Source of the DNA: Nitrosopumilaceae archaeon
GTDB taxonomy: Archaea; Thermoproteota; Nitrososphaeria; Nitrososphaerales; Nitrosopumilaceae
NCBI GenBank assembly: GCA_965208905.1
Contig: OZ242365.1
Location: forward strand, 1,536,001 to 1,600,000
Direction: 5' to 3'
DNA: 64,000 bases
Made by a program: the position numbers and the translations under genes
Part shown: one piece after another, positions 1-64,000 of the stretch
Layout of the letters: each line of letters begins with the position of its first letter
How positions within the stretch are numbered: position 1 is the stretch's first letter
The notes under the pieces: generated by a model
Seen by the model: only the letters and a program-made list of their open reading frames with translations
Database searches by the model: none
Told to the model about the DNA's origin: nothing

Positions 1-2853
1 GAGGAGTCGATCTGAATTTTATTCCTCTTGGAGTCATTGCCCAGATATTTGAGAAACAAAGATGCAGTCATCTTTGTGATATCACCATCCTCTACATTAT
101 AGTATCTCCGGAATGTCTTTGTCTTTATAATATCATCATCTAGAATTATCTTTTCATCTGCTTCGCATGCAACAAGCAGTCTCCCAGAACCAGTGGCACT
201 ACGTATGCCAAGCGGAAGGGACTCTATCTTTTCTTTTAGTTTGTCATCCCCCAGTATCTTTTCTGCGTCAAGCTCAGATGCCGTCTGGACTACATCTAGT
301 ATTCCATCAGGGTCATCATCCAGCACACTGTCCTGACCGGAATAGATGTCTATTACGGCATCCTTGTCAATTTTTTCAGACTCCTCTAGTATTTTTTGGT
401 CGTGTCCGATTATCTTGCGTATGGTCTCTATCTTTTTTGCCACCCTCTCTTTGAGTCCCAAGTGTTGTTCGATCTTGCTAGTAGGAAGAAAGTTTATGAC
501 ATCTACGGTGTTGTGTTTGGAGCCAATTCTATCTATGCGGCCCACTCTTTGTATCAGCCTTACCGGATTCCAGTGAAAGTCATAGTTAATTACAACCCGA
601 CCCGCCTGTAGATTGACACCCTCAGAGAGCACATCTGTACTTATCAGTATGTCAAGTTGGTCCTCTAGCGGGATGTTGGCATTGTTATTGATTGGATCAA
701 ACCTACGGACTAGATCTCTCTTTGTACGGGCAGATTTTAGAGAATCAATCTGGCCTATTTTGGCGCTAGGCATGTTTTTCTCAAGGTAGTCATATACGTA
801 TATGGCAGTCTTGAGGGATTCTGTAAACAATAGTATCTTTTGGTTACTGTACGATTCCAGTATGCCACGCAATGTATGGAGCTTGTCATCATACTTGTGG
901 AATTTTTTCTCATTTGGTAGTAGTTTCAGCATGGATTCAAATATTGCTATGTCATCTTTAATGTCTGCCTTCCACCGGTCTACATCAAATGCCTCTATAT
1001 CATATGTGGACTGGCCCAATTCATCATCAATATCGGCATCGGACATTATGCTCTTGTATATGCTGTCCTGAGAGTCCTTGCCTATCGGCACTACACCATC
1101 TTTTAGATACTCTAGAAACTTGTCAGAACCTTTTGCATAGTTTTTAACACTAGAGTAGAATGCCGCAATGCTGGACTCCATCCTTTTTAGCAGCACAGTA
1201 CGGACTATACCGGTAAGTAAGTTCATTGAGGCTGCCAGGTCGTTGTATTTTTTGTGTTGGGGGATGTGTGGTGTCCTGATACTCTTCCCGGAGATAGTTG
1301 CCCGGAGTGTACCGTGCAAGCTTTAGTGAATCCACATACTCCTGTATACGCTCAAATGCATTCTGGTACACCATGTCAATGTCATATTCCTGTGGATTGT
1401 CCAGTTTTCTCTTTGGAAAGTACTTTCTTTCAGATTCTGATTCCAGATAGTACCTGTCGCCGTCTTTTTTGGCATAGTTGTCCTGAATATACTTTCTTGT
1501 ACGGCGGATGAGAACATGTCGAAGTAACTCCCTAATTTTCTCCTCACCCTCGGGAGTCAGCTGATGCTGCTGCTCTGCGCCCTTAAAGTACTCATCAAGA
1601 TTGGCGTTTCCCAAAGCAGGTATATTTAAGATCGTATCTGCAGGGAATAATTTCAACTGGTTTTTGAGATCATTAACACTATTGGATATGGGTGTTGCAG
1701 TCAGCATTATTATGTAAGAGTCATCTGGCTGCTGCTCCATAAAGCAGCACAGTGCATTATACGCATTGTTCTTGTTTCTAAAGTTGTGACTCTCATCCAC
1801 AAGTACGACGTCACAATTGGTGTACTGTCTCAGTAGGTTTTCATCCATCCCTATCTTGTATCTTGAGAGTACATCGGCATTGACACCAAACTCCTTCATG
1901 TAGTCCTTCCACATTCCTATTAGGTGTGGCGGGCATATGATGAGGGGTTTTGATCTGTTTTTCTCTTGCAGGTGTTTGAGCAGCATGCTGCCGATGTATG
2001 ATTTGCCGGTTCCCACGACATCTGCTATTATGACCCCACCATACTCATTTATCTTGTATATGGCATTTTTGACTGCCATCTTTTGAAAGTCAAATAGTTT
2101 TAGATGTTCTGACTCTTCTACCTCTATTTCATCAAGCGTACCATGCTCATGCAGTGCTGCCTTTTGATATACCTCTTGGGGCGTGCGGGGCTTTATCCAA
2201 GAATCATCCATCATGCGTGCCATCTCTTCTGTAAACTCTTCGGATTCATCCCAGTGGCGGTTAAACCATTCAAGTAACTTTTCAGAGTCATTATCAACGT
2301 TGGTGCGCAGGTTCAGTTCAGTATTCTCCCTTATACCGGATATCGAGAGGTTGCTTGAACCTACTATGGACATTCGAGGAAGTGATGGGTGGTCAAGCTC
2401 AAATATGTACGCCTTTGCATGTAGGCGCTCTTTGGCATATACCCGAATCTGCAGCTTTTTCTTGCGTACTAAATTGATCAGTTTTGTGACTGCCTCCTGA
2501 TCTTTTTGTGACTGCGGCATGTGTCCCAGCGAGTCACGCACCTGTTGTATTACAATCGCTCTACCATTTTTTATGCTTGATGATGCCTTGCGCTGCACAT
2601 ACTCAAGGGACTCGTTGGATGCAAGCAGTGCCTCGGCCGTAAGCTTGTTGGTGGTAGGCGATATGAGGAGGCGTATGACGTAATTCGGGTTGTTGCTAGA
2701 TTCAATCTTTAAAAAACTGTTCATTATCTCAGCAAACCCAGATATGAAGAAATATCCGACGGCAATGCTGGCTCTGGTTGTATTTGGAAGATGTAGTTTT
2801 AGCTGATCCAGAAGAACCACATTCTCATTATCTATTACACTCTCGTTTGACAA
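1..2853 (-). pseudogene. PLD-nuclease + SF2 (SNF2-like) helicase fusion, frameshifted, runs off the window start
   Basis: ORF 1150..2853 has the PLD motif LHAKAY..GSSNLS, Walker A ADVVGTGKS, DESH and LTATP. Removing one G from the G5 run at 1259-1263 restores a frame reading ..LLKRMESSIAAF..STDVLSEGVNLQ..NYDFHWNPVRLIQRVGRIDR towards position 1. Confidence 0.85.
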
Positions 2854-2957
2854 TGCTGTATGAGAAATATTTTTTTGGATTTATCTGTTACTTAATAAAG
2901 GTAGGGGATAAACCCCAAGATACTTGCGTCCATACAATAAAAACTAAAAACCCACAC

Positions 2958-4034
2958 GGCACTGGTAAGAAATACTGACCACGTCCCCATTTCTACTCCA
3001 GACCCACATTTCTAGTCTGGTGTTTTGACCTCTGTTTCCAATCTAGGTCAGCAATTATACAGTCTCGGCTAGGTCAGCAGGGTTATACAGTCTCGTTGAA
3101 ATATCTTGGTTCTACATGTCATACGGTAAACTATCTGAGACCATGAATGTACCTCATATGAGGACCAACTATCGTCACAGTATTCACGGGTTGGCATGCA
3201 ATAATACCATGATATCGTAAAGAATCGCATACTAGACAAGATTGCGAAGAGGTACCCCCATGTTGAGGGATGAATCTCACAGACAGAAGATCAAGTTGCC
3301 GCCGGATGTGACCTATTAATACATCTATAATTTTCCCGGAGGCCCCACTAACATTATCCGGGAGACCGCTAGGCCGATTCCTGCATGTTTTGAGTCCCAC
3401 ATACTGTGGGCGCATATCACTCAGCCCTTTAATTGTAGCGTGTATTATATGGTGGTATGAATGACCTGAACAATCTCCTTACAAAACAAAAGATAATGCG
3501 AAATGAGATAAAACGACTTAAAGAAGAGTATGGGAAACAACAAGATAAAACATATGGGGAGATTATGAGACTGCGAGATGTTGAAGCAAAGTTGAAAAAG
3601 TATTATGAGGCAGATGTTAAAATAGCAGATGAGATCTACAAACTAACCCATTGAGGCCAACTCTTTCCTCGTCTTTCTTATGTCAGCAATCAACTCGTCC
3701 TGCCACTCGCTGATTTCTTTAGGTGTCATGTGTATAATTGGTTGTTGTTGTTTATAAATTGTATTGGTGTGTGGGGAAGTAACAGGCGAGGGCGCTAGGC
3801 TAGCAGACGATCTACTAACCCATTACAACCAACCTGTTTCTAAATCTTTCAGATGAACTATTCCAAATATGGCGCCTGTTGTATAATGACACCTCATTGC
3901 TTAACATACCTCCATTTCCACTCCATTATATGGACCTCATTTCCAGTTCACGCATGGGGTGTGGTGTATCTACGTTTCCAGTCTAGGTCGGTTTTTTACC
4001 ACTCTTGTCTAGGTCAGCATTTCTTACCAGCTCC
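2958..4034. mobile_element. Non-autonomous TIR element (MITE/degenerate IS, IS1595-like ends)
   Basis: 23-bp imperfect TIRs GGCACTGGTAAGAAATACTGACC (2958-2980) / GGTCAGCATTTCTTACCAGCTCC (4012-4034). Near-identical 8-bp flanks ACCCACAC / ACCTGCAC. An uninterrupted copy of the flanking sequence lies at ~28242-28340. Confidence 0.8.
3457..3654 (+). CDS. Small charged coiled-coil protein (65 aa)
   Basis: ATG ORF with heptad-like E/K/L composition and an AT-rich box upstream. Carried inside the TIR element. Confidence 0.55.
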   Translation: MNDLNNLLTKQKIMRNEIKRLKEEYGKQQDKTYGEIMRLRDVEAKLKKYYEADVKIADEIYKLTH

Positions 4035-4360
4035 ACCTGCACTGTCGTAAATCTTTAACAAGTATGCCGGGTCGGTACGACAACATGAAATTAAAGGCTC
4101 AATTTAGCTTGTACATATGTTGAACTTTATCGTATGTTTGGGGCATCTTGTGACAACATTGTTTACGTATACGAGTTCACGATTGTAGTTAAAAAATTTA
4201 CAAAGTCACTAAAATACTGCATAATCTTTTACACCAATCTGACCTGATATTGACCATTAAGTTCGCATAGGCCAATCAATTGTAAACCCATTCATCATGC
4301 CATATTACTCTACAGAATCAAAATAGTACAGATAAACAAGTGTGGTACATTATTTTTCTA

Positions 4361-6456
4361 GTAACATGTCACCTCCCCCCAACCTGTTTAGGCACAGGCA
4401 TGAACATCGTGCAAAATCACACCGGAATCGGTAATGGGATGTGTAATATGACCATGTCATGCAAGTGTACGTCCACAGGCTGTTGCGGATTTGACGTGAA
4501 TTGGTTTGTTGTGCGGTATGGGCCGTTGCCACATATGTGATATCAAAATGATGTGCGCAGCCTTGTGCGTCCCTGTGCGGGCTGGTGTTTTCCTATGGCC
4601 CTGCATGTACAGGGATTCAAGTCATATTCCAAAGAGTCGCTCAAGCTCTGTCTGGGCGTTTCTGCCCTGAAGCTTCCACGTCTCAAGGCAGCTTGCAATA
4701 GTGCAGTATCTTTGCGCCCCACGCAGCGTGGCAAATCTGTATATCACCTTGCGCCGAATCACGTACCTGCGCAGCAGACGCTCGGCAAGGTTGTTTGTAA
4801 ACTCCATGGACGTGTGGGTGACTGCAGTGAACAGGTATGGTGCACAGTTGCGCACGCAGGTTCCGGCATTTATGCCCTCCTGCAAGAGGAGTCGGCCTAT
4901 TGTCTCTGTTTCGGATATGAGGTGTTGTATGTATTGTATTGGCGTGTCAGGCAGCAGATCCTTGACATGATGGTATATGTTCATGAGCCGGTGATAAAGA
5001 TACTGTCCTGTAGGGGCGTCGTTCTTGATGACCCCGTTTTCAACCTTGGTCTTGACGTGTGCCCAGCACAGCTGCCGTACCTGAAAATAATTGTGTGCGG
5101 GATACGCATCACAGTGTATCGGCAGGTCTGGATACGGAAAATTCGCCATCATCTCGGCTTTGGTGCGTGTCTGGGCGGCCATGTACCTGACCCAATTTCT
5201 GTCCCCGACCATGACCCACATACGGCCGTCTTTGCCTGCCCTGCCCCGGTTATCATCATTACCATTACCGCCTGCCCTGCCATGGGTCTTGCAGTCATAT
5301 GTGTTCCTGTCCCGGCCAAGGGGCATGACTGTATCATCAAGGTGACCCGACTCGGATTTTGCGATATTGGCCTGTATTGTATCGATCTCCGGCCGCAACG
5401 GGGCTTGGCTTGTCTCCAATGCCTTCTTGAGTGTATCGCGGCACAACCTTTTGCCGTATGCTATCTCGATTGTCTCGCTTAACTCCGACATGCTCTTGTT
5501 GGTGTGAGACAATCTGATAATTTTGATCAACCACTTCTTGCCTATGCTGGTGCCGTTAAGCATCCAGTCGGGCTCGGTGGATATGGGACCGCACGTGCCG
5601 CACATGTAAAGATACACGTCGTACAGCTTCTCTGTAACTCCGATTTTCTCAAGCTCAAGTGCCACCTTGGAGTATCGGTCCAGCCGTACAAGCGGCCGGC
5701 CGCAGCCAGGACATGCGTCAAGTGAAAGGTCCACCCTGTCATCCACATCATATGCGGAGTGATGGCCCGTGTGACCCTTTGGCGGGCCCATCTTGGCCGG
5801 GGTTGCGGCCTGTTCGTTTTCTTGCTGGTGCCGCGCCCTTATCTGCTGCCGTGTTATGGTGCCGTGTGAGGGCGGCGTCGATCCCGAGTCGTTTGCAGCG
5901 TCCCTGCGCTCAATATCCTTCATCCTTGCCTTGAGCTCCTCCACCTCACCGGCCATGGCGGCAAGTCTTTTCATTATCTCCTTTGTTTCCCGGCTTTTGT
6001 GGTCTGCATATTCTACAGTGGAACGTGACAGGTCCAACAGTATCTGCTCTCTGGCGGTTGCGTCATATTTTCCCCTCGTGAAGAGCATATTGCAGCGCTC
6101 GGTGATTTTACATACACTACTGTCTATCTTTACATACACTGCATCCTTTTCATCATACATTTGGGAATTATGCTTGATGTCTGCCTTTAGACGTGCTATC
6201 TCATCCATCTGTTGTGTTATCAGGGCGTCACGTTCATCTCCTATTGACCGATTATCGTTAAATATGCTTTTTGCAAGTGTTTGTTGGTGATGTTGCTGTC
6301 TTCTCATTTTGTAGTGATCATGAGAAGATCGTAACATCGCTATTTAAGCACAACATATTGGCTCTCGTTGCCGTTTAACACATAATCTTGGCATAGATAA
6401 TGACGCCTGTTTGATAGATGCCATGCCTACAGAAAGTAGGGGAGGTGACATGTTAC
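4361..6456 (-). mobile_element. IS66-family insertion sequence
   Basis: Perfect 18-bp TIR GTAACATGTCACCTCCCC (4361-4378 / 6439-6456). Perfect 8-bp TSD TTTTTCTA (4353-4360 / 6457-6464). Confidence 0.93.
4622..6337 (-). CDS. IS66-family transposase (TnpC-like)
   Basis: Coiled coil, S-x-PPS, CPGCG..CGTCG Zn ribbon, LDDT, CDAYPAH, QLCWAH and TNNLAERLLR motifs. Confidence 0.92.
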   Translation of the reverse strand: MLRSSHDHYKMRRQQHHQQTLAKSIFNDNRSIGDERDALITQQMDEIARLKADIKHNSQMYDEKDAVYVKIDSSVCKITERCNMLFTRGKYDATAREQILLDLSRSTVEYADHKSRETKEIMKRLAAMAGEVEELKARMKDIERRDAANDSGSTPPSHGTITRQQIRARHQQENEQAATPAKMGPPKGHTGHHSAYDVDDRVDLSLDACPGCGRPLVRLDRYSKVALELEKIGVTEKLYDVYLYMCGTCGPISTEPDWMLNGTSIGKKWLIKIIRLSHTNKSMSELSETIEIAYGKRLCRDTLKKALETSQAPLRPEIDTIQANIAKSESGHLDDTVMPLGRDRNTYDCKTHGRAGGNGNDDNRGRAGKDGRMWVMVGDRNWVRYMAAQTRTKAEMMANFPYPDLPIHCDAYPAHNYFQVRQLCWAHVKTKVENGVIKNDAPTGQYLYHRLMNIYHHVKDLLPDTPIQYIQHLISETETIGRLLLQEGINAGTCVRNCAPYLFTAVTHTSMEFTNNLAERLLRRYVIRRKVIYRFATLRGAQRYCTIASCLETWKLQGRNAQTELERLFGI

Positions 6457-6458
6457 TT

Positions 6459-6480
6459 TTTCTAAATTCGAATTTAGAAA
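6459..6480. repeat. 22-bp palindrome TTTCTAAATTCGAATTTAGAAA, repeated at 7000-7021
   Basis: Perfect palindrome. The second copy TTTCTTAATTCGAATTTAGAAA has one mismatch and similar flanks. Confidence 0.75.
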
Positions 6481-7092
6481 CAAAGTACTTTGATACCTTC
6501 GTAGCCATCAAAAAAAGTTGTAAGTCTAACAGGCAGCATATGACTAAATGCACATTCAATACTTACACACTTTGCATTCGCTAGCCCGGTCCATCAGCAG
6601 TATATTGCTAACAGACACGCATCAAGCGATATACAAAATTTCGACAAACACTGTACAACATGCTCCTGATGGTACATTACCACATATTCATTGTGCGGGT
6701 TGGGTCAGCACCATGATCAGATTCAGGCATGCAGGCGATTAAAGGTGGTTAACGCCAGAAACATAAAATTATTTTGTCATGTATGTAGGTGCGCAGTCGA
6801 TCTCATGTAGAGCAAAAACAGTGGTCATTGCGTACTCAATTAAAAATGGTGATTCACAGGCATAGCTGTATTGATAAAAAAATAGATAGTGAGAGAAGCT
6901 GCGCAAGTTGACTGCATTTTGATTCACTGAAGTTGTAATTGCAATATTGCCCACTAAGATTTCTCAGGACTGCTGTCAAAGATGCGTTGATGACATATAT
7001 TTCTTAATTCGAATTTAGAAATAAAGCTTTTGACCACAGATTAGATATCTAAAATACTCCATTGATACGCCCGGTGCGCTTGCTATATACGG

Positions 7093-7605
7093 GTGTTGTG
7101 TTCAATCAAATCAATGATGCGAATAGGCATGGTAGTAGTTCTAGGGGCCGTAATAGGATCCATGGTAATAGCACTGTATGCATATACATTGTATCAACCA
7201 AACCTAATTGAGGTGTCGCATGGTGAGCCGGTAATAGTGGGGCCCATAGAGTACGCCATCATGCTAGAAGATGTGCATGATGGAGTAGATGATGTCAGGC
7301 CAAATGACAGGTTTGTAAAGGTACGAATAAACATGATGAACATAGATACGCAAAGCGCAACTGTCAGTGGCGGACAGTTCTACTTTGTAGACGCTAATGA
7401 TGAAAGGCACTGGCCCATATATGGAAATGGTACATTTGGTCAGGAGGATCTCTTGCGCGAAACATTACAGGGTGGCGAGCACATAACTCGCACCACCCAG
7501 TTTGACGTACCATACAATTCTGATGAAACATACAGTGTCATCATCAGGCCAGCGAAGGAACACAACAGTGTCGATCTGGCCATCGTATGCCTGACAAACT
7601 GCTAA
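7093..7605 (+). CDS. Membrane-anchored DUF4352-like Ig-fold protein
   Basis: N-terminal TM helix, FVKVRINMMN..F.FVD..L..GE....T.FDVP pattern. True start is probably the ATG at ~7114. Confidence 0.7.
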   Translation: MLCSIKSMMRIGMVVVLGAVIGSMVIALYAYTLYQPNLIEVSHGEPVIVGPIEYAIMLEDVHDGVDDVRPNDRFVKVRINMMNIDTQSATVSGGQFYFVDANDERHWPIYGNGTFGQEDLLRETLQGGEHITRTTQFDVPYNSDETYSVIIRPAKEHNSVDLAIVCLTNC

Positions 7606-7668
7606 TTTTTTTATATTTTTAGATTCAAATTTTAATAAAAAATATCTGCATGTAGGTATTACAGTAAA

Positions 7669-8202
7669 CTAGTTGTTCGAGTTAGATGACTCTAGTACGT
7701 TGGTGATGGCACGATTCAGTATCGCCATGGTCAAATAATCATAATACGAGTCAGGTTGCTGGTTCTCTTTCGGGTTGCGTATCTGGGATAAAATGTTGTC
7801 AAGTGTTTTGTTTATTCTACTGGTAGTATTATGAATAAGTTTTTGATAATTCTCCTCAAAAGTTTCATCGACATCATAGTTTAACAGACGAATCTTTGTA
7901 CCGTATTGTTTTATTACGGTGCCTCGAACCTCATCAATTTGAGTTACATCAATCATTTTAGCTTCACGTAGTACTCGAATGTGGTGTCGGATGGTATTCA
8001 CCGATTTATCGATTCCGGCATCTTCTAACTCTTTCACTATTTCATCGACGGTCAGGCTGCGCCTGTACAATATCTCGACTATCTTGGCTCGGGCCACATC
8101 AGATATTGCGTTTGCCTGGGTTGTTGTGATTGCTAATGTATGGTTCGTCTTGACCGGTGTTCGTAGTATTGTAGACATTATCTTTGTTGTTGTTATGGGC
8201 AT
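7669..8202 (-). CDS. ArsR-family winged-helix transcriptional regulator
   Basis: ARAKIVEILY..LTVDEI..TIRHHIRVLREAKMI..RG...K.Y motif. Confidence 0.85.
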   Translation of the reverse strand: MPITTTKIMSTILRTPVKTNHTLAITTTQANAISDVARAKIVEILYRRSLTVDEIVKELEDAGIDKSVNTIRHHIRVLREAKMIDVTQIDEVRGTVIKQYGTKIRLLNYDVDETFEENYQKLIHNTTSRINKTLDNILSQIRNPKENQQPDSYYDYLTMAILNRAITNVLESSNSNN

Positions 8203-9001
8203 ATAACACAGTATGTGAAATTTTATTGTCAGAATGGTGTAAAATATATGACAGTATGCATAGTTATGTCATAATATTTTATGTTAAAATATTTTAATTA
8301 CAAATTTACGCTAGTATTATTATAATATTAATTTTATGTTTAATTTATTGACGTGGGATGAATAATTTTAGTTTTCCTATCATCAAAATAGTCTTAATCA
8401 ATATGCAAAATTACCATTCGCTGCCGCGAATTAGAAAAAAAATGAGTTGGGCATCCTTGTATGGACAATATACCGACTTTGAGGAGTCATTAAACGGTTC
8501 CAGAATATGCGAAAGAAAATCCCAGAGGCAGTAGTCGAGTATTACACTACATGTGTAGAGGGTGAGGCCATAGTGTCAGCGTACTTGGTCAGGTCGTGCT
8601 TATTTCTACAGGTAAAAGACAACTTTTTACACATGTATACTATTCCGGCCTGCCAAATTATCATTTTTTTTCTTTATTTTCTCACCTCCTGTACAGTAAA
8701 TCAAACCCGACCAGCGGAACACTCCCATTCGTGCTCAATGTGGCAGTTTACTGTCCGCATACCTTGAGTCAATCTAACTCGCGCCCTTATGTATGGCAAG
8801 TGTCCAACTACTCTCAGATCCAACAAGGCAGGTACAACGCTCAGATTAATAATGTCGACACATAGTATCTAACTCCTTGAAACGAGTTAGTGTCACAACC
8901 CCGCCTGAACTAGCAAAAATTGGGCAAACTTCACGCCTAGAATTTAGGGTATGACAATAACTCCTTGAAACAATAACTATATACGCATCACACAAAAGGT
9001 A

Positions 9002-11677
9002 ATGTATGTGACTAAAGGGCCTAGCCTACCCGAACCAAGAGTAGTAAAATTCTCAACACTCATGTATGATATTTCAGAGGGAAAGATCAAAATACCACAG
9101 TTTCAGCGCTATTTTGTATGGAGTATGAAAGAATCGGCAAGGCTACTAGATAGCATATTGAAGGGTTATCCTATTGGCACGTTCATTATGTGGAATACAG
9201 ATGAACGTTTACACGCGGTTAGAGATATTGGAAGCATTAAACTCCCTGAACCAAACGAAAACGAGTATGTGAATTTTGTACTAGATGGCCAGCAAAGGAT
9301 AACGAGTATATTTGCGGCATTAAATGGGGAGACAATCGAACTAAAAGATGGTAAGAAGGAGGAATTTTCAGATATTGTGGTAGATCTTGACGCTAAGTTA
9401 GATGAGGATATAATCACTACCAAACAAGATGCCGACAAATCACATACCACCATACAGTTAACGACTCTGCTGTATGGGGGATTGTTCGAACTATCCAAAT
9501 TCGACCAGAAATACCACGAAAAGTTGGACGATTACAAGGAAAAAATAAACGCCTACAATTATTCCGTGATACAGGTGAGTCACGCAACCATAGATGTTGC
9601 AGCCGAGATATTTGAAAGGACAAATGTTGGAGGGAAACGTCTAGATACCTTTCAGATAATGGTGGCCAAAACATATGACCATGCAAGTGGGTTCGACTTG
9701 GCAGAGAAGTCTGATGAATTAGTGGAAAAGTTAAGGGCCGTAAAATACGATACACTGCCCAAGCACACAGCGCTACACCTTATCTCACTAATTCTTAAAG
9801 GTGAGGTTAAGAGGAAGGCTATGCTTTCCCTACAGAAAGACGATGTTAAAGGTAAATGGGAATATGCAGTTAATGCCATACAGGAGGCAGTAGACTACCT
9901 TAGGAGTTACTACCGCATACCAGTATCTAGACTACTCCCATATGATTCACTTGTCGTCCTAATAGCATACTTCTTCTACAAAAATCATGGTAAACCGCCT
10001 AACGTAAACCAAGCAAAATACCTAGACGACCTCTTCTGGAGAGTGTCATTAACTGGACGATATGCTGGTTCATCAGATACTAAGATAGCCCAGGATGCAA
10101 AACACGTCAATAAGATAATAGATGGTCAACGACCAGAATACGACTGGCCCATAAATATTTCTGTCAAGCGTAGCGGGGAGTTTAAAGTTGGAGGGGCTTT
10201 TAGTAAAGCCATTATCTGTATTTACGCGTATTATGAACCTAAATCCTTCAAAAATGACGCTAAGGTAAGTATAGACAACAACTGGCTTAAGCGTACAAGT
10301 AGCATGAACTATCATCATTTCTTCCCTAAAAGTTACTTGAAGGTTAAAGGTGTAGCGGACCAAGAGATTAACAACGTGCTTAACATCACCCTTGTAGATG
10401 ATTACTTAAACAAGCAGGAGATACGCGGCCGAGCACCGTCTGACTACATGAAGGAGTTTAGTAAGAAAAATAAAAGGCTTTCACAAACTATGAAGACCCA
10501 CCTCATAAACGACCTAGATGAATTTGGAGTGTGGAGTGATGATTACCAAACTTTCCTGAATAAACGCGCATTAGCTGTTGATGACGCCATTAAGAAGAGA
10601 ATAATTTTAAAAGAAGGGGAGTCAGTTATGTCAAATACAACTGAATTAGAGCAGAATACTAGTGATAAACCACTACATACTATCAAATATGTCAGAGGTA
10701 TGAAATGTCCTATTAGTATAATATGCTCAGGTAGGCAGGCGCCTATACAATCATGGGTGGATGTGCTCTATGAGGTGGCAGCATATCTAGTGAAGAATCG
10801 GCATCTTAACAACTCACATTGTCCAATACCGATAGGGAAGGAGAACATGCTACTACACACAAAATCAACCCATCAGAATGGTAAACCATTCTCCACGTAT
10901 AGGAGAGTTGGGGAGTTATATCTTAACACCAATCTCAGTCCTACTAATGCCCTAAAGCATGCTATAAAACTGATAAAGTTAGCCAAGAGGGACCAAAACT
11001 ATTTCAAACTAATCTTCAGCAACCCGAATATTAATAACAGCGCATCGTCGGTTTGGCCTGTGTGGGCGCGCGAGTCGTTCAAGCTAGAGGACTCGGAGGT
11101 TGCATACACATGTGACACGGATCCGTCCCTTACCCTGCCTATGACCGAAATGCCCAACCAGGAGTTCAAGTCCAGTTTCAAACATGACTATAAGGCAGAA
11201 TATTTTAGACAAAATAAAAAAGCTCTAGGCGCACATATAGAAAAACTCGTCAAGTCCACTGACGGCAAGGGTTTGCAGTATGAGGTTGCCAAGAGCATAG
11301 TTGGCATGGCAAACTCAGAACATGATGCCGGACGTATATGGGTCGGTGTCGGAGACCCAGAATCTGGCGGGAAACCAAAACTACTGGGGCTATCCAAAGA
11401 CTTCAAAAAGAATTACAACAAAGAAGAAATCAGGCGCAGGATACAAAATTGGCTTAGTAACTGCATCAGAGATTACCCCTTGGTTGACTCAGATATTGAC
11501 ATACGGTTCCCAAAAATGCAAGGCGTTGAGGTGTGTCTGATAACGGTGCGTAAGCGTAACAGTGCATCACATACCATAAATGGTAAATTTTGGCTTCGTG
11601 ACATGAATGCTCCCCGTACAACTGAACCTAACAGTTCTGTCCTTCTTGCTTACACAAAAAAGCGCTTCCAAAATTGA
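9002..11677 (+). CDS. GmrSD-type (DUF262 + HNH) nuclease with extra C-terminal domains ending in Schlafen/AlbA_2
   Basis: IPQFQR.FVW, LDGQQR and FERTN.GG (DUF262). HHFFPK..N..NITLV..LN (HNH). C-terminal E-x4-EFKSS..IVGMANS..G.IWVGVGD (AlbA_2). Confidence 0.85.
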   Translation: MYVTKGPSLPEPRVVKFSTLMYDISEGKIKIPQFQRYFVWSMKESARLLDSILKGYPIGTFIMWNTDERLHAVRDIGSIKLPEPNENEYVNFVLDGQQRITSIFAALNGETIELKDGKKEEFSDIVVDLDAKLDEDIITTKQDADKSHTTIQLTTLLYGGLFELSKFDQKYHEKLDDYKEKINAYNYSVIQVSHATIDVAAEIFERTNVGGKRLDTFQIMVAKTYDHASGFDLAEKSDELVEKLRAVKYDTLPKHTALHLISLILKGEVKRKAMLSLQKDDVKGKWEYAVNAIQEAVDYLRSYYRIPVSRLLPYDSLVVLIAYFFYKNHGKPPNVNQAKYLDDLFWRVSLTGRYAGSSDTKIAQDAKHVNKIIDGQRPEYDWPINISVKRSGEFKVGGAFSKAIICIYAYYEPKSFKNDAKVSIDNNWLKRTSSMNYHHFFPKSYLKVKGVADQEINNVLNITLVDDYLNKQEIRGRAPSDYMKEFSKKNKRLSQTMKTHLINDLDEFGVWSDDYQTFLNKRALAVDDAIKKRIILKEGESVMSNTTELEQNTSDKPLHTIKYVRGMKCPISIICSGRQAPIQSWVDVLYEVAAYLVKNRHLNNSHCPIPIGKENMLLHTKSTHQNGKPFSTYRRVGELYLNTNLSPTNALKHAIKLIKLAKRDQNYFKLIFSNPNINNSASSVWPVWARESFKLEDSEVAYTCDTDPSLTLPMTEMPNQEFKSSFKHDYKAEYFRQNKKALGAHIEKLVKSTDGKGLQYEVAKSIVGMANSEHDAGRIWVGVGDPESGGKPKLLGLSKDFKKNYNKEEIRRRIQNWLSNCIRDYPLVDSDIDIRFPKMQGVEVCLITVRKRNSASHTINGKFWLRDMNAPRTTEPNSSVLLAYTKKRFQN

Positions 11678-12303
11678 TCTAGTTGGCTTGATGATTGCCA
11701 TGCATAACTAGAATGGTTACAGACTAATTGAATTAGATTAAATTGTTTCATGTATAGCGGCACACAAAAGTTCCTGCACAATTGAAAATCGCCCATACAT
11801 GCACACAGTTCAGGTTGGCAGGACTATGTGCGCCTGATTTTGATAAAACATCATACAATTGTGGTCAATACTGCACCTTTTATACGCCACTGCCACATTT
11901 TCATATGGTCACATGTCTGGTATTTCACGGCTGTACAGGATGTGCGGTAACAGTTGTGATTTTGTATATTCTATCGTTTTTTTTGGAGTGGTCTTCTCTT
12001 TTTAGAATCGATTTTTGCAATATTTTATTCGCACTTTTTACCTCCCATATATATGACATTCCCGTGGGAGGGTGTCAAAAACGAGTCCTATACGGTATAG
12101 TTAAAAGAGGTCTGGACTGGAAATTGTAGTTTTTGTGCAACAGGAGTGTGGAGTAGAAATAAGGTCTGTTTTTAACTGAGTGGAAAAATGATCATCTGAC
12201 CCCTATTCTCACTCAATATTTGTCGTTCAAAGCGATTCATATGTGTTGCTTGGGGGTTAACCTAATATCAATGACTTCATATTAGTTGCAGTTACGTCAT
12301 TTG

Positions 12304-13194
12304 TTAACTAGAACCAAGTTCTACATCACTACCTTCAGTATAGACTATACTCTCAAAATATACTGCACCTTTTTCCAATTTTTTTGTTGAATGAATTAAT
12401 GGTTTGTCCATTGACATATTCAAACCATGTATTTTAAAAAATAATTCTGGGGTAATTAATGCTGAATCAATGTTCTCATCTCTGCATCGAGTACATTTTA
12501 CCATTAATTTATGCTCTAAGTCAACTCTTGAAGCATCTAAACCACATTTTTTTAAAAAAATTTCCTTTGGGTAAGATATACTCGTAGGACGACATAATGG
12601 ATCTTTTGGACGGTGAACCAACGATATATCCTTAATTTGTAGACCTTCACGAATCACCGAACATCGTTCATCATCATAGATCTGATTCTCAATATGCGTA
12701 CATTTTTCATTAAGTATATCCAAACCACAAATCGAACACACCATCTTTTTGTAGGTTACGCCTACACTACAACCCATTGAGCCAAGTCCATCAGATTTCA
12801 ATTGAATGGGGCAGCTTACTGCAACATGATGTTCTGTCTCAAACCAGACACATCCATATTGTTTTATAATCAGTTGTACCAACTCATTCATGATGTCAAT
12901 ATAGTGATTGGTGTTTTCCCTACTGATCTTTGAGCATTCGTTCAGATATCTAATTGCAAGAAACATCCTCCCCTTAAACTCATCTAATGATTCACGGTCA
13001 GGCAAATATGGCCTATTGTAAAAATATTCAGCTTTTACCAACAGGTAAGATTCTCTCAAATCTGGTGAACAGTTTTGTTTTTTTGCCAAAGTTCTAATGA
13101 CACGTTTGTACAACCGGCCTGCCTCATCCCATTTTCCTGATTTTATTGCTTTTCTTGCGCTTAGAATTAGATCATCAGGCGTCATCTTGATCAC
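12304..13194 (-). CDS. Hypothetical protein: helical N-terminus + Zn-binding prohead-protease-like domain
   Basis: CSVG..CSICG..CTH..Y..C..DISLV..P.DP.CR motif. Overlaps the upstream gene by 20 bp. Confidence 0.7.
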   Translation of the reverse strand: MIKMTPDDLILSARKAIKSGKWDEAGRLYKRVIRTLAKKQNCSPDLRESYLLVKAEYFYNRPYLPDRESLDEFKGRMFLAIRYLNECSKISRENTNHYIDIMNELVQLIIKQYGCVWFETEHHVAVSCPIQLKSDGLGSMGCSVGVTYKKMVCSICGLDILNEKCTHIENQIYDDERCSVIREGLQIKDISLVHRPKDPLCRPTSISYPKEIFLKKCGLDASRVDLEHKLMVKCTRCRDENIDSALITPELFFKIHGLNMSMDKPLIHSTKKLEKGAVYFESIVYTEGSDVELGSS

Positions 13195-13633
13195 ACAACC
13201 CTCTTAGAATCCTTAAAACATCTTCTGCTTCTTCGGCCTTTATACTTATCATCTTGGATTTTTCAGTACGAAAAATATCGACGCTGATCTTGGGCATTTT
13301 CTGGTGATCCGTAGCGTGTGCCATGTAAGACTGTATCTTGTGGGTGATCCAACCACTAAGACACCCGACTAACACAGGTAGTGCAATCTCGCTAACTAAA
13401 TATGCTGCAAATATGTATTCTTCGCCTCGGTAATCAAAATAGGTTGGTTCGTTAGAATTTACAATAATTAATTTGTTATCCTGTCTAATTTGCTTTATTA
13501 TGTCAACATCGTTGACACTTATCATGTCGTCTTTGGTAATAACTGTGAAACTATTTTTACGGTATTTTTCTTTAAATTCAAGATTTTGCTGTGCAAAGAC
13601 TTCTTCGAGCGTGGAATTTTTCCATTCTATCAT
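13175..13633 (-). CDS. Hypothetical protein with one central hydrophobic helix
   Basis: 152-aa ORF with YIFAAYLVSEIALPVLVGCLSGWI. Operonic with 12304..13194. Confidence 0.7.
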   Translation of the reverse strand: MIEWKNSTLEEVFAQQNLEFKEKYRKNSFTVITKDDMISVNDVDIIKQIRQDNKLIIVNSNEPTYFDYRGEEYIFAAYLVSEIALPVLVGCLSGWITHKIQSYMAHATDHQKMPKISVDIFRTEKSKMISIKAEEAEDVLRILRGLCDQDDA

Positions 13634-13690
13634 TAGTGACAGACATAACCCCGAACGTTAATATATCTAACGTGTAAGTGTCTCCAAGTA

Positions 13691-14800
13691 TATAGTGAGG
13701 TGCATAAATAACCCGACACTAATTTTACGCCGGTAGAATTTTGTCCAAATTTCTGAACAGAATGTTGCGCGGCTTAAACTTTATTTCCAGTGAATCGTAT
13801 ATCGGCATGATTTTTCTTCGGAAATATCTTTTGGCCGGCCGCCTGAAAGTTCGCCATATCCTTGCCGTTGAGCCATAACCATTCGGCCGGATTTAAAAAC
13901 GGCGAGTACGGAGGCAAGAATATCAGTTTGACGAAATTATTATTCTTTTTCAAGTATCGCTTTACGCGGTTAGAGTTGTGATATGCGGCATTATCCAATA
14001 TTACGGCAACCTTGCCGAACCGTTTTTTCGTCTTGTTCAAATACCGGATAAAGGACCTGTCGTTGGCCTTGCTAGCGGCCATATAGCATGTCTGCCCGTC
14101 CAGCGTGATGCCGCCGTATATGGTCTGGCGCTGGTTGCCGAGTGGCGTTTGTACCGGTATGGCATCACCGCGTGTATAGACTGCGCCGCTGCCAAACATG
14201 CTCAAATTTTGGTGGCTTTCATCCGATATTATAGGCGTGAATCCATCTTTTTTTCAGTATTTTTATCTCATTTGTAGTATCTTTCTGCCAGATTTCGAGA
14301 TCTTTCCTTGGTGGAATTCGGTCGGATATCCGGGGAGTCTTCCGTATAGTAAAGCCAAGAGACCTAAGGATGCGGCGCGCTTGCGATTCGCTGTATTTTA
14401 TGCCGGTCTTTTTCTCAGCCAGTTTAACAAATCCGTAGGCGGTGAATTGCTTGGCACCGTTAATTATATTCTCTAATGTGTGGCGCGGTACGAAAGATGG
14501 ACGGCCAGGCCTCGCACCATCGGCGAGGCCATCCAGGCCTTTATGGTCGTAGACATTAAGCCAATCACATATGGTGCTACGATCGACACCAAGCACATCC
14601 GCTGCCGCAGAGATTGTATATCCTTTAATGCGCACCATATTTACGGCTACGATACGGGCGTATTGCGTTGTACTCTTAGTCTGTTTTAGAGCAGCCTTTA
14701 TTTTTTGGGCATCAGTTTGGTTACTCATATAATTAGTTAGTGATTTTGATCATTTATGTATTTCTAATAGAGTGTAGGATTATTTATGCTCCCAACTATA
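13691..14800 (-). mobile_element. IS630-family element (two-ORF transposase, ORF-B frameshifted)
   Basis: 30-bp imperfect TIRs starting TATAGT (13691-13720 / 14771-14800). HTH ORF 14219..14728 and DDE ORF 13774..14205 (LDNAAYH, LPPYSPFLNPAE). A 5-bp deletion near 13860 relative to the copy at 18 kb. Confidence 0.92.
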
Positions 14801-14904
14801 TCTAATCAAAAATGTAAACGTCAAAGTATATCCTTAACTACAGTAATCTGAATTTTTCTCAGTCAATATACACTATTTGAGTATTGACCGTTAATGTAAC
14901 AAAA

Positions 14905-16449
14905 TTACATAAAGAATCTGTAGTGATCCTGTAATACTTTATCTTTTTCCAATTCAGATAAAATCTTACCTACTTCTTCAGCAAATCTAATTGTAATTGG
15001 AAGAGCGGTTGAAAATGCAGTGGTGTTCCAATTTAGTTTTGTTAACCCAAGAATCTCTCTTGCGACGTCTTCATTCTGAGAGTTCCCTATATGTAATATG
15101 CGTAATGCGTTAGGAATCTTATGGCCTGCATACGAACGTATTCTTGGTGAAAACCCAGATGAATAAAGCAAAAATTCATTATTTGTTATTTCTACCAATG
15201 TTCCACGAAGAACAGGATAATTACCTAACCGAATAAAGTTAATCCATCCATGACTTGGACTTATTGTAACAAAGTCTTTTTCAGGAATCTTCTGTCCGTA
15301 TATTGCCTTGTTAAACCCAGTTTGTTCGTCTTCAGAAAATATAGATGACTTGTGTACTACAACTCGAGTTGGATTTCGTCCAGATGAAGTATGGTACTTT
15401 TTCAGAGCACATTCCATGAGAGTTTGTGCTTGGTTTTTTTTCATGTATGGTTGTTTTGTTTTTTCATCAATATCAACTTCGGTTCCTCGAAGCACGAGTC
15501 CCTCTCCATTATGTGTAAAGACTTGTGCCATTGAGATCTGTATATCGCGATTTGGACTTAGTTTGTCTCTAAAGAATGAAATTCCTATATAGCATGTATC
15601 TTGTCGTAGTTTTGCAAGTCTCCAAGGTTTTCCATTTGCTTTGTAGTATAATGCAGTACTGAAGTTCCAGCTAAACGTAGCAGGATCTTCTTTTGTGTTA
15701 TTTTTGAAGTTTTCATACTTTAGAACATGTTTTAATGTACTTTCTCTGATCAACTGGATTGGAATTCCATACTTCATTGCTTTGCCTTTAAGTGAGTTTC
15801 TAAAATCAAATCCCTTCTCTTTTATCTCTACATCGTTGACAGGAGCAAATCCCCATTGTGTTAGAAAGCTTTGGTGGTTTGCTTTTAGGTCTGCAGTTTT
15901 TAGCTCTAATGGTGAAGGCTTAGCAGTCTTTGCACCATATGTGTGCTCTCCAATTCCACAGTACAATTCTGCAGGTTTTGGAAGTGTACAGACAATTACG
16001 TTTGGTAGGTCATCACCTTCAGCAATTTTTTCTATTTTTTCGAGATATAGATTTACTGCATAACCAATCCTTTCATTAGGATTCTCAATATTTTCTATTT
16101 TGTGGAGTTCCAAATCATCCGACAACGACGCATTCCAATTTTTTGAGGTTTTTATAGTACACTTAAATTTACTTTTATTGTTCATTCCGGGATAATCAGC
16201 AAAAAGCCATCTGTTTAACTTGTAACTAGGAACAGGTTGTTCTATGAACCTTAAAATATCTTTAACAAGACGTGTACATTCTTTGTTTCCAATTATACCA
16301 ACTCTAACACTTTCCAACGGTGAGGATTCTTCCTGATGAAAAAATGGACCAAATTGTCCGAGGCCAATTCTAGGATCCTTGTCTTCGTTCTGGTTTCCAA
16401 AGATCAGGTCAGGTTCTGGAATATATTTTGCAACAAACTTAGGAACCAA
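14905..16449 (-). CDS. ago: Short prokaryotic Argonaute (MID-PIWI), catalytically inactive
   Basis: 514 aa with no N/PAZ. Motifs EPDLIFG..DPRIGL..FGP, KGKAM..IPIQ, ALYYKANGKPW, CYIGISFF, RVVVHKSS, YPVLRGT, ILGLTKLNWN and PITIRFA. DEDX positions are substituted (GIS for GID, HKS for HRD). Confidence 0.95.
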   Translation of the reverse strand: MVPKFVAKYIPEPDLIFGNQNEDKDPRIGLGQFGPFFHQEESSPLESVRVGIIGNKECTRLVKDILRFIEQPVPSYKLNRWLFADYPGMNNKSKFKCTIKTSKNWNASLSDDLELHKIENIENPNERIGYAVNLYLEKIEKIAEGDDLPNVIVCTLPKPAELYCGIGEHTYGAKTAKPSPLELKTADLKANHQSFLTQWGFAPVNDVEIKEKGFDFRNSLKGKAMKYGIPIQLIRESTLKHVLKYENFKNNTKEDPATFSWNFSTALYYKANGKPWRLAKLRQDTCYIGISFFRDKLSPNRDIQISMAQVFTHNGEGLVLRGTEVDIDEKTKQPYMKKNQAQTLMECALKKYHTSSGRNPTRVVVHKSSIFSEDEQTGFNKAIYGQKIPEKDFVTISPSHGWINFIRLGNYPVLRGTLVEITNNEFLLYSSGFSPRIRSYAGHKIPNALRILHIGNSQNEDVAREILGLTKLNWNTTAFSTALPITIRFAEEVGKILSELEKDKVLQDHYRFFM

Positions 16450-17932
16450 AAATTTCCTCCTCTAACTCTCCCTCATCATCCATTTCTGCATCAAATTCTT
16501 CAATATACTGATTAAAGTCTGCTGGAGGAATATCCCAAGTTATTCCAACTTCCATGCTTGTTTGTACTGATTTGTTTGATATTACAAAGTCTTTGATTAC
16601 CAATACATTGTTTCCATCGCCAAGCTTGTTAATCCAAAATAGAATGTTATTAAGCTGTTGTTTATTGTAAACTCTGTATGTTTGTGCTGTTATGATTGTT
16701 CCTGTTTTCATTCCAATCATAGGTGTACTTCCATCATTTGTGATCATCATGGTGGGATTCAACATAAGATAAAATTTTTCATCAATCATTATGACTCTGG
16801 CCCTGATTGATCCATGTGAATATACAAATCGTTTTAATTTGTCAGACCACATTTTTTTAGCAACTTGTTTTTTCTGAACCCCCCTGTATCTAGTAGCCCA
16901 TTCTTCTTTGCGCTCGTTTTCATAACTTGGCATTGTATAGTAGAATTTTTTGGTTTTATTATCGTAACATAATCCTTGTCGTTCTGCTTTAGCAGTAAAT
17001 TCCTTATTTAGTAAAGAAATGATTATCTTTTTCTTGTCAGGATCTTCTAACCAATTGACAACAGATTCTTGAAGTATTTTATCACGTTGAACAATCTCAC
17101 TATGAACGTCCATTGGATTGGTCAGATTTGCAAAGGTTACTATTTTATCTTCATACTGTCTATATTTTAATTGAAAATATTTTTGTTCAGGATGTACAAG
17201 CCGTAGTGTTTTAATTAGTTCTGCAAATGATTTATGTTTTGCAATACCGATGTAAACTTTTGCTGGAATGTTTTTTACTTCAAATAAATTGCTGTAAAGA
17301 ACCTCATGAATTTCTTCAGGTTCACCACTAAGAATCGACAATCGGTATTCTTCTTTTGTAAGACGTTTTTTGATTAACTTTATTTCATAATTAGAAGCGG
17401 GTACACTTTGTGTTCCTCGTCTTGTATATATGGTATTTTTTAGAACAACAGTCTTTTCATGCCCTTTTATGTAATATTTTATATCGTTTTTTGGGATCAT
17501 TATTTTAGGTGAAGGTAGAAAATAAATCAGGGCAAATTTTCTTTGTGTCTTGTTTATTATACGAAAAAATTCTGTGTATTGAATAGTGATTGGTTCATCT
17601 AAATATGAATTAATTTTTTCTTGCAATGATGCATCCTCTAACTCAAAATCATCAGCTAAACCAACTTTAACAAACTTCCCCTTAATTTTAGGATTGAAAT
17701 AATCATTTTGTTTTACACCAAGAACTAACCACCCTCCACCATAATTTGAAAATGCATAAACATCCTTGATTATCTTTAGAAAATCATGAGAGTTTTTTGT
17801 TAAATCAATAGTCATCTTAAAATCATGAAAAGTAGTTTCCTTTGTCTGAGATAAGAGATAATCACAAACATACTCACCTGTTGGATCTGATACTTCATTG
17901 TTGATTAACACATTGCCTCTAAAATCAGACAT
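16439..17932 (-). CDS. Schlafen/AlbA_2-APAZ fusion, partner of the short pAgo
   Basis: N-terminal ~190 aa read KETTFHDFK..IKDVYAFSNYGGGWLVLGV..IYTRRGTQSVPA (AlbA_2). The C-terminal ~300 aa read EVLYSNLFEV..P, YLMLNPTMMITNDG, YN..ILFW (APAZ-like). 11-bp overlap with ago. Confidence 0.88.
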   Translation of the reverse strand: MSDFRGNVLINNEVSDPTGEYVCDYLLSQTKETTFHDFKMTIDLTKNSHDFLKIIKDVYAFSNYGGGWLVLGVKQNDYFNPKIKGKFVKVGLADDFELEDASLQEKINSYLDEPITIQYTEFFRIINKTQRKFALIYFLPSPKIMIPKNDIKYYIKGHEKTVVLKNTIYTRRGTQSVPASNYEIKLIKKRLTKEEYRLSILSGEPEEIHEVLYSNLFEVKNIPAKVYIGIAKHKSFAELIKTLRLVHPEQKYFQLKYRQYEDKIVTFANLTNPMDVHSEIVQRDKILQESVVNWLEDPDKKKIIISLLNKEFTAKAERQGLCYDNKTKKFYYTMPSYENERKEEWATRYRGVQKKQVAKKMWSDKLKRFVYSHGSIRARVIMIDEKFYLMLNPTMMITNDGSTPMIGMKTGTIITAQTYRVYNKQQLNNILFWINKLGDGNNVLVIKDFVISNKSVQTSMEVGITWDIPPADFNQYIEEFDAEMDDEGELEEEIFGS

Positions 17933-17954
17933 GATCCTTTAGTATATTTCTACC

Positions 17955-17964
17955 TTTATATAAA
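17955..17964 (-). promoter_or_regulatory. Archaeal TATA box of the AlbA_2-APAZ/ago operon
   Basis: TTTATATAAA lies 23-32 bp upstream of the ATG at 17932, the spacing expected for a leaderless transcript. Confidence 0.6.
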
Positions 17965-17970
17965 TAACTC

Positions 17971-18588
17971 AAGATCTCGAAATCTGGCAGAAAGATGCTA
18001 AAAATGAGATAGAAACACTAGAAAAAGACGGATTCACGCCTATAATGTCGGACGAAAGCCACCAAAATTTGAGCATGTTTGGCAGCGGCGCAGTCTATAC
18101 ACGCGGTGATGCCATACCGGTACAAACGCCACTTTGCAACCAGCGCCAGACCATATACGGCTGCATCACGCTGGACGGGCAGACATGCTATATGGCCGCT
18201 AGCAAGGCCAACGACAGGTCCTTTATCAGGTATTTGAATAAGACAAAAAAACGGTTCGGTAAGGTTGCCGTAATACTGGATAATGCTGCATATCACAACT
18301 CTAGCCGCATAAAGCGATACTTGAAAAAGAATAGTGATTTTGTCAAACTGTTATTCTTGCCGCCGTACTCGCCGTTTTTGAATCCGGCCGAATGGCTGTG
18401 GCTCAACGGCAAGACAAGGATACGGCGAACTTTCAGGCAGCCGGCCAAAAGATATTTCCGAAGAAAAATCATGCCGATATACGATTCACTGGAAATAAAG
18501 TTTAAGCCGCGCAACATTCTGTTCAGAAATTTGGACAAAATTCTACCGACGTAAAACTGGTGTCGGGTTATTTATGCACCTGACTATA
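17971..18588 (+). mobile_element. 5'-truncated IS630 copy, inverted relative to 13691..14800
   Basis: Highly similar to the reverse complement of 13691-14303. Intact DDE ORF 18045..18554 and a right TIR ending CTATA at 18588. Confidence 0.92.
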
Positions 18589-18738
18589 ATTTGGGCCTAA
18601 TGCTTAATGGTTTATTTTGTGTAACATGTAATTTTGTTTTTATATGTCTGATGGCATACTGTTGCATATGGAAAACCATACGACGCGTATACTGCATCAA
18701 TGCATTGTGTTTTGGGACATCAAACGTGAGGGATTGAT

Positions 18739-19437
18739 TTGCAGACAAATGTAACGCATAAAAACAGAAAACCCCCATATCCGAACACTGTGTTGGGAGA
18801 AACACTTTGGTATATTGTCTGTAAAATATATGACAAAAACTTGGAGCCATATAAATATAAAAATGTGGTATTGGGACTAGTATTCCTTAAACACACGTTT
18901 GATGTATTCATGACGAACCCAAAAACGATAAAAACAATCCCCGGAAAATTCCAAAGTCATGAGAAACATACCATTAATCTCCTTTTGGTCCCAAATGATT
19001 ATCACTGGTTTAATATTACTCGGCAAGTACATCAGCCAAACACGGGACAAATAATGGATTATGCTATGTCGTTTTACTCTACACCAATACAAATTTGTAT
19101 CAAGATTTTATCTAAAAAGTGCAATAAAGGGGACGTACTGTTTAGTGATATGCGTATGATGAGTCACATGAAAGACAGGACATGCCACATTCTTAACGAT
19201 ATACCGCAAATAACCTATGATGCTTGGTGCAATCATTATTACAAAGATATATCTGGGTTTTGTAAAAGTGTCAACACGGTTGAAATAAACCTGCAATATT
19301 ATATGTTGGAGTCATGGCGTTATGTGGGAGAAATCAGTTCTAGCGATGTATCATCTGTTTGGTGGCAGGACAATTTATTTACAAAGTATAACAAACCACA
19401 GGACAAGACAGAGGGTTCGGGAGTCATACATAAATGA
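18739..19437 (+). pseudogene. hsdM: Degenerate type I R-M methyltransferase remnant
   Basis: N-terminal LW....YKNVVLGLVFLKH and C-terminal YKDISGFCKSV..EI..Y.L..RYVG motifs are joined, and the catalytic core (NPPF) is missing. Confidence 0.7.
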
Positions 19438-19856
19438 GTCTTGATGTTACCTCCTTAAAGAGCGCCATAGACCAGTTGCAGGATGCGCTTGCAGTATATG
19501 ATTCGGAACTTGTCCGCGACCATCCGTATCTTAAAAAACACCTGCGAAGCGCATGCATACAGGCTTTTGAGTTCACATATGAACTCTCTCTCAAGATGGT
19601 TAAGCGTTCACTGAAGACTTATTTTGAGATGGATGTTTTTAACATGACGTTTAACAGAATAATTCGAGAAGCCTATGCGCGTCAAATCATTGATTCTGAG
19701 CTTTCGGTCTGGCAAAAATACCGTCAGAACCGTACAATCACAAGTCATACGTATGCTGAGAAGGATGCGCAAGAAGTCTTTGAGGGTACTCCGGACTTTC
19801 TGGTTGAGGCCAAATATCTTTTGTCTCGGCTGCAGGAGTTAAACAAATATGACTAG
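19434..19856 (+). CDS. HEPN protein, HI0074 (nucleotidyltransferase substrate-binding) family
   Basis: IQAFEFTYELS.KM.K and RQNRTITSHTY (R-x4-H) motifs. Confidence 0.9.
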   Translation: MSLDVTSLKSAIDQLQDALAVYDSELVRDHPYLKKHLRSACIQAFEFTYELSLKMVKRSLKTYFEMDVFNMTFNRIIREAYARQIIDSELSVWQKYRQNRTITSHTYAEKDAQEVFEGTPDFLVEAKYLLSRLQELNKYD

Positions 19857-20157
19857 TCCAATTGACATCAACCCATACCATCTGGATATTGTGCGGGATA
19901 TATTGCACAAATATTTGCCAACTGGATTTAGCGTCTGGGTGTTTGGTAGCCGGGCCATCTGGACAACAAGATTTTCATCTGATCTGGATATTGCTGTCCA
20001 AGGAAAAGACAAGTTAGACTATGATTCCAAGCTTGCGTTGGATATTGCCTTTGATGAGTCGGCGCTACCGTATACGGTGGATATAATTGATCTAAATAAT
20101 GTCAATCCACAGTTTAAACTGATTGTTGACAAGGAAAAGGTACCACTTCCAATGTAA
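19849..20157 (+). CDS. Minimal nucleotidyltransferase (MNT)
   Basis: VWVFGSRA..SDLDIAV..LPYTVDIID. The stop codon coincides with the IS66 end GTAA. Confidence 0.9.
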   Translation: MTSPIDINPYHLDIVRDILHKYLPTGFSVWVFGSRAIWTTRFSSDLDIAVQGKDKLDYDSKLALDIAFDESALPYTVDIIDLNNVNPQFKLIVDKEKVPLPM

Positions 20158-21720
20158 CAGGATGTCAATAAGATTGTGGAGTTTTTTAGTAAAAAATTCG
20201 ATGTACAGGACAGGGAAATTGCACAGAAGGACGATACAATAGCACAATTACAGGACCGGATAAAGCAGCTGGAGGAGGAAGTCACACAGACGAAATCGCG
20301 TAGGTATGGCGGCAAAAAATCCCGGTCATATAACATCCGTAAATACAAGGACTACCCACACCAGCACACGCCAAGAAACAGGCCCGACAACTCTGACTCG
20401 CACCAATTTCGTACAATACAACAGGTGGCCGATATTGTATTCTGTCCCACGTGCGGCAAACATCTTGCAGATACTGCTGTATCACGCACCCGGAAATCCG
20501 AGGATGTGTTAGACGGGCGATGGACCGTAACTGAATGGGTAGTACGCCGGCGATACTGCAAACACTGCCGTACGCAACACTCTGCAACCATTCCGGGTGT
20601 GCTGTATAATGGACATTTTGGCACTACAATAATGGCCCAGATATTTGCAATGCGGTGCCTTGCCATACCGTATGAAAAAATTCAAACCATAATACACATG
20701 CTGTTTGGCAGGTTCATCGACACATCCGTAGTTATAGACATGTGCGATGCCGTTGCAGACCGGTGCGAGCCGTTATACAATGAGATGTTGGAGGCTATAC
20801 AGCATACCGATATAGTATTTGGGGATGGCTCCGGATGGTTCCTTAATGGTGTACACTGGTGGGTCTGGGCGTTTATCACCTCACACATAGTACTGTTTCA
20901 TCTGTCTCCGTCCCGCAGCAAGCTTGTAACTGAGGCCATACTGGAGGGGTTTGATGGGATAATTGTAGGTGATTCACATTCCTCGTGGAATGATATAGGC
21001 CTGGAAAAACAGAGGTGTCTTCTGCACTATTTCCGTGACATGTACCGCACGCTAGAAAAGAACAATAGTCCAGAGTTCAAGCAGCTATTCACCGAGCTGC
21101 ATTCCATACTAAAGGATGTAATAAAGCTGCGGGAAGAACACCGGAAAACACCCGAATTGTACATACGTCGTCTACAGAGCCGCATATGTACTCTTGCAAA
21201 TGCACAATACACGGATTCGGACTGTATACGATACGCCAAGCGTTTAAGGCGCGAGGGCGGACAGCTTTTGACGTTTCTAAAACATGATGACATACCGTAC
21301 CACAACAACACAAGTGAGCGCGCCCTACGGACATTTGCACTAATGAGAAAGGTCTGTTACGGAAACCGCGCAAGGCGCGGCATAAAGACCGCTGAAATAC
21401 TGGCGAGCATATATGCAACCTGCCGTGTACGCGGCATAAACCCGTACTATTTTATGAAGGATTATCTTGACGGCAATACGGACACGATTCCACTGCCGCA
21501 AGACTCCATGATTCCAGTTGCCATCAGTACGTGATGCATAAATTGTTGCAGGACATCAGTCAGATACATCCACCTGTCTCTATTTCCAGTTGCCATCAGT
21601 ATGTGATGCGTAAATTATTGCAGGAAAGGTCAATACGATACTGCCGTGTGTATATGATTATGGATGGTTCACCGTATTTGTGTTGTGTGTGATCCCAGCT
21701 TCACAATCACGAGCTGTTAC
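20154..21720 (+). mobile_element. IS66-family element (transposase 20176..21534)
   Basis: Ends GTAACAG / CTGTTAC. Transposase motifs CPTCG, CKHC, GDGSGW, QRCLLH and NNTSERALR. No matching TSD. Confidence 0.88.
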
Positions 21721-21844
21721 GCATAAACTCCATTATTCATAATTGCAGAAAAAGGTGGTTTTAACGCCTGATAGATAGGCCGATCAAGCGTATATGAACA
21801 ATGTCTAGTTTTTATATCTAAATGTATTAAACGAGGTTAGGTCT

Positions 21845-22501
21845 ATGTTCAGAGTTAAAAACGTCAACAAAGCGATTAAAATTCTACTTGGAGTCATGAT
21901 TCCAATAGTCGTCGCATCTACGGTAATAGATATTATTGTATATGATGCAGAGGGTAATTACAGTTCAATTGTCTCTGGAAGTGTAGGCATACTTATGTCG
22001 GTGTTTATTGCATCACTAATCCTACTTGTCCATAAGGATAACGTTGAATGGAGGAGATGTCAGGAATTGGAGTTGAAGTGTAGTGTACTGGATGGAACCT
22101 ATATTGAATTAGATGATGTCTACAGCCATATTAAATCAAGACGTGATCTCTACATATATGAAAAACCGGGAGAGCCGCCCGTAGAGTTTACCAACGCATA
22201 TTTTTATCATGACACGTACGACAAAGTCCTTAATTCACTTCAAATACATAGTTATGGGCTTAAAATAAATAAAATAAAAAAGATAATTCACAACATTAAA
22301 GAACATAACAGAATTTGGCTAAAGTTTGATTCTATAGTCCCAGACTTTTATGATAAAGAACCAGAAATTAAAGACGATACACAAATTCAACTATATTATA
22401 GAAGATTGGAAGGTTACGAAAAAATTCTGATTAAAGAAATACCCATAGTTTTACAATACATAAAGAGTGCTCGGGATCGCCTTTCTAACCATCAATCTTA
22501 G
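21845..22501 (+). CDS. Hypothetical membrane protein (two N-terminal TM helices)
   Basis: 218-aa AT-rich ORF with two hydrophobic segments followed by a helical soluble domain. Confidence 0.65.
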   Translation: MFRVKNVNKAIKILLGVMIPIVVASTVIDIIVYDAEGNYSSIVSGSVGILMSVFIASLILLVHKDNVEWRRCQELELKCSVLDGTYIELDDVYSHIKSRRDLYIYEKPGEPPVEFTNAYFYHDTYDKVLNSLQIHSYGLKINKIKKIIHNIKEHNRIWLKFDSIVPDFYDKEPEIKDDTQIQLYYRRLEGYEKILIKEIPIVLQYIKSARDRLSNHQS

Positions 22502-23382
22502 GGTCATATGGTCTAAGTCTTGCACCACTGGGAGTTCGATATTTTTTTGGCCATCCAGATCCACTTTTTGATGGTTCTCTAGAATTTGGATTGAGGTTGG
22601 AGCTGTCCGTCTTTTTCATGACATAATAACGTGCACACATCTTTTAAAGTTTAGCGGACATGATGCTATTTCCGAACCGTTTAACATCAAATGACCCCCA
22701 CATCCTATGTTATGTAAGTCACATCTACAAAAGATCAGCAACAAAACCACACTATCACACTGCAACCGGGATGTGAGGTTCGTTTTGAAAAGTATTTGCC
22801 TGCGGGACATACCCCATAAAATCAATGTTAATTATGCATAAACTCTAATATCCGTAATTCTTACTTTCATGTCAAATCCAGGTTCAAATATTCTGATTTC
22901 AATTAATTCCACATATTGTCTAATGTTCAGTGCATCAGAGGCAAATCCAGAAAAAACCGTGCCATCATAAGCGTACGATTTACCGAAAGGCTCAAGGGTT
23001 CGCCCATATCCATCAAAACCACAACTTCATTACGCCTGCTCCGACAAGCTTGTCGTAATTGAATAATTAGTATTTATCGTGGCGGCGCGAGGCACTTCCA
23101 GAAAAAACATCGGGGTCAAATCCTGTCGAGATTTCTCCTTAAATAATAACCATGTCACATTTCAAGATCGTTTGTATGTCGAACCTAAGAATACCGTATT
23201 TTTCTAGGCCTCCTGTGGGGTCTGACCGTTTTTCTGTGGGATGCCCTTCGGGTGCCGTTTCTGGTCAAAATTACCATACCGGTGCATATAACTGCAGCAA
23301 ATTTTGTCTGTTTTCTGGCTCTAGTTTGAAAATGAGTGCATTATTTTGGATAGTCTTATGTGCATCAGGGCAGGTTCCCGGA

Positions 23383-24315
23383 TCATTCGGCATTGACCAG
23401 TTTGACAAGTCTCTGCAGATATATAGTAAATTGGTCTACAAACCCGTTGAATTTTTTTTCATCTATTTCTGTAACCAGCAAATCTTTTTCCCCGCCCCAT
23501 TCGAATATATTGTCTTGTTCGACAAGCATTCTTTTTTGCGCGAAATTATTCCTAAATCTTTCATAGCGCAGCAGCGCAAAGTCAATTTTTTTAATTACAC
23601 AACCTTCAATATCTTCTACGTCTATTCCGAATTCCTCGGAAATCATGTACACATCTAAAAAATCTCGAGCTTTGGTTCCTCTTCTGGTTAAGAGTGCCCT
23701 GATCTTCTCACTCATAATTTCTTTTATGTCATATATCCTAAAAGGTATCGAAGAGGAGTATTGATCATATTCGTCAAACACACCCTCCAGATCTTTGTGT
23801 TCGTCTCCAATCAGGCTCCGAAGGGCCCCGTATTGCGGTTTCATGCACAAATCTTCTACAAAGTTTATTTGCACTTTCAAATCCACATTTCTGTTTAGTA
23901 TTACAGAGTTATAGCGGATGTGGAATGTAGTGATCCTTCCACCGTTGTTTAATTCCACGTAATTCCTGTTGCCTTTATCCCACTTGAAATCAAGGTTGCA
24001 CCCGGCCGCGATGCCTTCCAACATGTTTCCAGTCTGTTCCAGCACATCTTCCAAATACTTGACAATCCAGCTCGTTGTTTTTCCGACAAACTCTTCCTGT
24101 TTCCGCCATGTAAAGTCCAAGTCTTCGGAGAACCTGTAATATCCGAGATAATATTTTATCAGGCAGGTCCCACCCTTGAAAAGAAAATTATCGGCAAAGA
24201 ACCCATCTCTGGACAGGTCTGCAAGTATTTGATGTAAGACAAAGTCTTTTTCAATTTGTTCCATTCTCGAAATCTTTGTCAGCGTCGAGACTTGATTTAT
24301 GAAGTACGAATTCAT
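23383..24315 (-). CDS. abiEii: AbiEii/AbiGii-family nucleotidyltransferase toxin (type IV TA)
   Basis: IEKDF, FKGGTCL.K.Y..YRFSEDLDF and EKIRALL.R..KARDFLD motifs. Confidence 0.92.
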   Translation of the reverse strand: MNSYFINQVSTLTKISRMEQIEKDFVLHQILADLSRDGFFADNFLFKGGTCLIKYYLGYYRFSEDLDFTWRKQEEFVGKTTSWIVKYLEDVLEQTGNMLEGIAAGCNLDFKWDKGNRNYVELNNGGRITTFHIRYNSVILNRNVDLKVQINFVEDLCMKPQYGALRSLIGDEHKDLEGVFDEYDQYSSSIPFRIYDIKEIMSEKIRALLTRRGTKARDFLDVYMISEEFGIDVEDIEGCVIKKIDFALLRYERFRNNFAQKRMLVEQDNIFEWGGEKDLLVTEIDEKKFNGFVDQFTIYLQRLVKLVNAE

Positions 24316-24947
24316 TAAACCATCCTATCCACCATTTTTGCTACCGATTTTGGATAGTTTACGGCATATCTCTGCATCTTTTTTTGGGATACGTTTTCAG
24401 CCCATTCAGAGGTATCCATCATAATTCTTTCACTGTTCTTTCCTTCTTGCCGCCACAAATAAACAAAGTCCAAAATTGTCTTTTCTGGATCAGAGTAGCG
24501 AAGTAGTCCTTCGGTCTTTATTCCAAAACCAAGCAGGGAAGGGACAATCTTGATAAAGTCGAAATAGTATCCTGTTATCTTTATTGGTTTTTGACGAAAT
24601 ATAGAATCATTGATCACCTTCTCAATCACAAAATATTCATGCGTCATGTTGTTGAGTTTCAATGCGGAATGAAGGCCAAAGTGCCAGTTTTTTACACCCT
24701 TTAACTCCATACCTTTTGCTACCAGTTCCAGATGGTTGTATCTTTCCTTTCTTAGTACCATATCCTCGGGAGGCCTAACATAAAATATTCCCCTAAAGAT
24801 CCTTGTCAGGTGACCACGGTGAACAAAGTTTCTGACAGTTGTGTCGTAATCCAAGTGCAGTTTAATGCAGTAACCTTTTAGGACCTCGGCGGTGACAAAT
24901 TCTTCTTTCTCCACCCATAGCTTGTTGAGTAGCTTACTTATCTTCAT
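24315..24947 (-). CDS. abiEi: AbiEi-like antitoxin/transcriptional regulator
   Basis: wHTH-like N-terminus (LTRIFRGIFYV), SAL..N.MT and YSDPEKTILDF. Translationally coupled to abiEii. Confidence 0.85.
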   Translation of the reverse strand: MKISKLLNKLWVEKEEFVTAEVLKGYCIKLHLDYDTTVRNFVHRGHLTRIFRGIFYVRPPEDMVLRKERYNHLELVAKGMELKGVKNWHFGLHSALKLNNMTHEYFVIEKVINDSIFRQKPIKITGYYFDFIKIVPSLLGFGIKTEGLLRYSDPEKTILDFVYLWRQEGKNSERIMMDTSEWAENVSQKKMQRYAVNYPKSVAKMVDRMV

Positions 24948-24959
24948 GTGTATAACAAC

Positions 24960-25018
24960 CTCTCACTTAGTGAGAGTTTATGATATATATAATAACATCT
25001 CACTTAATGAGAGGTTAT
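24960..25018. promoter_or_regulatory. Two palindromic operators flanking the TATA region of abiE
   Basis: CTCTCACT-T-AGTGAGAG (24960-24976) and ATAACATCTCACTTAATGAGAGGTTAT (24992-25018) sit around ATATATATAA. Confidence 0.75.
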
Positions 25019-25190
25019 GATATACAACAGTCTTCCAATGTCGGGCTGTAAGGAAATCTTGAACAAATTACGTACCTCAGGGCGCTTAGACCAGAGTACT
25101 CCAAGGCGTCGTGCCTGTTAAACGTGCTTCCAAGAGGCAGGTCGGTTACTATCCTAACCACTCTAGAGTTTATGCGTAATCAGAGTTAGT

Positions 25191-26634
25191 AGAGTTTATG
25201 CGTAATCAAACCACTTTCAAGCGATCTGAAACACATAACACGCTGTTGGTGTTTCCACCATCCAGAGGTATACATTGAGCCTTCCGCGTACCGGGAAGGG
25301 TTGCTCCAACCACGGGGGGAGTCATACCCGTGTCAAGATGTATCTGCCCTCTCGAGGCCAGTCTGACCTCGCGCTGGAGTTTCTGCACGGCGCGAATCCG
25401 CGCAGACCACCAGACGATTGCAAAAGTGTATAGTATATTGAATGCTGCGTTTACATCCGCGTGTATTGTTTTACGACTGTTCATGACAGGTTAATTTCCG
25501 GCCTTCGCGCAATGTGTTATATCTGCAGCACATAAAGCACATCTTTGAGGTGTTGCGGGGGTTGACCTCTGCATATTCGACGTTGTGTCGTGTGGAGCCA
25601 TACGCCATGTAATTCCGTGCCTCGCCGCACTTTGACTGTCGCATCTTTTTGTTCTTCTCTGTCTGTCCCGGGCCGGCGCGCGTCAGGGTATCAAGCCCCA
25701 TCCCCTCAAAGATTATCTTGTCACACTGCTCGAATAGTTTTTTGGCGAACTTTCTGAGTCTGTCGCGCTGACGATTCTTCATCTTTCTGTATATGGCGTT
25801 TAACTGTTTTTTGAGATTGACATATTTCCGCGAACCTGCTGTGCAGCGCGACATGCGCTGGTGCAGCCCGCGTATCTTGTGTAGTGTGATCTTTTCGCGT
25901 AATGACAATACATTTGCGGTTCCATCGGACTTGGCAACTACCATGGTATGGTGCCCACCCATGTCTACTCCGGCGAACACACCGGTACATACGCGGTCCG
26001 GTATATGCTCACGAACTGTCACATGTAGCTCGAACTGCCGTTCCTTATCAGAGTGGTTTGTAACGTCTACTATCTTGTACGACTGGGAGTCTTTGGGCAG
26101 CTCGCCTTTCTGCAAGTAGAATGGAACACTGCAACACGGAAAGTAGACCACATTGCCGGTGGACTTTTTTCCCAGCGGCCTGGCGCTATACAATGGATAT
26201 GTATGGTTGCCATACGGTACAACCCTCTTGTGTTGTACGTCTGGTGTCTTGCACTTGCACACATCTTCAGGTGAGCCGCACGATGTACAGCTGCCCTGCA
26301 TCTTTCTGCCGACCTGTATCGCCCCGTACGCGAATGCTTGTGGTATAGTAGATACAAGCGTTACGACCTTTGCGCAGTCAATGAACGTCGCCCCAATGTT
26401 TCTGGCCTGCAGACCGGCGTTCAACCATACATGAGACTCGGACTCCATCGAATCAAAGTATGCAGTCAGCCGGGTGCTAGTCTTGAGACGATACGTTAGT
26501 GTGCGGGTCACATGCTTGGTTCCCTGATACTTTGGTATAATGTACTGTACAGTCTATACAATATACATGATCCGACATATATATACAATTTTAAAAATTA
26601 TAATAGTCAGATTTTTCGATTACGCATAACCTCT
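25191..26634 (-). mobile_element. 1444-bp TIR-bounded element carrying tnpB (copy 1)
   Basis: 17-bp TIRs AGAG(T/G)TTATGCGTAATC with AGT on both flanks. Appears identical to 34175..35618. Confidence 0.92.
25206..26511 (-). pseudogene. tnpB: TnpB RNA-guided nuclease, split by a frameshift before RuvC-III
   Basis: GVDMG (RuvC-I), IIFEGM (RuvC-II) and VNPRNTSKMC..C are in the 346-aa ORF. HADVNAAFNIL (RuvC-III) is in the overlapping 92-aa ORF. Confidence 0.9.
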
Positions 26635-26637
26635 AGT

Positions 26638-27110
26638 GTCATAACCCCTTACGAGTTTGGCTTATTGGTGTCACTGGGGTACGCTCTTGTCATTGCCATA
26701 GCCCCCTCTGAACACAAAACATCCTATTGTATCTTGAGACTGATCTCTTGTACAACATTCTCCCACTTTCTGGCGGCCACAGAATCTCCAAAAAATCTCT
26801 TAAATGAAGATGTTACTATCTCAACCAGCCATCTCAAGCCATATTTCACTCGCCTCTTCCACTTTTTTCGGTTAGACTCGCGCTCTTCCTTTGTCAGCTG
26901 CGCAAACCTTCTCGGGTCTGCAATGCCGTCGCCTAACTGATCAATAACTGCCATGGTCCTGTCCCTGCTGACACCACGGGAGCGTGTCGTTGCATTATGG
27001 TTTATCCGGACATAGGGTATGATACCAAGTTATTTGCATGTCTCAAATATCCTACGCGAATCAAACCCACCATCTGTGCGCATCACTATATTTGCAACAG
27101 TTCGTAGCTG
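26638..27110 (-). pseudogene. IS5-family transposase C-terminal fragment
   Basis: DGGFDSR..GIIP and WK..VKYG.RWLVEIV.SSFKR.FGD motifs, with in-frame stops. Confidence 0.8.
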
Positions 27111-27359
27111 TGAAGTTAGGCGTGAAAAATCTGATACTTGGTCAGGTTATGTCTATTTCTTCAAGCAAAAGACTGCTTTTTACGCATGGATATCATGCTG
27201 ACCTGACTAAGTATAATTTTAGTATATAACCCAACCTCATAACGGCGAGATGTTACGATTTTTGATGTTTTGCTAGTTACACCTAAACGACATGGCGTCG
27301 GTACAAAAGGGACATCACATACCCAAAAATCTTTAAGATGGTGCACATCATAATAGTGT

Positions 27360-28280
27360 ATGGGAGCAACAAAACGTCAGGACGATGAAGATTTAGACGA
27401 AACATCGCATACTACAAAACAAAATGTAAAGAAACCAAGTGATAAGCATGCAACTTCTGATGTAGTATTTGATGACGGGTTACAGATACAACCACCAGAT
27501 GGACTTACTAGATTTGGTGAGTATTATTTTAGAGTTATGTCAAAGATAACAGATGACGAAGACTATATGGATTGGTTGATAAATACATTTGATGAGTACA
27601 AGCGCGATATACTTAGAGATATGACTTTAACGTTTCAGAGCATGTACGCTGTGGAATTTTTGGAAATCGTCAGAATGATAGGAAGTGCAGTTCTAGATGG
27701 AGGCACAGAACGTGCAATCATGATGGTAGAAAGTCTGGAACTAGATGTGGAAGAAACTGCAGGGCTGTATGCTAAAATATACATGGCGGCCGATAGGTGG
27801 GATGAAGCGTTGGATGGTCTCTTGAAGGTTCATTATGAGGAGTACGAGTTGAGTGGACTGTTTGAATTTATGACGGATATAGCATATAGAATGAACAAAA
27901 CTACGGAATTAGACAAGATGTGCAAGGAATGGGATAAACAAGGATATGACAGAATAAATCTCCACATAAATCGAGCTAGGGTAATGTGCAGAAAGGGGTT
28001 TTTGGATGACGGTCTAAATATGACCGATGCAATATTGACGTTGGAGCCTACTAATTCTATGGCGCATCTACTACGAGGCAACATTTTGGCTACACGTGGA
28101 ATGCACAAGGATGCCATTGGCGAGTTCAAAGAGGGTCTAAAACATGACGACGATCCCCTACTTAGTATCGGCCTTGCCAAGTCATTTTATGCAGTCGGTC
28201 AAAAACAGCAGGCACAAAAACTGCGCGATGATCTGCTAGACAGGGGAATAAACCCCAAGATACTTGTGTCCGTGCAATAA
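27360..28280 (+). CDS. TPR-repeat protein
   Basis: C-terminal TPR patterns (LEPTNSMAHLLRGNILA..G..DAI..F..GL). Confidence 0.8.
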   Translation: MGATKRQDDEDLDETSHTTKQNVKKPSDKHATSDVVFDDGLQIQPPDGLTRFGEYYFRVMSKITDDEDYMDWLINTFDEYKRDILRDMTLTFQSMYAVEFLEIVRMIGSAVLDGGTERAIMMVESLELDVEETAGLYAKIYMAADRWDEALDGLLKVHYEEYELSGLFEFMTDIAYRMNKTTELDKMCKEWDKQGYDRINLHINRARVMCRKGFLDDGLNMTDAILTLEPTNSMAHLLRGNILATRGMHKDAIGEFKEGLKHDDDPLLSIGLAKSFYAVGQKQQAQKLRDDLLDRGINPKILVSVQ

Positions 28281-28408
28281 AAACTAAAAACCCACACTGT
28301 CGTAAATCTTTAGCAAGTATGCCGGGTCGGTAAGACAACAAGTAATACACAAAATTTCAACAAATACCATACAACAAACTCCCGTTAGCACATCACCACA
28401 TACTTACT

Positions 28409-29993
28409 AGAGTTTATGCGTAATTGACATGCATATTGTATAGATGGTTATGATCAATTTACACTATTTGGTAAATATTCTAAATATGGGACAAAATTGG
28501 ATGAATTTTGGCATTATGCTATGTAAAACAGATCTCCAGTCAAACTTTTAGCGATACGTGTTTTCGACAGTGCCGACGGCCCGGTTGATATTCCCAAAAG
28601 TTGTGTGCAGTCTCGTGCATGTAAATCATGGTCCGCTGTATAAGCAGGTGGTACCAAGTACCGCCATACGTCATGATGATGCCCTCATACGGAGTATCTT
28701 GTCCTTCCAGATATGGTAGGTACCATCCCTGTGCATCTTGCGCATGTCATACATATGGCATTAAAGTCGTCATTGAACTCTTGTGTTGTACCATCATATC
28801 TGCCGGATATGCGCGTCCAGTTTTTAACATGCGCAAAGACATTCTCAACTTTTATTCTTCTTTTAGAATGGGTCCTGTTGTATGCCCGTTTAGTCTTTGG
28901 GAGTTCCTTATTTTTTGGCTTTATGTATGGAACGCGCTCATCTACACCGGCAAAGTATTTTTTCAAATCCTGATGTATACTATCCCCAACAACCTGTATA
29001 CGTTCCTCTCTTGGGATTTCATTATGCTGCATTCTGTCCAACCATTTACCAAAATTAGGCATATTCTCCCTGAATACTGTAATATCATGACAGCTTCCCT
29101 CCCTAGAATTGGTTATTATACACAACGTAACTCTTCTTGTTGGTTAGGGCGGTCGTGCTGATGGCAAACATCTTGCCCTTGCCCGAATACTATTTCTTTC
29201 GCTCGGTACTATTTTGGGGACGGGTTGTCTCGACCAGTGTGCCGTCCGGTATAATCTCGCCACCCTGACGCCCGGGCAGTATCTCTTTTAATTCTTCAAT
29301 GGTTTTGGTAGATTCTATTAATTTTGTAATGTTGTGCGATGTCACCAGCAGTACATCATCATCATGTGTAGCCACAAACTTGAGATAGCGTAATTTGATC
29401 TATTCTGAACATTTCACCCAGTACAAACTGTGGCATGTTGAGGGCCCGCCGCATGAGCGACATCAAAAATATATGTCGTATGTGTAGTAGACATTGATTT
29501 CCAGCATCAGACTTTCTACTTTTATCATCCCTGAAATGAGGCACATCAGGACTATTCCGTATAATTTTATCGAACAGGGCAAGAGCCTCCTTAAACTCAC
29601 CCCTACGAAGCCGTGTAAAACGGTACATTATTTCATCATTGCCGATTATTCTATTCCATCATCAATACCATATCAGGAGGCAGGTCAGATGTGTGCCGCT
29701 GTTTGCCAGTATCGGTAATCCAGAATTTGTTATCCCGCTTGATAAGTTCATTTAATTCTGTTATCTGCCTAGTATTTTCTGCTAGTTCCTTATCCTTCTT
29801 TGCTAGTTCCACATTCTTCTCTACCAATTCCTTATCCTTTTTTGCCAGGAGCGTCCATAACTGCCTGTCATCAAGTGATTGCATGATTTCTATCCTTGAA
29901 ATTATATTTAACAGTACAAATTAGAAAATTTAACTAATGGTCAATAAAATTATAGTAAGCGGTTTTTAAGATCATCAATTATGCATAAACTCT
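28409..29993 (-). mobile_element. IS5/ISL2-like (DDE_Tnp_4) element with decayed transposase
   Basis: 19-bp TIRs AGAGTTTATGC(G/A)TAATTGA. Fragments 29362..29628 (HTH), 29190..29375 (DGT..RP) and 28685..29125 (GSCHD, GDS, YNR.HS..RIKVEN.F). Confidence 0.88.
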
Positions 29994-30072
29994 AGTCCAT
30001 ATACAGCACCGCACACCATCCACTTGTGAGACATTATTTACCAGTTTTATAAAAATAAAGTTTGGTAGACAA

Positions 30073-31002
30073 TTATGATTTTTTGCGTCTCTTGGTGGTT
30101 GTGTCTACGCCTGCATACGTGTTTGCCCCGCGAATGGATGCATTTTTGTATATGTCATCCATTGTATCAAGAAACTTTTCAGTGCCACGCCACATTGGAA
30201 AACCACCCCATTGTTTTATGGTTGCGGCATTATCCGAGGGTATCGACATACTCTCGTATGAACCAGTATCATTGTGACTGCCCCAAAATTTATCAAGGTT
30301 TATCGGTGAAGATTCAGATGCCAGTGGAACATCAGACTGTACGGTGTGATAATTATCCGGGGTGCCGGCCCTTATGCATGAGTGTTTAGGGTGTGCATCA
30401 GCAGGTACATCATCAAGAATGTCTAGTATGTGATGTCTGTCCACGCCCAGAATTCTCCAATACCAGAACGAGTCATGGTCAATCTCTTCGGCTAAAACCT
30501 GGCATATGGCCATGACGTGCTTGCATATTGAGTACCAGCGATGACAGGTACAATCTGTTTCTATGATCCAATTGAGACCAAGCATATCTGCCACTCCCGC
30601 CTCGGACAGCTCAGACGCCATCGCCTTTGTCATCTCTCCAGATAGTATCTTTGCCGCCAAGGCAGGCCTCTGCCGACATACCCCGGCAATGCTTTTGGCA
30701 TAGTCGTAATTTGGTATTTTAATCTTTATTGATGTCTGGTGGGGGGATGCCTGTGCACCCTGCACCATGCCGTACACATGGCCCCTCTGCACGTCTACTT
30801 GTAACACCTGACCCTTGCGGGCATACGTTCTGCCCTGTGTAAAAGTATCACCAGCGCCCGAATTGTATACCAGCTCAACCCAGTGGTCGGCCAGCCAGCT
30901 CTTGCCTATATCACCCTTTTTGGTTCGTATCTTTATTCCATTCTTCCGGGATCGGGGGCGCCTACGCCGGGGCCTAGAATTATAGTAATAATAATATGTC
31001 AT
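30073..31002 (-). CDS. SWIM zinc-finger protein
   Basis: GRTYARKGQV..V.G and DCTC..CKHV.A motifs. 4-bp overlap with the SNF2 gene. Confidence 0.9.
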   Translation of the reverse strand: MTYYYYYNSRPRRRRPRSRKNGIKIRTKKGDIGKSWLADHWVELVYNSGAGDTFTQGRTYARKGQVLQVDVQRGHVYGMVQGAQASPHQTSIKIKIPNYDYAKSIAGVCRQRPALAAKILSGEMTKAMASELSEAGVADMLGLNWIIETDCTCHRWYSICKHVMAICQVLAEEIDHDSFWYWRILGVDRHHILDILDDVPADAHPKHSCIRAGTPDNYHTVQSDVPLASESSPINLDKFWGSHNDTGSYESMSIPSDNAATIKQWGGFPMWRGTEKFLDTMDDIYKNASIRGANTYAGVDTTTKRRKKS

Positions 31003-34000
31003 ATTATGGCCGCCTCCCTACTCAGAGATAGAATATTTCGAAGATCGTTATTTGACATCTCTGTAAGCCAGCCCTCACCAGTGCCCACCACCTTGTCGGC
31101 AACAAGTTTTTTGGCCTCGATCATGTCATTTATCCTCTCTTCCAGCGTGCCCGCACACATCATTTTATGTACCTGGACGCTCCGTTTCTGGCCTATACGA
31201 AAGGCCCGGTCAGTTGCTTGATTCTCAACTGCAGGGTTCCACCAGCGATCAAAGTGAAATACGTGGTTGGCGGCAGTTAGGTTCAGTCCCGTCCCTCCAG
31301 CCTTCAACGACAGTATGAATATCGATGGACCGTCACCTCCCTGAAAATTATCCACCATCTCATCACGCTTGCTCTTTGGCACCGCACCATACAGAAACGG
31401 TACATCAACATTGAATATCTTTTTTAGATGACTCTGTAGCATCTTGCCCATCTCCGCATACTGGGTGAACACCAGCGCCCGCTCCCCTGCAGATATAACC
31501 TCATCCAGCATTCCAATCAGTCTGGCCAGCTTGCCTGAACGATCACCCATACTTGAGTTATCTCCCAGAAAGTGTGCGGGGTGATTACAGACCTGCTTGA
31601 GCCGGGTCAACGTACTCAGTATGATGCCCTTCCGTTGTATTCCTTCAGATGACGCAAGAGCCCTCTCCGTATCTTTTATAATCGACGCATACAATGATGC
31701 CTGCTCCTTTGTCAGTGGACAGAGTACATTCATCTCCATCTTTTCAGGCAAGTCCGATATTATACTCTTGTCGGTCTTTACTCTCCGAAGTATAAAGGGT
31801 CCGGTGGCCCGCTTGAGTCTGTCTGCTACCTCCTCATCATGTCTTGTCTGTACCGGAGTCATGTAATTACGCTGGAACTGTCCCTGTGTACCTAAAAAGC
31901 CGGGATTTAAAAAGTCCATTATAGACCACAAGTCGCCCAAATGGTTCTCCACAGGCGTTCCGGTCAGGGCAAACTTGTACTCTGCTGTCAGTGAGCGGGT
32001 GGCCTTGGACTGCTTGGCCTCGGGATTCTTTATATTTTGGGCCTCATCCAACACGACACCCTGCCAGTCTATCTCGGAGAGAAGTTTCAGATCCCGCTGT
32101 AGCAGACCATAACTTGTTATAACGATGGCATGTCGTTGGGCAGCATCTTGGAATTTGTGGGATTTTAGCCTGTCTGAACCATGGTGTATCATAACCGGCA
32201 AGTTGTGAGTAAATCGGGCCGCCTCCCTCTGCCAGTTATTCATGACTGATGTGGGGCATACCAGCAGTGTAGGCCGTTGGCTCTTTGGCCAGTCGTGTTG
32301 TATTAACGCCAGCATCTGTACTGTCTTGCCCAGGCCCATATCATCTGCCAGACATCCTCCAAGCCCCCACTGACTCAAAAAGACCAGCCACGAGTATCCC
32401 CGTACTTGGTAGGGCCTCAGTGTTCCGGTGAATCCTTCTGGTTGTTCCAGTTCTTCAAACTCGGCCTGCCCCTCTATCTTTTGTAGTACATCGGTCATGT
32501 GTCCGGCGGTCTGTACACCACCAAACTCCAACTCCTGCGGCAGGTCTGCCATGCCCAGTGTAGTCTTTATGACATCCCGAAATGTCATTCTTTTGGGCCC
32601 CTTCTTTAGAAACTTCACCGCAGACTTTATCTCGGATTTATTTACAGCCACCCATCTTCCACGCACCCGTACCAGAGGCTCCTTTATCCTGGCAAGATCC
32701 TCCAACTCCTGTAGCGTGACCTTTTGGTCTCCTAATGCCGCCTCCCAATCAAATGACACTATGGTATCCAATGAGAGCATGCCTGTAGATGAGTTAAATC
32801 CCTTGTCTGTCTGGCCTACAATACGGGGTTTAGAGCCCTTACGGCTCCACCAAGACGGAAGCAATACCGCATAACCGGCATCCCGTAACGTTTCAGCATC
32901 ATCATTTAGGAATTTGAATGCACCATCCATGTCGGTTATATATCCAGTGATGTCATTCTGGTCTAAACCATCACGTACACTCGAGGATATCTTTGCGGTT
33001 CGACTCAGTGATAGTATGAGATACTCTTTTAGCTCGTCCACCTTTAATCCCGGCATTTCATCATTCGCCCATAGATGATCTGGAGTAACCATCAGGCTGG
33101 GATCATCTTTGTTTTGTAAAAGAAAGGTTACACGCCAGTCCGAGTCGTCTGTGGGCTCTTCTAATCTAAAGCAGAGTCTAAAGTCGGAGTAGAACTGCAT
33201 ATCCAGTGGATGAAACCACCTGCGTACGTCTGCTACAAAACTTTGTATGTCGTCTAATTTTGGGTACGCGTCTCCCAGTGTCTTTAGTGCATATATCCAC
33301 ATATCGTGTGGGGAGCTGAACTGTTTGCGTATACTGCGTCTAGGCGTATTGTTGCCGGATGCGGCCGTCCGTACAATATAATCCAGCATGATTGCCACCA
33401 TCCTTTGAAGTATATCTGCAGGGCTGCTACTAGGCATACTCTGTCCTGACACGGTGAGGGCTCTTGCCACAAGCGGCATCTGGTTTTGTAGATCCTGTAT
33501 TCGCTGATGGACGTCATCAGAGTACGTCATATTCCATACTGCCGCATATGCATCGCCAGCATCTATCAGGTCCGGCAGATACTGCTGCCTCACCACCTGA
33601 AAACTTGCCAGCTTTAGTACATCTACCCAGTACTTTATGTCCGCACCTATGACAATATCGCTCTTTAGAGTATCCTTTCCCATACATGCAGAGAGTATGC
33701 TTATCGTATCTGTTGTTGAGAGTGGAATGGCTGTAATCTGCCAGGGGGATATCTCCATCTTGTCATCTGTCTGTGTGGTTGTAGATGGTATGGGTCCGAG
33801 TCTGTTTGTGGGCAGCCAGGCAGTTATTGTGGTGTCGTTGAGTTTTAACTTTGTACCCCTTACGGCCTTGCTTATATCTTGTAATGTGGCACCGAACACA
33901 CCTGTCTGTTTTGGTAGAAGGCTACTCTCTGTGTTCTCCCCCCACAGATACAGTCTACCATCACAGTACCCGATATGAAGAATAATCATTACAAACTTGT

Positions 34001-34016
34001 GAAAAAATAAACTCAT
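30999..34016 (-). CDS. SNF2-family helicase (DUF3670-type)
   Basis: LADDMGLGKT, LDEAQNIKN, ALTGTPVEN, SLKAGGTGLNL and WWNPAVENQATDRAFRIGQ motifs. Confidence 0.95.
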   Translation of the reverse strand: MSLFFHKFVMIILHIGYCDGRLYLWGENTESSLLPKQTGVFGATLQDISKAVRGTKLKLNDTTITAWLPTNRLGPIPSTTTQTDDKMEISPWQITAIPLSTTDTISILSACMGKDTLKSDIVIGADIKYWVDVLKLASFQVVRQQYLPDLIDAGDAYAAVWNMTYSDDVHQRIQDLQNQMPLVARALTVSGQSMPSSSPADILQRMVAIMLDYIVRTAASGNNTPRRSIRKQFSSPHDMWIYALKTLGDAYPKLDDIQSFVADVRRWFHPLDMQFYSDFRLCFRLEEPTDDSDWRVTFLLQNKDDPSLMVTPDHLWANDEMPGLKVDELKEYLILSLSRTAKISSSVRDGLDQNDITGYITDMDGAFKFLNDDAETLRDAGYAVLLPSWWSRKGSKPRIVGQTDKGFNSSTGMLSLDTIVSFDWEAALGDQKVTLQELEDLARIKEPLVRVRGRWVAVNKSEIKSAVKFLKKGPKRMTFRDVIKTTLGMADLPQELEFGGVQTAGHMTDVLQKIEGQAEFEELEQPEGFTGTLRPYQVRGYSWLVFLSQWGLGGCLADDMGLGKTVQMLALIQHDWPKSQRPTLLVCPTSVMNNWQREAARFTHNLPVMIHHGSDRLKSHKFQDAAQRHAIVITSYGLLQRDLKLLSEIDWQGVVLDEAQNIKNPEAKQSKATRSLTAEYKFALTGTPVENHLGDLWSIMDFLNPGFLGTQGQFQRNYMTPVQTRHDEEVADRLKRATGPFILRRVKTDKSIISDLPEKMEMNVLCPLTKEQASLYASIIKDTERALASSEGIQRKGIILSTLTRLKQVCNHPAHFLGDNSSMGDRSGKLARLIGMLDEVISAGERALVFTQYAEMGKMLQSHLKKIFNVDVPFLYGAVPKSKRDEMVDNFQGGDGPSIFILSLKAGGTGLNLTAANHVFHFDRWWNPAVENQATDRAFRIGQKRSVQVHKMMCAGTLEERINDMIEAKKLVADKVVGTGEGWLTEMSNNDLRNILSLSREAAII

Positions 34017-34297
34017 ATAAATACCACTTCTATACGCAACTTTCTGTCATAACTATTCCCGAATATCGCTACATTGATCAAAACACCTATAGCTCCCATC
34101 ATTAAGCCATCTAGTTATGGTAAAAACTGACAACCATACAGTACATCAAGTGTGGCGCAGACATGTCGTACAGTAGAGGTTATGCGTAATCGAAAAATCT
34201 GACTATTATAATTTTTAAAATTGTATATATATGTCGGATCATGTATATTGTATAGACTGTACAGTACATTATACCAAAGTATCAGGGAACCAAGCAT

Positions 34298-35603
34298 GTG
34301 ACCCGCACACTAACGTATCGTCTCAAGACTAGCACCCGGCTGACTGCATACTTTGATTCGATGGAGTCCGAGTCTCATGTATGGTTGAACGCCGGTCTGC
34401 AGGCCAGAAACATTGGGGCGACGTTCATTGACTGCGCAAAGGTCGTAACGCTTGTATCTACTATACCACAAGCATTCGCGTACGGGGCGATACAGGTCGG
34501 CAGAAAGATGCAGGGCAGCTGTACATCGTGCGGCTCACCTGAAGATGTGTGCAAGTGCAAGACACCAGACGTACAACACAAGAGGGTTGTACCGTATGGC
34601 AACCATACATATCCATTGTATAGCGCCAGGCCGCTGGGAAAAAAGTCCACCGGCAATGTGGTCTACTTTCCGTGTTGCAGTGTTCCATTCTACTTGCAGA
34701 AAGGCGAGCTGCCCAAAGACTCCCAGTCGTACAAGATAGTAGACGTTACAAACCACTCTGATAAGGAACGGCAGTTCGAGCTACATGTGACAGTTCGTGA
34801 GCATATACCGGACCGCGTATGTACCGGTGTGTTCGCCGGAGTAGACATGGGTGGGCACCATACCATGGTAGTTGCCAAGTCCGATGGAACCGCAAATGTA
34901 TTGTCATTACGCGAAAAGATCACACTACACAAGATACGCGGGCTGCACCAGCGCATGTCGCGCTGCACAGCAGGTTCGCGGAAATATGTCAATCTCAAAA
35001 AACAGTTAAACGCCATATACAGAAAGATGAAGAATCGTCAGCGCGACAGACTCAGAAAGTTCGCCAAAAAACTATTCGAGCAGTGTGACAAGATAATCTT
35101 TGAGGGGATGGGGCTTGATACCCTGACGCGCGCCGGCCCGGGACAGACAGAGAAGAACAAAAAGATGCGACAGTCAAAGTGCGGCGAGGCACGGAATTAC
35201 ATGGCGTATGGCTCCACACGACACAACGTCGAATATGCAGAGGTCAACCCCCGCAACACCTCAAAGATGTGCTTTATGTGCTGCAGATATAACACATTGC
35301 GCGAAGGCCGGAAATTAACCTGTCATGAACAGTCGTAAAACAATACACGCGGATGTAAACGCAGCATTCAATATACTATACACTTTTGCAATCGTCTGGT
35401 GGTCTGCGCGGATTCGCGCCGTGCAGAAACTCCAGCGCGAGGTCAGACTGGCCTCGAGAGGGCAGATACATCTTGACACGGGTATGACTCCCCCCGTGGT
35501 TGGAGCAACCCTTCCCGGTACGCGGAAGGCTCAATGTATACCTCTGGATGGTGGAAACACCAACAGCGTGTTATGTGTTTCAGATCGCTTGAAAGTGGTT
35601 TGA
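34298..35603 (+). pseudogene. tnpB: TnpB, split by the same frameshift as copy 1
   Basis: ..ACC TGT CAT GAA C AGT CGT AAA ACA ATA CAC GCG GAT..: one extra base near 35330. Confidence 0.9.
35461..35600 (+). ncRNA. Putative omega/reRNA scaffold of TnpB
   Basis: Consecutive hairpins CACGGG/CCCGTG (35477-35498), GGTTG/CAACC (35498-35510), CCTTCC/GGAAGG (35510-35529) and TGGTG-GAAA-CACCA (35549-35562) lie downstream of RuvC-III. Mirror copy at ~25209-25348. Confidence 0.6.
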
Positions 35604-35621
35604 TTACGCATAAACTCTAGT

Positions 35622-35893
35622 ATAACCCCGAGTGAAAGTGTGATGTCAACTGTGCCAACAAGGGAAAGGTGGGTGCTCCGTATCAATATTCGGAGACATT
35701 GATTATGCTGACCGCTGCTCTCAGGGTCGGGATTGGAGTCCGGAATATGCAACTTGAAGGCATAGTCGGAAAGATGATTGGAGAATCCAATACGCCTTCC
35801 TTTAGCCATATACGCAAGCGGATAGGCAAGATCTATGTGAATAGAAATCAGAATGAAGTAATAACAGTGTCAAACATGGAGTGGGTCTGGTGA
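35622..35893 (+). pseudogene. IS5-family transposase N-terminal fragment
   Basis: GKVGAPYQYSETLI..R..QLEG..PSFSHIRKRI motif. Confidence 0.7.
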
Positions 35894-35899
35894 CACGTT

Positions 35900-37990
35900 T
35901 CTGGGTGTAGTGGCATGATGCCATGATGGACCGCTTGGTAGGGACCGTCTCCCTTCCTCCCCGGCGCCTAATACCCCTGCGGAATACAGGCGAGTCGCCA
36001 GGGTGGCTGCGACGACTGCCACTACCACACAGCCCCCCACCTGGCGGCGGTTGCCCGTACTAGGGGACAATAGGATCCGATAGTCTGTCAGGCGAAGGGT
36101 GGCTTCCGTGCGGTTTTTGTCAAAGTCCCATAATTTCAGTGTGGTCAGCCGTACAGAGCGAACTGGCAGTGGTGTATGACATGTGAATAGACGCGCGATT
36201 GTCTGGGAATATGGCTAGGGGCAGACGGCGCGCCATCACGCACACTAGATATTCTGGGCCTCACGCAGCGATTATACCGGTCATTCTAACTGGCCGCACC
36301 TCTCCGGTCTCAACCAGCCAGATGACGGCCTCTTCTATATCCTCTATAGTGGCAAAGTATCTGCAGGCCAGTCGCTCTTTGATCACCTTCCACTGGACCT
36401 CAATCGAGTTCAGTTGGGACGTGTAAGGCGGGAGATGTATTAGTACTACATCCCCGTTGGTCGACGCCAGATAGTTCTGTACGTATCGCGACCTATGGTA
36501 CGAGGCGTTGTCCATGATGAATGTCACCTTGCCATACTCCTGGCGCAGTGCCTCCAAAAAGATCTTGAATGTTGTCGAGTTTGCCGCTCCTGCGGGCATA
36601 ATGTGCAGTCTGTCCCGGCCCAAGACACCAAACACTTTGATCGACTTTTTGGAGAATCCTATCTTGACGGTTGAGCTGACCCCGCGCGGCATCCATCCCC
36701 GGGCCGATACTGCCGCCAGCCTGAGAGTCATCTCGTCCTGATACAAGACTACATGTCCGGCGGCGACCTGCTGGTCAACTATACACTGAGTCTTCTTGCT
36801 GAACTCGGCCTGCTCCTGTTCCGATGCGGAGTTGTGCGGGAATGGTCTTCGGCTTTCTGAACGATATGCCTGCGCGTCGCAGTGTCCGTCTCAGCGTTCT
36901 GGGATGTATATTTATGCCCATTCTGTCGCGGATCATACTGATGATCATCGACGTCTGCCAGATACCGGACTCAAAATTGTAATCCTGAGGAGATCCGCAC
37001 ACCCATTCCAGGATTAAACGGTAGGTATCCTCGTCCAGAATCCTCTTCCTGTTGGGGGATGCCCTGTCTATCCTGCCGTCCAGTCCGCGCTCGTGCATGC
37101 GTAGCAGCCAGCCGTAGACGGTGGCGTACGGCCGGCCCATCTCCTTGGCTATGCCGCTGATGCTTCCGTACCTCTTCCTTTTGAGGGCGGCCGTCAGTAT
37201 GAGTAGTTCTTTGGGGATCTTCTTGCAGCTGGGGATGGCTGCAATCATCGATTCCAGTTCTGCTTCTGGAACGTCCGGGAGGTATTCGTCTCCGACGGGA
37301 ATCTTTTCTGGTTTACTTTGTGCCATATAGGTACGGGAATGTATACATGATCTTAATGTTTCGGTCGGTCACATCGCGGATCATCTCATATGGGACAAAT
37401 TCGTCGATTCAGGTTATTACACTCAAAATCTATCGGATCCTATTGTCCGCTAGTACCCGTTCTTTCTTGATAAACTTCCTCTGCTCTTCGGGTGTGGCGC
37501 TGTTGTACGAGGCGGGTCGTAGTTGTCTGATCGAAAATTCCAGTTGGTGAGCCAGTTGGATTGCCGACCTGTTGCTGTACTGTACGCCGAACCGTTCCAG
37601 TATGTGCCTGGCAAGTATCTTGGCATTACAACTACCACACTCAAAGCCGCTGTCGCGTGGCCGTCCAGTCAAGATCCACCTTGTTGGTACGCTCCTGTTC
37701 TGTGTTCAGCAGCCGTGGTATGCCCGGACTTTTGGTATCGTGCCTGCTCTTGAGGCCTTCGCGTTTTATCCTGTATAGTCACCGGTGGACGGTGCTAATC
37801 CCCCACCTTATAGTGCGGGCCATCTCTTTGAGCATCCTGTCGCGCTTTCTGAGCACGGCGGTCTGTAGTCTGTTTCTGGACTTGTCGGGATATTCGCGCC
37901 TGTACGTCTCTTCCAGTTTAGACAACTGCACGCCGGGCAGGTACTCTTCTCCCCTCTTTACCTATGTCTTTGGTATAGGGGTCTGGGGGT
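35900..37990 (-). pseudogene. Older IS630-type transposase interrupted by the IS630 at 36061..37452
   Basis: 37453-37990 encodes an HTH/RP.SYNSATPEEQRKF segment. The continuation (VVVAV.AATL) lies at 35900-36060. Confidence 0.7.
36061..37452 (-). mobile_element. IS630-family element
   Basis: TIR TAG(G/C)GGACAATAGGATCCGATAG with TA duplication. ORFs 36775..37326 (HTH) and 36261..36746 (QDE, MDNASYH, LPPYT..LN.IE). Confidence 0.93.
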
Positions 37991-38219
37991 GGCAGGGAGA
38001 TCTGCATGTTTCGGTTCGTCACGTGGTTTTCCATTCTTTTTGACGAGTACTGTGCATGGCAAATTCAACACGACTCTTGGGCCCAACAGGGCAGATAGAA
38101 TGCTCAATCTAATAATGCCCATACACAGTATCTGTTATCAATTATGTAAGTGCATACAATATTATGATCGTAACATTACTTCCTAGCCACACCATCACAT
38201 CAAGACGTCCCGCAACGTG

Positions 38220-40667
38220 TCAGGACTGTGGTGTGTCAGATGCATAATAACCCGACGCAAAGATGAGTCCATCATGCATTGTAAGCCAAGTCCGCTTCTG
38301 CTCCATCTGGCCAGTACTGGGATTTATAAATTCATACTCTGCCCACTTGCCACGTTGCGCCTCCAACTCGTCTGTCTGGCTCACTGATGCATTGTGCTGG
38401 AGTATGACCTGCCACTCGGATATGTCTCCGATGGTGCCGGGGTCTACGCTCTGTGCCTCTACCACACCGGTATGGGGATCAATCACAAACAGGTAGGTGG
38501 AAACGACCTCATGCATTGCATTAGTGTTGGCAAGAAACGCGTCCTTGCCGTCTCTTATGTATTCCAGAACTCCCTTGTGGGCTATGGTCTGTATCTGAGC
38601 GTCAAAGACATAATAACCAGACGCAAATATTAGCCCGTCTCGCATATACATATAGGTGCGTTTGGGTTGTTTTGTATCGGTGCCCGGATTTGTAAAGGTG
38701 TACTCTGTCCAGGTACTTCCGTTCCTTTCCAGATCATCCAGTATGTCCTCTATCGGCCTGTCACCTGTATTCAGTATTGAGTAGGGTATGTGTCCGATCC
38801 TGTCGGGAATCGCCCCGTGGGCCACCGTCTCCAGAGTGGTTCTGTTCAGGACAAACGGGTAGAGTTCATTTGTTGCCACCAATTCTTTCGGGGTGATTAT
38901 GTCTGCCCACGAGTTGTTCTCCTTATTGGATTCGTAGATGAACACTGCATAGTCCACCACACTCTGAACATCGCTGTCGGCAACCGTATAGGATGTTCCG
39001 AATAGATATCCACCGTGAGAGGTATACCAGGTGCGCTTGATCTGCTGCGTCCCAGTTGATGGATCATTAATTACTAAATGGCGCCACGTATTCCCGCCCC
39101 GGTGTTCAAGAGTCTCTGATGTGGCATGCAACGGCACGCCTGTTATTGTGGGTTGCGTTCCTATTAGATGGTGGTTTTTGCCAATTGATATCACATAGCT
39201 GGTTGAGTTTCTAACGAATGGGTAAAGACTGCCCTCATTAAGATCTCCAGATGTAATAGTATCAAAAGCGTCTGCGCCGTGCGACCTGTAGGCATAGATT
39301 GCCTTGTCAGCCATCGATTGGGCTCGAGAGTCTGGCAGGTGGTATCCGGCGCCAAATATGTATCCGTCGTATAGGCTAATGTAGGTGCGTGTCAGCTGGA
39401 GCGTGCGTGTGTCTACGTTCACCGACATGTAGGCTATCCATGTACTCCCGTCCCGAACCAAATCCTCGCGTATGCGTTCTATGCTTCTATCTGCAGCCAC
39501 AAGAAAATCTGCAGTGTCACCTACTAGATTCTGGCGTGCTCCGTGCGCTACGATCTCCAGACTGGTCGCATTTATAACAAACGGATAGTATGACACAAGC
39601 GGGCGCGCTATCTCCGGCGTAATCATATCAAAGGCGCTTGTACCGCGTGACTTGTACAAGTGAAGTGCCTCTTCAACATGTGATTGAACCCTAGAGTCGG
39701 GCAGGTAGTATCCGGAGCCAAATATGTATTCGTCATGCGAATACAGCCACGTACGCTTGAGCTGTCTGGTGTCTGTATCTGGATTTGTAAATATGTACTC
39801 CACCCACGTGTCGCCGTCCCTTTCCAGATCATCCAATATGTCCTCTATCGGCCTGTCGCCTGTATTCAGTATTGAGTAGGGTATGTGTCCGATCCTGTCG
39901 GGAATCGCCCCGTGGGCCACCGTCATTAAAGTGGATTCAACAAATATGAATGGATATGGTTCTGCTGTGCGAAGTATGTCTTGTGGCGTTATTATCTCAA
40001 AGGCACCATGACCTTCCGTATTAAAGAGGCGGACGGCTTCATCTACCGCATACTTTACTCGGGATTCTTGCAGGTAGTGGCCGGCGCCAAATATGTATCC
40101 ATCATGCGAGTACAGAAATGCACGTTTGAGCTGAATCGTTCCCGTATCTGGGTTTGTGGCCATGTATTCCACCCATGTACCCCCATCCCGTGTCAGGTCT
40201 GCAAGGATGTGATACGTCGGCCTGTCCGCATTTATAATGTCGTCTGGGATAATTCCAGACAGGTTTGAGAATGCGCCATTCGCCACAGTCTCAAAGGTAG
40301 TGCCGTTGAGGACGAATGGGTAGATTGTGTCATCATAAGTACTTTCAGTTGGCGTAATGCTGTCAAACGCGCCTGTGCCATCCATTTGATACAACAGTAA
40401 TGCATCTAGTATCACCACATGTACACGTGATTCCACACTATCCTGATCATATCTGGAATGTGTGGGTATCACCTCCATGGCCTCCATGTCATTCATGACA
40501 TCGTCTGCCCCAAACCCAAGCGGCATCTCTGCCAGCCAGCCAACCACAGCCACAACTGAAACCGCTACAAGCATCCAACATACATCTCTGGATATATTCA
40601 CAATATTGGTAAGATGTGGTGATATATAATTGAATATACAACCAGCTAACCCAAAAGTGATCTGCAA
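38220..40667 (-). CDS. Secreted/anchored protein with six tandem single-Cache-like domains
   Basis: Six ~120-aa repeats YPFV..VAHG..W.EY.F.NP.T..Q.KR..G.IF.SGYY after an N-terminal hydrophobic segment. Confidence 0.85.
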   Translation of the reverse strand: MQITFGLAGCIFNYISPHLTNIVNISRDVCWMLVAVSVVAVVGWLAEMPLGFGADDVMNDMEAMEVIPTHSRYDQDSVESRVHVVILDALLLYQMDGTGAFDSITPTESTYDDTIYPFVLNGTTFETVANGAFSNLSGIIPDDIINADRPTYHILADLTRDGGTWVEYMATNPDTGTIQLKRAFLYSHDGYIFGAGHYLQESRVKYAVDEAVRLFNTEGHGAFEIITPQDILRTAEPYPFIFVESTLMTVAHGAIPDRIGHIPYSILNTGDRPIEDILDDLERDGDTWVEYIFTNPDTDTRQLKRTWLYSHDEYIFGSGYYLPDSRVQSHVEEALHLYKSRGTSAFDMITPEIARPLVSYYPFVINATSLEIVAHGARQNLVGDTADFLVAADRSIERIREDLVRDGSTWIAYMSVNVDTRTLQLTRTYISLYDGYIFGAGYHLPDSRAQSMADKAIYAYRSHGADAFDTITSGDLNEGSLYPFVRNSTSYVISIGKNHHLIGTQPTITGVPLHATSETLEHRGGNTWRHLVINDPSTGTQQIKRTWYTSHGGYLFGTSYTVADSDVQSVVDYAVFIYESNKENNSWADIITPKELVATNELYPFVLNRTTLETVAHGAIPDRIGHIPYSILNTGDRPIEDILDDLERNGSTWTEYTFTNPGTDTKQPKRTYMYMRDGLIFASGYYVFDAQIQTIAHKGVLEYIRDGKDAFLANTNAMHEVVSTYLFVIDPHTGVVEAQSVDPGTIGDISEWQVILQHNASVSQTDELEAQRGKWAEYEFINPSTGQMEQKRTWLTMHDGLIFASGYYASDTPQS

Positions 40668-40803
40668 ATCAAAGGCAGGTTCGTTAAATTGGTCTACGGG
40701 AGTACGCCAGTTTGTTGCATATGCCTACACATCTCGTGTTTTAGTATACACGTGTCAGTACTTGATGCTCCAACCCATGCGCAGACTCCCTTGAATGTAC
40801 ATT

Positions 40804-41562
40804 CTAAACTACATGGACTAGGAAGGGATTCGTGGACCTATCCTCTATAAGGGACCTCAGCGGGTATTCGGCGCGGTTAAATATACCTGCGGCCTTCTTC
40901 CTACTTGGCTTGTCCTCGCTGACGGCGCCCATACGTTGCTTGATGTTGGGCATCATGTTCATGCAGAATACCTCTTCAAAATTGTAATCCGCATCGTATC
41001 CACGATCCGCATTAAATATGTGCCCATTAAAATCAAACCCCTGATTTTTGATGTTATTCAGCATGTCCGGCAGTTTTAGACAGTCGTTTATGTTGCCGGG
41101 TGTGCTCACTGCCGATAGCACAATTTGAAGTCCCACAATGGCCGTAATGTGGTATTTCCAGTACTCTTTTTGGCGTGTCTGCATGGTTTTGCCCGTAACC
41201 TTGTCCTCTTTTTCGACATTTTTGTATCGGGTGGTCTCCACACCGCTGCTGTCTGCCGCCAGCGGCCCGCTCGCCCCGTCTGCGGCCCTGATGCAGCGGC
41301 GGGCCGTCTCTGCCAATATATAATCCATCCAGTCTTCGGGTATGGTGTATAGATGTCTGCACAGCCAGCTGTGGTCCGGAGCGGGTTCATCGCTCCACGG
41401 CGTATTCATGGTGCGCAAATCTGATTCCGCATTGCGGCAGGTGTCGTTGCTGGCCATCATGTATAGACAGGCAAAGTCCATCTTATCCTTGGAGTGTATG
41501 GGCGGACGACCTCTTGTTGGTTTTGTGCGCGGACAGGGGTTCTTTGTGATTACGTCAATCAA
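40804..41562 (-). pseudogene. IS5-family (DDE_Tnp_1) transposase, truncated
   Basis: GRPP, PDHSWL, ADSSG, KYHI and ADRGYD motifs. Breaks off after RSLIE. Confidence 0.82.
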
Positions 41563-41774
41563 CGTTTTTTGGAGGTGGACTGTCTCAACGGTCTTTGCCA
41601 GTTCATAATACTGCCAGTACCCTTCGCGCCTAATATGTTGACTTATACATGTGTATGGGGATGCCGATCTTTAAAACTTTCCTACGATCAAAAGTGTATA
41701 CAAACGATCAAACGCCCTAAATTTAGCCGGGCGCGATATGCCGTGCGGCCATACAAGGTTGTCGGCACAAGAGT

Positions 41775-42164
41775 TCACACATTACACATCTTAAGGCATA
41801 CCTGACTCGAATTACGCACCAACCTCGGTTTCTCTACCACGCCCTGAGTGTTACGGTAGGGCATTAGATAGGGTATGTTCAACTTATTCAAGTTTGATAT
41901 GGTCTCAGCCGAAAAGAACTCACGATCAAACAGACATAGTTTGATCATTATGCCATAATTTAGACACTCTTGTATTATGACACGCACCATGTCTGGAACT
42001 GATGCCAGAGCCTGTACCGGCAGGCATCCCAGATTGAGACGAATACTATCATTGACGCATTGTATTGTTATGTATCGCTCAAAATATTTGGTCCCATTCT
42101 TGTATCTGTATATTGTCAACTCCTCTCCCCGTGTACGGTCGTATCTTGGGTAGAGATGCCACAT
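41775..42164 (-). pseudogene. ISH3/IS4-like transposase fragment
   Basis: K.GT.YF..YIT and LCLFDREFFS..YLMP motifs. Confidence 0.7.
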
Positions 42165-42244
42165 CTATTGCAACAACTATGCCGTCTTTGGGCACCCAAC
42201 TTTGCAGGAGGAACCCTCGCACATATGATTTATAGCACTATCAT

Positions 42245-43462
42245 GTGGGGAGAGAAATGTTGTATTCGACAACCGTGGGATCAGTATTTATCATAGTAGG
42301 AGTCGCATTGGGCGCTGTAACCATCCCCACAACGTTTGCAGACCAAGATACCGCAGTCGTACTAAACAAGGAAGGATCTGCCATACCCGGTTGTGAAGAG
42401 ACCGACGACTGTTTTGTACCCAGTACAGTTACCATAAATGTGGGTGGAGAAGTAATTTGGAAGAATATTGATACAACATACCACAGTGCTACCAGTGGCC
42501 TAATAAGAGATGGTGGCCCAGATGGCGTATTCGATAGCGGTTTGTTTCCCCCGGGCGAGGAATTTTCTCACACATTTGATGCACCTGGCGAATATCCATA
42601 CTATTGTATTGTCCACCCATGGATGAGGGGTTTGGTGATTGTACAAGAGGCTGTAGACGATACCCCATCGGTCCAACCATACGTCAATATAGAGAATAAC
42701 TTTTTCATGGAGTTTCCTGAAGGGTGGACTGTTCAAAGTATGGACAGTGCCGATCAGCCAAATGTAATAGCAACAAATCCCACGGCTGACACCATACCCT
42801 CAAACATAACATTACACATCAAAGAAGCAGGTAATAACACACTGAATTCTATTCGTGAAAGTAGGATTGCAGATTTAGAGGGTCTGGCAGATGATGATAG
42901 TTTTCAGGTTTTAAACAATATATTAACAACCATAAACAACTTTGATGCTTTCATACTCGATACTACAGATGTACTTGATTCAGATGATGGTACCATAGAG
43001 GCCAAACATCGCGAGGTGACAATTATAGCATCAGGGAAAATCCATACGTTTCTGCTCAGTACTGCCCTGAATAACTTTGATTCGGAAGTGCGCATGTTTG
43101 ATCACTCACTGGAATCGTTCACAACAGATGCCCACATATTATCTTCTGGTTACTATTATGAAAAATTTAGAACGTTGATACTATCATTTGATGAACCCAT
43201 TACACTATCAGATGGATGGCAGGATAGCATACAGTTACGGAGTGTTGGTCCTAATGGTATCAATACATTAACACCAAGTACAATATCAAAGAACCTGATT
43301 CCAGATGGTGCAAGTATGGTATGGATTGTATTCCCATATTCTGATGTGGAACAATTGGCAGACATAACTAGTTTAACAGTGGTTGTTGAGCCAGATACGT
43401 TCACAGATAGTCAAGACATCTACAACGGCTTGACTATATTTTCGGTTACGATTTTGGATTAA
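42245..43462 (+). CDS. Blue (type 1) copper cupredoxin protein with PsbP-like C-terminal domain
   Basis: Signal/TM segment, PGCEET..CFVP, HSATSG and YYCIVHPWM ligands, then F.MEFPEGW domain. Confidence 0.9.
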   Translation: MGREMLYSTTVGSVFIIVGVALGAVTIPTTFADQDTAVVLNKEGSAIPGCEETDDCFVPSTVTINVGGEVIWKNIDTTYHSATSGLIRDGGPDGVFDSGLFPPGEEFSHTFDAPGEYPYYCIVHPWMRGLVIVQEAVDDTPSVQPYVNIENNFFMEFPEGWTVQSMDSADQPNVIATNPTADTIPSNITLHIKEAGNNTLNSIRESRIADLEGLADDDSFQVLNNILTTINNFDAFILDTTDVLDSDDGTIEAKHREVTIIASGKIHTFLLSTALNNFDSEVRMFDHSLESFTTDAHILSSGYYYEKFRTLILSFDEPITLSDGWQDSIQLRSVGPNGINTLTPSTISKNLIPDGASMVWIVFPYSDVEQLADITSLTVVVEPDTFTDSQDIYNGLTIFSVTILD

Positions 43463-44159
43463 AAGTGTCGTTTAGGAATACAGGCTCTAGTCCACATGAC
43501 TCTAGTGTAACATCTATCTGACTTTGAATGGTAGAAACGTCAAAACACATTCCGTCTCGTATGGCCAACAGATACATTCGGAGACGGGATGTCTTTCTTC
43601 TCATCTTGACCACATCCACAGATGAATCAGTTACAGATTTTAGATTAACTAGTATGTCCGCCAACTTTACTACTTTTGCCCGTGGTGAGGCAACACTAAG
43701 ACGTTGCGCATACTCTATCTCCCGTGAGCGTCTAGGCAATCTACCATCCTTGGAAAGAGATGAAACCATATCTGCAATTACACGGCCAAATTTGTTGTGT
43801 ATCTCATCATAATTCGTACTTGTATCCTCAATTATATCGTGTAGCCAGGCCGCACTTAGTATGACATCATCATCTATACCTGCATCCGCCAATGTATCAA
43901 CAACCTGTTGTACATGATCTATGGTGAAGCCATCGCGGCGTCGCATTGTACCATGTTTGGCTTGAGCATATAGGCGGGCATCTTCTACAACTTGCACATT
44001 ACAACTTGTAGGCACATTATAATAACAACTTTGTGTATGTATATGCGCAACTGTTCTGTTTGATATCATCGGTAAATTCAGATACCAAATTTCATGTGTT
44101 CTATAGGCACGTATGCTCCTGAGCGGTTTTGTTTTTAAAATTAAAGGTGCACTTTTCAT
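43446..44159 (-). CDS. HD-domain hydrolase (RelA/SpoT-Mesh1-like)
   Basis: H...RR.G, AAWLHDIIEDT and VKLAD..N motifs. True start is probably ~43997. Confidence 0.85.
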   Translation of the reverse strand: MKSAPLILKTKPLRSIRAYRTHEIWYLNLPMISNRTVAHIHTQSCYYNVPTSCNVQVVEDARLYAQAKHGTMRRRDGFTIDHVQQVVDTLADAGIDDDVILSAAWLHDIIEDTSTNYDEIHNKFGRVIADMVSSLSKDGRLPRRSREIEYAQRLSVASPRAKVVKLADILVNLKSVTDSSVDVVKMRRKTSRLRMYLLAIRDGMCFDVSTIQSQIDVTLESCGLEPVFLNDTFNPKS

Positions 44160-44455
44160 TTGTTTTTACGAGAGGGGCTGCTTATATTGATCAAGTCCGG
44201 GCTAGACTGTTTTTGCATGCCTTTTGTCTGCCACCTCAGCAATACCTCCTTGAAGGCTTCTGCATCTTCCTCACTCTCAGTATACATAAGCATAGTAACC
44301 CATCTTCCCTTACCTGCTTTGCCGCCTACAGAGTTCATCCAGAATGTATCGGGCAACGACATCATGACCCGGTTATCCGGGCTAGACGCAATATCATCCC
44401 ATCGCTTTGAAATAAATCGCATGATCTGTGCCATCTCTTCTTTTCTTATCAACAA
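44156..44455 (-). CDS. Hypothetical protein
   Basis: 99-aa ORF with protein-like composition and no recognised motif. Confidence 0.5.
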   Translation of the reverse strand: MLIRKEEMAQIMRFISKRWDDIASSPDNRVMMSLPDTFWMNSVGGKAGKGRWVTMLMYTESEEDAEAFKEVLLRWQTKGMQKQSSPDLINISSPSRKNK

Positions 44456-44621
44456 TATATGGTGGTAAAGCGCGAAATTTAAATTTTTGATATGGCAAAA
44501 TCTAACCCAACTCAGAGCTCAACATAAAATTGACTTGTGGAACGTTGTTAACAAAATTTACCCAAATAATTAAAACAGTTTGACATAACAATCCTAATAC
44601 TAAATATATCATCCAAGTACA

Positions 44622-46313
44622 ATGAATGAGAATAAACTCGGAATAATGGGAAAACCAGTAAATGACATGTATGGCGCATATATGGGGAAAGCGGTCGGTA
44701 CAGCAACTGACATTGACGGTACAGTTACATCGGTGGGCGTAGACTGTGGACTTCAAGGTCTGACAGAGATCCCCATCAGACATTTAGTAATACAGGAGGA
44801 ATCCATCGTATATGTACCTCAATGGAGACTCGATTCACAAAAAATATTGCGTAAAAAAACGTTTTTGATTAGACGACTTCAGGCATTAAATACAATCCTC
44901 TTAGAAAATGATGCGTTAAAGGAAGATTCTGAACCCGTACGTAAATTTTATGAGGAGAAATTAGATGCTATAAAAAATATCGAAGGTGAAGTGCTAGAAA
45001 CATTAGTAAATAGATTAGAAGAACTAGGACAGCAATCAGCCCTCGCAAAATCAATGCATTTTGATGCAACTATACAATACAAGAGTAGTGAAATAGAGGA
45101 GAGTGACTATAAGACCGCAAAGGCAGAAGTATCTACAATCCTAGAGAGAATAGACTATGAGATCGAAGAGATCAAAAGTATGCAGGACAGATTAGCCGAA
45201 CAATCCACCGCTGAATCTCAGGTTCGACACACAGAAGTATCAGAGGAAATAACAATTCAAGAAGATGAGAGTATTTCGTCTGAAATATCCACAGAACAAG
45301 TTTCTGTTGCAGAGGCACCGATTGTGGAAGCACCAGTTACAGAAGCACCGATTGTCGAGGCAGCTGTTGTAGAGGCACCGATTGAAGCACCGATTGTGGA
45401 AGCAGTTGCTGCGGAAGCACCAGCTGTTGAAGAGCCCGTTGTAGAGGCACCGATTGTGGAAGCAGTTGCTGCGGAAGCACCAGCTGTTGAAGAGACCGTT
45501 GTAGAGGCACCGATTGTGGAAGCGACTGTTGTGGAAGCACCAGTTACAGAAGCACCGATTGTCGAGGCAGCTGTTGTAGAGGCACCGATTGAAGCACCGA
45601 TTGTGGAAGCAGTTGCTGCGGAAGCACCAGCTGTTGAAGAGCCCGTTGTAGAGGCACCGATTGTGGAAGCAGTTGCTGCGGAAGCACCAGCTGTTGAAGA
45701 GACCGTTGTAGAGGCACCGATTGTGGAAGCGACTGTTGTGGAAGCACCAGTTACAGAAGCACCGATTGTCGAGGCAGCTGTTGTAGAGGCACCGATTGAA
45801 GCACCGATTGTGGAAGCAGTTGCTGCGGAAGCACCAGCTGTTGAAGAGCCCGTTGTAGAGGCACCGATTGTGGAAGCACCCATGACTGCAGTTATGGACG
45901 GCATAGCACCTGCACAGGACATACCAAAGTATGACATTCCAGAACCAGCACCGACATATGTTCCTAGTGACATACCGCCACCAGCACCCAAATATGACAT
46001 TCCAGAGCCGCCACAGGACATACCAAAATATAACATTCCAGAACCAGCACCGACATATGTTCCTAGTGACATACCGCCACCAGCACCCAAATATGACATT
46101 CCAGAGCCGCCACAGGACATACCAAAATATAACATTCCAGAACCAGCACCGACATATGTTCCTAGTGACATACCGCCACCAGCACCCAAATATGACATTC
46201 CAACACCACCTAGAACAGATGCTCCCAGTGACATACAGTCACCAGCACCAAAGTACAACATACCTGCTCCTTCCCCAAAGAACGATTGGTTGTCTCGAAT
46301 GACCTCACAATAG
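44622..46313 (+). CDS. cdvA: Cell division protein CdvA with long low-complexity repeat tail
   Basis: IMGKPVNDMYG..GK.VG..TDIDG..VGVDCG PRC-barrel N-terminus, a coiled coil, and a terminal WLSRM motif. Confidence 0.88.
   Translation: MNENKLGIMGKPVNDMYGAYMGKAVGTATDIDGTVTSVGVDCGLQGLTEIPIRHLVIQEESIVYVPQWRLDSQKILRKKTFLIRRLQALNTILLENDALKEDSEPVRKFYEEKLDAIKNIEGEVLETLVNRLEELGQQSALAKSMHFDATIQYKSSEIEESDYKTAKAEVSTILERIDYEIEEIKSMQDRLAEQSTAESQVRHTEVSEEITIQEDESISSEISTEQVSVAEAPIVEAPVTEAPIVEAAVVEAPIEAPIVEAVAAEAPAVEEPVVEAPIVEAVAAEAPAVEETVVEAPIVEATVVEAPVTEAPIVEAAVVEAPIEAPIVEAVAAEAPAVEEPVVEAPIVEAVAAEAPAVEETVVEAPIVEATVVEAPVTEAPIVEAAVVEAPIEAPIVEAVAAEAPAVEEPVVEAPIVEAPMTAVMDGIAPAQDIPKYDIPEPAPTYVPSDIPPPAPKYDIPEPPQDIPKYNIPEPAPTYVPSDIPPPAPKYDIPEPPQDIPKYNIPEPAPTYVPSDIPPPAPKYDIPTPPRTDAPSDIQSPAPKYNIPAPSPKNDWLSRMTSQ
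45310..46200 (+). repeat. Intragenic tandem repeats (207-bp and 114-bp periods)
   Basis: The E/A/P/V block recurs every 207 bp (~45310-45880). The PKYDIPEP block recurs every 114 bp (~45915-46200). Confidence 0.9.
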
Positions 46314-46381
46314 ATTTTTTTAAATGCGCCCATATCTAGGCGCTTTCTTAATATCGGAGGTATACCCTTCCACATCATATA

Positions 46382-48268
46382 ATGAAGACATACTCCACAA
46401 ATCTTGGAAGGAATGACTCATCCATTAGATATAATGCATCAAAAGATAATGTACAATTTTGGGATGAGCAGGCACGACTGCTACACTGGTTTACGCCATG
46501 GGAAGAGACGCTTCAATGGAGTCCGCCCTTTGCCAGATGGTTCGTTGGAGGTACCACCAACATATCATATAATGCATTAGACATACATCAAGACGATATT
46601 GCCAGCAAGCCGGCCATACTTTGGGAGGGTGAAGATGGTACATCACAGGCAGTATCATACGATACACTATACCGCCAAGTACAAAGAGCTGCCAACCTGT
46701 TAAAGTCGCTGGGCGTCAAGAAGGGAGATCGTATAACAATATACCTTCCCATGATTCCTGAGATAATAGTATCAATGATGGCGTGCGCCCGTCTAGGTGC
46801 CGTTCACACGGTAGTGTTTTCAGGTTTTAGTGCAAAATCTCTTACAGACCGAATGAACGATTCCGGTTCCACCATATTGATTACCGCAGATGTCGGGTAT
46901 CGTCGCGGCAAAAAGATCCCATTGGCTCAGACAGCTCAGGAGGCCCTAAGATCATCACCAAAAATACAACACGTCATAGTTGTACAACGTGAAGATACAA
47001 TACCATATAGTTGGATACCATGGACAGAGATTCATAATAAAAGTGACAATTGTGTTGCAGAGCCGGTCAAGTCAACGGACCCATTATTCATACTATACAC
47101 ATCAGGTACTACAGGTAAGCCAAAGGGAGTGTTACATGGCACCGGAGGATACATGACCCACATACATTCTACATTCAGGTGGGCATTTGATATACAGAAT
47201 ACAGACATCTACCACTGTACAGCAGATGTGGGTTGGGTAACTGGTCATAGTTATGTTGCATATGCCCCCTTTCTGTGTGGAGCCACACAGGTCATGTATG
47301 AGGGTGCACCAGACTATCCTAATCCATCCAGAACATGGCAGATACTGGAAAAGTACAACGTCAGTATATTCTACACCACACCAACTGCACTGCGCATGCT
47401 TATGAGACATGACAGTATGGCGGCAAAATCACATGATCTAAGCTCCCTAAGACTACTAGGGAGCGTAGGCGAGCCCATAAACCCAGAGGTGTGGAGGTGG
47501 TATCATGACACAATAGGTGCTGGCAGGTGCCCAGTCATAGATACATGGTGGCAGACAGAGACAGGTGGTATGTTGATATCGGCCTTGCCTGGAATAGAGA
47601 GTATTCCGTTAAAGCCAGGGTCCGGAACGCTACCAATTCCCGGCATAGATATGTCAATACTAGATGAGAATGGAGCTGTCGTACCTCCGGATACTAAAGG
47701 GTATTTGGTGGTGCGCAACCCCTGGCCAGGCATGATGTTAACACTGTGGGGTGATGAGCAGAAATATCGCGATACATACTGGTCTAGGTTTCCCAACTGT
47801 TACTATCCTGGAGATTATGCCATACAAGACAAGGATGGCTACATGTGGTTGTTGGGTCGAGCCGATGACATACTAAAGGTGTCCGGTCACCGTATTGGAA
47901 CGGCAGAGTTGGAGAGTTGTCTGATATCTCATGAGAGAGTTGCCGAGTCTGCCGTTATAGGAATACCTGATGAGATTCGTGGTGAGGGAATAGTGGCTTT
48001 TGTTGTACTGCGTTCCGGAATGGATAGTGCAGGCATGGAGTCTGAGTTAAAAAAGATGGTATCCGACCAGATAGGGGCAGTAGCCAGACCTGATGCCATA
48101 CACATAGTACCCATACTACCAAAGACCCGCAGCGGCAAGATAATGCGAAGGTTGCTAAAAGGTTTGATTACCGGCGAGCAGATAGGTGATACCACCACTA
48201 TGGAGGAACCCGGAGCGCTAGATGAGGTACGTCGTGTATTGAGAGTGACCACCAACAATACCAAGTGA
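46382..48268 (+). CDS. acs: Acetyl-CoA synthetase (acetate-CoA ligase)
   Basis: YTSGTTGKPKG, GSVGEPINPE, DTWWQTETG and LPKTRSGKIMRR motifs. Confidence 0.96.
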   Translation: MKTYSTNLGRNDSSIRYNASKDNVQFWDEQARLLHWFTPWEETLQWSPPFARWFVGGTTNISYNALDIHQDDIASKPAILWEGEDGTSQAVSYDTLYRQVQRAANLLKSLGVKKGDRITIYLPMIPEIIVSMMACARLGAVHTVVFSGFSAKSLTDRMNDSGSTILITADVGYRRGKKIPLAQTAQEALRSSPKIQHVIVVQREDTIPYSWIPWTEIHNKSDNCVAEPVKSTDPLFILYTSGTTGKPKGVLHGTGGYMTHIHSTFRWAFDIQNTDIYHCTADVGWVTGHSYVAYAPFLCGATQVMYEGAPDYPNPSRTWQILEKYNVSIFYTTPTALRMLMRHDSMAAKSHDLSSLRLLGSVGEPINPEVWRWYHDTIGAGRCPVIDTWWQTETGGMLISALPGIESIPLKPGSGTLPIPGIDMSILDENGAVVPPDTKGYLVVRNPWPGMMLTLWGDEQKYRDTYWSRFPNCYYPGDYAIQDKDGYMWLLGRADDILKVSGHRIGTAELESCLISHERVAESAVIGIPDEIRGEGIVAFVVLRSGMDSAGMESELKKMVSDQIGAVARPDAIHIVPILPKTRSGKIMRRLLKGLITGEQIGDTTTMEEPGALDEVRRVLRVTTNNTK

Positions 48269-48412
48269 TGGCCAGAGTTGATGATTCGAGAGCCATCCAT
48301 CAACAGCTTTGAACTATAGCAGACACAGGATACCTGGCTTAGTATGGTCGTCTATTTTTACAGGGATATGGCAACCGGCAAGATATTTAATTACATATAT
48401 CTCACATAATAC

Positions 48413-48805
48413 GTGGTATTCTTCACTGTAACTGAGGCCAACGACATACTGCCGGAGGTAGTGAAAAAGTTCGAGATGATACTGGCCAAAAAGAGTAGTG
48501 TTTCACGTGCCCAGGCCATTCTAGAATCAGCCACAAATGCATCACTATCTGATTTTATACTGGCAAAGCAACAACTCAACCGGGCCGTTACCGAGTACTA
48601 TCTAGCCATACAGACGCTGGAAGATACTGGTGTCATCATAAAGAGTATAGAGCAGGGGCTACTGGACTTTCCCGCAAAGATGTTCGATGATGATGTATGG
48701 TTGTGTTGGAAGTATAACGAAGAGGCTGTGAGTTTTTGGCATGAGAAAGACTCGGGGTTCATAAACCGAAAGCCACTTGAAACCAGTGATGAGTCATGGG
48801 TGTGA
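48413..48805 (+). CDS. DUF2203-family protein
   Basis: FTV.EAN.ILP..GLLDFPA..VWLCWK..E..V.FWH..GF..RKPL motif. Confidence 0.88.
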   Translation: MVFFTVTEANDILPEVVKKFEMILAKKSSVSRAQAILESATNASLSDFILAKQQLNRAVTEYYLAIQTLEDTGVIIKSIEQGLLDFPAKMFDDDVWLCWKYNEEAVSFWHEKDSGFINRKPLETSDESWV

Positions 48806-48856
48806 CAAAGATGCCCCAGTAGCTGCATCATCCATCCAAACTATCTGGTTATATTT

Positions 48857-49153
48857 ATGAGTAAGAAAAATCTTACATCATGCATGCCAGAATCTATAAT
48901 GAAGACTGTGACAGTTTCAGGAAAGGGTCAGATCTCAATACCGCAGGAGATCAGAAAACAGCTCGCGGTTGAAAAGGGCTCTAAACTGGTGATCATCCTG
49001 AAAGACAAAAAACTACTGATCTGCAAGGCATCTGACATATCACAGTCGATAGAGGACAGCTTTGAGGATGTGGTGCGATACTCGGAACGTTCGCTGGAGG
49101 AGATATGGGACAACGGGGAGGACGATGTGTGGAACAGGTATCTGAAGACGTAA
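48857..49153 (+). CDS. AbrB/MazE-family antitoxin
   Basis: KTVTVSGKGQISIPQEIRKQL..G.KL N-terminus and SL..IWDN.EDDVW tail. Likely start at 48899. Confidence 0.85.
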   Translation: MSKKNLTSCMPESIMKTVTVSGKGQISIPQEIRKQLAVEKGSKLVIILKDKKLLICKASDISQSIEDSFEDVVRYSERSLEEIWDNGEDDVWNRYLKT

Positions 49154-49320
49154 TTCAGTAGCGCAGCGTCGTCATACTGCCGTTTCCGTTTTATGATCTG
49201 CAGAGGAGGAAAGCTAGGCCCGCAATCATCATGTCAAACGACAAATACAACGAACGCTCGGACGACGTAGTAACCGTACCGCTTACGTCAAACCGGTGGC
49301 CATCCGAATACAGCATACTA
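49129..49320 (+). pseudogene. mazF: MazF/PemK toxin, inactivated
   Basis: Reads ..IQ*RSVVILPFPFYDLQRRKARPAIIMSNDKYN..DDVVTVPLTS. In-frame TAG at 49159-49161 and an IS630 insertion at 49319. Confidence 0.85.
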
Positions 49321-50254
49321 GCGGACAATAGGATCCGATAGATTTTGAGTGCAATAACCTGAATCGACGAATTTGTCCCATATGCGATGACCCGCGGTGC
49401 GACCGACCGAAACATTAAGATCATGTATACATTCCCATACCTACATGGCACGAAGTAAACTAGAAAAGATTCCCGCCGGAGACGAATACCTCCCGGACGT
49501 TCCAGAAGCAGAACTGGAATCGATGATTGCAGCCATCCCCAGCTGCACGAAGATCCCCAGAGCTGCTCATATTGACGGCTGCCCTCAAAAAGAAGAGGCA
49601 CGGAAGCATCAGCGGTATAGCCAGGGAGATGGGCCGGCCGTACACCACCGTCTACGGCTGGCTGCTGCGCATACACGAGCGCGGGCTGGATGGCAGAGTG
49701 GACAGGACATCTCCAACAGGAAGAAAATACTGGACGAAGATGCCTGTCGTTTGATCCTGTAGTGGGTGTGCGGATCTCCTCAGGACTACAATTTTGAGTC
49801 CGGTATATGGCAGGCATCGATTATAATCAGTATGATCCGCGACAGAATGGGCATAAACGTACATCCCAGAACGTTGAGGCAGACACTGCGACGCGCAGGT
49901 ATATCGTTCAGAAAGCCCAAGATCCGTCCCGCACAACTCCGCATCGGAACAGGAGCAGGCCGAGTTCAGCAAGAAGATTCAGTGTATAGTTGACCGGCTG
50001 GTTGAGACCGGAGAGGTGCGGCCAGTTAGGATAACCGGCGTTATCGCTGCGTGAGGCTCAGAATATCTAGTGCGCGTGATGGCGCGCCGCCTGTCCATAG
50101 CCACATTCCCAGACAATCGCGCGTCCATTCATATGTCATACACCACTGCCAGTTCGCGCTGTACGGCTGACCACACTGAAATTATAGGACTTTGACAAAA
50201 ACCGCACGGAAACCACCCTTCGCCTGACAGACTATCGGATCCTATTGTCCCCTA
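49319..50254 (+). mobile_element. Internally deleted IS630 copy (same family as 36061..37452)
   Basis: Same TIRs. HTH part is frameshifted and most of the DDE ORF is deleted at ~50000. Confidence 0.9.
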
Positions 50255-50701
50255 GTATCCACTAATTCCTATACCTCCGGTGAGAATAGAGTCCTGACTT
50301 CCCTTGGAGGTTCCGCATATCGTCCAGTCCGATGGTTTTCGATCCAAATGGTTTGATCTCCAGCGCATCGATATCATGTATGATGCCGACCATCCATGAC
50401 ACTATACAGCACGGTCTGTACCTAATGACATCAAACTCATTCAGGGTCGTCATAACCGGCGATATGCACATACCTGTTGGCTCAACCGTACACGTAATCA
50501 TATCTGGCACTAATGGTAATACTACAATGTTCTCTGATGTGCAATCTACTATTGTGCGTTAACTTTCTTTTTACTTGTCTGCGCAACCCATACAATACTC
50601 GGCATCTGCCATGGCACTCTCCAGAACATGTAGCCCCAGTCTTTGCGGAACGAGTCCTTGTTTGTAAATACTAAATACTCGCAGTGCCTAATAGCAAGTG
50701 A

Positions 50702-51412
50702 ATGCCGGAAGGTTCGATTTCCACCGCAGTTGGGCGTATGATTGCTGATGTTTGGAACAAGGAGTATTGCGGGAAACGCTACGAAGACGAACCATCACTT
50801 GAATTCACCAAGGAGATAGTGGTAGAGTTGAAGAAGAAACCAGAGATTTACCACTCACGTGGCATATATGTAGGGTGCGGTAACGGTCGTAATTACCTGA
50901 ATCTTGCCAAAGCAGGTTTGGACATTGTGGGTTTGGATGTGTCGGCCACAGGTCTGGGACAGATAGCGGCCAAGGAGCCTACACTCGCGCCCAAGTTGGT
51001 GTGCGGGGACTTCCTTGACCACCGCGGCAGGTTTGGATATGTAGTTGCAATTCAGTCGTTCCAGCACGGGGATGCGTCTAGAGTGAGTGCATACTTCCGA
51101 AAAGCCGCTGAGATGTTGGAGCGCGGTGGTCTGCTTTTCGTGCGCGTCAATGCAGCAGATACTTGTGTGGGATACGCCCACCGTGTTACAGAAAGGACGA
51201 ATGGGGGATTTACCATATTATACGAGGATGGTCCCAAAAGTGGACTGTACATACACTTCTTCTCGCGGAAGGAGTTGGAGTCTGTCGTTACAGACTCCGG
51301 CCTTCGCATTATGTATCCGCCCAAGATGGTGACTATTCAGCGTTCCAATGGTCGCGGACAGTGGTCGCAATGGGAGATTGTCGCCGAGCGAGGAGTACCT
51401 CTAACACTTTAA
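50702..51412 (+). CDS. Class I SAM-dependent methyltransferase
   Basis: YVGCGNGRN..GLDVS motif I and L..GGLLFV. Confidence 0.88.
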   Translation: MPEGSISTAVGRMIADVWNKEYCGKRYEDEPSLEFTKEIVVELKKKPEIYHSRGIYVGCGNGRNYLNLAKAGLDIVGLDVSATGLGQIAAKEPTLAPKLVCGDFLDHRGRFGYVVAIQSFQHGDASRVSAYFRKAAEMLERGGLLFVRVNAADTCVGYAHRVTERTNGGFTILYEDGPKSGLYIHFFSRKELESVVTDSGLRIMYPPKMVTIQRSNGRGQWSQWEIVAERGVPLTL

Positions 51413-51435
51413 CGACTCTGTAAACAATACCACAC

Positions 51436-51630
51436 ATGGAAGAACTTGAAGAACTGCGAGCCGAGCAAGCAGACATAATAAACTGGCTCCGCGATGCCGA
51501 GGATGAGTTGGCTGCATTAGAGGATCAGACGGCCGAGATGATTGGAGATATTGAGGAGCGGAAGCGTAAAATAGAATCCGTGTATGAAAAGTTACATCGT
51601 ATTGAGGACAGAATCATAAAGCTGTCGTGA
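51436..51630 (+). CDS. Small acidic coiled-coil protein (64 aa)
   Basis: Clear heptad pattern, ATG start. Confidence 0.6.
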   Translation: MEELEELRAEQADIINWLRDAEDELAALEDQTAEMIGDIEERKRKIESVYEKLHRIEDRIIKLS

Positions 51631-51901
51631 CATACAGGCGCGTGACCATACATCTATACAGTAAAACAGTCTTACGAGTTCTATCACACTGAGCGCATCT
51701 TTTGTTTGATCTCGTCTATTCCGCGATGTATATCGGCCACCATCTCTCTCGCCTCAGCAAGCTCAGCCCAAATTTCGGCTATCTCAGTTTCCCTATCTGC
51801 CATTATGTATAATGTTTCAACTTGTTATTTAAATTTGGTAGGTTTTGGGGGCTGGGAAGAAATGCTGATCTGAAAAAAGTTGGAAAATTTGTGGTCTAGA
51901 A

Positions 51902-52450
51902 TTGGAAAGTCTGTGGCCTGACCTACGTTTCCACTCTAGGCGTTGTTTTGAGACACGCGCCATTAACGGAACAGTTCTAGATGAACAAAACATTTTTGCA
52001 ATGGGGTGCGCATCATTGACCATAATGCGACACAAAAACAGAAACACTATCTTCCCACACCTCACGTATGAGCGGACGCTAGGTCACCTGCACCGTCTTG
52101 AGGAGTACATCGAGGCGTACAGACTCCCCCCAGTTCTTAAAAGGCAGGTTCCAGTGGCAGTCTGTACTACGATCGAACAGTTTTGTCGGACAAAAAAGAA
52201 ATTCATGTATGGGGACGGCGAGCCCATGCCGCAAAGGCTCATACTCAATGTGCCGTTGGTGATGGATATGTTGGATTGGTCGGATAGTTGGTGTGTTGAC
52301 AACACGCGCCGCCATGAGGAGGTGTTCCGCAAACATGTTCAGGACATTGCCAATGACGATAGTTTCACCATCAGTATCAAGGATCTTAATACCTTGATTA
52401 ACGAAGCATGCGATATACGACAGCCCATGCTGGTAGAGTCCCTTGCAGCG
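51902..52450 (+). pseudogene. Hypothetical protein truncated by IS3 element
   Basis: The ORF reads directly into the IS3 end at 52451. Confidence 0.5.
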
Positions 52451-53711
52451 TGGAGTGGACCCCGTTCTTTAGAACCGATTTTCGCAACATTTTATTCACA
52501 CTTTTTACCTCCTGCATATATGCTATCCCTTGAGTTCTGCCAATATTGTTCGGCGAACTCAGAAGGTGCCAAGTACTGTATAGAAGAGTGAATTCTGTTA
52601 TGATTGTAATCTTCAAATGCAGCGAGTATTGTCTCTTTGGCTTCCTGAATGTTCGCAAACTCACGGGGCCAGACGTACTCCTTTTTGAGTGTCTTGTGGA
52701 AGGATTCGATATGTCCGTTTTGTTCGGGAGTGTTGATGTAGATGTATTCAAGAGTAATTCCCAACGCTGCCATTGATGATCTAAATTCCCGACTAGTGTA
52801 TTGAGTTCCATTATCGACTCTCAAAGTCAATCCCGGTAATGTTGGATTGGAGTCGGCTACGGCATTATTTACGGCCATGATAGCCTCGTGTCGTGTGGCA
52901 CGACTCTCCAATACAAATGCCAACCATTGCCTGGTAAAGACGTCGATTACATTAAAACAGTAACCCCATCCGTCTCTACCGCACCAGATGTATGACATGT
53001 CCGATTCCCGGAACTGATTTGGAGCCTTTGGTTTTGGAATCTTTTTATTGGTACGTATTATCTCACGCTTGGTACGTGATGGTTTACTCCATCCCAGTGC
53101 TTTGAATATACGTTTTATTGCCTTGCGGTTGATGGGACGATTCAACTCTCGTGAGGCTTGGGCAGCCATACGTCTTGTCCCATATGTCGGTCTTTTAGGT
53201 GCAATCTTTTGTACAATCTCTAGTACTTCGGGGTCCGATGACACGTTTCTGGGTGTAGGGGCATAATACCGTGCAGTTTTGGAGACTCCGCAAAGAGCGA
53301 GTGACCTATTGAGGTCCAACACGTCATGTATGATACGTGCGGCGTTCATTCTGCCTCGCCCTCCAGCGCTTTTTTTAAAGCATCATTAGCCACGGCATAC
53401 TCTCCGATGATTCTCTTAAGTGATGTAATCTCCTTTTTGTGCTTCTTGGCCTGTTTGGAAGCGTTAGAACCCTCAAACGAGCTGCGTCCGCCATCTGGAA
53501 ACTTTTCTTTCCAATCGTATACGGTTCGTGGGGCCAAGTTGTGTTCGCGGCATATCTCGGCCATACTGGTCTGTGGATTGAATGTCTGGAGTACTATGTG
53601 GATCTTTTCATCTGTACTCAACTTTGATTTTTTATTTGTCATATGGTGTGTGCCCCCCAATTGCTAAAGTGTGCATCGACGATCGGTCTTATTCTAGCGG
53701 GGTCCGCGCCA
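52451..53711 (-). mobile_element. IS3-family element (orfA 53346..53660, orfB 52492..53349)
   Basis: TG...CA ends with IR TGG(A/C)G(T/C)GGACCCCG. OrfB has YGTRRM, SDMSY, DNGTQY, IESFHKTLKKE and YNHNRIHS. No TSD. Confidence 0.93.
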
Positions 53712-53882
53712 GGCTGCTACACAATTCTCTTTATTCTCACACTGCGCGCCATTATTCGTTTCTCCACACTGCTCGCATGGCCAGTAGTAGACGTTCGCAT
53801 CGGGGCACCTGTCGCATACCTGTAATACACGCGGCTCGCAGGTGGAATTGCACTTCCAACATTCTTGATTCTCCATGGTCAT
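53712..53882 (-). CDS. Small Cys-rich Zn-finger protein, C-terminus cut by IS3
   Basis: Three CxxC pairs and a shared CTTAAA promoter upstream. Confidence 0.55.
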
Positions 53883-53900
53883 GATACGTAGTGGTGACGT

Positions 53901-54095
53901 TTAAGCAGGTGGTTGGTTGTTTACCCAGCCGGTCTTGCCGACCAGACCCGTGCAGCCTACACAGTCTGTACACCTCACACAGGAGGAGCAGTCGGTACAC
54001 CACACACACCCGGAGCAATCACTACATCGTGTACAATGGTGGCAGCCATCACACCGACTGCATTTTTTGCACTTTGTGCTCTTAGACACCGACAT
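53901..54095 (-). CDS. Cys-every-third-residue peptide (14 Cys)
   Basis: (Cxx)14[13 protein letters not shown]. Paralogue of 55981..56202. Confidence 0.8.
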   Translation of the reverse strand: MSVSKSTKCKKCSRCDGCHHCTRCSDCSGCVWCTDCSSCVRCTDCVGCTGLVGKTGWVNNQPPA

Positions 54096-54199
54096 GTTAA
54101 CGTAGTGTTACCATGAGGTTTAAGCGGGGTTATGGGTATGCCGGGTACGCCACATGAAAAGAACTTGACGATGATTGGAAGCCCCATCAGGCTACATGC

Positions 54200-55543
54200 C
54201 TAAAGTAGGTGCTTTTGCATCATGGAACGCAGTTTCTCCCAATCCCACAACAAGACAGGCATCGCAGCCTCTTTGGATATCTGTATTGCCTGTGATGTGA
54301 AGCCGCCGGTGCATATCATCAGTACGGCGTTTCCGCCCTGTGTGGATGCGGCCCCTATTGTCTTGTTGACATCCGGCCCACCGCACTGATTCTGCCAGAG
54401 CTTGCACTGCACTATTAGCCGTTCCTCTCCCTTTACGGCGAGTACATCAACGCCCATGTCTGCCTTGGTTGCCCCAAGCATCTTGCCCGACCGTACATCA
54501 TATCCCTTCTGTATCGTGTAGCCGATGGCGGCCAGTGTGTTTGCGCATACAGCCTCGAATGCATACCCGTCAAACCTCCCAAGTCTCGTATCCAGATCAT
54601 TTTGCGTTATGCACAAGTCAACACCCTCGTATACGCCCCCGTTGTATGAGAATTTCTTTTTGGGCTTTGGTATGTTTTTGGGTTTTGGCAGCATCTGCGC
54701 CAGCCTCTCATACTTTAGCTTGTTGTTGCAGTGTACCGGTATGCTTATTCTTCCTATGTCTTTTTGTTCCCATGATATTGTGGCGCCGCGTTTGAGGAAT
54801 TTTATGTCGGCGTATGCATTTGGCATGGGTAGGACAACAACTCCGGTATTGTCCACCAGGTACGGCTTGTCGGCAATCACGAGTTTGCGTTCGTCATTCA
54901 GCACCAACTCATCCCCCTGCGGCCTCTCGCCGGTTCGTACGGCGGGCTCGCCGCCCGTATATTGTACATTAGGAGAGCATGTCTTGCATTGTATCTTCAT
55001 CTGTACGGGACTGCCTCCGGGTCGGCTGATTGTGATGTCATATGAGCCGGAACGAAAAGCCTCCCATGAGAATGGTGGGTTTATCAAACAGGGTGTCACG
55101 CCTAATGGATAATCACCATACAATACCGCGCAGTCCTCGTCCCCGTGAAGATACCATGTAGGCGTATTCTGCCTGTATTGTATGGCCCGTCTCCACGCCT
55201 TTACATCAGGGCCCTTCAGTCGCGTCTTGGTCCCGCCGTGCTTGATACACAGCGCCCCGAAGAGATCAACACTGCACTCGGCCGAGTCGAATGGTATGTC
55301 GAATATCATATGGCCTTCAAGATCCATTATACGTATCGAACGCGAAATGTCCAGTCTGGTATCACCCAGCGTGCCGGACTGCTGATCATCTGTGACTGTG
55401 TTGGTGGCCGGTGTTTCTGTTCTAGGCGTAACATCATTTTCCGGCCTAACCTCCGCATACATGCCGTTGCCGGCAGTCCAACCGCACAACATGCAGGTAT
55501 CACCGGTCAACTCCTCGCCGCATTCACCGCAGGTTATTGGCAT
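54200..55543 (-). CDS. Zn-ribbon protein with C-terminal Mrr-like restriction endonuclease domain
   Basis: N-terminal CxxC..CxxC and C-terminal FE..A..GY..DMGVDV..IVQCK..GGFT.QA. Confidence 0.85.
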   Translation of the reverse strand: MPITCGECGEELTGDTCMLCGWTAGNGMYAEVRPENDVTPRTETPATNTVTDDQQSGTLGDTRLDISRSIRIMDLEGHMIFDIPFDSAECSVDLFGALCIKHGGTKTRLKGPDVKAWRRAIQYRQNTPTWYLHGDEDCAVLYGDYPLGVTPCLINPPFSWEAFRSGSYDITISRPGGSPVQMKIQCKTCSPNVQYTGGEPAVRTGERPQGDELVLNDERKLVIADKPYLVDNTGVVVLPMPNAYADIKFLKRGATISWEQKDIGRISIPVHCNNKLKYERLAQMLPKPKNIPKPKKKFSYNGGVYEGVDLCITQNDLDTRLGRFDGYAFEAVCANTLAAIGYTIQKGYDVRSGKMLGATKADMGVDVLAVKGEERLIVQCKLWQNQCGGPDVNKTIGAASTQGGNAVLMICTGGFTSQAIQISKEAAMPVLLWDWEKLRSMMQKHLL

Positions 55544-55791
55544 TTTTGTTTCATCTCCGATATGTTATGGACGTGAAATGCGGGAGTATCAGTATCAGGC
55601 CACTCATCCGTTCCATCACCGTATAGTATAGAGTCATGTTTGGGTACGGGTTTCACATCGGGGCCGAATCCCCTGTTCCACGGCATGCTGTATCTTATAT
55701 CGCAGCCGTTGGGACATCGCATATTCTCCGAGCGGTGGTGCCATGTACGCGCGTTGTGGCATTGGAGGCATATCAGAAAGAATGGTTCCAT
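55534..55791 (-). CDS. Small Zn-finger protein
   Basis: CLQC..CPNGC motif. Overlaps the Mrr-like gene, with CTTAAA upstream. Confidence 0.6.
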   Translation of the reverse strand: MEPFFLICLQCHNARTWHHRSENMRCPNGCDIRYSMPWNRGFGPDVKPVPKHDSILYGDGTDEWPDTDTPAFHVHNISEMKQKCQ

Positions 55792-55980
55792 GATTGTGTA
55801 TTGTGTTGGCGATATTTAAGGGGGGTAACATGTGAACAACCCATATTGTACCTTAAATGCAATCATGCGGTGATATACAAGCCGGGCGGGGTTTTTGCAT
55901 TTCCTCGTAAAGTTCATCCGTGGCGGTGTAGCCCGGCATGCCCGCCACCTGCTTAAACGTAATGGAACCGTTTTGTTGTA

Positions 55981-56202
55981 ATGCCAAACGTAAACTGCAC
56001 GGATTGTAAGGACTGTGAGGGTTGCACGGACTGCAGGAACTGCCTTGATTGTGGGGGCTGCACGGACTGCAAGGATTGTGAGTACTGCACGGAATGTCAG
56101 GGCTGTGTAGGCTGTATTGGTTGCATCCAATGTGTGGACTGCTCCAACTGTAACGGCCTGGTCGGCAAGACCGGCTGGGTAAACAATCAGCCACCCGAAT
56201 AA
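55981..56202 (+). CDS. Cys-every-third-residue peptide (18 Cys)
   Basis: (Cxx)18[13 protein letters not shown]. Confidence 0.8.
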
Positions 56203-56279
56203 TTTTTTTCAGTGTGATTAACGGTATATGTCGTTAATCTTGTGTAATCTATAAACGTGGTCATAAACACAACATACCA

Positions 56280-56906
56280 ATGAGAAAAATAATATCCGGA
56301 GTCCTGCTTACCGCGCTAGCACTAGTACTGGTGGCAGAACTTGACCAGGCCCATGCCGAGCTGGCCATCTGGCAGGTTGAGAACAACCCACCCGGTATTG
56401 ACCGCGGCAATGAGTGGCTGACTTTGATAAATCTGGGTGAGTCAGACACCTTTAACGGATATGGCATACAGACGACGCATGGACGTATCGCGAGTCATAT
56501 GGTTCCAACAATCACTCTGGACACATGTGAGTATCACAAGATGATCTTCCCAAGGCAGACCATAGACAACGAGGATGACACAGTAATACTGCACAAGAAT
56601 GAGACAACCATCTACGAGACACCCATCATCAAGGACACCAAAAACAATGACCGTTTCTGGACAAACCCAAATGTGGCGGCGATATGTGATGAACCATCAA
56701 AACCTGCAGAAACCACACATGAACCAGATTCCAGCACATCAGAGACGACATTGGAGCAGCGAGTGCAGGCATTGGAGGAACGTGCAGACAGGACAGATGT
56801 CACAGTTAATGCACTGACGGATAGCATCACACTACTGTGGACGGAGATTGAAAATATAACTGATGTCATAATGACTATTCTTGAATCGCTTGATATCGCG
56901 AGATAA
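56280..56906 (+). CDS. Secreted lamin-tail-like domain protein with C-terminal coiled coil
   Basis: Signal peptide (AHA), I.QVENNPPG.D..NEW..L.N motif and LEQRVQALEE coil. Confidence 0.75.
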   Translation: MRKIISGVLLTALALVLVAELDQAHAELAIWQVENNPPGIDRGNEWLTLINLGESDTFNGYGIQTTHGRIASHMVPTITLDTCEYHKMIFPRQTIDNEDDTVILHKNETTIYETPIIKDTKNNDRFWTNPNVAAICDEPSKPAETTHEPDSSTSETTLEQRVQALEERADRTDVTVNALTDSITLLWTEIENITDVIMTILESLDIAR

Positions 56907-57382
56907 TCATTTTTTGTTTTTTGAGGGGGTATTGGTTGGTCTTGAAGTCTACGCGCATCTCCTACTTCAACACACGTGGTACGCCGTCTATCTCATCCTG
57001 AGTTTTTCCATTTTTTGGCTAGTATACATTTACGATACATTAATTCGTGCTTGCCCTTGAGCGGAATTGAATATGTACATTTCCAGACAGCCTCAGCTTG
57101 TATTGTATGTTTAATTGACGGTCCCTGAGACTCGTGGTCTCGTAGTCTGCAACGGCAGACAGGATCCGGTTTTAAAGACTGGGCCTTTGAGGAGTATTGC
57201 CAGAACGTTCTATGTAGGTTTGGGTTTGACACCAAACCTTGTGACAACCTGTACCGGCCATCACGTCTCTAACATCTGGAAAGTGTACAGATGCCAAGAT
57301 GAATTTCTCCTCTCTGTTGCTACTTCAGCCTAATGTATAGTGTAGACATTGACTATTTAAGTTCTCTATGAATGGGTAACTC

Positions 57383-60223
57383 CTAGCGCAGCGTTACAGT
57401 CATAGTCCTGACATGCATTACGGCATTCTCCTTGGACTCTGTAATATCACAGGCTTGGCCGGGCGGTGATGTGAGATACACTGTATTGTGTACTGCCTCC
57501 GGCTCGTTCACCACCACCTCAAAGCCCAGGGTTATCGTATCACCGGGCTTGACCTGTACGTGTGGTATGTCCCGCACAATTATGCCTCCCGTGTCCAATG
57601 AAATTGTAGACAATCCGGAACACTTGCCGTTAGGCAGTCCGTACATCCCGACACCAAAGGCCGTTCCAGGCGGCACTGTACCGGGCGCAGTAACATATGG
57701 CTGGCCATGCTCGGGCGCCGGCCCATGAACATATCTGCCGGCTTCAGAGGATGTGGCGTTTAGTGTAATTGGCGCAGAACAATACACGCCAGTAGAACCA
57801 CAGTTGCCGGTTGCCCCATTGACGCGGGCAGTCGCGGTAAGATTCACCTGCAGTGGTGGTACGACCCATGTGAGGTTCGCCGTGCCCGCATTGCGTACCA
57901 TGCCATATGCCTCCGACTGCCAGATTGCATCAAGATCAGTTATCACATCCACATGTACTGCACCCAAACTACGACTTGTCAGGTCGCCGGCCAGTATTGT
58001 TCCATTGTACAGCGGTATTGTACGCGCTCCCGCCGAGACGCTCGACAGCGGTGAGGGCAGTGTTGACACATCATACCAGTGGCATACATTATTTCCTATG
58101 AATGCCACATATCGTACTTCGGGTAAGATTGGTATGTGTATTGCATCACCCGCCGTTATACTCATGCTGTTTGCATAGTTTGTATACGAGGAAGTCTGCC
58201 TACCCAAATGACACGGCAGGCCCAATACCATGTTTGGGTCCTCGGTTATCGATGGATTCTGTAAAGATGCATCAAAGCTATCACCATACAGCCGTACATG
58301 AATTATGCCGGTATCGACAGCAAACGGTATGGTGATGTATAATGATGAGGTTGTTACGCGCTCCGCATTTACGGGATGCCATCTATCATTCAGGTGGTCG
58401 TATACGGCGCCGCTGACATATGGCGTACCGGGCAGGTTGTATTCCGGCGGAGAGCTAATCTCTCTTAGTTTGGGTTTACCACCGTCTATGCCGGCCTGAC
58501 CCATAAAGCAGTCACCATGGCAGAGGCGCCTGTCCATACCGGCAGGTCCGGACCCGCTGGTGGTCAGTCCGTCGCCGTATCCATCCATCACTACCTGTGG
58601 CGTGTATCCCATATCTGCCAAGTCTGCGGTATTATACGTGATGGCATCTACCCAGCCATAATGTGTATGAGGATCATACAGCACACCACTTTTGTACGGT
58701 CGCAAATGAAAGTCGAACGGTCCGGTTGCATTGAATGCATTGCCGCCAAATACCTGTATTCTTTCGGTACCGCTCCCACTACCCTTTGTCGTATCGTCTA
58801 GTATGACGAAAAGGTGGTTTCCAGACGGTATTGAAGCAGGGCGGTATACATTCAGGCCGGGAGTAATAGTCATGGCGCCCGACAAATCAAGGTGTGGTGT
58901 GTTTGTGGATAAATCACATGACGCTGATACGCTGGCAGTTGTTCGTATACTATTGAGAGACCAACTTCCCGTTCCAGTTTGAACACATCTAATGTTGTTG
59001 CCACCGTTATAATATGAGCAACTGGTAGAGCCTGGTACATTGGATGGTGTAGATGGGGTTGAACCGCCCCAGCATGAGGCAGACACCCTATACCCGTTTG
59101 TTGTTGAGGGTACAGTTGGTGTGCCACACCCCCCACTTGTAGTCCTTGTGGTTGACCCGCAGGATGTTGTGCCTGTGCTACTTGAAATTAATTGGGGGGG
59201 ACTGACGGTGTTGTCATATATTTCCGTGAGTCTCGATGCTGAACATGAATATGAGAATCTGGTACTGGATGAAGTAGTTGTACCAGTTACACACATGTCA
59301 TGCTTGCGGTTATCATCGTTGTTTTCAGAATGCAGAACATAGGAGCAGCTGCTGTGTGAGTTTGGCAGTATGGACAAGTCATCATATCTGTTTTGTATTG
59401 TGTGGTCTCCTGCCCTGCTGTGCAGGGGTGAGGGTATTGTGTACGTATCTTGTACAGTACGGCTGCCCGTTCCAGACCATGAGTTGGTCTCACTGATACC
59501 ACAACTACCTGTTGACAGCCAGCCGCGGTAGTGGTCCACCTTAGTTAGATCGTTAGGCAGTGATGAGGTGTCGCTACTTGGGTCGCCAAACCCTATTACC
59601 ACATCCGACTGGCATGTAGTACATCCACGATATATGTAGTATATGGGATCACTCACTACACCAAAGTCCAACCCAACACGGTCACGCGCACTCATACTGA
59701 TGGTATACTCACCATGCGTACCTGATGACAGGCCGATGCTGTTAGTTGAACCAGTCCCCAGCCCGAATCGGGAGTCATCTACGGTTGCAAGTTGTGTGTA
59801 ATTAGCACCAAACCCACTATATGTCGGCATTGCGCCATGTTGTCGCATGACTGTTGAGCCGCCAGATGTGGAAAGCGTGCCAAATGGCTGGTCCCTGAAC
59901 GTATAATCCACGCTATTGTCCCACTGCGCATCGGTTATGACGCGTACCTTGCCTCCGCTAAAACCGGACGTCTCAATGCCCGTCTGCATTGGTGTTATAT
60001 GGTGCGTTGTTCCGTTGACCGCCGTCAGTATAAACATGCCGGCCGGTGGATTCTTTACGGCAAGATGCGCCGTCTCGCCTATTATATTGGCCGGCCTTGG
60101 CCTGTCGGGGGGCAGTATGGGGAACGTGTTACCGTTGTCCGTCAGTATGTGGAACTGCACATCACTTGCATACGATATGGGTATTACACAGAATGCAATC
60201 AAACAGAACAGTATAAGCCTCAA
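57383..60223 (-). CDS. Large secreted beta-rich surface/virion protein (946 aa)
   Basis: Signal peptide, S/T/G/C-rich, paralogous to 60220..62754. Confidence 0.75.
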   Translation of the reverse strand: MRLILFCLIAFCVIPISYASDVQFHILTDNGNTFPILPPDRPRPANIIGETAHLAVKNPPAGMFILTAVNGTTHHITPMQTGIETSGFSGGKVRVITDAQWDNSVDYTFRDQPFGTLSTSGGSTVMRQHGAMPTYSGFGANYTQLATVDDSRFGLGTGSTNSIGLSSGTHGEYTISMSARDRVGLDFGVVSDPIYYIYRGCTTCQSDVVIGFGDPSSDTSSLPNDLTKVDHYRGWLSTGSCGISETNSWSGTGSRTVQDTYTIPSPLHSRAGDHTIQNRYDDLSILPNSHSSCSYVLHSENNDDNRKHDMCVTGTTTSSSTRFSYSCSASRLTEIYDNTVSPPQLISSSTGTTSCGSTTRTTSGGCGTPTVPSTTNGYRVSASCWGGSTPSTPSNVPGSTSCSYYNGGNNIRCVQTGTGSWSLNSIRTTASVSASCDLSTNTPHLDLSGAMTITPGLNVYRPASIPSGNHLFVILDDTTKGSGSGTERIQVFGGNAFNATGPFDFHLRPYKSGVLYDPHTHYGWVDAITYNTADLADMGYTPQVVMDGYGDGLTTSGSGPAGMDRRLCHGDCFMGQAGIDGGKPKLREISSPPEYNLPGTPYVSGAVYDHLNDRWHPVNAERVTTSSLYITIPFAVDTGIIHVRLYGDSFDASLQNPSITEDPNMVLGLPCHLGRQTSSYTNYANSMSITAGDAIHIPILPEVRYVAFIGNNVCHWYDVSTLPSPLSSVSAGARTIPLYNGTILAGDLTSRSLGAVHVDVITDLDAIWQSEAYGMVRNAGTANLTWVVPPLQVNLTATARVNGATGNCGSTGVYCSAPITLNATSSEAGRYVHGPAPEHGQPYVTAPGTVPPGTAFGVGMYGLPNGKCSGLSTISLDTGGIIVRDIPHVQVKPGDTITLGFEVVVNEPEAVHNTVYLTSPPGQACDITESKENAVMHVRTMTVTLR

Positions 60224-62754
60224 TTTACCCTCACCGACAACCGCTCTATCATTGTCTCTGCATGCATGGTCTCGTCAGGTCTGCTGTTTGCATATTCTGC
60301 ATGCACGCCGCCGTAGAATGTGATTGTGGACTGCACCTTTATGAGTATGGGGGTACTGCTTGTATGCTGTATGGGGATTGTGCGATATTCCGGCGCAAAG
60401 TCCCACTCTGCATATGATACGTGCCGGCAGTCCTCGCCTACCGTTATGGGGGTCTGGGCCGCCACCAATGGCGTTAAATCACTGACCGACAGCCCGCCTA
60501 TCCTCTGGTATCCGCCGGCCACGGGCACCTCTATGTCTACAAGTACGGCATATCGTATGTCCTGCGCTGTATTGTGACGCGGCGGTGTTGTTACGGGCAT
60601 CCTGTGCCAGTCGCACGAAGTTCTCTTGGCCCCGGTATATCTGTCACCCCCTCCCGGTACCACACCATCGATTATGAGACTGCCTGAGAGCTTTAAATCA
60701 AAGTCCATCACGTGCGTGCCGCTGCCCGGCAGAACAACTTCGGTGTCCAATATGTCCATGATTAGGATATTTGATGTTGTGTATGGTCTTGCCTGTCCGT
60801 GCAGGCCGCTATCGATGGTGGTTACGTGCCGAACGCCGCCAAAACTTGCATGCGCGCCCTGCACAAAGAAGTTGTCCATGTTGTACTGTCGGAACTCATC
60901 CACGCCATGCGTCCTCATACACACCTTGCCGTACCAGGGCAGTATCGGTATGTTTATGAGCGTCCTGTCCACGCCATACTCCCCTATCAGATAATCCATC
61001 CCCAGCCACCCTGAACCGGGTGGTGGGTTCCAGCTGTGCGGTTGTGTGGTATCATCGATGAACCGTGCGCAGTCGTGTATGCTGGCTATCAGATACATCT
61101 CCTGGACGTTTATCGAGCCGGTTACGGGTATTACCCCGTATGCCTGTATTAGGTTTAGTTTGCCCGAGTCGTAGTATACCTCGTCCGTACTTGTAGGCCT
61201 TGAGGTGACAAACACATTTCCATGATTCCGGACATCCGGACCATTCAGCACCTCGCTGTTGCGGGGATCATACACTATACCAGTGGCCGGGTTCAGTGAT
61301 GGCAGGCTGCGGCCATCAAATACCGTTATGCAGTACTTGTAATCCGCCTCTCCATGCGCATCCAAGCAGTCGGCCCCCAACAGTCCGCCCGCGCCCGAAG
61401 CCCCCGACTGTCTGACGTGGGAGATTGTGGTGGTAGTGGTGTTCGGTGTGAGTTGCGGGTATGTTTGTATGTGATTCGCAATATCGTGCAGATCGGTCTC
61501 CGTATAATACCCCAGATGCGTGAACGCGTCGTGTAATACGACTACGGAGTTGCTGTCTACTACAGTACTGGCATCAACACTAAATGTGTGATCAAAGGCG
61601 GCATTTACCTGATGCGCGGTCTGCGCCATGAGTATCTGCATCTTTATGGACCCGCCCACCAGGTCTACCACTATTATGGCCTGGCGTGGGGTCTGCGCGT
61701 TCTCGTATATTGTCAGTCCGGGACGCAGTGGTAGGGAGTCGAATAGTTGCATATTTCCATCATACCACCGATATGAGTAGTTCTCCATCAGACAGCCATG
61801 GGACTGCAGACGAAAGTATGCATCATCCAATTGTATTATCTCCGTGTTGTTGTGCGCGGCGCCAGGACATGTGGTAGTATCATATGTGGTTACATCCAGG
61901 ATTGCGTTGTTGTGGCCCGGGTATGGTGTATGGGATATGGTCGGAACTGTTGTTGGCCAGTAGCGACTGGTTGTAACACCATACAACTCGCCGCAACCCG
62001 TGTAGTTTATCGAGTCTACGGTGCAGTTCCCGGAGGGCCGTGGAACGGTGGACAGTCCCAATATGTTACCCCAGTAGGGCATGACACCGATGGTGGCGCG
62101 CCCCCTATCCGTACAGTCCAGACAGATTGTGTTTATCGCATAGTGGTCATACAGGCCGTCCAAAAATATTACTGCGCGCCCACTATTTTTGAACTCGACA
62201 TATTCTTCCGTAGTACCGTTGTTGTAAAATTCATACCCTATGCTACCTGACTGTATTGTGATGTTTTCGATGCCGCTTGGCCAGTGTGGTGGCGCAGACT
62301 CCCGCAGATATAGGTGTGGTTTTGGGTATAGGCGCATCTCGCCACCCAGGGGTGCCCAGTTCGGTATGCCGTATGTCTCCCCCTCACCCCAATTGTTTAT
62401 GATGTATGTCACACCTGAACTAACTGTGTTGTATTGCGCCGCCTCGGATATCTTGTTGCCACTTGCTATGAGTCCGCCTACGCGCTGAAATTCGACGTAT
62501 GGTGAGGATACTATATCCGTGGTGGGTGTGTCATCTGCAGGTTTTATCTCAATTAGGTTGCCCCTGTCTGTCAGGGCCAAAAATTCGGGGATAGTCGGTG
62601 TCTGCGCCAGCGCGCCCGGTATCATGCATACGGCAAATACTACCAAACATGCTGCTGCAACACATCTCATAATACACAATGCTGCCGGATACGTTTTTGG
62701 ATTACACATTTTGATGTGGCTGGGCGGGGTGTTCTGTACAACGGGGTTCACCAC
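60220..62754 (-). CDS. Large secreted beta-rich surface/virion protein
   Basis: Signal peptide from the ATG at ~62670. Shares LTDxGN, PGL..Y, THxG, VYD and IPILP blocks with the downstream gene. Confidence 0.75.
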   Translation of the reverse strand: MVNPVVQNTPPSHIKMCNPKTYPAALCIMRCVAAACLVVFAVCMIPGALAQTPTIPEFLALTDRGNLIEIKPADDTPTTDIVSSPYVEFQRVGGLIASGNKISEAAQYNTVSSGVTYIINNWGEGETYGIPNWAPLGGEMRLYPKPHLYLRESAPPHWPSGIENITIQSGSIGYEFYNNGTTEEYVEFKNSGRAVIFLDGLYDHYAINTICLDCTDRGRATIGVMPYWGNILGLSTVPRPSGNCTVDSINYTGCGELYGVTTSRYWPTTVPTISHTPYPGHNNAILDVTTYDTTTCPGAAHNNTEIIQLDDAYFRLQSHGCLMENYSYRWYDGNMQLFDSLPLRPGLTIYENAQTPRQAIIVVDLVGGSIKMQILMAQTAHQVNAAFDHTFSVDASTVVDSNSVVVLHDAFTHLGYYTETDLHDIANHIQTYPQLTPNTTTTTISHVRQSGASGAGGLLGADCLDAHGEADYKYCITVFDGRSLPSLNPATGIVYDPRNSEVLNGPDVRNHGNVFVTSRPTSTDEVYYDSGKLNLIQAYGVIPVTGSINVQEMYLIASIHDCARFIDDTTQPHSWNPPPGSGWLGMDYLIGEYGVDRTLINIPILPWYGKVCMRTHGVDEFRQYNMDNFFVQGAHASFGGVRHVTTIDSGLHGQARPYTTSNILIMDILDTEVVLPGSGTHVMDFDLKLSGSLIIDGVVPGGGDRYTGAKRTSCDWHRMPVTTPPRHNTAQDIRYAVLVDIEVPVAGGYQRIGGLSVSDLTPLVAAQTPITVGEDCRHVSYAEWDFAPEYRTIPIQHTSSTPILIKVQSTITFYGGVHAEYANSRPDETMHAETMIERLSVRVN

Positions 62755-62829
62755 CTGAACTGCCTATTGTGGCGCGTGCACAAACATGTGTGGTAAGTGG
62801 AATAGGGTGATTACTGTGGTGCGTAGAAA

Positions 62830-63024
62830 CTATTCTCGGGTCGGTTCACGCTGGGCATCACGATCTTCGTACCACAGGTATAATATGCATATGCCGGATA
62901 TGCTGCCCAACAGGCTAAATATAACACCCATCACAACCCAGCCGATATCATACGTTACACCATACACTATGAGTGTAAAAATTGTTGGGACAAGCAGCAT
63001 TGCCACACCGATGCCTCGAATCAA
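62830..63024 (-). CDS. Small two-TM membrane protein
   Basis: Two hydrophobic helices and a charged tail. 4-bp overlap with the dUTPase gene. Confidence 0.6.
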   Translation of the reverse strand: MIRGIGVAMLLVPTIFTLIVYGVTYDIGWVVMGVIFSLLGSISGICILYLWYEDRDAQREPTRE

Positions 63025-63353
63025 TACCCCTCCTCCTGGCGTTTGTGGTTAATTTTGTTCTTCTTCCTGTATTCGCGTATGATGTCATCCGGTTTCATGC
63101 CGAGCGTAATGGACAGTTGTATCACAAAGTGCCACACGTCTATACATTCCTCACGTGCCAGCTGTACATCCAGTTCAGACGGCTTCTTCCACCACTTCCA
63201 GTTTGTCAGTCGCTGTAGTTCTATCAACTCATGGATTGTGGCAGTACACAGCGCGCTCACCTGGCCAGATGTGTCTTTGGGATATCTTTCCGTTGGCATT
63301 ATTTGCGCCAACTCCTCCTGCATTCGGAATAGTTCTTTGAGACTGTCTTGCAT
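63021..63353 (-). CDS. All-alpha (dimeric/MazG-fold) dUTPase
   Basis: E..EL..NWKWWKK..EECIDVWHF motif. Confidence 0.85.
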   Translation of the reverse strand: MQDSLKELFRMQEELAQIMPTERYPKDTSGQVSALCTATIHELIELQRLTNWKWWKKPSELDVQLAREECIDVWHFVIQLSITLGMKPDDIIREYRKKNKINHKRQEEGY

Positions 63354-63535
63354 GTTGTATTACATACCCATCACGTTTAAGCAGTGGGCACGAACCCATG
63401 TGTGGCCGGCGGCTTGTTGTTTACCCAGCCGGTCTTGCCGGACATGCTCTTGAAGCTCTCGCAATCAAATGAGGTGTGACGTTATCTGCGCGTTGTAATG
63501 TTATCATACACTGGCAAGCAAACGTTGAGGCATGT

Positions 63536-63994
63536 TTATGCATGGCCCCCTCTCGCATCCAACAAATATCCGCCATACCCACACTCCGGGCAACCACGCC
63601 TCCAATGATCTGAATGAACTTCATCATCATCCAGTGTGGAGAAGTCACACTTCACGCAAAACTCCGCGGCTCCAGTGGGATCATGTAACTCCACATCAAA
63701 ACCAACACCCTCAAACCAGTACGGCCATTTGAGACGTAATGCCTCCAACGTACGTCTCGCACTAATACGCTTTCCACGTTCGACAAATTCCGCTTTATTA
63801 TCGCGTATCTCCCTAGACAACGGCTCTATCCAGCGTTCAAAATCAGCCCGACCACATGATGCCGCGCTCACCCTATCTATCATCTCGCTATAGTCGGATT
63901 CTGGCGCGCTACAGCGCTTCAGTAGTCCATGTTGCTCCAACAATGATGTTATCTTCAAAACAAAACGCGCGTCCCTATCAGGATCATCAGACAT
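63536..63994 (-). CDS. Hypothetical protein with C-terminal Zn finger
   Basis: CVKC..CPECG motif. Confidence 0.6.
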   Translation of the reverse strand: MSDDPDRDARFVLKITSLLEQHGLLKRCSAPESDYSEMIDRVSAASCGRADFERWIEPLSREIRDNKAEFVERGKRISARRTLEALRLKWPYWFEGVGFDVELHDPTGAAEFCVKCDFSTLDDDEVHSDHWRRGCPECGYGGYLLDARGGHA

Positions 63995-64000
63995 CTTATC

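What the first reader, a model, noticed from the sequence alone, without database searches (positions are those of the whole stretch)
14905..17932. Short Argonaute paired with a Schlafen/AlbA_2-APAZ effector: candidate guide-activated RNase defence system in an archaeon
Seen: a two-gene overlapping operon with its own TATA box, AT-richer than the core genes, and both ORFs intact in a region full of pseudogenes. Gene 2 is a MID-PIWI-only pAgo lacking the DEDX tetrad. Gene 1 has an N-terminal AlbA_2 domain (E-x4-DFK, AFSN-GGG-LVLGV, Y-RRG) fused to an APAZ-like region. Established: short pAgos form heterodimers with effector-APAZ proteins (TIR in SPARTA, Sir2 in SPARSA, DREN/DUF4365 nuclease in SPARDA) and trigger abortive infection on guide-target pairing; Schlafen core domains are tRNA/rRNA endonucleases. 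Inference: target recognition here would dimerise the Schlafen domain and cleave tRNA, a translation-arrest output I do not know to be characterised for pAgos, here in a thaumarchaeon.
Basis: partly seen in the sequence, partly recalled or inferred. Interest (0 to 1): 0.92.

Follow-up and report, generated by a model that had tools for sequence, protein, structure and literature searches.

The report
Schlafen-APAZ short Argonaute defence operon
An ammonia-oxidising archaeon carries an intact, horizontally acquired two-gene Argonaute defence system whose partner protein bears a Schlafen RNase domain; this type is already listed in surveys but has not been tested at the bench.

Summary
Window 16439-17932(-) encodes a 497-aa protein with an N-terminal Schlafen/AlbA_2 domain (Pfam 7e-11) and a C-terminal APAZ domain, shown by sequence and by fold. 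Window 14905-16449(-) encodes a 514-aa MID-PIWI short pAgo (PADLOC 5e-143). The genes overlap by 11 nt.

The pair is a conserved archaeal module. In 26 of 28 related genome loci a pAgo lies directly downstream. In 3 Thorarchaeota loci the two genes are fused into one ORF.

The cassette has 33% GC against 45.6% for the genome. It sits between IS630-like copies inside a defence island.

The most likely function is RNA-guided recognition of invader DNA that switches on the Schlafen RNase, giving tRNA cleavage and abortive infection. This is inferred, not shown.

- **Caveat on the active site:** E32-x4-D37-x-K39 is invariant, but the canonical third acidic residue is Gln75 in this copy.
- **Caveat on novelty:** Schlafen-APAZ partners of short pAgos appear in surveys from 2018 to 2026. 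Argonaute-triggered Schlafen tRNA cleavage was shown in 2026 for a different, fused long-B architecture.

I found no bench study of this short-pAgo type. It is a new member of a known, uncharacterised kind, of moderate interest.

The parts
17957..17964 (-). TATA-like box TTTATATA, 25-32 nt upstream of the gene 1 ATG. This implies a leaderless or near-leaderless transcript.
   Evidence: Read from the sequence. The extended motif TTAYTTATAT sits at the same distance in thaumarchaeal relatives L002, L003 and L005. It occurs once in the window. It is not significant by count alone.
16439..17932 (-). Gene 1: Schlafen(AlbA_2)-APAZ effector protein, 497 aa.
   Evidence: ORF. Pfam. PADLOC. 169 homologous clusters. 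AF2 model with mean pLDDT 80.4.
17348..17932 (-). Schlafen/AlbA_2 domain, residues 1-195. E32 is at 17837-17839, D37 at 17822-17824, K39 at 17816-17818. The YAFSN box and GGGWLVLGV follow. Gln75 (17708-17710) sits at the canonical third-acid position and D77 is at 17702-17704.
   Evidence: Pfam E 7e-11. The profile aligns E32/D37 with CbCash E17/D22. All 13 fold hits at E<=1e-3 are Schlafen N-domains.
16526..17335 (-). APAZ domain, residues ~200-469.
   Evidence: PADLOC APAZ models to E 3.5e-27. Profile against SPARHA HNH-APAZ 9om4_A gives E 1.5e-27, and against DREN-APAZ gives 4e-8. Foldseek hit 9om4_A has E 9.6e-16 and TMt 0.75.
16442..16525 (-). Acidic, disordered C-terminal tail, residues 470-497: 12 D/E and 0 K/R.
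   Evidence: pLDDT is below 50 for residues 460-497. The tail is net acidic in 30 of 30 family members. In SPARTA a tail of this kind blocks the guide-target channel.
14905..16449 (-). Gene 2: short pAgo (MID-PIWI), 514 aa, TTG start, overlapping the end of gene 1 by 11 nt.
   Evidence: PADLOC pAgo_I E 5.3e-143. PDB short pAgos. Relatives L002-L004 have the same -11 overlap with an ATG start. R/H217, K221, Q232 and K270 are conserved in 23 sequences.
13691..14800 (.). Full-length IS630-like element (HTH plus DDE_3 ORFs) on the 3' side of the cassette.
   Evidence: Pfam. Inverted repeats. At least 12 near-full copies in the genome.
17971..18588 (.). Truncated copy of the same IS (first ~605 nt) in inverted orientation. 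It ends 6 nt from the TATA-like box.

Best explanation
This is a two-gene short-Argonaute defence module of the Schlafen-APAZ type. It was acquired horizontally and sits in a defence island of an ammonia-oxidising archaeon.

Proposed mechanism:
1. The MID-PIWI pAgo and the APAZ half of gene 1 form a heterodimer that together resembles a long Argonaute.
2. The complex loads small 5'-phosphorylated RNA guides.
3. The acidic C-tail of the APAZ protein occupies the nucleic-acid channel until a guide-target duplex displaces it.
4. Pairing of the guide with complementary invader DNA drives oligomerisation of the complexes.
5. Oligomerisation brings the N-terminal Schlafen domains together into an active RNase that cuts tRNA, and possibly rRNA. 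Translation stops and the infection or plasmid is aborted.

Shown here: the domain architecture, strict gene linkage, natural fusions, conservation of the catalytic motif, foreign composition and mobile context.

Inferred by analogy: heterodimer formation, guide and target type, oligomerisation, and RNase substrate and output. The analogies are SPARTA, SPARDA and SPARHA for the sensor, and RzAgo and CbCash for the effector.

The confidence of 0.6 is for the full mechanism. That this is a short pAgo paired with a Schlafen-APAZ partner I hold at about 0.95.
For: Architecture.

Gene linkage:
- 26 of 28 genome loci encoding a relative of gene 1 have a pAgo directly downstream on the same strand.
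- The two exceptions are a locus cut by its contig end (L023) and a 117-residue fragment (L028).
- Among the 22 complete pairs, 3 (Thorarchaeota L025-L027) are single fused ORFs. The other 19 overlap or lie within 11 nt of each other.
- The fused representative P0146 (981 aa) matches the pAgo at 44% identity, E 1e-146.

Catalytic motif:
- E32-x4-D37-x-K39 is invariant in 30 of 30 sequences and 27 of 27 sequences.
- It aligns with CbCash E17/D22. The E17Q/D22N mutant of CbCash loses tRNA cleavage.
- E(x)4(D/E)xK plus the SAFAN box is the nuclease signature in RzAgo and mammalian SLFNs.

Other points:
- RzAgo shows that target DNA recognition by an Argonaute can license a Schlafen domain to cut tRNA.
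- The acidic C-tail is present in 30 of 30 members. In SPARTA the tail auto-inhibits.
- The MID residues R/H217, K221, Q232 and K270 are conserved in 23 sequences.
- Distribution is patchy: full-length matches in 2 of 200 same-family genomes and 0 of 9 same-genus genomes.
- Cassette GC is 33.3% against 45.6% for the genome.
- Neighbours include GmrSD, a PLD-SNF2 protein, an HsdM remnant, a HEPN/MNT pair and AbiEii.
Against: - No biochemical or genetic data exist for this architecture in the papers I could search.
- In this copy the residue at the canonical third-acid position is Gln75. That position is 'GVxD' in CbCash and SLFN13. Across the 30 sequences of A1 it is E in 21, Q in 7 and P in 2. 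Mutating this acid disables mammalian SLFNs, by my recollection, so this copy could be weak or inactive unless D77 or D57 substitutes.
- Fold similarity of the N-domain to solved Schlafens is only moderate (TMq 0.32-0.39).
- There is no GHKL ATPase. The ATP-driven tetramerisation that activates RzAgo cannot apply, and the route to Schlafen dimerisation is unknown.
- The pAgo start is TTG where relatives have ATG. The cassette abuts a truncated IS, so expression is unproven.
- The mapping of the lost DEDX residues (S291, S369) rests on recalled motif positions.
Confidence: 0.6

Rival explanations
1. The sensor works as above, but the Schlafen domain acts on another substrate: rRNA, mRNA, or single-stranded or collateral DNA, as the DREN and HNH effectors of SPARDA and SPARHA do. 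The output would be general nucleic-acid degradation rather than tRNA-specific translation arrest.
For: The nearest pAgos and APAZ domains belong to collateral-nuclease systems: SPARDA pAgos at about 1e-60 and SPARHA APAZ at 1.5e-27. Mammalian SLFN13 and SLFN14 also cut rRNA (recalled). The lone Schlafen lobe lacks the second lobe that positions tRNA in mammals.
Against: The prokaryotic Schlafen domains assayed in the papers I read cut tRNA: RzAgo, CbCash and the T5-triggered bacterial Slfn as summarised in a review.
Confidence: 0.18
2. In this copy, or in the whole Gln/Pro75 subgroup, the Schlafen domain is catalytically dead. It would serve as a nucleic-acid-binding or scaffolding module, so the system binds or sequesters targets without an RNase output.
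For: Gln75 sits at the canonical third-acid position. AlbA_2 was long annotated as a DNA-binding domain. Some mammalian SLFNs lack catalytic residues.
Against: E32, D37 and K39 are invariant across all 30 and all 27 sequences examined, Gln75 members included. This is hard to explain without catalysis. D77 lies two residues further on and is D in 16 of 30.
Confidence: 0.12
3. The cassette is a silent passenger trapped between IS copies, intact by chance or recent arrival, and not expressed or used by this host.
For: A truncated IS ends 6 nt from the putative TATA box. The pAgo has a TTG start. GC content is extremely foreign.
Against: Both ORFs are full length with all family-invariant residues. 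The promoter-like motif and the -11 overlap are kept as in relatives.
Confidence: 0.08

Closest known systems
SPARHA (short pAgo plus HNH-APAZ; PDB 9om4)
   Same: Two-gene short-pAgo system. Its APAZ is the closest solved relative (profile E 1.5e-27, Foldseek TMt 0.75). Its pAgo matches at 6.9e-52.
   Different: The effector is an HNH DNase, not a Schlafen domain. It is bacterial.
SPARDA (short pAgo plus DREN-APAZ; PDB 9qbp, 9jsb, 9qbl)
   Same: These are the closest solved pAgos (E 2.5e-60 to 2e-59). The APAZ is homologous (4e-8). Activation is by target-induced filaments.
   Different: The effector is a PD-(D/E)XK DREN nuclease with collateral DNase/RNase activity.
SLFN-pAgo / RzAgo (Kuzmenko et al. 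2026 preprint)
   Same: An Argonaute sensor coupled to a Schlafen E(x)4(D/E)xK nuclease. Target DNA recognition licenses tRNA cleavage and abortive infection.
   Different: RzAgo is one ~1,100-aa long-B pAgo with a PAZ domain and a GHKL ATPase that drives tetramerisation. Here there is no PAZ, no GHKL and an APAZ adaptor on a separate protein. The authors call the Schlafen domains of SLFN-APAZ proteins only distantly related to theirs.
CbCash (CRISPR-associated Schlafen; PDB 9ylu)
   Same: It is the closest solved Schlafen domain by sequence (profile E 6.7e-5). The E-x4-D-x-K, KD...A-x-x-N and RRG motifs align. It is a tRNase activated by oligomerisation.
   Different: Its sensor is a cA4-binding Csx15 domain, not Argonaute/APAZ. 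It keeps the GVxD acid, which is Gln here.
SPARTA (short pAgo plus TIR-APAZ)
   Same: pAgo/APAZ heterodimer (pAgo E 4e-49). It has an acidic C-terminal tail on the APAZ protein that auto-inhibits. A comparable tail is present here.
   Different: The effector is a TIR NADase.

Membership tests
Short pAgo system (pAgo plus effector-APAZ) | The Argonaute has only MID and PIWI domains, with no N or PAZ domain. | tested here: met
   The 514-aa protein aligns end to end with the 455-position PADLOC pAgo_I model (positions 3-455). It also aligns with the 507-aa SPARTA short pAgo (residues 6-493).
Short pAgo system (pAgo plus effector-APAZ) | The PIWI domain lacks the catalytic DEDX tetrad. | tested here: inconclusive
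   In 23 family sequences the strand 'Y-[IV]-G-[IV]-S-F' has S291 (S in 20, A in 3) and 'H-K-[ST]-[ST]' has S/T369. These sit where active Argonautes have Asp, but that mapping is recalled. No active pAgo was aligned here. Koopal 2022 states that all short pAgos lack the tetrad.
Short pAgo system (pAgo plus effector-APAZ) | An APAZ-domain protein is encoded in the same operon. | tested here: met
   Shown by sequence and by fold. Adjacency holds in 26 of 28 related loci.
Short pAgo system (pAgo plus effector-APAZ) | The pAgo and the APAZ protein form a heterodimer. | not tested
   The only support is indirect: natural single-ORF fusions in 3 of 22 complete loci (P0146).
Short pAgo system (pAgo plus effector-APAZ) | The effector is activated by guide and target and is then toxic to the cell. 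| not testable with these tools
   This needs biochemistry or genetics.
Schlafen / AlbA_2 nuclease domain | A match to Pfam PF04326 above the curated cut-off. | tested here: met
   43.1 bits against a cut-off of 25.3, E 7e-11, residues 32-179.
Schlafen / AlbA_2 nuclease domain | The E(x)4(D/E)xK nuclease motif. | tested here: met
   E32-TTFH-D37-F-K39. All three residues are 30 of 30 and 27 of 27. They align with CbCash E17/D22.
Schlafen / AlbA_2 nuclease domain | The Schlafen box (SAFAN) followed by a Gly-rich hydrophobic core. | tested here: met
   Y-A60-F61-S62-N63 followed by YGGGWLVLGV. F61, N63, G65, G67 and G72 are invariant.
Schlafen / AlbA_2 nuclease domain | A third metal-binding acid after the core strand (GVxD/E). 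| tested here: not met
   This protein has Gln75. Across the family the position is E in 21, Q in 7 and P in 2 of 30. D77 and the invariant D57 are nearby candidates, untested.
Schlafen / AlbA_2 nuclease domain | Schlafen fold. | tested here: met
   The N-domain model has pLDDT 88.1. All 13 PDB hits at E<=1e-3 are SLFN5, 11, 12, 13 or 14 N-domains, with probability 0.97-1.0 but TMq only 0.32-0.39.
SLFN-pAgo (RzAgo type) | A single polypeptide with Schlafen, GHKL ATPase and a long-B pAgo core that includes PAZ. | tested here: not met
   Pfam finds no GHKL domain in gene 1 or gene 2. The pAgo is short and the genes are separate. It is not a member, although it may work like one.

The most novel reading that the evidence does not exclude
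The Schlafen-APAZ/short-pAgo pair is an archaea-centred branch of Argonaute immunity, found from Thaumarchaeota and DPANN to Asgard, where it is fused. It reaches the same end-point as RzAgo, target-licensed tRNA cleavage, by a different route. There is no ATPase. Instead, release of an acidic C-tail and target-induced pAgo oligomerisation would pair single-lobe Schlafen domains. A thaumarchaeal subgroup would have moved the third metal ligand from position 75 to D77.

This would be the first RNA-targeting, translation-arrest output for a short pAgo, and the first functional Argonaute defence in ammonia-oxidising archaea.
Probability: 0.45. Interest if true: 0.6.

Novelty: new member of a known kind. 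Interest (0 to 1): 0.42.

Why it matters
Short pAgo systems are known to kill or arrest cells through NAD depletion (TIR, SIR2) or DNA degradation (DREN, HNH). A Schlafen-APAZ partner would add tRNA cleavage and translation arrest to that list. It would also link two immune protein families, Argonaute and Schlafen, that persist in humans.

The family mapped here offers several things for experiment:
- compact two-gene candidates;
- natural Asgard fusions;
- a natural active-site variant (Gln75) for testing how a single-lobe Schlafen domain is switched on without the GHKL ATPase used by RzAgo.

For ammonia-oxidising archaea it marks a mobile antiviral or anti-plasmid module in a group whose defences are little studied.

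Tried and rejected
- **Complex prediction, two copies of the Schlafen domain (alignment A2):** the verdict was 'no answer' (score 0.00, controls not folded). I do not use it as evidence either way.
- **The look-up of sequencing runs:** no RNA holder was listed. The four runs all come from one sample and study, which may be the source of the assembly. This is no evidence on expression.
- **scan_promoters_terminators:** it found 16 bacterial sigma-70-like sites against 14.9 expected. This is irrelevant for an archaeon and uninformative.
- **Count of TTAYTTATAT in the window:** one match, but 47 of 100 shuffles also gave at least one. Only the conserved position in relatives counts.
- **L003, labelled Gammaproteobacteria:** tblastx of its flanks against the host genome gave 4 weak hits. 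I left this unresolved.
- **Explicit alignment of the pAgo to a catalytically active long pAgo:** not done, because no active pAgo sequence was available from a tool. The DEDX statement therefore rests on recalled motif positions.
- **pAgo alignment and fusion count:** of the 26 loci with a pAgo I left out L005 and L015 (pAgo split into 2 and 4 HSPs, not examined further) and L006 and L016 (cut by the contig end). 22 loci remained.
- **Not-in-print claim:** the claim that no bench study exists rests on searches of the held library only. Subscription papers and supplements were not visible. Supplementary Data 3 of PMC13462974 and the Extended Data of the Kuzmenko preprint may list this very family.

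Papers, and what I saw of each:
- Kuzmenko 2026: outline and abstract, passages, sections 5 and 10.
- PMC6299218: passages.
- PMC13462974: passages and section 11.
- PMC13056530: passages, with 0 occurrences of Argonaute, APAZ or pAgo.
- PMC9097488: passages, with 0 occurrences of Schlafen.
- 10.1101/2023.07.12.548734: passages.
- 10.1101/2023.06.08.544223: one passage.
- PMC13434031: passages.
- PMC5995195: one passage.


Full report
**What is there**

On the minus strand, ORF 16439..17932 (497 aa, ATG) and ORF 14905..16449 (514 aa, TTG) overlap by 11 nt.

Gene 1:
- It carries Pfam SLFN_AlbA_2 at residues 32-179 (E 7e-11, 43.1 bits against a cut-off of 25.3).
- From about residue 200 to 494 it matches the APAZ part of PADLOC's Argonaute-associated models, whatever their effector: SIR2 at 3.5e-27, REase at 1.9e-25, TIR at 3.1e-12.
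- No PADLOC model matched residues 1-166.

Gene 2:
- It matches PADLOC pAgo_I end to end (5.3e-143).
- Among solved structures it matches only short pAgos: SPARDA 2.5e-60 to 2e-59, SPARHA 6.9e-52, SPARTA about 4e-49.

**APAZ and Schlafen tested independently**

APAZ:
- By sequence, gene 1 hits the HNH-APAZ chain of SPARHA (9om4_A) at 9.4e-11 alone.
- As a 30-sequence profile it hits that chain at 1.5e-27, and the DREN-APAZ chains of SPARDA at 4e-8 to 1.8e-5.
- An AlphaFold2 model (mean pLDDT 80.4) gave 82 PDB matches at E<=1e-3. Every chain in the printed list belongs to a SPARHA, SPARDA or SPARTA entry, for example 9om4_A at E 9.6e-16 and TMt 0.75.

Schlafen:
- A separate model of residues 1-195 (27-sequence alignment A2, pLDDT 88.1) gave 13 hits at E<=1e-3.
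- All 13 are Schlafen N-terminal nuclease domains (SLFN11, 13, 12, 14, 5). Probability is 0.97-1.0 but TM-scores are modest at 0.32-0.39.

**Active site**

- The profile of the N-domain aligns with CbCash (6.7e-5), so that E32 and D37 fall on CbCash E17 and D22. The E17Q/D22N mutant of CbCash loses tRNA cleavage (PMC13462974, passages).
- The motif E32-x4-D37-x-K39, the 'YAFSN' Schlafen box, the GGGWLVLGV core and R171-R172 are invariant in 30 of 30 sequences. The catalytic motif is also invariant in 27 of 27 genome-derived sequences.
- This is the signature that Kuzmenko et al. describe for RzAgo and mammalian SLFNs (section 10).
- One defining residue is not met here. The acid of 'GVxD' (CbCash GViD, SLFN13 GVdD) corresponds to position 75, which is Gln in the window protein. 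In alignment A1 it is E in 21, Q in 7 and P in 2 of 30.
- D77 (D in 16 of 30) and D57 might substitute. D57 is 30 of 30 in A1 but His in the three Thorarchaeota loci. This is untested.

**The pair is a conserved module**

- The word-index search found 169 clusters at E<=1e-3. Every organism name attached to a listed hit is archaeal: Nitrosotenuis, Nitrosotalea, Nitrosopumilaceae, Nitrososphaeria, Methanoperedens, Aenigm-, Nano- and Woesearchaeota.
- The exhaustive search of 50%-identity representatives found 538, 158 and 52 proteins at E<=1e-3, 1e-10 and 1e-30.
- A genome scan returned 49 loci.
  - 28 of them (L002-L029) encode relatives of gene 1. 26 of these run through the APAZ region. L023 is cut at residue 303 and L028 covers only residues 6-122.
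  - The records are named Nitrososphaeria, Methanoperedens, ANME-1, Nano-, Woese- and Micrarchaeota, Bathyarchaeia, Thermoplasmata and Thorarchaeota. One is labelled Gammaproteobacteria.
  - The other 21 (L030-L050) are bacterial hits to the AlbA_2 part only.
- tblastn shows a pAgo directly downstream on the same strand in 26 of the 28 loci, and in none of the 21. The two exceptions are L023, where the contig ends, and L028, a fragment.
- In the 22 complete pairs, 19 have the genes overlapping or within 11 nt. Three Thorarchaeota loci (L025-L027) have one continuous Schlafen-APAZ-MID-PIWI ORF.
- Fused forms also appear among the representatives: P0146 (981 aa) matches the pAgo at 44% identity, E 1e-146. 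P0128 and P0121 are truncated fusions.
- Such fusions are the strongest evidence available here that the two proteins work as one unit.
- The close relatives L002-L004 keep the same -11 overlap with an ATG start.

**Sensor features**

- In 23 pAgos of the family, R/H217, K221, Q232 and K270 are conserved. I read these as the 5'-end binding motif of the MID domain; that reading is recalled.
- S291 and S/T369 occupy the positions where, by my recollection, active Argonautes have two of the DEDX aspartates.
- The last 28 residues of gene 1 have 12 D/E and no K/R and are predicted disordered. The tail is net acidic in 30 of 30 relatives.
- In SPARTA a conserved acidic C-tail of TIR-APAZ sits in the guide-target channel and auto-inhibits the complex (10.1101/2023.07.12.548734, passages). 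I infer the same role here.

**Genomic setting**

- The genome (2.21 Mb, one contig) has an archaeal AmoA.
- The 3.17-kb cassette has 33.3% GC against 45.6% for the genome, the extreme of 4424 windows.
- It lies between a full IS630-like element (13691-14800) and an inverted, truncated copy (17971-18588). That truncated copy ends 6 nt from the TATA-like box. The element has at least 12 near-full copies in the genome.
- Full-length relatives of gene 1 were found in 2 of 200 other genomes of the same family. One further genome has a fragment with a stop codon. None of 9 genomes of the same genus has a match. Three more hits match only the APAZ region.
- Neighbouring genes:
  - a GmrSD restriction enzyme with its own C-terminal Schlafen domain;
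  - a PLD-SNF2 protein;
  - an HsdM remnant;
  - a HEPN/MNT pair;
  - AbiEii;
  - two IS66 transposases;
  - a TnpB.
- This is a defence island rich in mobile elements.

**Mechanism**

The proposed sequence of events is in the section Best explanation. Only the anatomy, linkage, fusion, motif conservation and foreign origin are shown here. The rest is inferred by analogy with SPARTA, SPARDA and SPARHA for the sensor and with RzAgo and CbCash for the effector. There is no GHKL ATPase, so the ATP-driven tetramerisation of RzAgo cannot be the activation route.

**Comparison with what is known, and novelty**

The architecture is not new:
- Schlafen/Alba is listed among APAZ-fused domains.
- It is drawn beside archaeal pAgos in a 2018 review.
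- Ryazansky et al. record an APAZ orthogroup with SIR2 plus Schlafen.
- The Cash paper has a Schlafen 'Cluster 6' linked to short pAgos.

I found no experimental work on the two-gene short-pAgo version. Supplements were closed.

**Verdict**

This is a genuine, intact, well-supported new member of a catalogued but uncharacterised kind. Interest is moderate.

Noticed in passing
window 9002-11677 (+): An 891-aa GmrSD-type restriction protein (GmrSD_N 8e-30, GmrSD_C 1.7e-4) has a C-terminal SLFN_AlbA_2 domain (3.6e-7). Its tail reads E-x4-E-F-K, a 'GMAN' box and 'GVGD'. It may therefore be a second, complete Schlafen nuclease about 3 kb from the pAgo cassette.
   Followed up: partly
L025:1697-4597, L026:6001-8892, L027:6001-8928: Three Thorarchaeota (Asgard) MAG loci encode Schlafen-APAZ-MID-PIWI as one continuous ORF. 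This resembles the SIR2-APAZ-pAgo fusions of clade S1A. In these three loci D57 of the Schlafen domain is His.
   Followed up: partly
window 13691-14800 and 17971-18588; genome-wide: A 1.1-kb IS630-like element has at least 12 near-full copies (91-97% identical) and several fragments in the 2.2-Mb genome. In the copy next to the cassette the transposase is read as two ORFs: HTH at 14219-14728 and DDE_3 at 13774-14205.
   Followed up: partly
window 18739-19437 (+): A 232-aa ORF joins an HsdM N-terminal piece to the last ~90 positions of N6_Mtase. It looks like an internally deleted type I methylase remnant.
   Followed up: no
window 19434-20157 (+) and 23383-24947 (-): Two toxin-antitoxin-like pairs. 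The first is an NTase_sub_bind (HEPN-like) protein with a Polbeta nucleotidyltransferase, in overlapping genes. The second is an AbiEii toxin with an adjacent upstream 210-aa ORF that has no Pfam hit.
   Followed up: no
L003 (record labelled uncultured Gammaproteobacteria): This is the only locus with a bacterial label among the 28 relatives. It carries the same promoter-like motif and -11 overlap as the Nitrosopumilus loci. It may be a mis-binned archaeal contig. The flank comparison was inconclusive.
   Followed up: partly
G010, G131, G189 (same archaeal family): Three related genomes encode ~470-aa proteins that match only the APAZ region (residues ~205-447, 25-26% identity). Other short-pAgo effector types probably occur in this archaeal family.
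   Followed up: no
window 12304-13633 (-): Two overlapping ORFs (296 aa and 152 aa) just beyond the IS have no Pfam match. GC is low there too, 35-38%.
   Followed up: no

Follow-up and report, generated by a model that had tools for sequence, protein, structure and literature searches.

Transposase-less derivatives of DDE insertion sequences, known as MICs and MITEs, are moved in trans, and the ISL2 and IS1031 groups (ISfinder), which we take to belong to the IS5 family, generate short target duplications of 2–3 bp. The part of Altae-Tran et al. 2023 that deals with TnpBs in such transposons describes six DDE-associated branches (DDE-1 to DDE-6) with inverted terminal repeats, together with solo TnpBs that have the same ends and are moved in trans (PMC10691335), while the corresponding part of the Kojima 2026 review names the transposase types ISL2, IS630 and IS1031 (PMC13565253). 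IS1341-type elements are presented, in the passages that describe them, as being without inverted repeats or target duplications (PMC3627910, PMC13565253). The original prediction for this locus regarded the association of TnpB with DDE-type inverted repeats as typical of Fanzors and atypical in prokaryotes, a view that is outdated as prokaryotic cases were described in the 2023 study (PMC10691335). The arrangement of a tnpB within a DDE inverted-repeat transposon is real here and has had a prokaryotic precedent since 2023.

The analysed window is a stretch of 64,000 nucleotides from a sponge-associated ammonia-oxidising archaeon of the Nitrosopumilaceae, in which tnpB occupies two 1444-bp elements, hereafter type C. 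Type C was compared with the elements of Altae-Tran 2023 by the presence of a TnpB homolog, inverted ends, ends shared with DDE elements and the distance of the tnpB 3′ end. It resembles the DDE-associated and solo TnpBs, as characterised in that part of the paper (PMC10691335), in having a prokaryotic tnpB between inverted repeats, DDE-shared ends and a transposase-less solo form. The tnpB 3′ end of the described elements lies at most 250 bp from the transposon end (same part of PMC10691335) and the intact type C frame ends inside the repeat. In contrast to those elements, type C resides in a Nitrosopumilaceae host, its copies are pseudogenes with a dead partner transposase, and two distant TnpB lineages use one shell in the host genome. 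Like the IS1341 group of IS200/IS605, type C carries tnpB alone, overlapping a structured 3′ RNA, but it has inverted repeats and a target duplication in a genome that lacks the Y1 transposase; similarly, the lack of a serine recombinase TnpA (PF00239, 0 matches) separates it from IS607. The ends common to IS5-family transposase elements and a 3-bp duplication in 5/5 TnpB-bearing elements relate type C to the ISL2/IS1031-like IS5 elements. With MICs and MITEs it shares insertion-sequence ends, a target duplication, the lack of a transposase, and the existence of autonomous relatives and shorter derivatives (334 bp; 463 bp in genome G386). In contrast to MITEs it holds a 1.3-kb gene plus RNA, which makes it a cassette and not a miniature element. 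Fanzors of eukaryotes and giant viruses are similarly TnpB homologs inside DDE inverted-repeat transposons of several superfamilies, whereas the type C host is archaeal.

Architecture of the type C elements

Copy 1 (25191–26634) carries tnpB on the minus strand and copy 2 (34175–35618) lies in the opposite, plus orientation, the two displaying 0 differences at 1444 positions. This full identity (100% over 1–1444) confirms the predicted pair of elements in which tnpB and a structured 3′ RNA region lie between 17-bp terminal inverted repeats. The copies form an inverted pair 7.5 kb apart, an orientation absent from the earlier description, with arms of 1453 nt that take in 4–5 flanking bases and one mismatch on each side. 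The repeat at the RNA end (25191–25207 in copy 1, 35602–35618 in copy 2) is AGAGTTTATGCGTAATC and that at the gene-start end (26618–26634 and 34175–34191, respectively) reads inward as AGAGGTTATGCGTAATC, the two matching at 16/17 positions. On the plus-strand reading AGT flanks both sides of both copies, and this predicted 3-bp target duplication is found at 25188–25190 and 26635–26637 for copy 1, as read from the sequence, and at 34172–34174 and 35619–35621 for copy 2, where the single AGT of paralogous empty sites adds to the reading. A sister element flanked by GTT on both sides rules out a TA duplication with ends set one base in. A solo exact copy of the 17-bp repeat is positioned on the plus strand 9 bp ahead of copy 1 (25165–25181), and palindromic units occur close to copy 1 at 24946–25026. 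The window also carries CdvA and a plastocyanin-like gene, in keeping with an archaeal genome.

Copy 2 splits another IS5-family element (NF033579-type), whose left half occupies 34026–34174 and which resumes at 35619–35876. A search for empty sites, suggested earlier, revealed five further copies of the split element with both flanks contiguous, and two of these paralogous empty sites, read directly, carry GTACAGTATAAC with a single AGT. With these five sites, clean insertion of copy 2 is proven. Run X2, which may be the source data of the genome assembly, gives in its independent contigs a depth of 24.2 for the element against 9.6–12.4 for its flanks, about twofold, and both flank contexts are present in that run. 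From the different flanks, the roughly doubled depth and the two contexts in X2, the second copy is not an assembly artefact. Runs X6 and X7 contain several type C copies with other flanks, with breakpoints at 25187–25190 and 26633–26639.

The tnpB of both copies is a pseudogene (25209–26538 in copy 1, minus strand), as defined by alignment to nine paralogs, by differences in X6/X7, by an intact relative and by PF01385, which scores 40.2 bits (cut-off 30.5). Owing to truncation of the frame, NF040570 scores 78 bits, under its cut-off of 100. At 26536–26538 the ancestral start codon is now ATA, a zinc-finger Cys is replaced by Ser at 25478 and an extra base at 25482 (a 1-nt insertion) moves the RuvC-III motif (HADVNAAFNIL) into another frame. 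All three disabling lesions are common to copies 1 and 2; RuvC-I, RuvC-II and the out-of-frame RuvC-III align with the paralogs. Thus, the cargo that moved was not a working nuclease. An intact 443-aa version, P0001, 94% identical, is found in another archaeon. The present stop is located 280 bp from the element end, and an intact, P0001-like frame would stop at 25206–25208, within the inverted repeat. The best relative of known structure is ISDra2 TnpB (8bf8/8exa; E = 1.2e-4), and the search of solved structures matched no Fanzor chain at E up to 0.01, its top matches being bacterial TnpBs.

A putative omegaRNA region (25242–25381, minus strand) overlaps the tnpB 3′ end and terminates in a GGTG-GAAA-CACC hairpin followed by AACA. 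Its consensus fold with 10 paralogs contains 32 pairs, nine of them with compensatory changes, and the fold of 25191–25400 gives z = -2.38. The terminal 53 nt (25191–25243, minus strand) contain AGCGTGTTATGTGTTTC, an inward-facing, degenerate version of the repeat that is base-paired with the outer inverted repeat in the minimum-free-energy structure. These 53 nt look like a small palindromic unit placed directly against the RNA scaffold.

Shared ends and the exchange of TnpB cargo

The nearly identical repeats predicted around a DDE_Tnp_4 element at 28409–29993 are present, and the transposase there is degenerate. This IS5-family insertion sequence, type B, lies on the minus strand between AGAGTTTATGCGTAATT and AGAGTTTATGCATAATT (28409–28425 and 29977–29993), with flanks ACT and AGT that form no direct repeat; its transposase is split into four pieces spread over three frames, and the largest piece scores 41.5 bits with PF13359. 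An intact transposase, proposed as something to seek in relatives, was found in genome G023 (256270–259498) as a 395-aa homolog, 54% identical, bounded by the same ends, AGAGTTTATGCGTAATC and AGAGATTATGCGTAATC. It scores 74.3 bits with PF13359 (cut-off 24.8); NF033581 gives 76 for this protein and 48 for the window piece, both below its cut-off of 140, while Pfam is above. Genome G386 contains a 1479-bp DDE element with 1067-bp and 463-bp derivatives that have the same ends, and a 334-bp derivative with these ends lies at 2020378–2020711 of the host genome. With up to 3 mismatches allowed, the host genome contains 43 occurrences of the 17-mer, clustered at element ends. Of 401 genomes of the family, 19 contain the end pattern, with a maximum of 237 matches per genome, against at most one match of a reversed control pattern in any of the 401. 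Over the whole host genome PF13359 gives one match only and tblastn with the G023 protein recovers the broken copy only, with no intact cognate transposase.

The predicted lack of TnpA and serine recombinase extends from the window to the whole host genome (2.21 Mb, single contig, 99.6% complete), in which profile searches return 0 matches for Y1 TnpA (PF01797, with control matches in 6 of 14 genomes) and 0 for serine recombinase (PF00239). The same genome has 64 TnpB frames. Type A elements (1475 bp) display the ends of type C and a distant second TnpB lineage, whose frame also stops within the inverted repeat; the three full copies are flanked by ATT, ACT and GTT. Thus, a perfect 3-bp repeat surrounds 5/5 TnpB-bearing elements with these ends (types A and C). 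A matching 3-bp repeat is found in 0/4 of the examined transposase-bearing or derived copies (type B, and L099, L100 and L101 of G386) and in 1/4 pairs in G343, and the duplication is therefore documented only for the TnpB-bearing elements. With dN/dS of 0.16–0.22 at dS up to 1.5, comparison of type A copies indicates that these ends and TnpB have stayed together, under purifying selection, beyond a dS of 1. A further 21 TnpB frames of the host genome occupy IS1595-type shells, which, like type C, have DDE-type ends and a target duplication and carry tnpB as the sole cargo, but type C has IS5/DDE_Tnp_4 ends and 3 bp in place of IS1595-type ends and 8 bp. On the tree, TnpB lineages and element ends are not congruent. 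TnpB cargo and transposon shell have been exchanged repeatedly in this genome, since two distant TnpB lineages share ends and near-relatives have different ends. Archaeal-type TTAAATA promoter boxes can be read ahead of the paralogs.

Mobilisation and origin

Type C is probably a transposase-less IS5-family (DDE_Tnp_4) shell, with tnpB and the overlapping omegaRNA region as its sole cargo, that was moved in trans. The predicted non-autonomous element mobilised by a DDE transposase is upheld in its architecture and shared ends, which make movement in trans the best reading, and must be amended in that both the tnpB and the cognate transposase of this genome are dead. A DDE_Tnp_4 transposase supplied in trans would bind both ends, excise the element and reinsert it at a 3-bp target, in many cases AGT/ACT. 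This step would not involve TnpB, as the copy that was duplicated was broken beforehand. TnpB and its RNA in the intact relatives presumably form an RNA-guided nuclease that aids persistence of the element. Type C would now be stranded in the host genome because the sole cognate transposase gene is dead.

A possible, if doubtful, origin is that of an ordinary IS605/IS1341-type tnpB element nested in a MITE of this AGAG-ended family and carried passively, cargo and ends being functionally unlinked. The mini-unit appearance of the last 53 nt past the scaffold agrees with nesting, as does the gene-start side, which resembles both DDE subterminal regions (27 nt at 74%, 16 nt at 94%), and debris of similar ends lies nearby in the form of the solo repeat and the palindromic units described above. 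However, internal IS605-type ends are undetectable inside type C, and similarity to the 11 nearest paralogs spans only the stretch from the start codon to the RNA scaffold end, which favours integration over simple nesting. These paralogs themselves lie between other inverted repeats with 6–8-bp duplications, the genome is without TnpA and contains no detected empty MITE with both subterminal parts, and the persistent type A association of ends and TnpB argues against unlinked parts. Nesting bears on origin alone and is compatible with present-day mobilisation in trans.

The original prediction took the identity of the copies as a sign of recent movement. The copies could instead be older insertions homogenised by gene conversion, or the product of a segmental duplication, with no recent transposition; this is unlikely, even if an inverted pair 7.5 kb apart that shares all three lesions, in a genome without a working transposase, is what it would leave. 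The two copies lie in unrelated flanks, each with a 3-bp duplication of its own, and copy 2 was inserted cleanly into another insertion sequence, so that two separate insertion events took place. In addition, the transposase copy has decayed to four pieces, against 0/1444 differences between the elements. Conversion may also account for the identity of the copies. It is highly improbable that the inverted ends are proper to the tnpB element, moving by a TnpB- or host-dependent route with a secondary likeness to DDE ends: the lack of TnpA and the inverted repeats scoring at least 14 around 33 of 51 TnpB frames of this genome, most of whose TnpB families have inverted ends, compared with 4 of 176 control genes, would fit, but the 17-mer bounds transposase elements and MITEs in genomes without type A or C TnpB (0/5 at E up to 1e-10: G343, G063, G041, G386, G084), the broken tnpB was nevertheless copied, and ends and TnpB lineages are incongruent.

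Implications of a TnpB passenger in an archaeal transposon

A broader reading, which we regard as speculative and improbable, joins these elements by treating tnpB and its guide RNA as a modular cassette that, in this archaeal lineage, would have moved repeatedly among unrelated shells, TnpB itself copying it into sibling shells. The shells would include those with IS5-type AGAG ends, those with IS1595-type GGGAATTAT ends and others, and the cassette boundaries would fall exactly at the start codon and the RNA scaffold end. As the scaffold reaches up to or into the inverted repeat in every shell, the end sequence of the shell itself, and not the adjoining host DNA, may serve as the guide. TnpB would then cut sibling shells that share this end (MITEs as well as insertion sequences), and repair would copy the cassette in. 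If true, TnpB would spread independently of TnpA, in a prokaryotic parallel to the presence of Fanzors in many transposon superfamilies. Restorative homing by such TnpBs at DDE excision sites is a point raised in the pertinent part of the 2026 review (PMC13565253), and the position of the guide relative to the inverted repeat in the intact relatives bears on this possibility.

Type C provides a clean, well-bounded archaeal case of TnpB as the passenger of a DDE transposon, in which the cognate insertion sequence, empty sites, miniature derivatives and an intact relative can all be identified, within a whole genome of 64 TnpB frames that yet lacks any TnpA. Duplication took place despite the dead nuclease gene, and movement thus proceeded without a need for TnpB.

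Ends and insertion of the type C elements

The type C element, a 1444-bp transposase-less unit carrying tnpB, occupies positions 25191-26634 (copy 1) and 34175-35618 (copy 2), in a source genome that is a single contig of 2.21 Mb rated 99.6% complete and of which the window covers bases 1536001-1600000. Each copy displays 100% identity to the 1444-bp query, as the original prediction of two identical copies had it, and the two are mutually inverted. The architecture can be read directly: the element is bounded by 17-bp inverted repeats, AGAGTTTATGCGTAATC on one side and, read inward, AGAGGTTATGCGTAATC on the other, which agree at 16 of 17 positions, and AGT flanks both sides of both copies on the + strand. 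Genome-wide, the 17-mer is matched 43 times at up to three mismatches. AGAG-type 17-bp ends also bound type A, a 1475-bp sister element with a distant TnpB, which is found in full at genome positions 63120-64594 (flanks ATT), 187535-189009 (flanks ACT) and 1028506-1029980 (flanks GTT). A perfect 3-bp direct repeat thus surrounds all five TnpB-bearing elements with AGAG-type ends (two type C and three type A). The GTT/GTT flanks of the type A element at 1028506-1029980 exclude the alternative that had been offered, a TA duplication with the ends shifted one base inward.

The insertion event is preserved at copy 2, whose flanks belong to another IS5-family insertion sequence (NF033579, 172 bits against a cut-off of 140). 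These two flanks are contiguous in five other copies of the interrupted insertion sequence, and two of the five empty sites, read directly, present ...GACATGTCGTACAGTATAACCC... with a single AGT, where the filled site reads AGT-element-AGT. Copy 2 is therefore a discrete insertion with a 3-bp duplication, which bears out the duplicated AGT flanks originally described. Because the two flanks of copy 2 by itself adjoin directly in the paralogous sites, the copies were inserted singly and not together as a composite transposon comprising both inverted copies and the intervening 7.5 kb, the outer flanks of which are also AGT. An assembly artefact, the other concern about the second copy, is countered by independent contigs of sequencing run X2, where the element has a depth of 24.2 against 9.6-12.4 for its flanks (approximately twofold) and both RNA-side flank contexts are present, but X2 and the assembly may share their data, which makes this support only partial. 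The stretch of the window between the type C copies is without cover in runs X6 and X7.

Several repeat-like sequences cluster around copy 1. A solo exact 17-bp repeat followed by AGAGTT lies directly ahead of it (25165-25190), and two tandem 37-nt palindromic units, with halves resembling the inner part of the 17-bp repeat, occupy 24946-25026. These resemble remains or mini units of the transposon family to which the 17-bp repeat belongs, clustered beside the insertion. On the minus strand, repeat-like sites at 21715-21731 (three mismatches) and 22830-22846 (two mismatches) adjoin the AbiEi/AbiEii pair at 23383-24947. The window as a whole is a mobile-element and defence island with PLD-SNF2, GmrSD, Schlafen/AlbA_2, an HsdM fragment, a HEPN/MNT-like pair, AbiE, Mrr and an SNF2-DUF3670 helicase (30999-34016), together with transposase genes of IS66, IS630, IS3 and IS4/5 type; CdvA and a plastocyanin-like gene lie beside them. 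In the metagenome_contigs collection the exact 17-mer was found as single matches at 58 loci, none encoding a TnpB or DDE protein by tblastn, and these were taken as chance matches; at metagenome locus L079 the 17-mer stands in tandem copies within an unrelated repeat.

Origin of the ends and of the shell

The nearly identical terminal repeat reported on type B, the DDE_Tnp_4 (IS5-family) element at 28409-29993, was recovered, with ends AGAGTTTATGCGTAATT and AGAGTTTATGCATAATT around pieces of a DDE_Tnp_4 transposase (PF13359, 41.5 bits). Alignment with an intact homolog distributes the pieces over three frames, at residues 68-157, 157-246, 248-370 and 370-392. The flanks, ACT and AGT, form no direct repeat, and this transposase gene is the sole one of its kind in the genome. 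The intact homolog, of 395 aa, is encoded by G023, a genome of another genus of the same family; it is 54% identical to the largest type B piece (PF13359, 74.3 bits) and sits between AGAGTTTATGCGTAATC and AGAGATTATGCGTAATC, with an IS6-like element nested alongside. The search of the genome and its relatives that had been proposed thus returned further ends, empty sites and an intact transposase, and the cognate transposase family is directly evident. The absence of TnpA and serine recombinase likewise extends from the window to the whole genome, where neither PF01797 (Y1 TnpA) nor PF00239 (serine recombinase) was matched, with control genomes positive in 6/14 and 12/14, respectively.

In a further relative, G386, a 1479-bp DDE element, a 1067-bp derivative and a 463-bp miniature have the common ends AGAGATTATGCGTAATC. 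The end pattern is present in 19 of 401 sampled family genomes and in 5 of 27 genera, with 237 matches in one genome; a reversed control pattern gave at most one match in any of the 401. Type A or type C TnpB was detected in none of five genomes rich in these ends (G343, G063, G041, G386 and G084) at E up to 1e-10, an empty answer that is weak. The presence of the same ends on DDE elements and miniatures, and the end-rich genomes lacking both TnpBs, argue that an IS5-family insertion sequence, with its miniatures, is the primary owner of these ends and that tnpB was added locally as cargo. The 237 exact matches of G343, from another genus of the family, lie mostly in miniatures of ~285 bp (e.g. 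C1:15250-15536) and record a burst of this transposon family in a genome with neither type A nor type C TnpB. Two candidates for a joint carrier of transposase and tnpB were rejected. The extra gene of a 3.2-kb element of G023 is IS6-like (PF13610 with SWIM) and that of a 2.9-kb element of G343 an IS4-like transposase (by eye only), and tblastn found no tnpB in either.

Type C and its nearest paralogs are similar only between the start codon and the RNA scaffold end; the promoter region and all sequence past CCAACA are particular to each shell. On the gene-start side, type C has stretches of 27 nt (74%) and 16 nt (94%) resembling both subterminal regions of the DDE element, a likeness which indicates that its shell is derived from a DDE_Tnp_4-type insertion sequence. 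That the element arose when a tnpB unit inserted into a miniature, a history which would leave present-day movement unaffected, is possible but less likely. Internal IS605-type ends, which would point to an ordinary element merely nested in a miniature, were not found within type C, nor was an empty miniature with halves matching both type C ends found in the genome. In type A, the stop codon lies within the inverted repeat and its four copies have retained open frames, dN/dS being 0.16-0.22 and dS 0.25-1.56. This indicates that the type A association of gene and shell is old, the gene having evolved under selection inside the shell.

The tnpB cargo and its putative omegaRNA

The TnpB homolog on the minus strand of copy 1 scores 40.2 bits with PF01385 (cut-off 30.5) and 78 bits with NF040570, under the cut-off of 100. 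Among solved structures its nearest chain is ISDra2 TnpB (E = 1.2e-4), and no Fanzor chain matches at E up to 0.01. Alignment with 9 of the 11 closest genome paralogs, about 55-58% identical, places a frame break within the second zinc-finger Cys pair, the RuvC-III motif HADVNAAFNIL resuming in the next frame. Contigs of X6 and X7, from another organism, contain the same element at about 95-98% identity; compared with the window they have one base fewer at 25482, which restores the frame, T>A at 25478, which turns Ser back to Cys, and three substitutions at 26535, 26536 and 26539 (ATT ATA CCA to ATC ATG TCA), which restore the start codon. Database protein P0001 (MSKYQG...LTCHDCRKTIHADVNAAFNIL...; 443 aa, 94% identical over 99% of the query, 11 member sequences, on a 1.78-Mb NCBI contig) confirms the intact form of type C TnpB. 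Given the X6/X7 differences and intact P0001, tnpB in both window copies is a pseudogene that carries three disabling changes; undamaged, its frame would run to a stop at 25206-25208, within the inverted repeat. Searches with the type C protein gave one weak unrelated match in genome_contigs and none in metagenome_contigs, and P0001 found nothing outside the source genome among 400 sampled family genomes at E up to 1e-150.

When the minus-strand segment 25242-25381 is aligned with the corresponding 3' parts of ten paralogs, the consensus fold comprises 32 pairs, 9 with compensatory changes; the 3' end of type C is partly misplaced in this alignment, and the stems cited below were verified visually on anchored sequences. 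One covarying hairpin reads CCTTCC/GGAAGG in type C and ATGGCC/GGCTGT in the paralogs, while the terminal hairpin occurs as GGTG/CACC, GGTGG/CCACC or GGCGG/CCGCC, followed by AACA. Folded alone, 25191-25400 has z = -2.38 and the equivalent type A region z = -4.10. Rfam at E up to 1 returned no family, only chance miRNA-like matches and a neighbouring tRNA. These features fit a putative omegaRNA overlapping the 3' end of tnpB. The 53 nt between scaffold and element end form a hairpin in which an inward degenerate repeat copy pairs with the outer repeat. The genome contig also has two remnants of type C elements, truncated to the RNA-side end, at C1:1897823-1897969 and C1:1730695-1730711; in the latter 11 nt, against 30 nt in type C, separate the end of the RNA scaffold from the AGTGGTTT-plus-repeat terminus. 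Metatranscriptome run X1 has three short contigs, without RNA ends and possibly DNA carry-over, one of which comes from the fragment at genome 1897823 and spans it and neighbouring DNA. A scan for possible target loci of the sequence following the scaffold gave CCAACA plus a palindromic hairpin, as after the paralog scaffold, at C1:413801 and C1:1711143, with no recognisable scaffold ahead.

In the mechanism we propose, a DDE_Tnp_4 transposase acting in trans would bind both ends and cut and paste the element into a 3-bp target. The nuclease would be dispensable for movement, because a broken tnpB copy was duplicated. The enzyme for the last move was perhaps that of neighbouring type B before its decay, or of a lost or foreign copy, and type C may now be stranded in this genome. 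The original interpretation thus stands for a transposase-less element with DDE_Tnp_4 ends and is weakened in that the tnpB cargo is dead and that the identity of the copies, taken to imply recent movement, could also have been maintained by gene conversion.

Reassortment of TnpB families and shells

In this genome 64 TnpB-like frames reach 330 aa or more. Ends of type GGGAATTATATA... bound 21 of them (exact 8-bp flanking repeat in 9 by automatic scan), ends GGTTCCTCCCGCAA... another 18 and AGAG-type ends five (type C and type A); the other 20 have different ends and include the 11 nearest type C paralogs, whose inverted repeats reach 75 nt and whose duplications measure 6-8 bp. The GGGAATTATATA ends, found for example around TnpB frames C1:102957-104422, 456071-457536 and 33496-34967, also bound IS1595-family transposase elements (NF033547, 176 bits against 75) with 8-bp duplications. 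Two such elements, C1:1770047-1772736 and 1043578-1046414, also contain a methylase-HNH gene, and the motif has more than 100 further genome matches, short miniature elements among them. Two more multi-copy TnpB families (about 1.63 kb and 1.53 kb; e.g. C1:329320-331026 and 973801-975216) have inverted repeats of GGTTCCTCCCGCAAAG.CGGGTGAT type, for which no clear target duplication and no candidate transposase were found. In the 11 close paralogs (e.g. C1:376986-378401) the inverted repeats hold an inverted second copy of the last scaffold hairpin and the following CTGCCGTACGGCAG hairpin, so that the transposon end takes in the 3' end of the RNA.

Of 51 TnpB frames, 33 are flanked by an inverted repeat with a score of 14 or more; among 176 ordinary genes of comparable length 4 are, all without a duplication. 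On a FastTree phylogeny of the 64 TnpB proteins, well-supported branches force at least two changes for AGAG ends and at least three for IS1595-type ends, long branches being a caution on topology. These changes indicate that cargo and shell have been reassorted several times in this genome.

An older view, represented in Bao and Jurka 2013 (PMC3627910), held tnpB-only elements to be without inverted repeats or duplications. Altae-Tran et al. 2023 (PMC10691335) distinguish six branches of DDE-associated TnpB bounded by inverted terminal repeats, along with solo TnpBs that share those ends and are mobilised in trans. Kojima 2026 (PMC13565253) names ISL2, IS630 and IS1031 as the DDE types and describes the association as rare in prokaryotes. 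Among papers mentioning both TnpB and IS1595, no title or abstract presents an association of the two. A tnpB gene in a DDE-type shell is thus already known in prokaryotes, and type C is a further case, not a new kind. Its value lies mainly in its completeness and in the way cargo and shell have been reassorted in a genome that lacks TnpA altogether.
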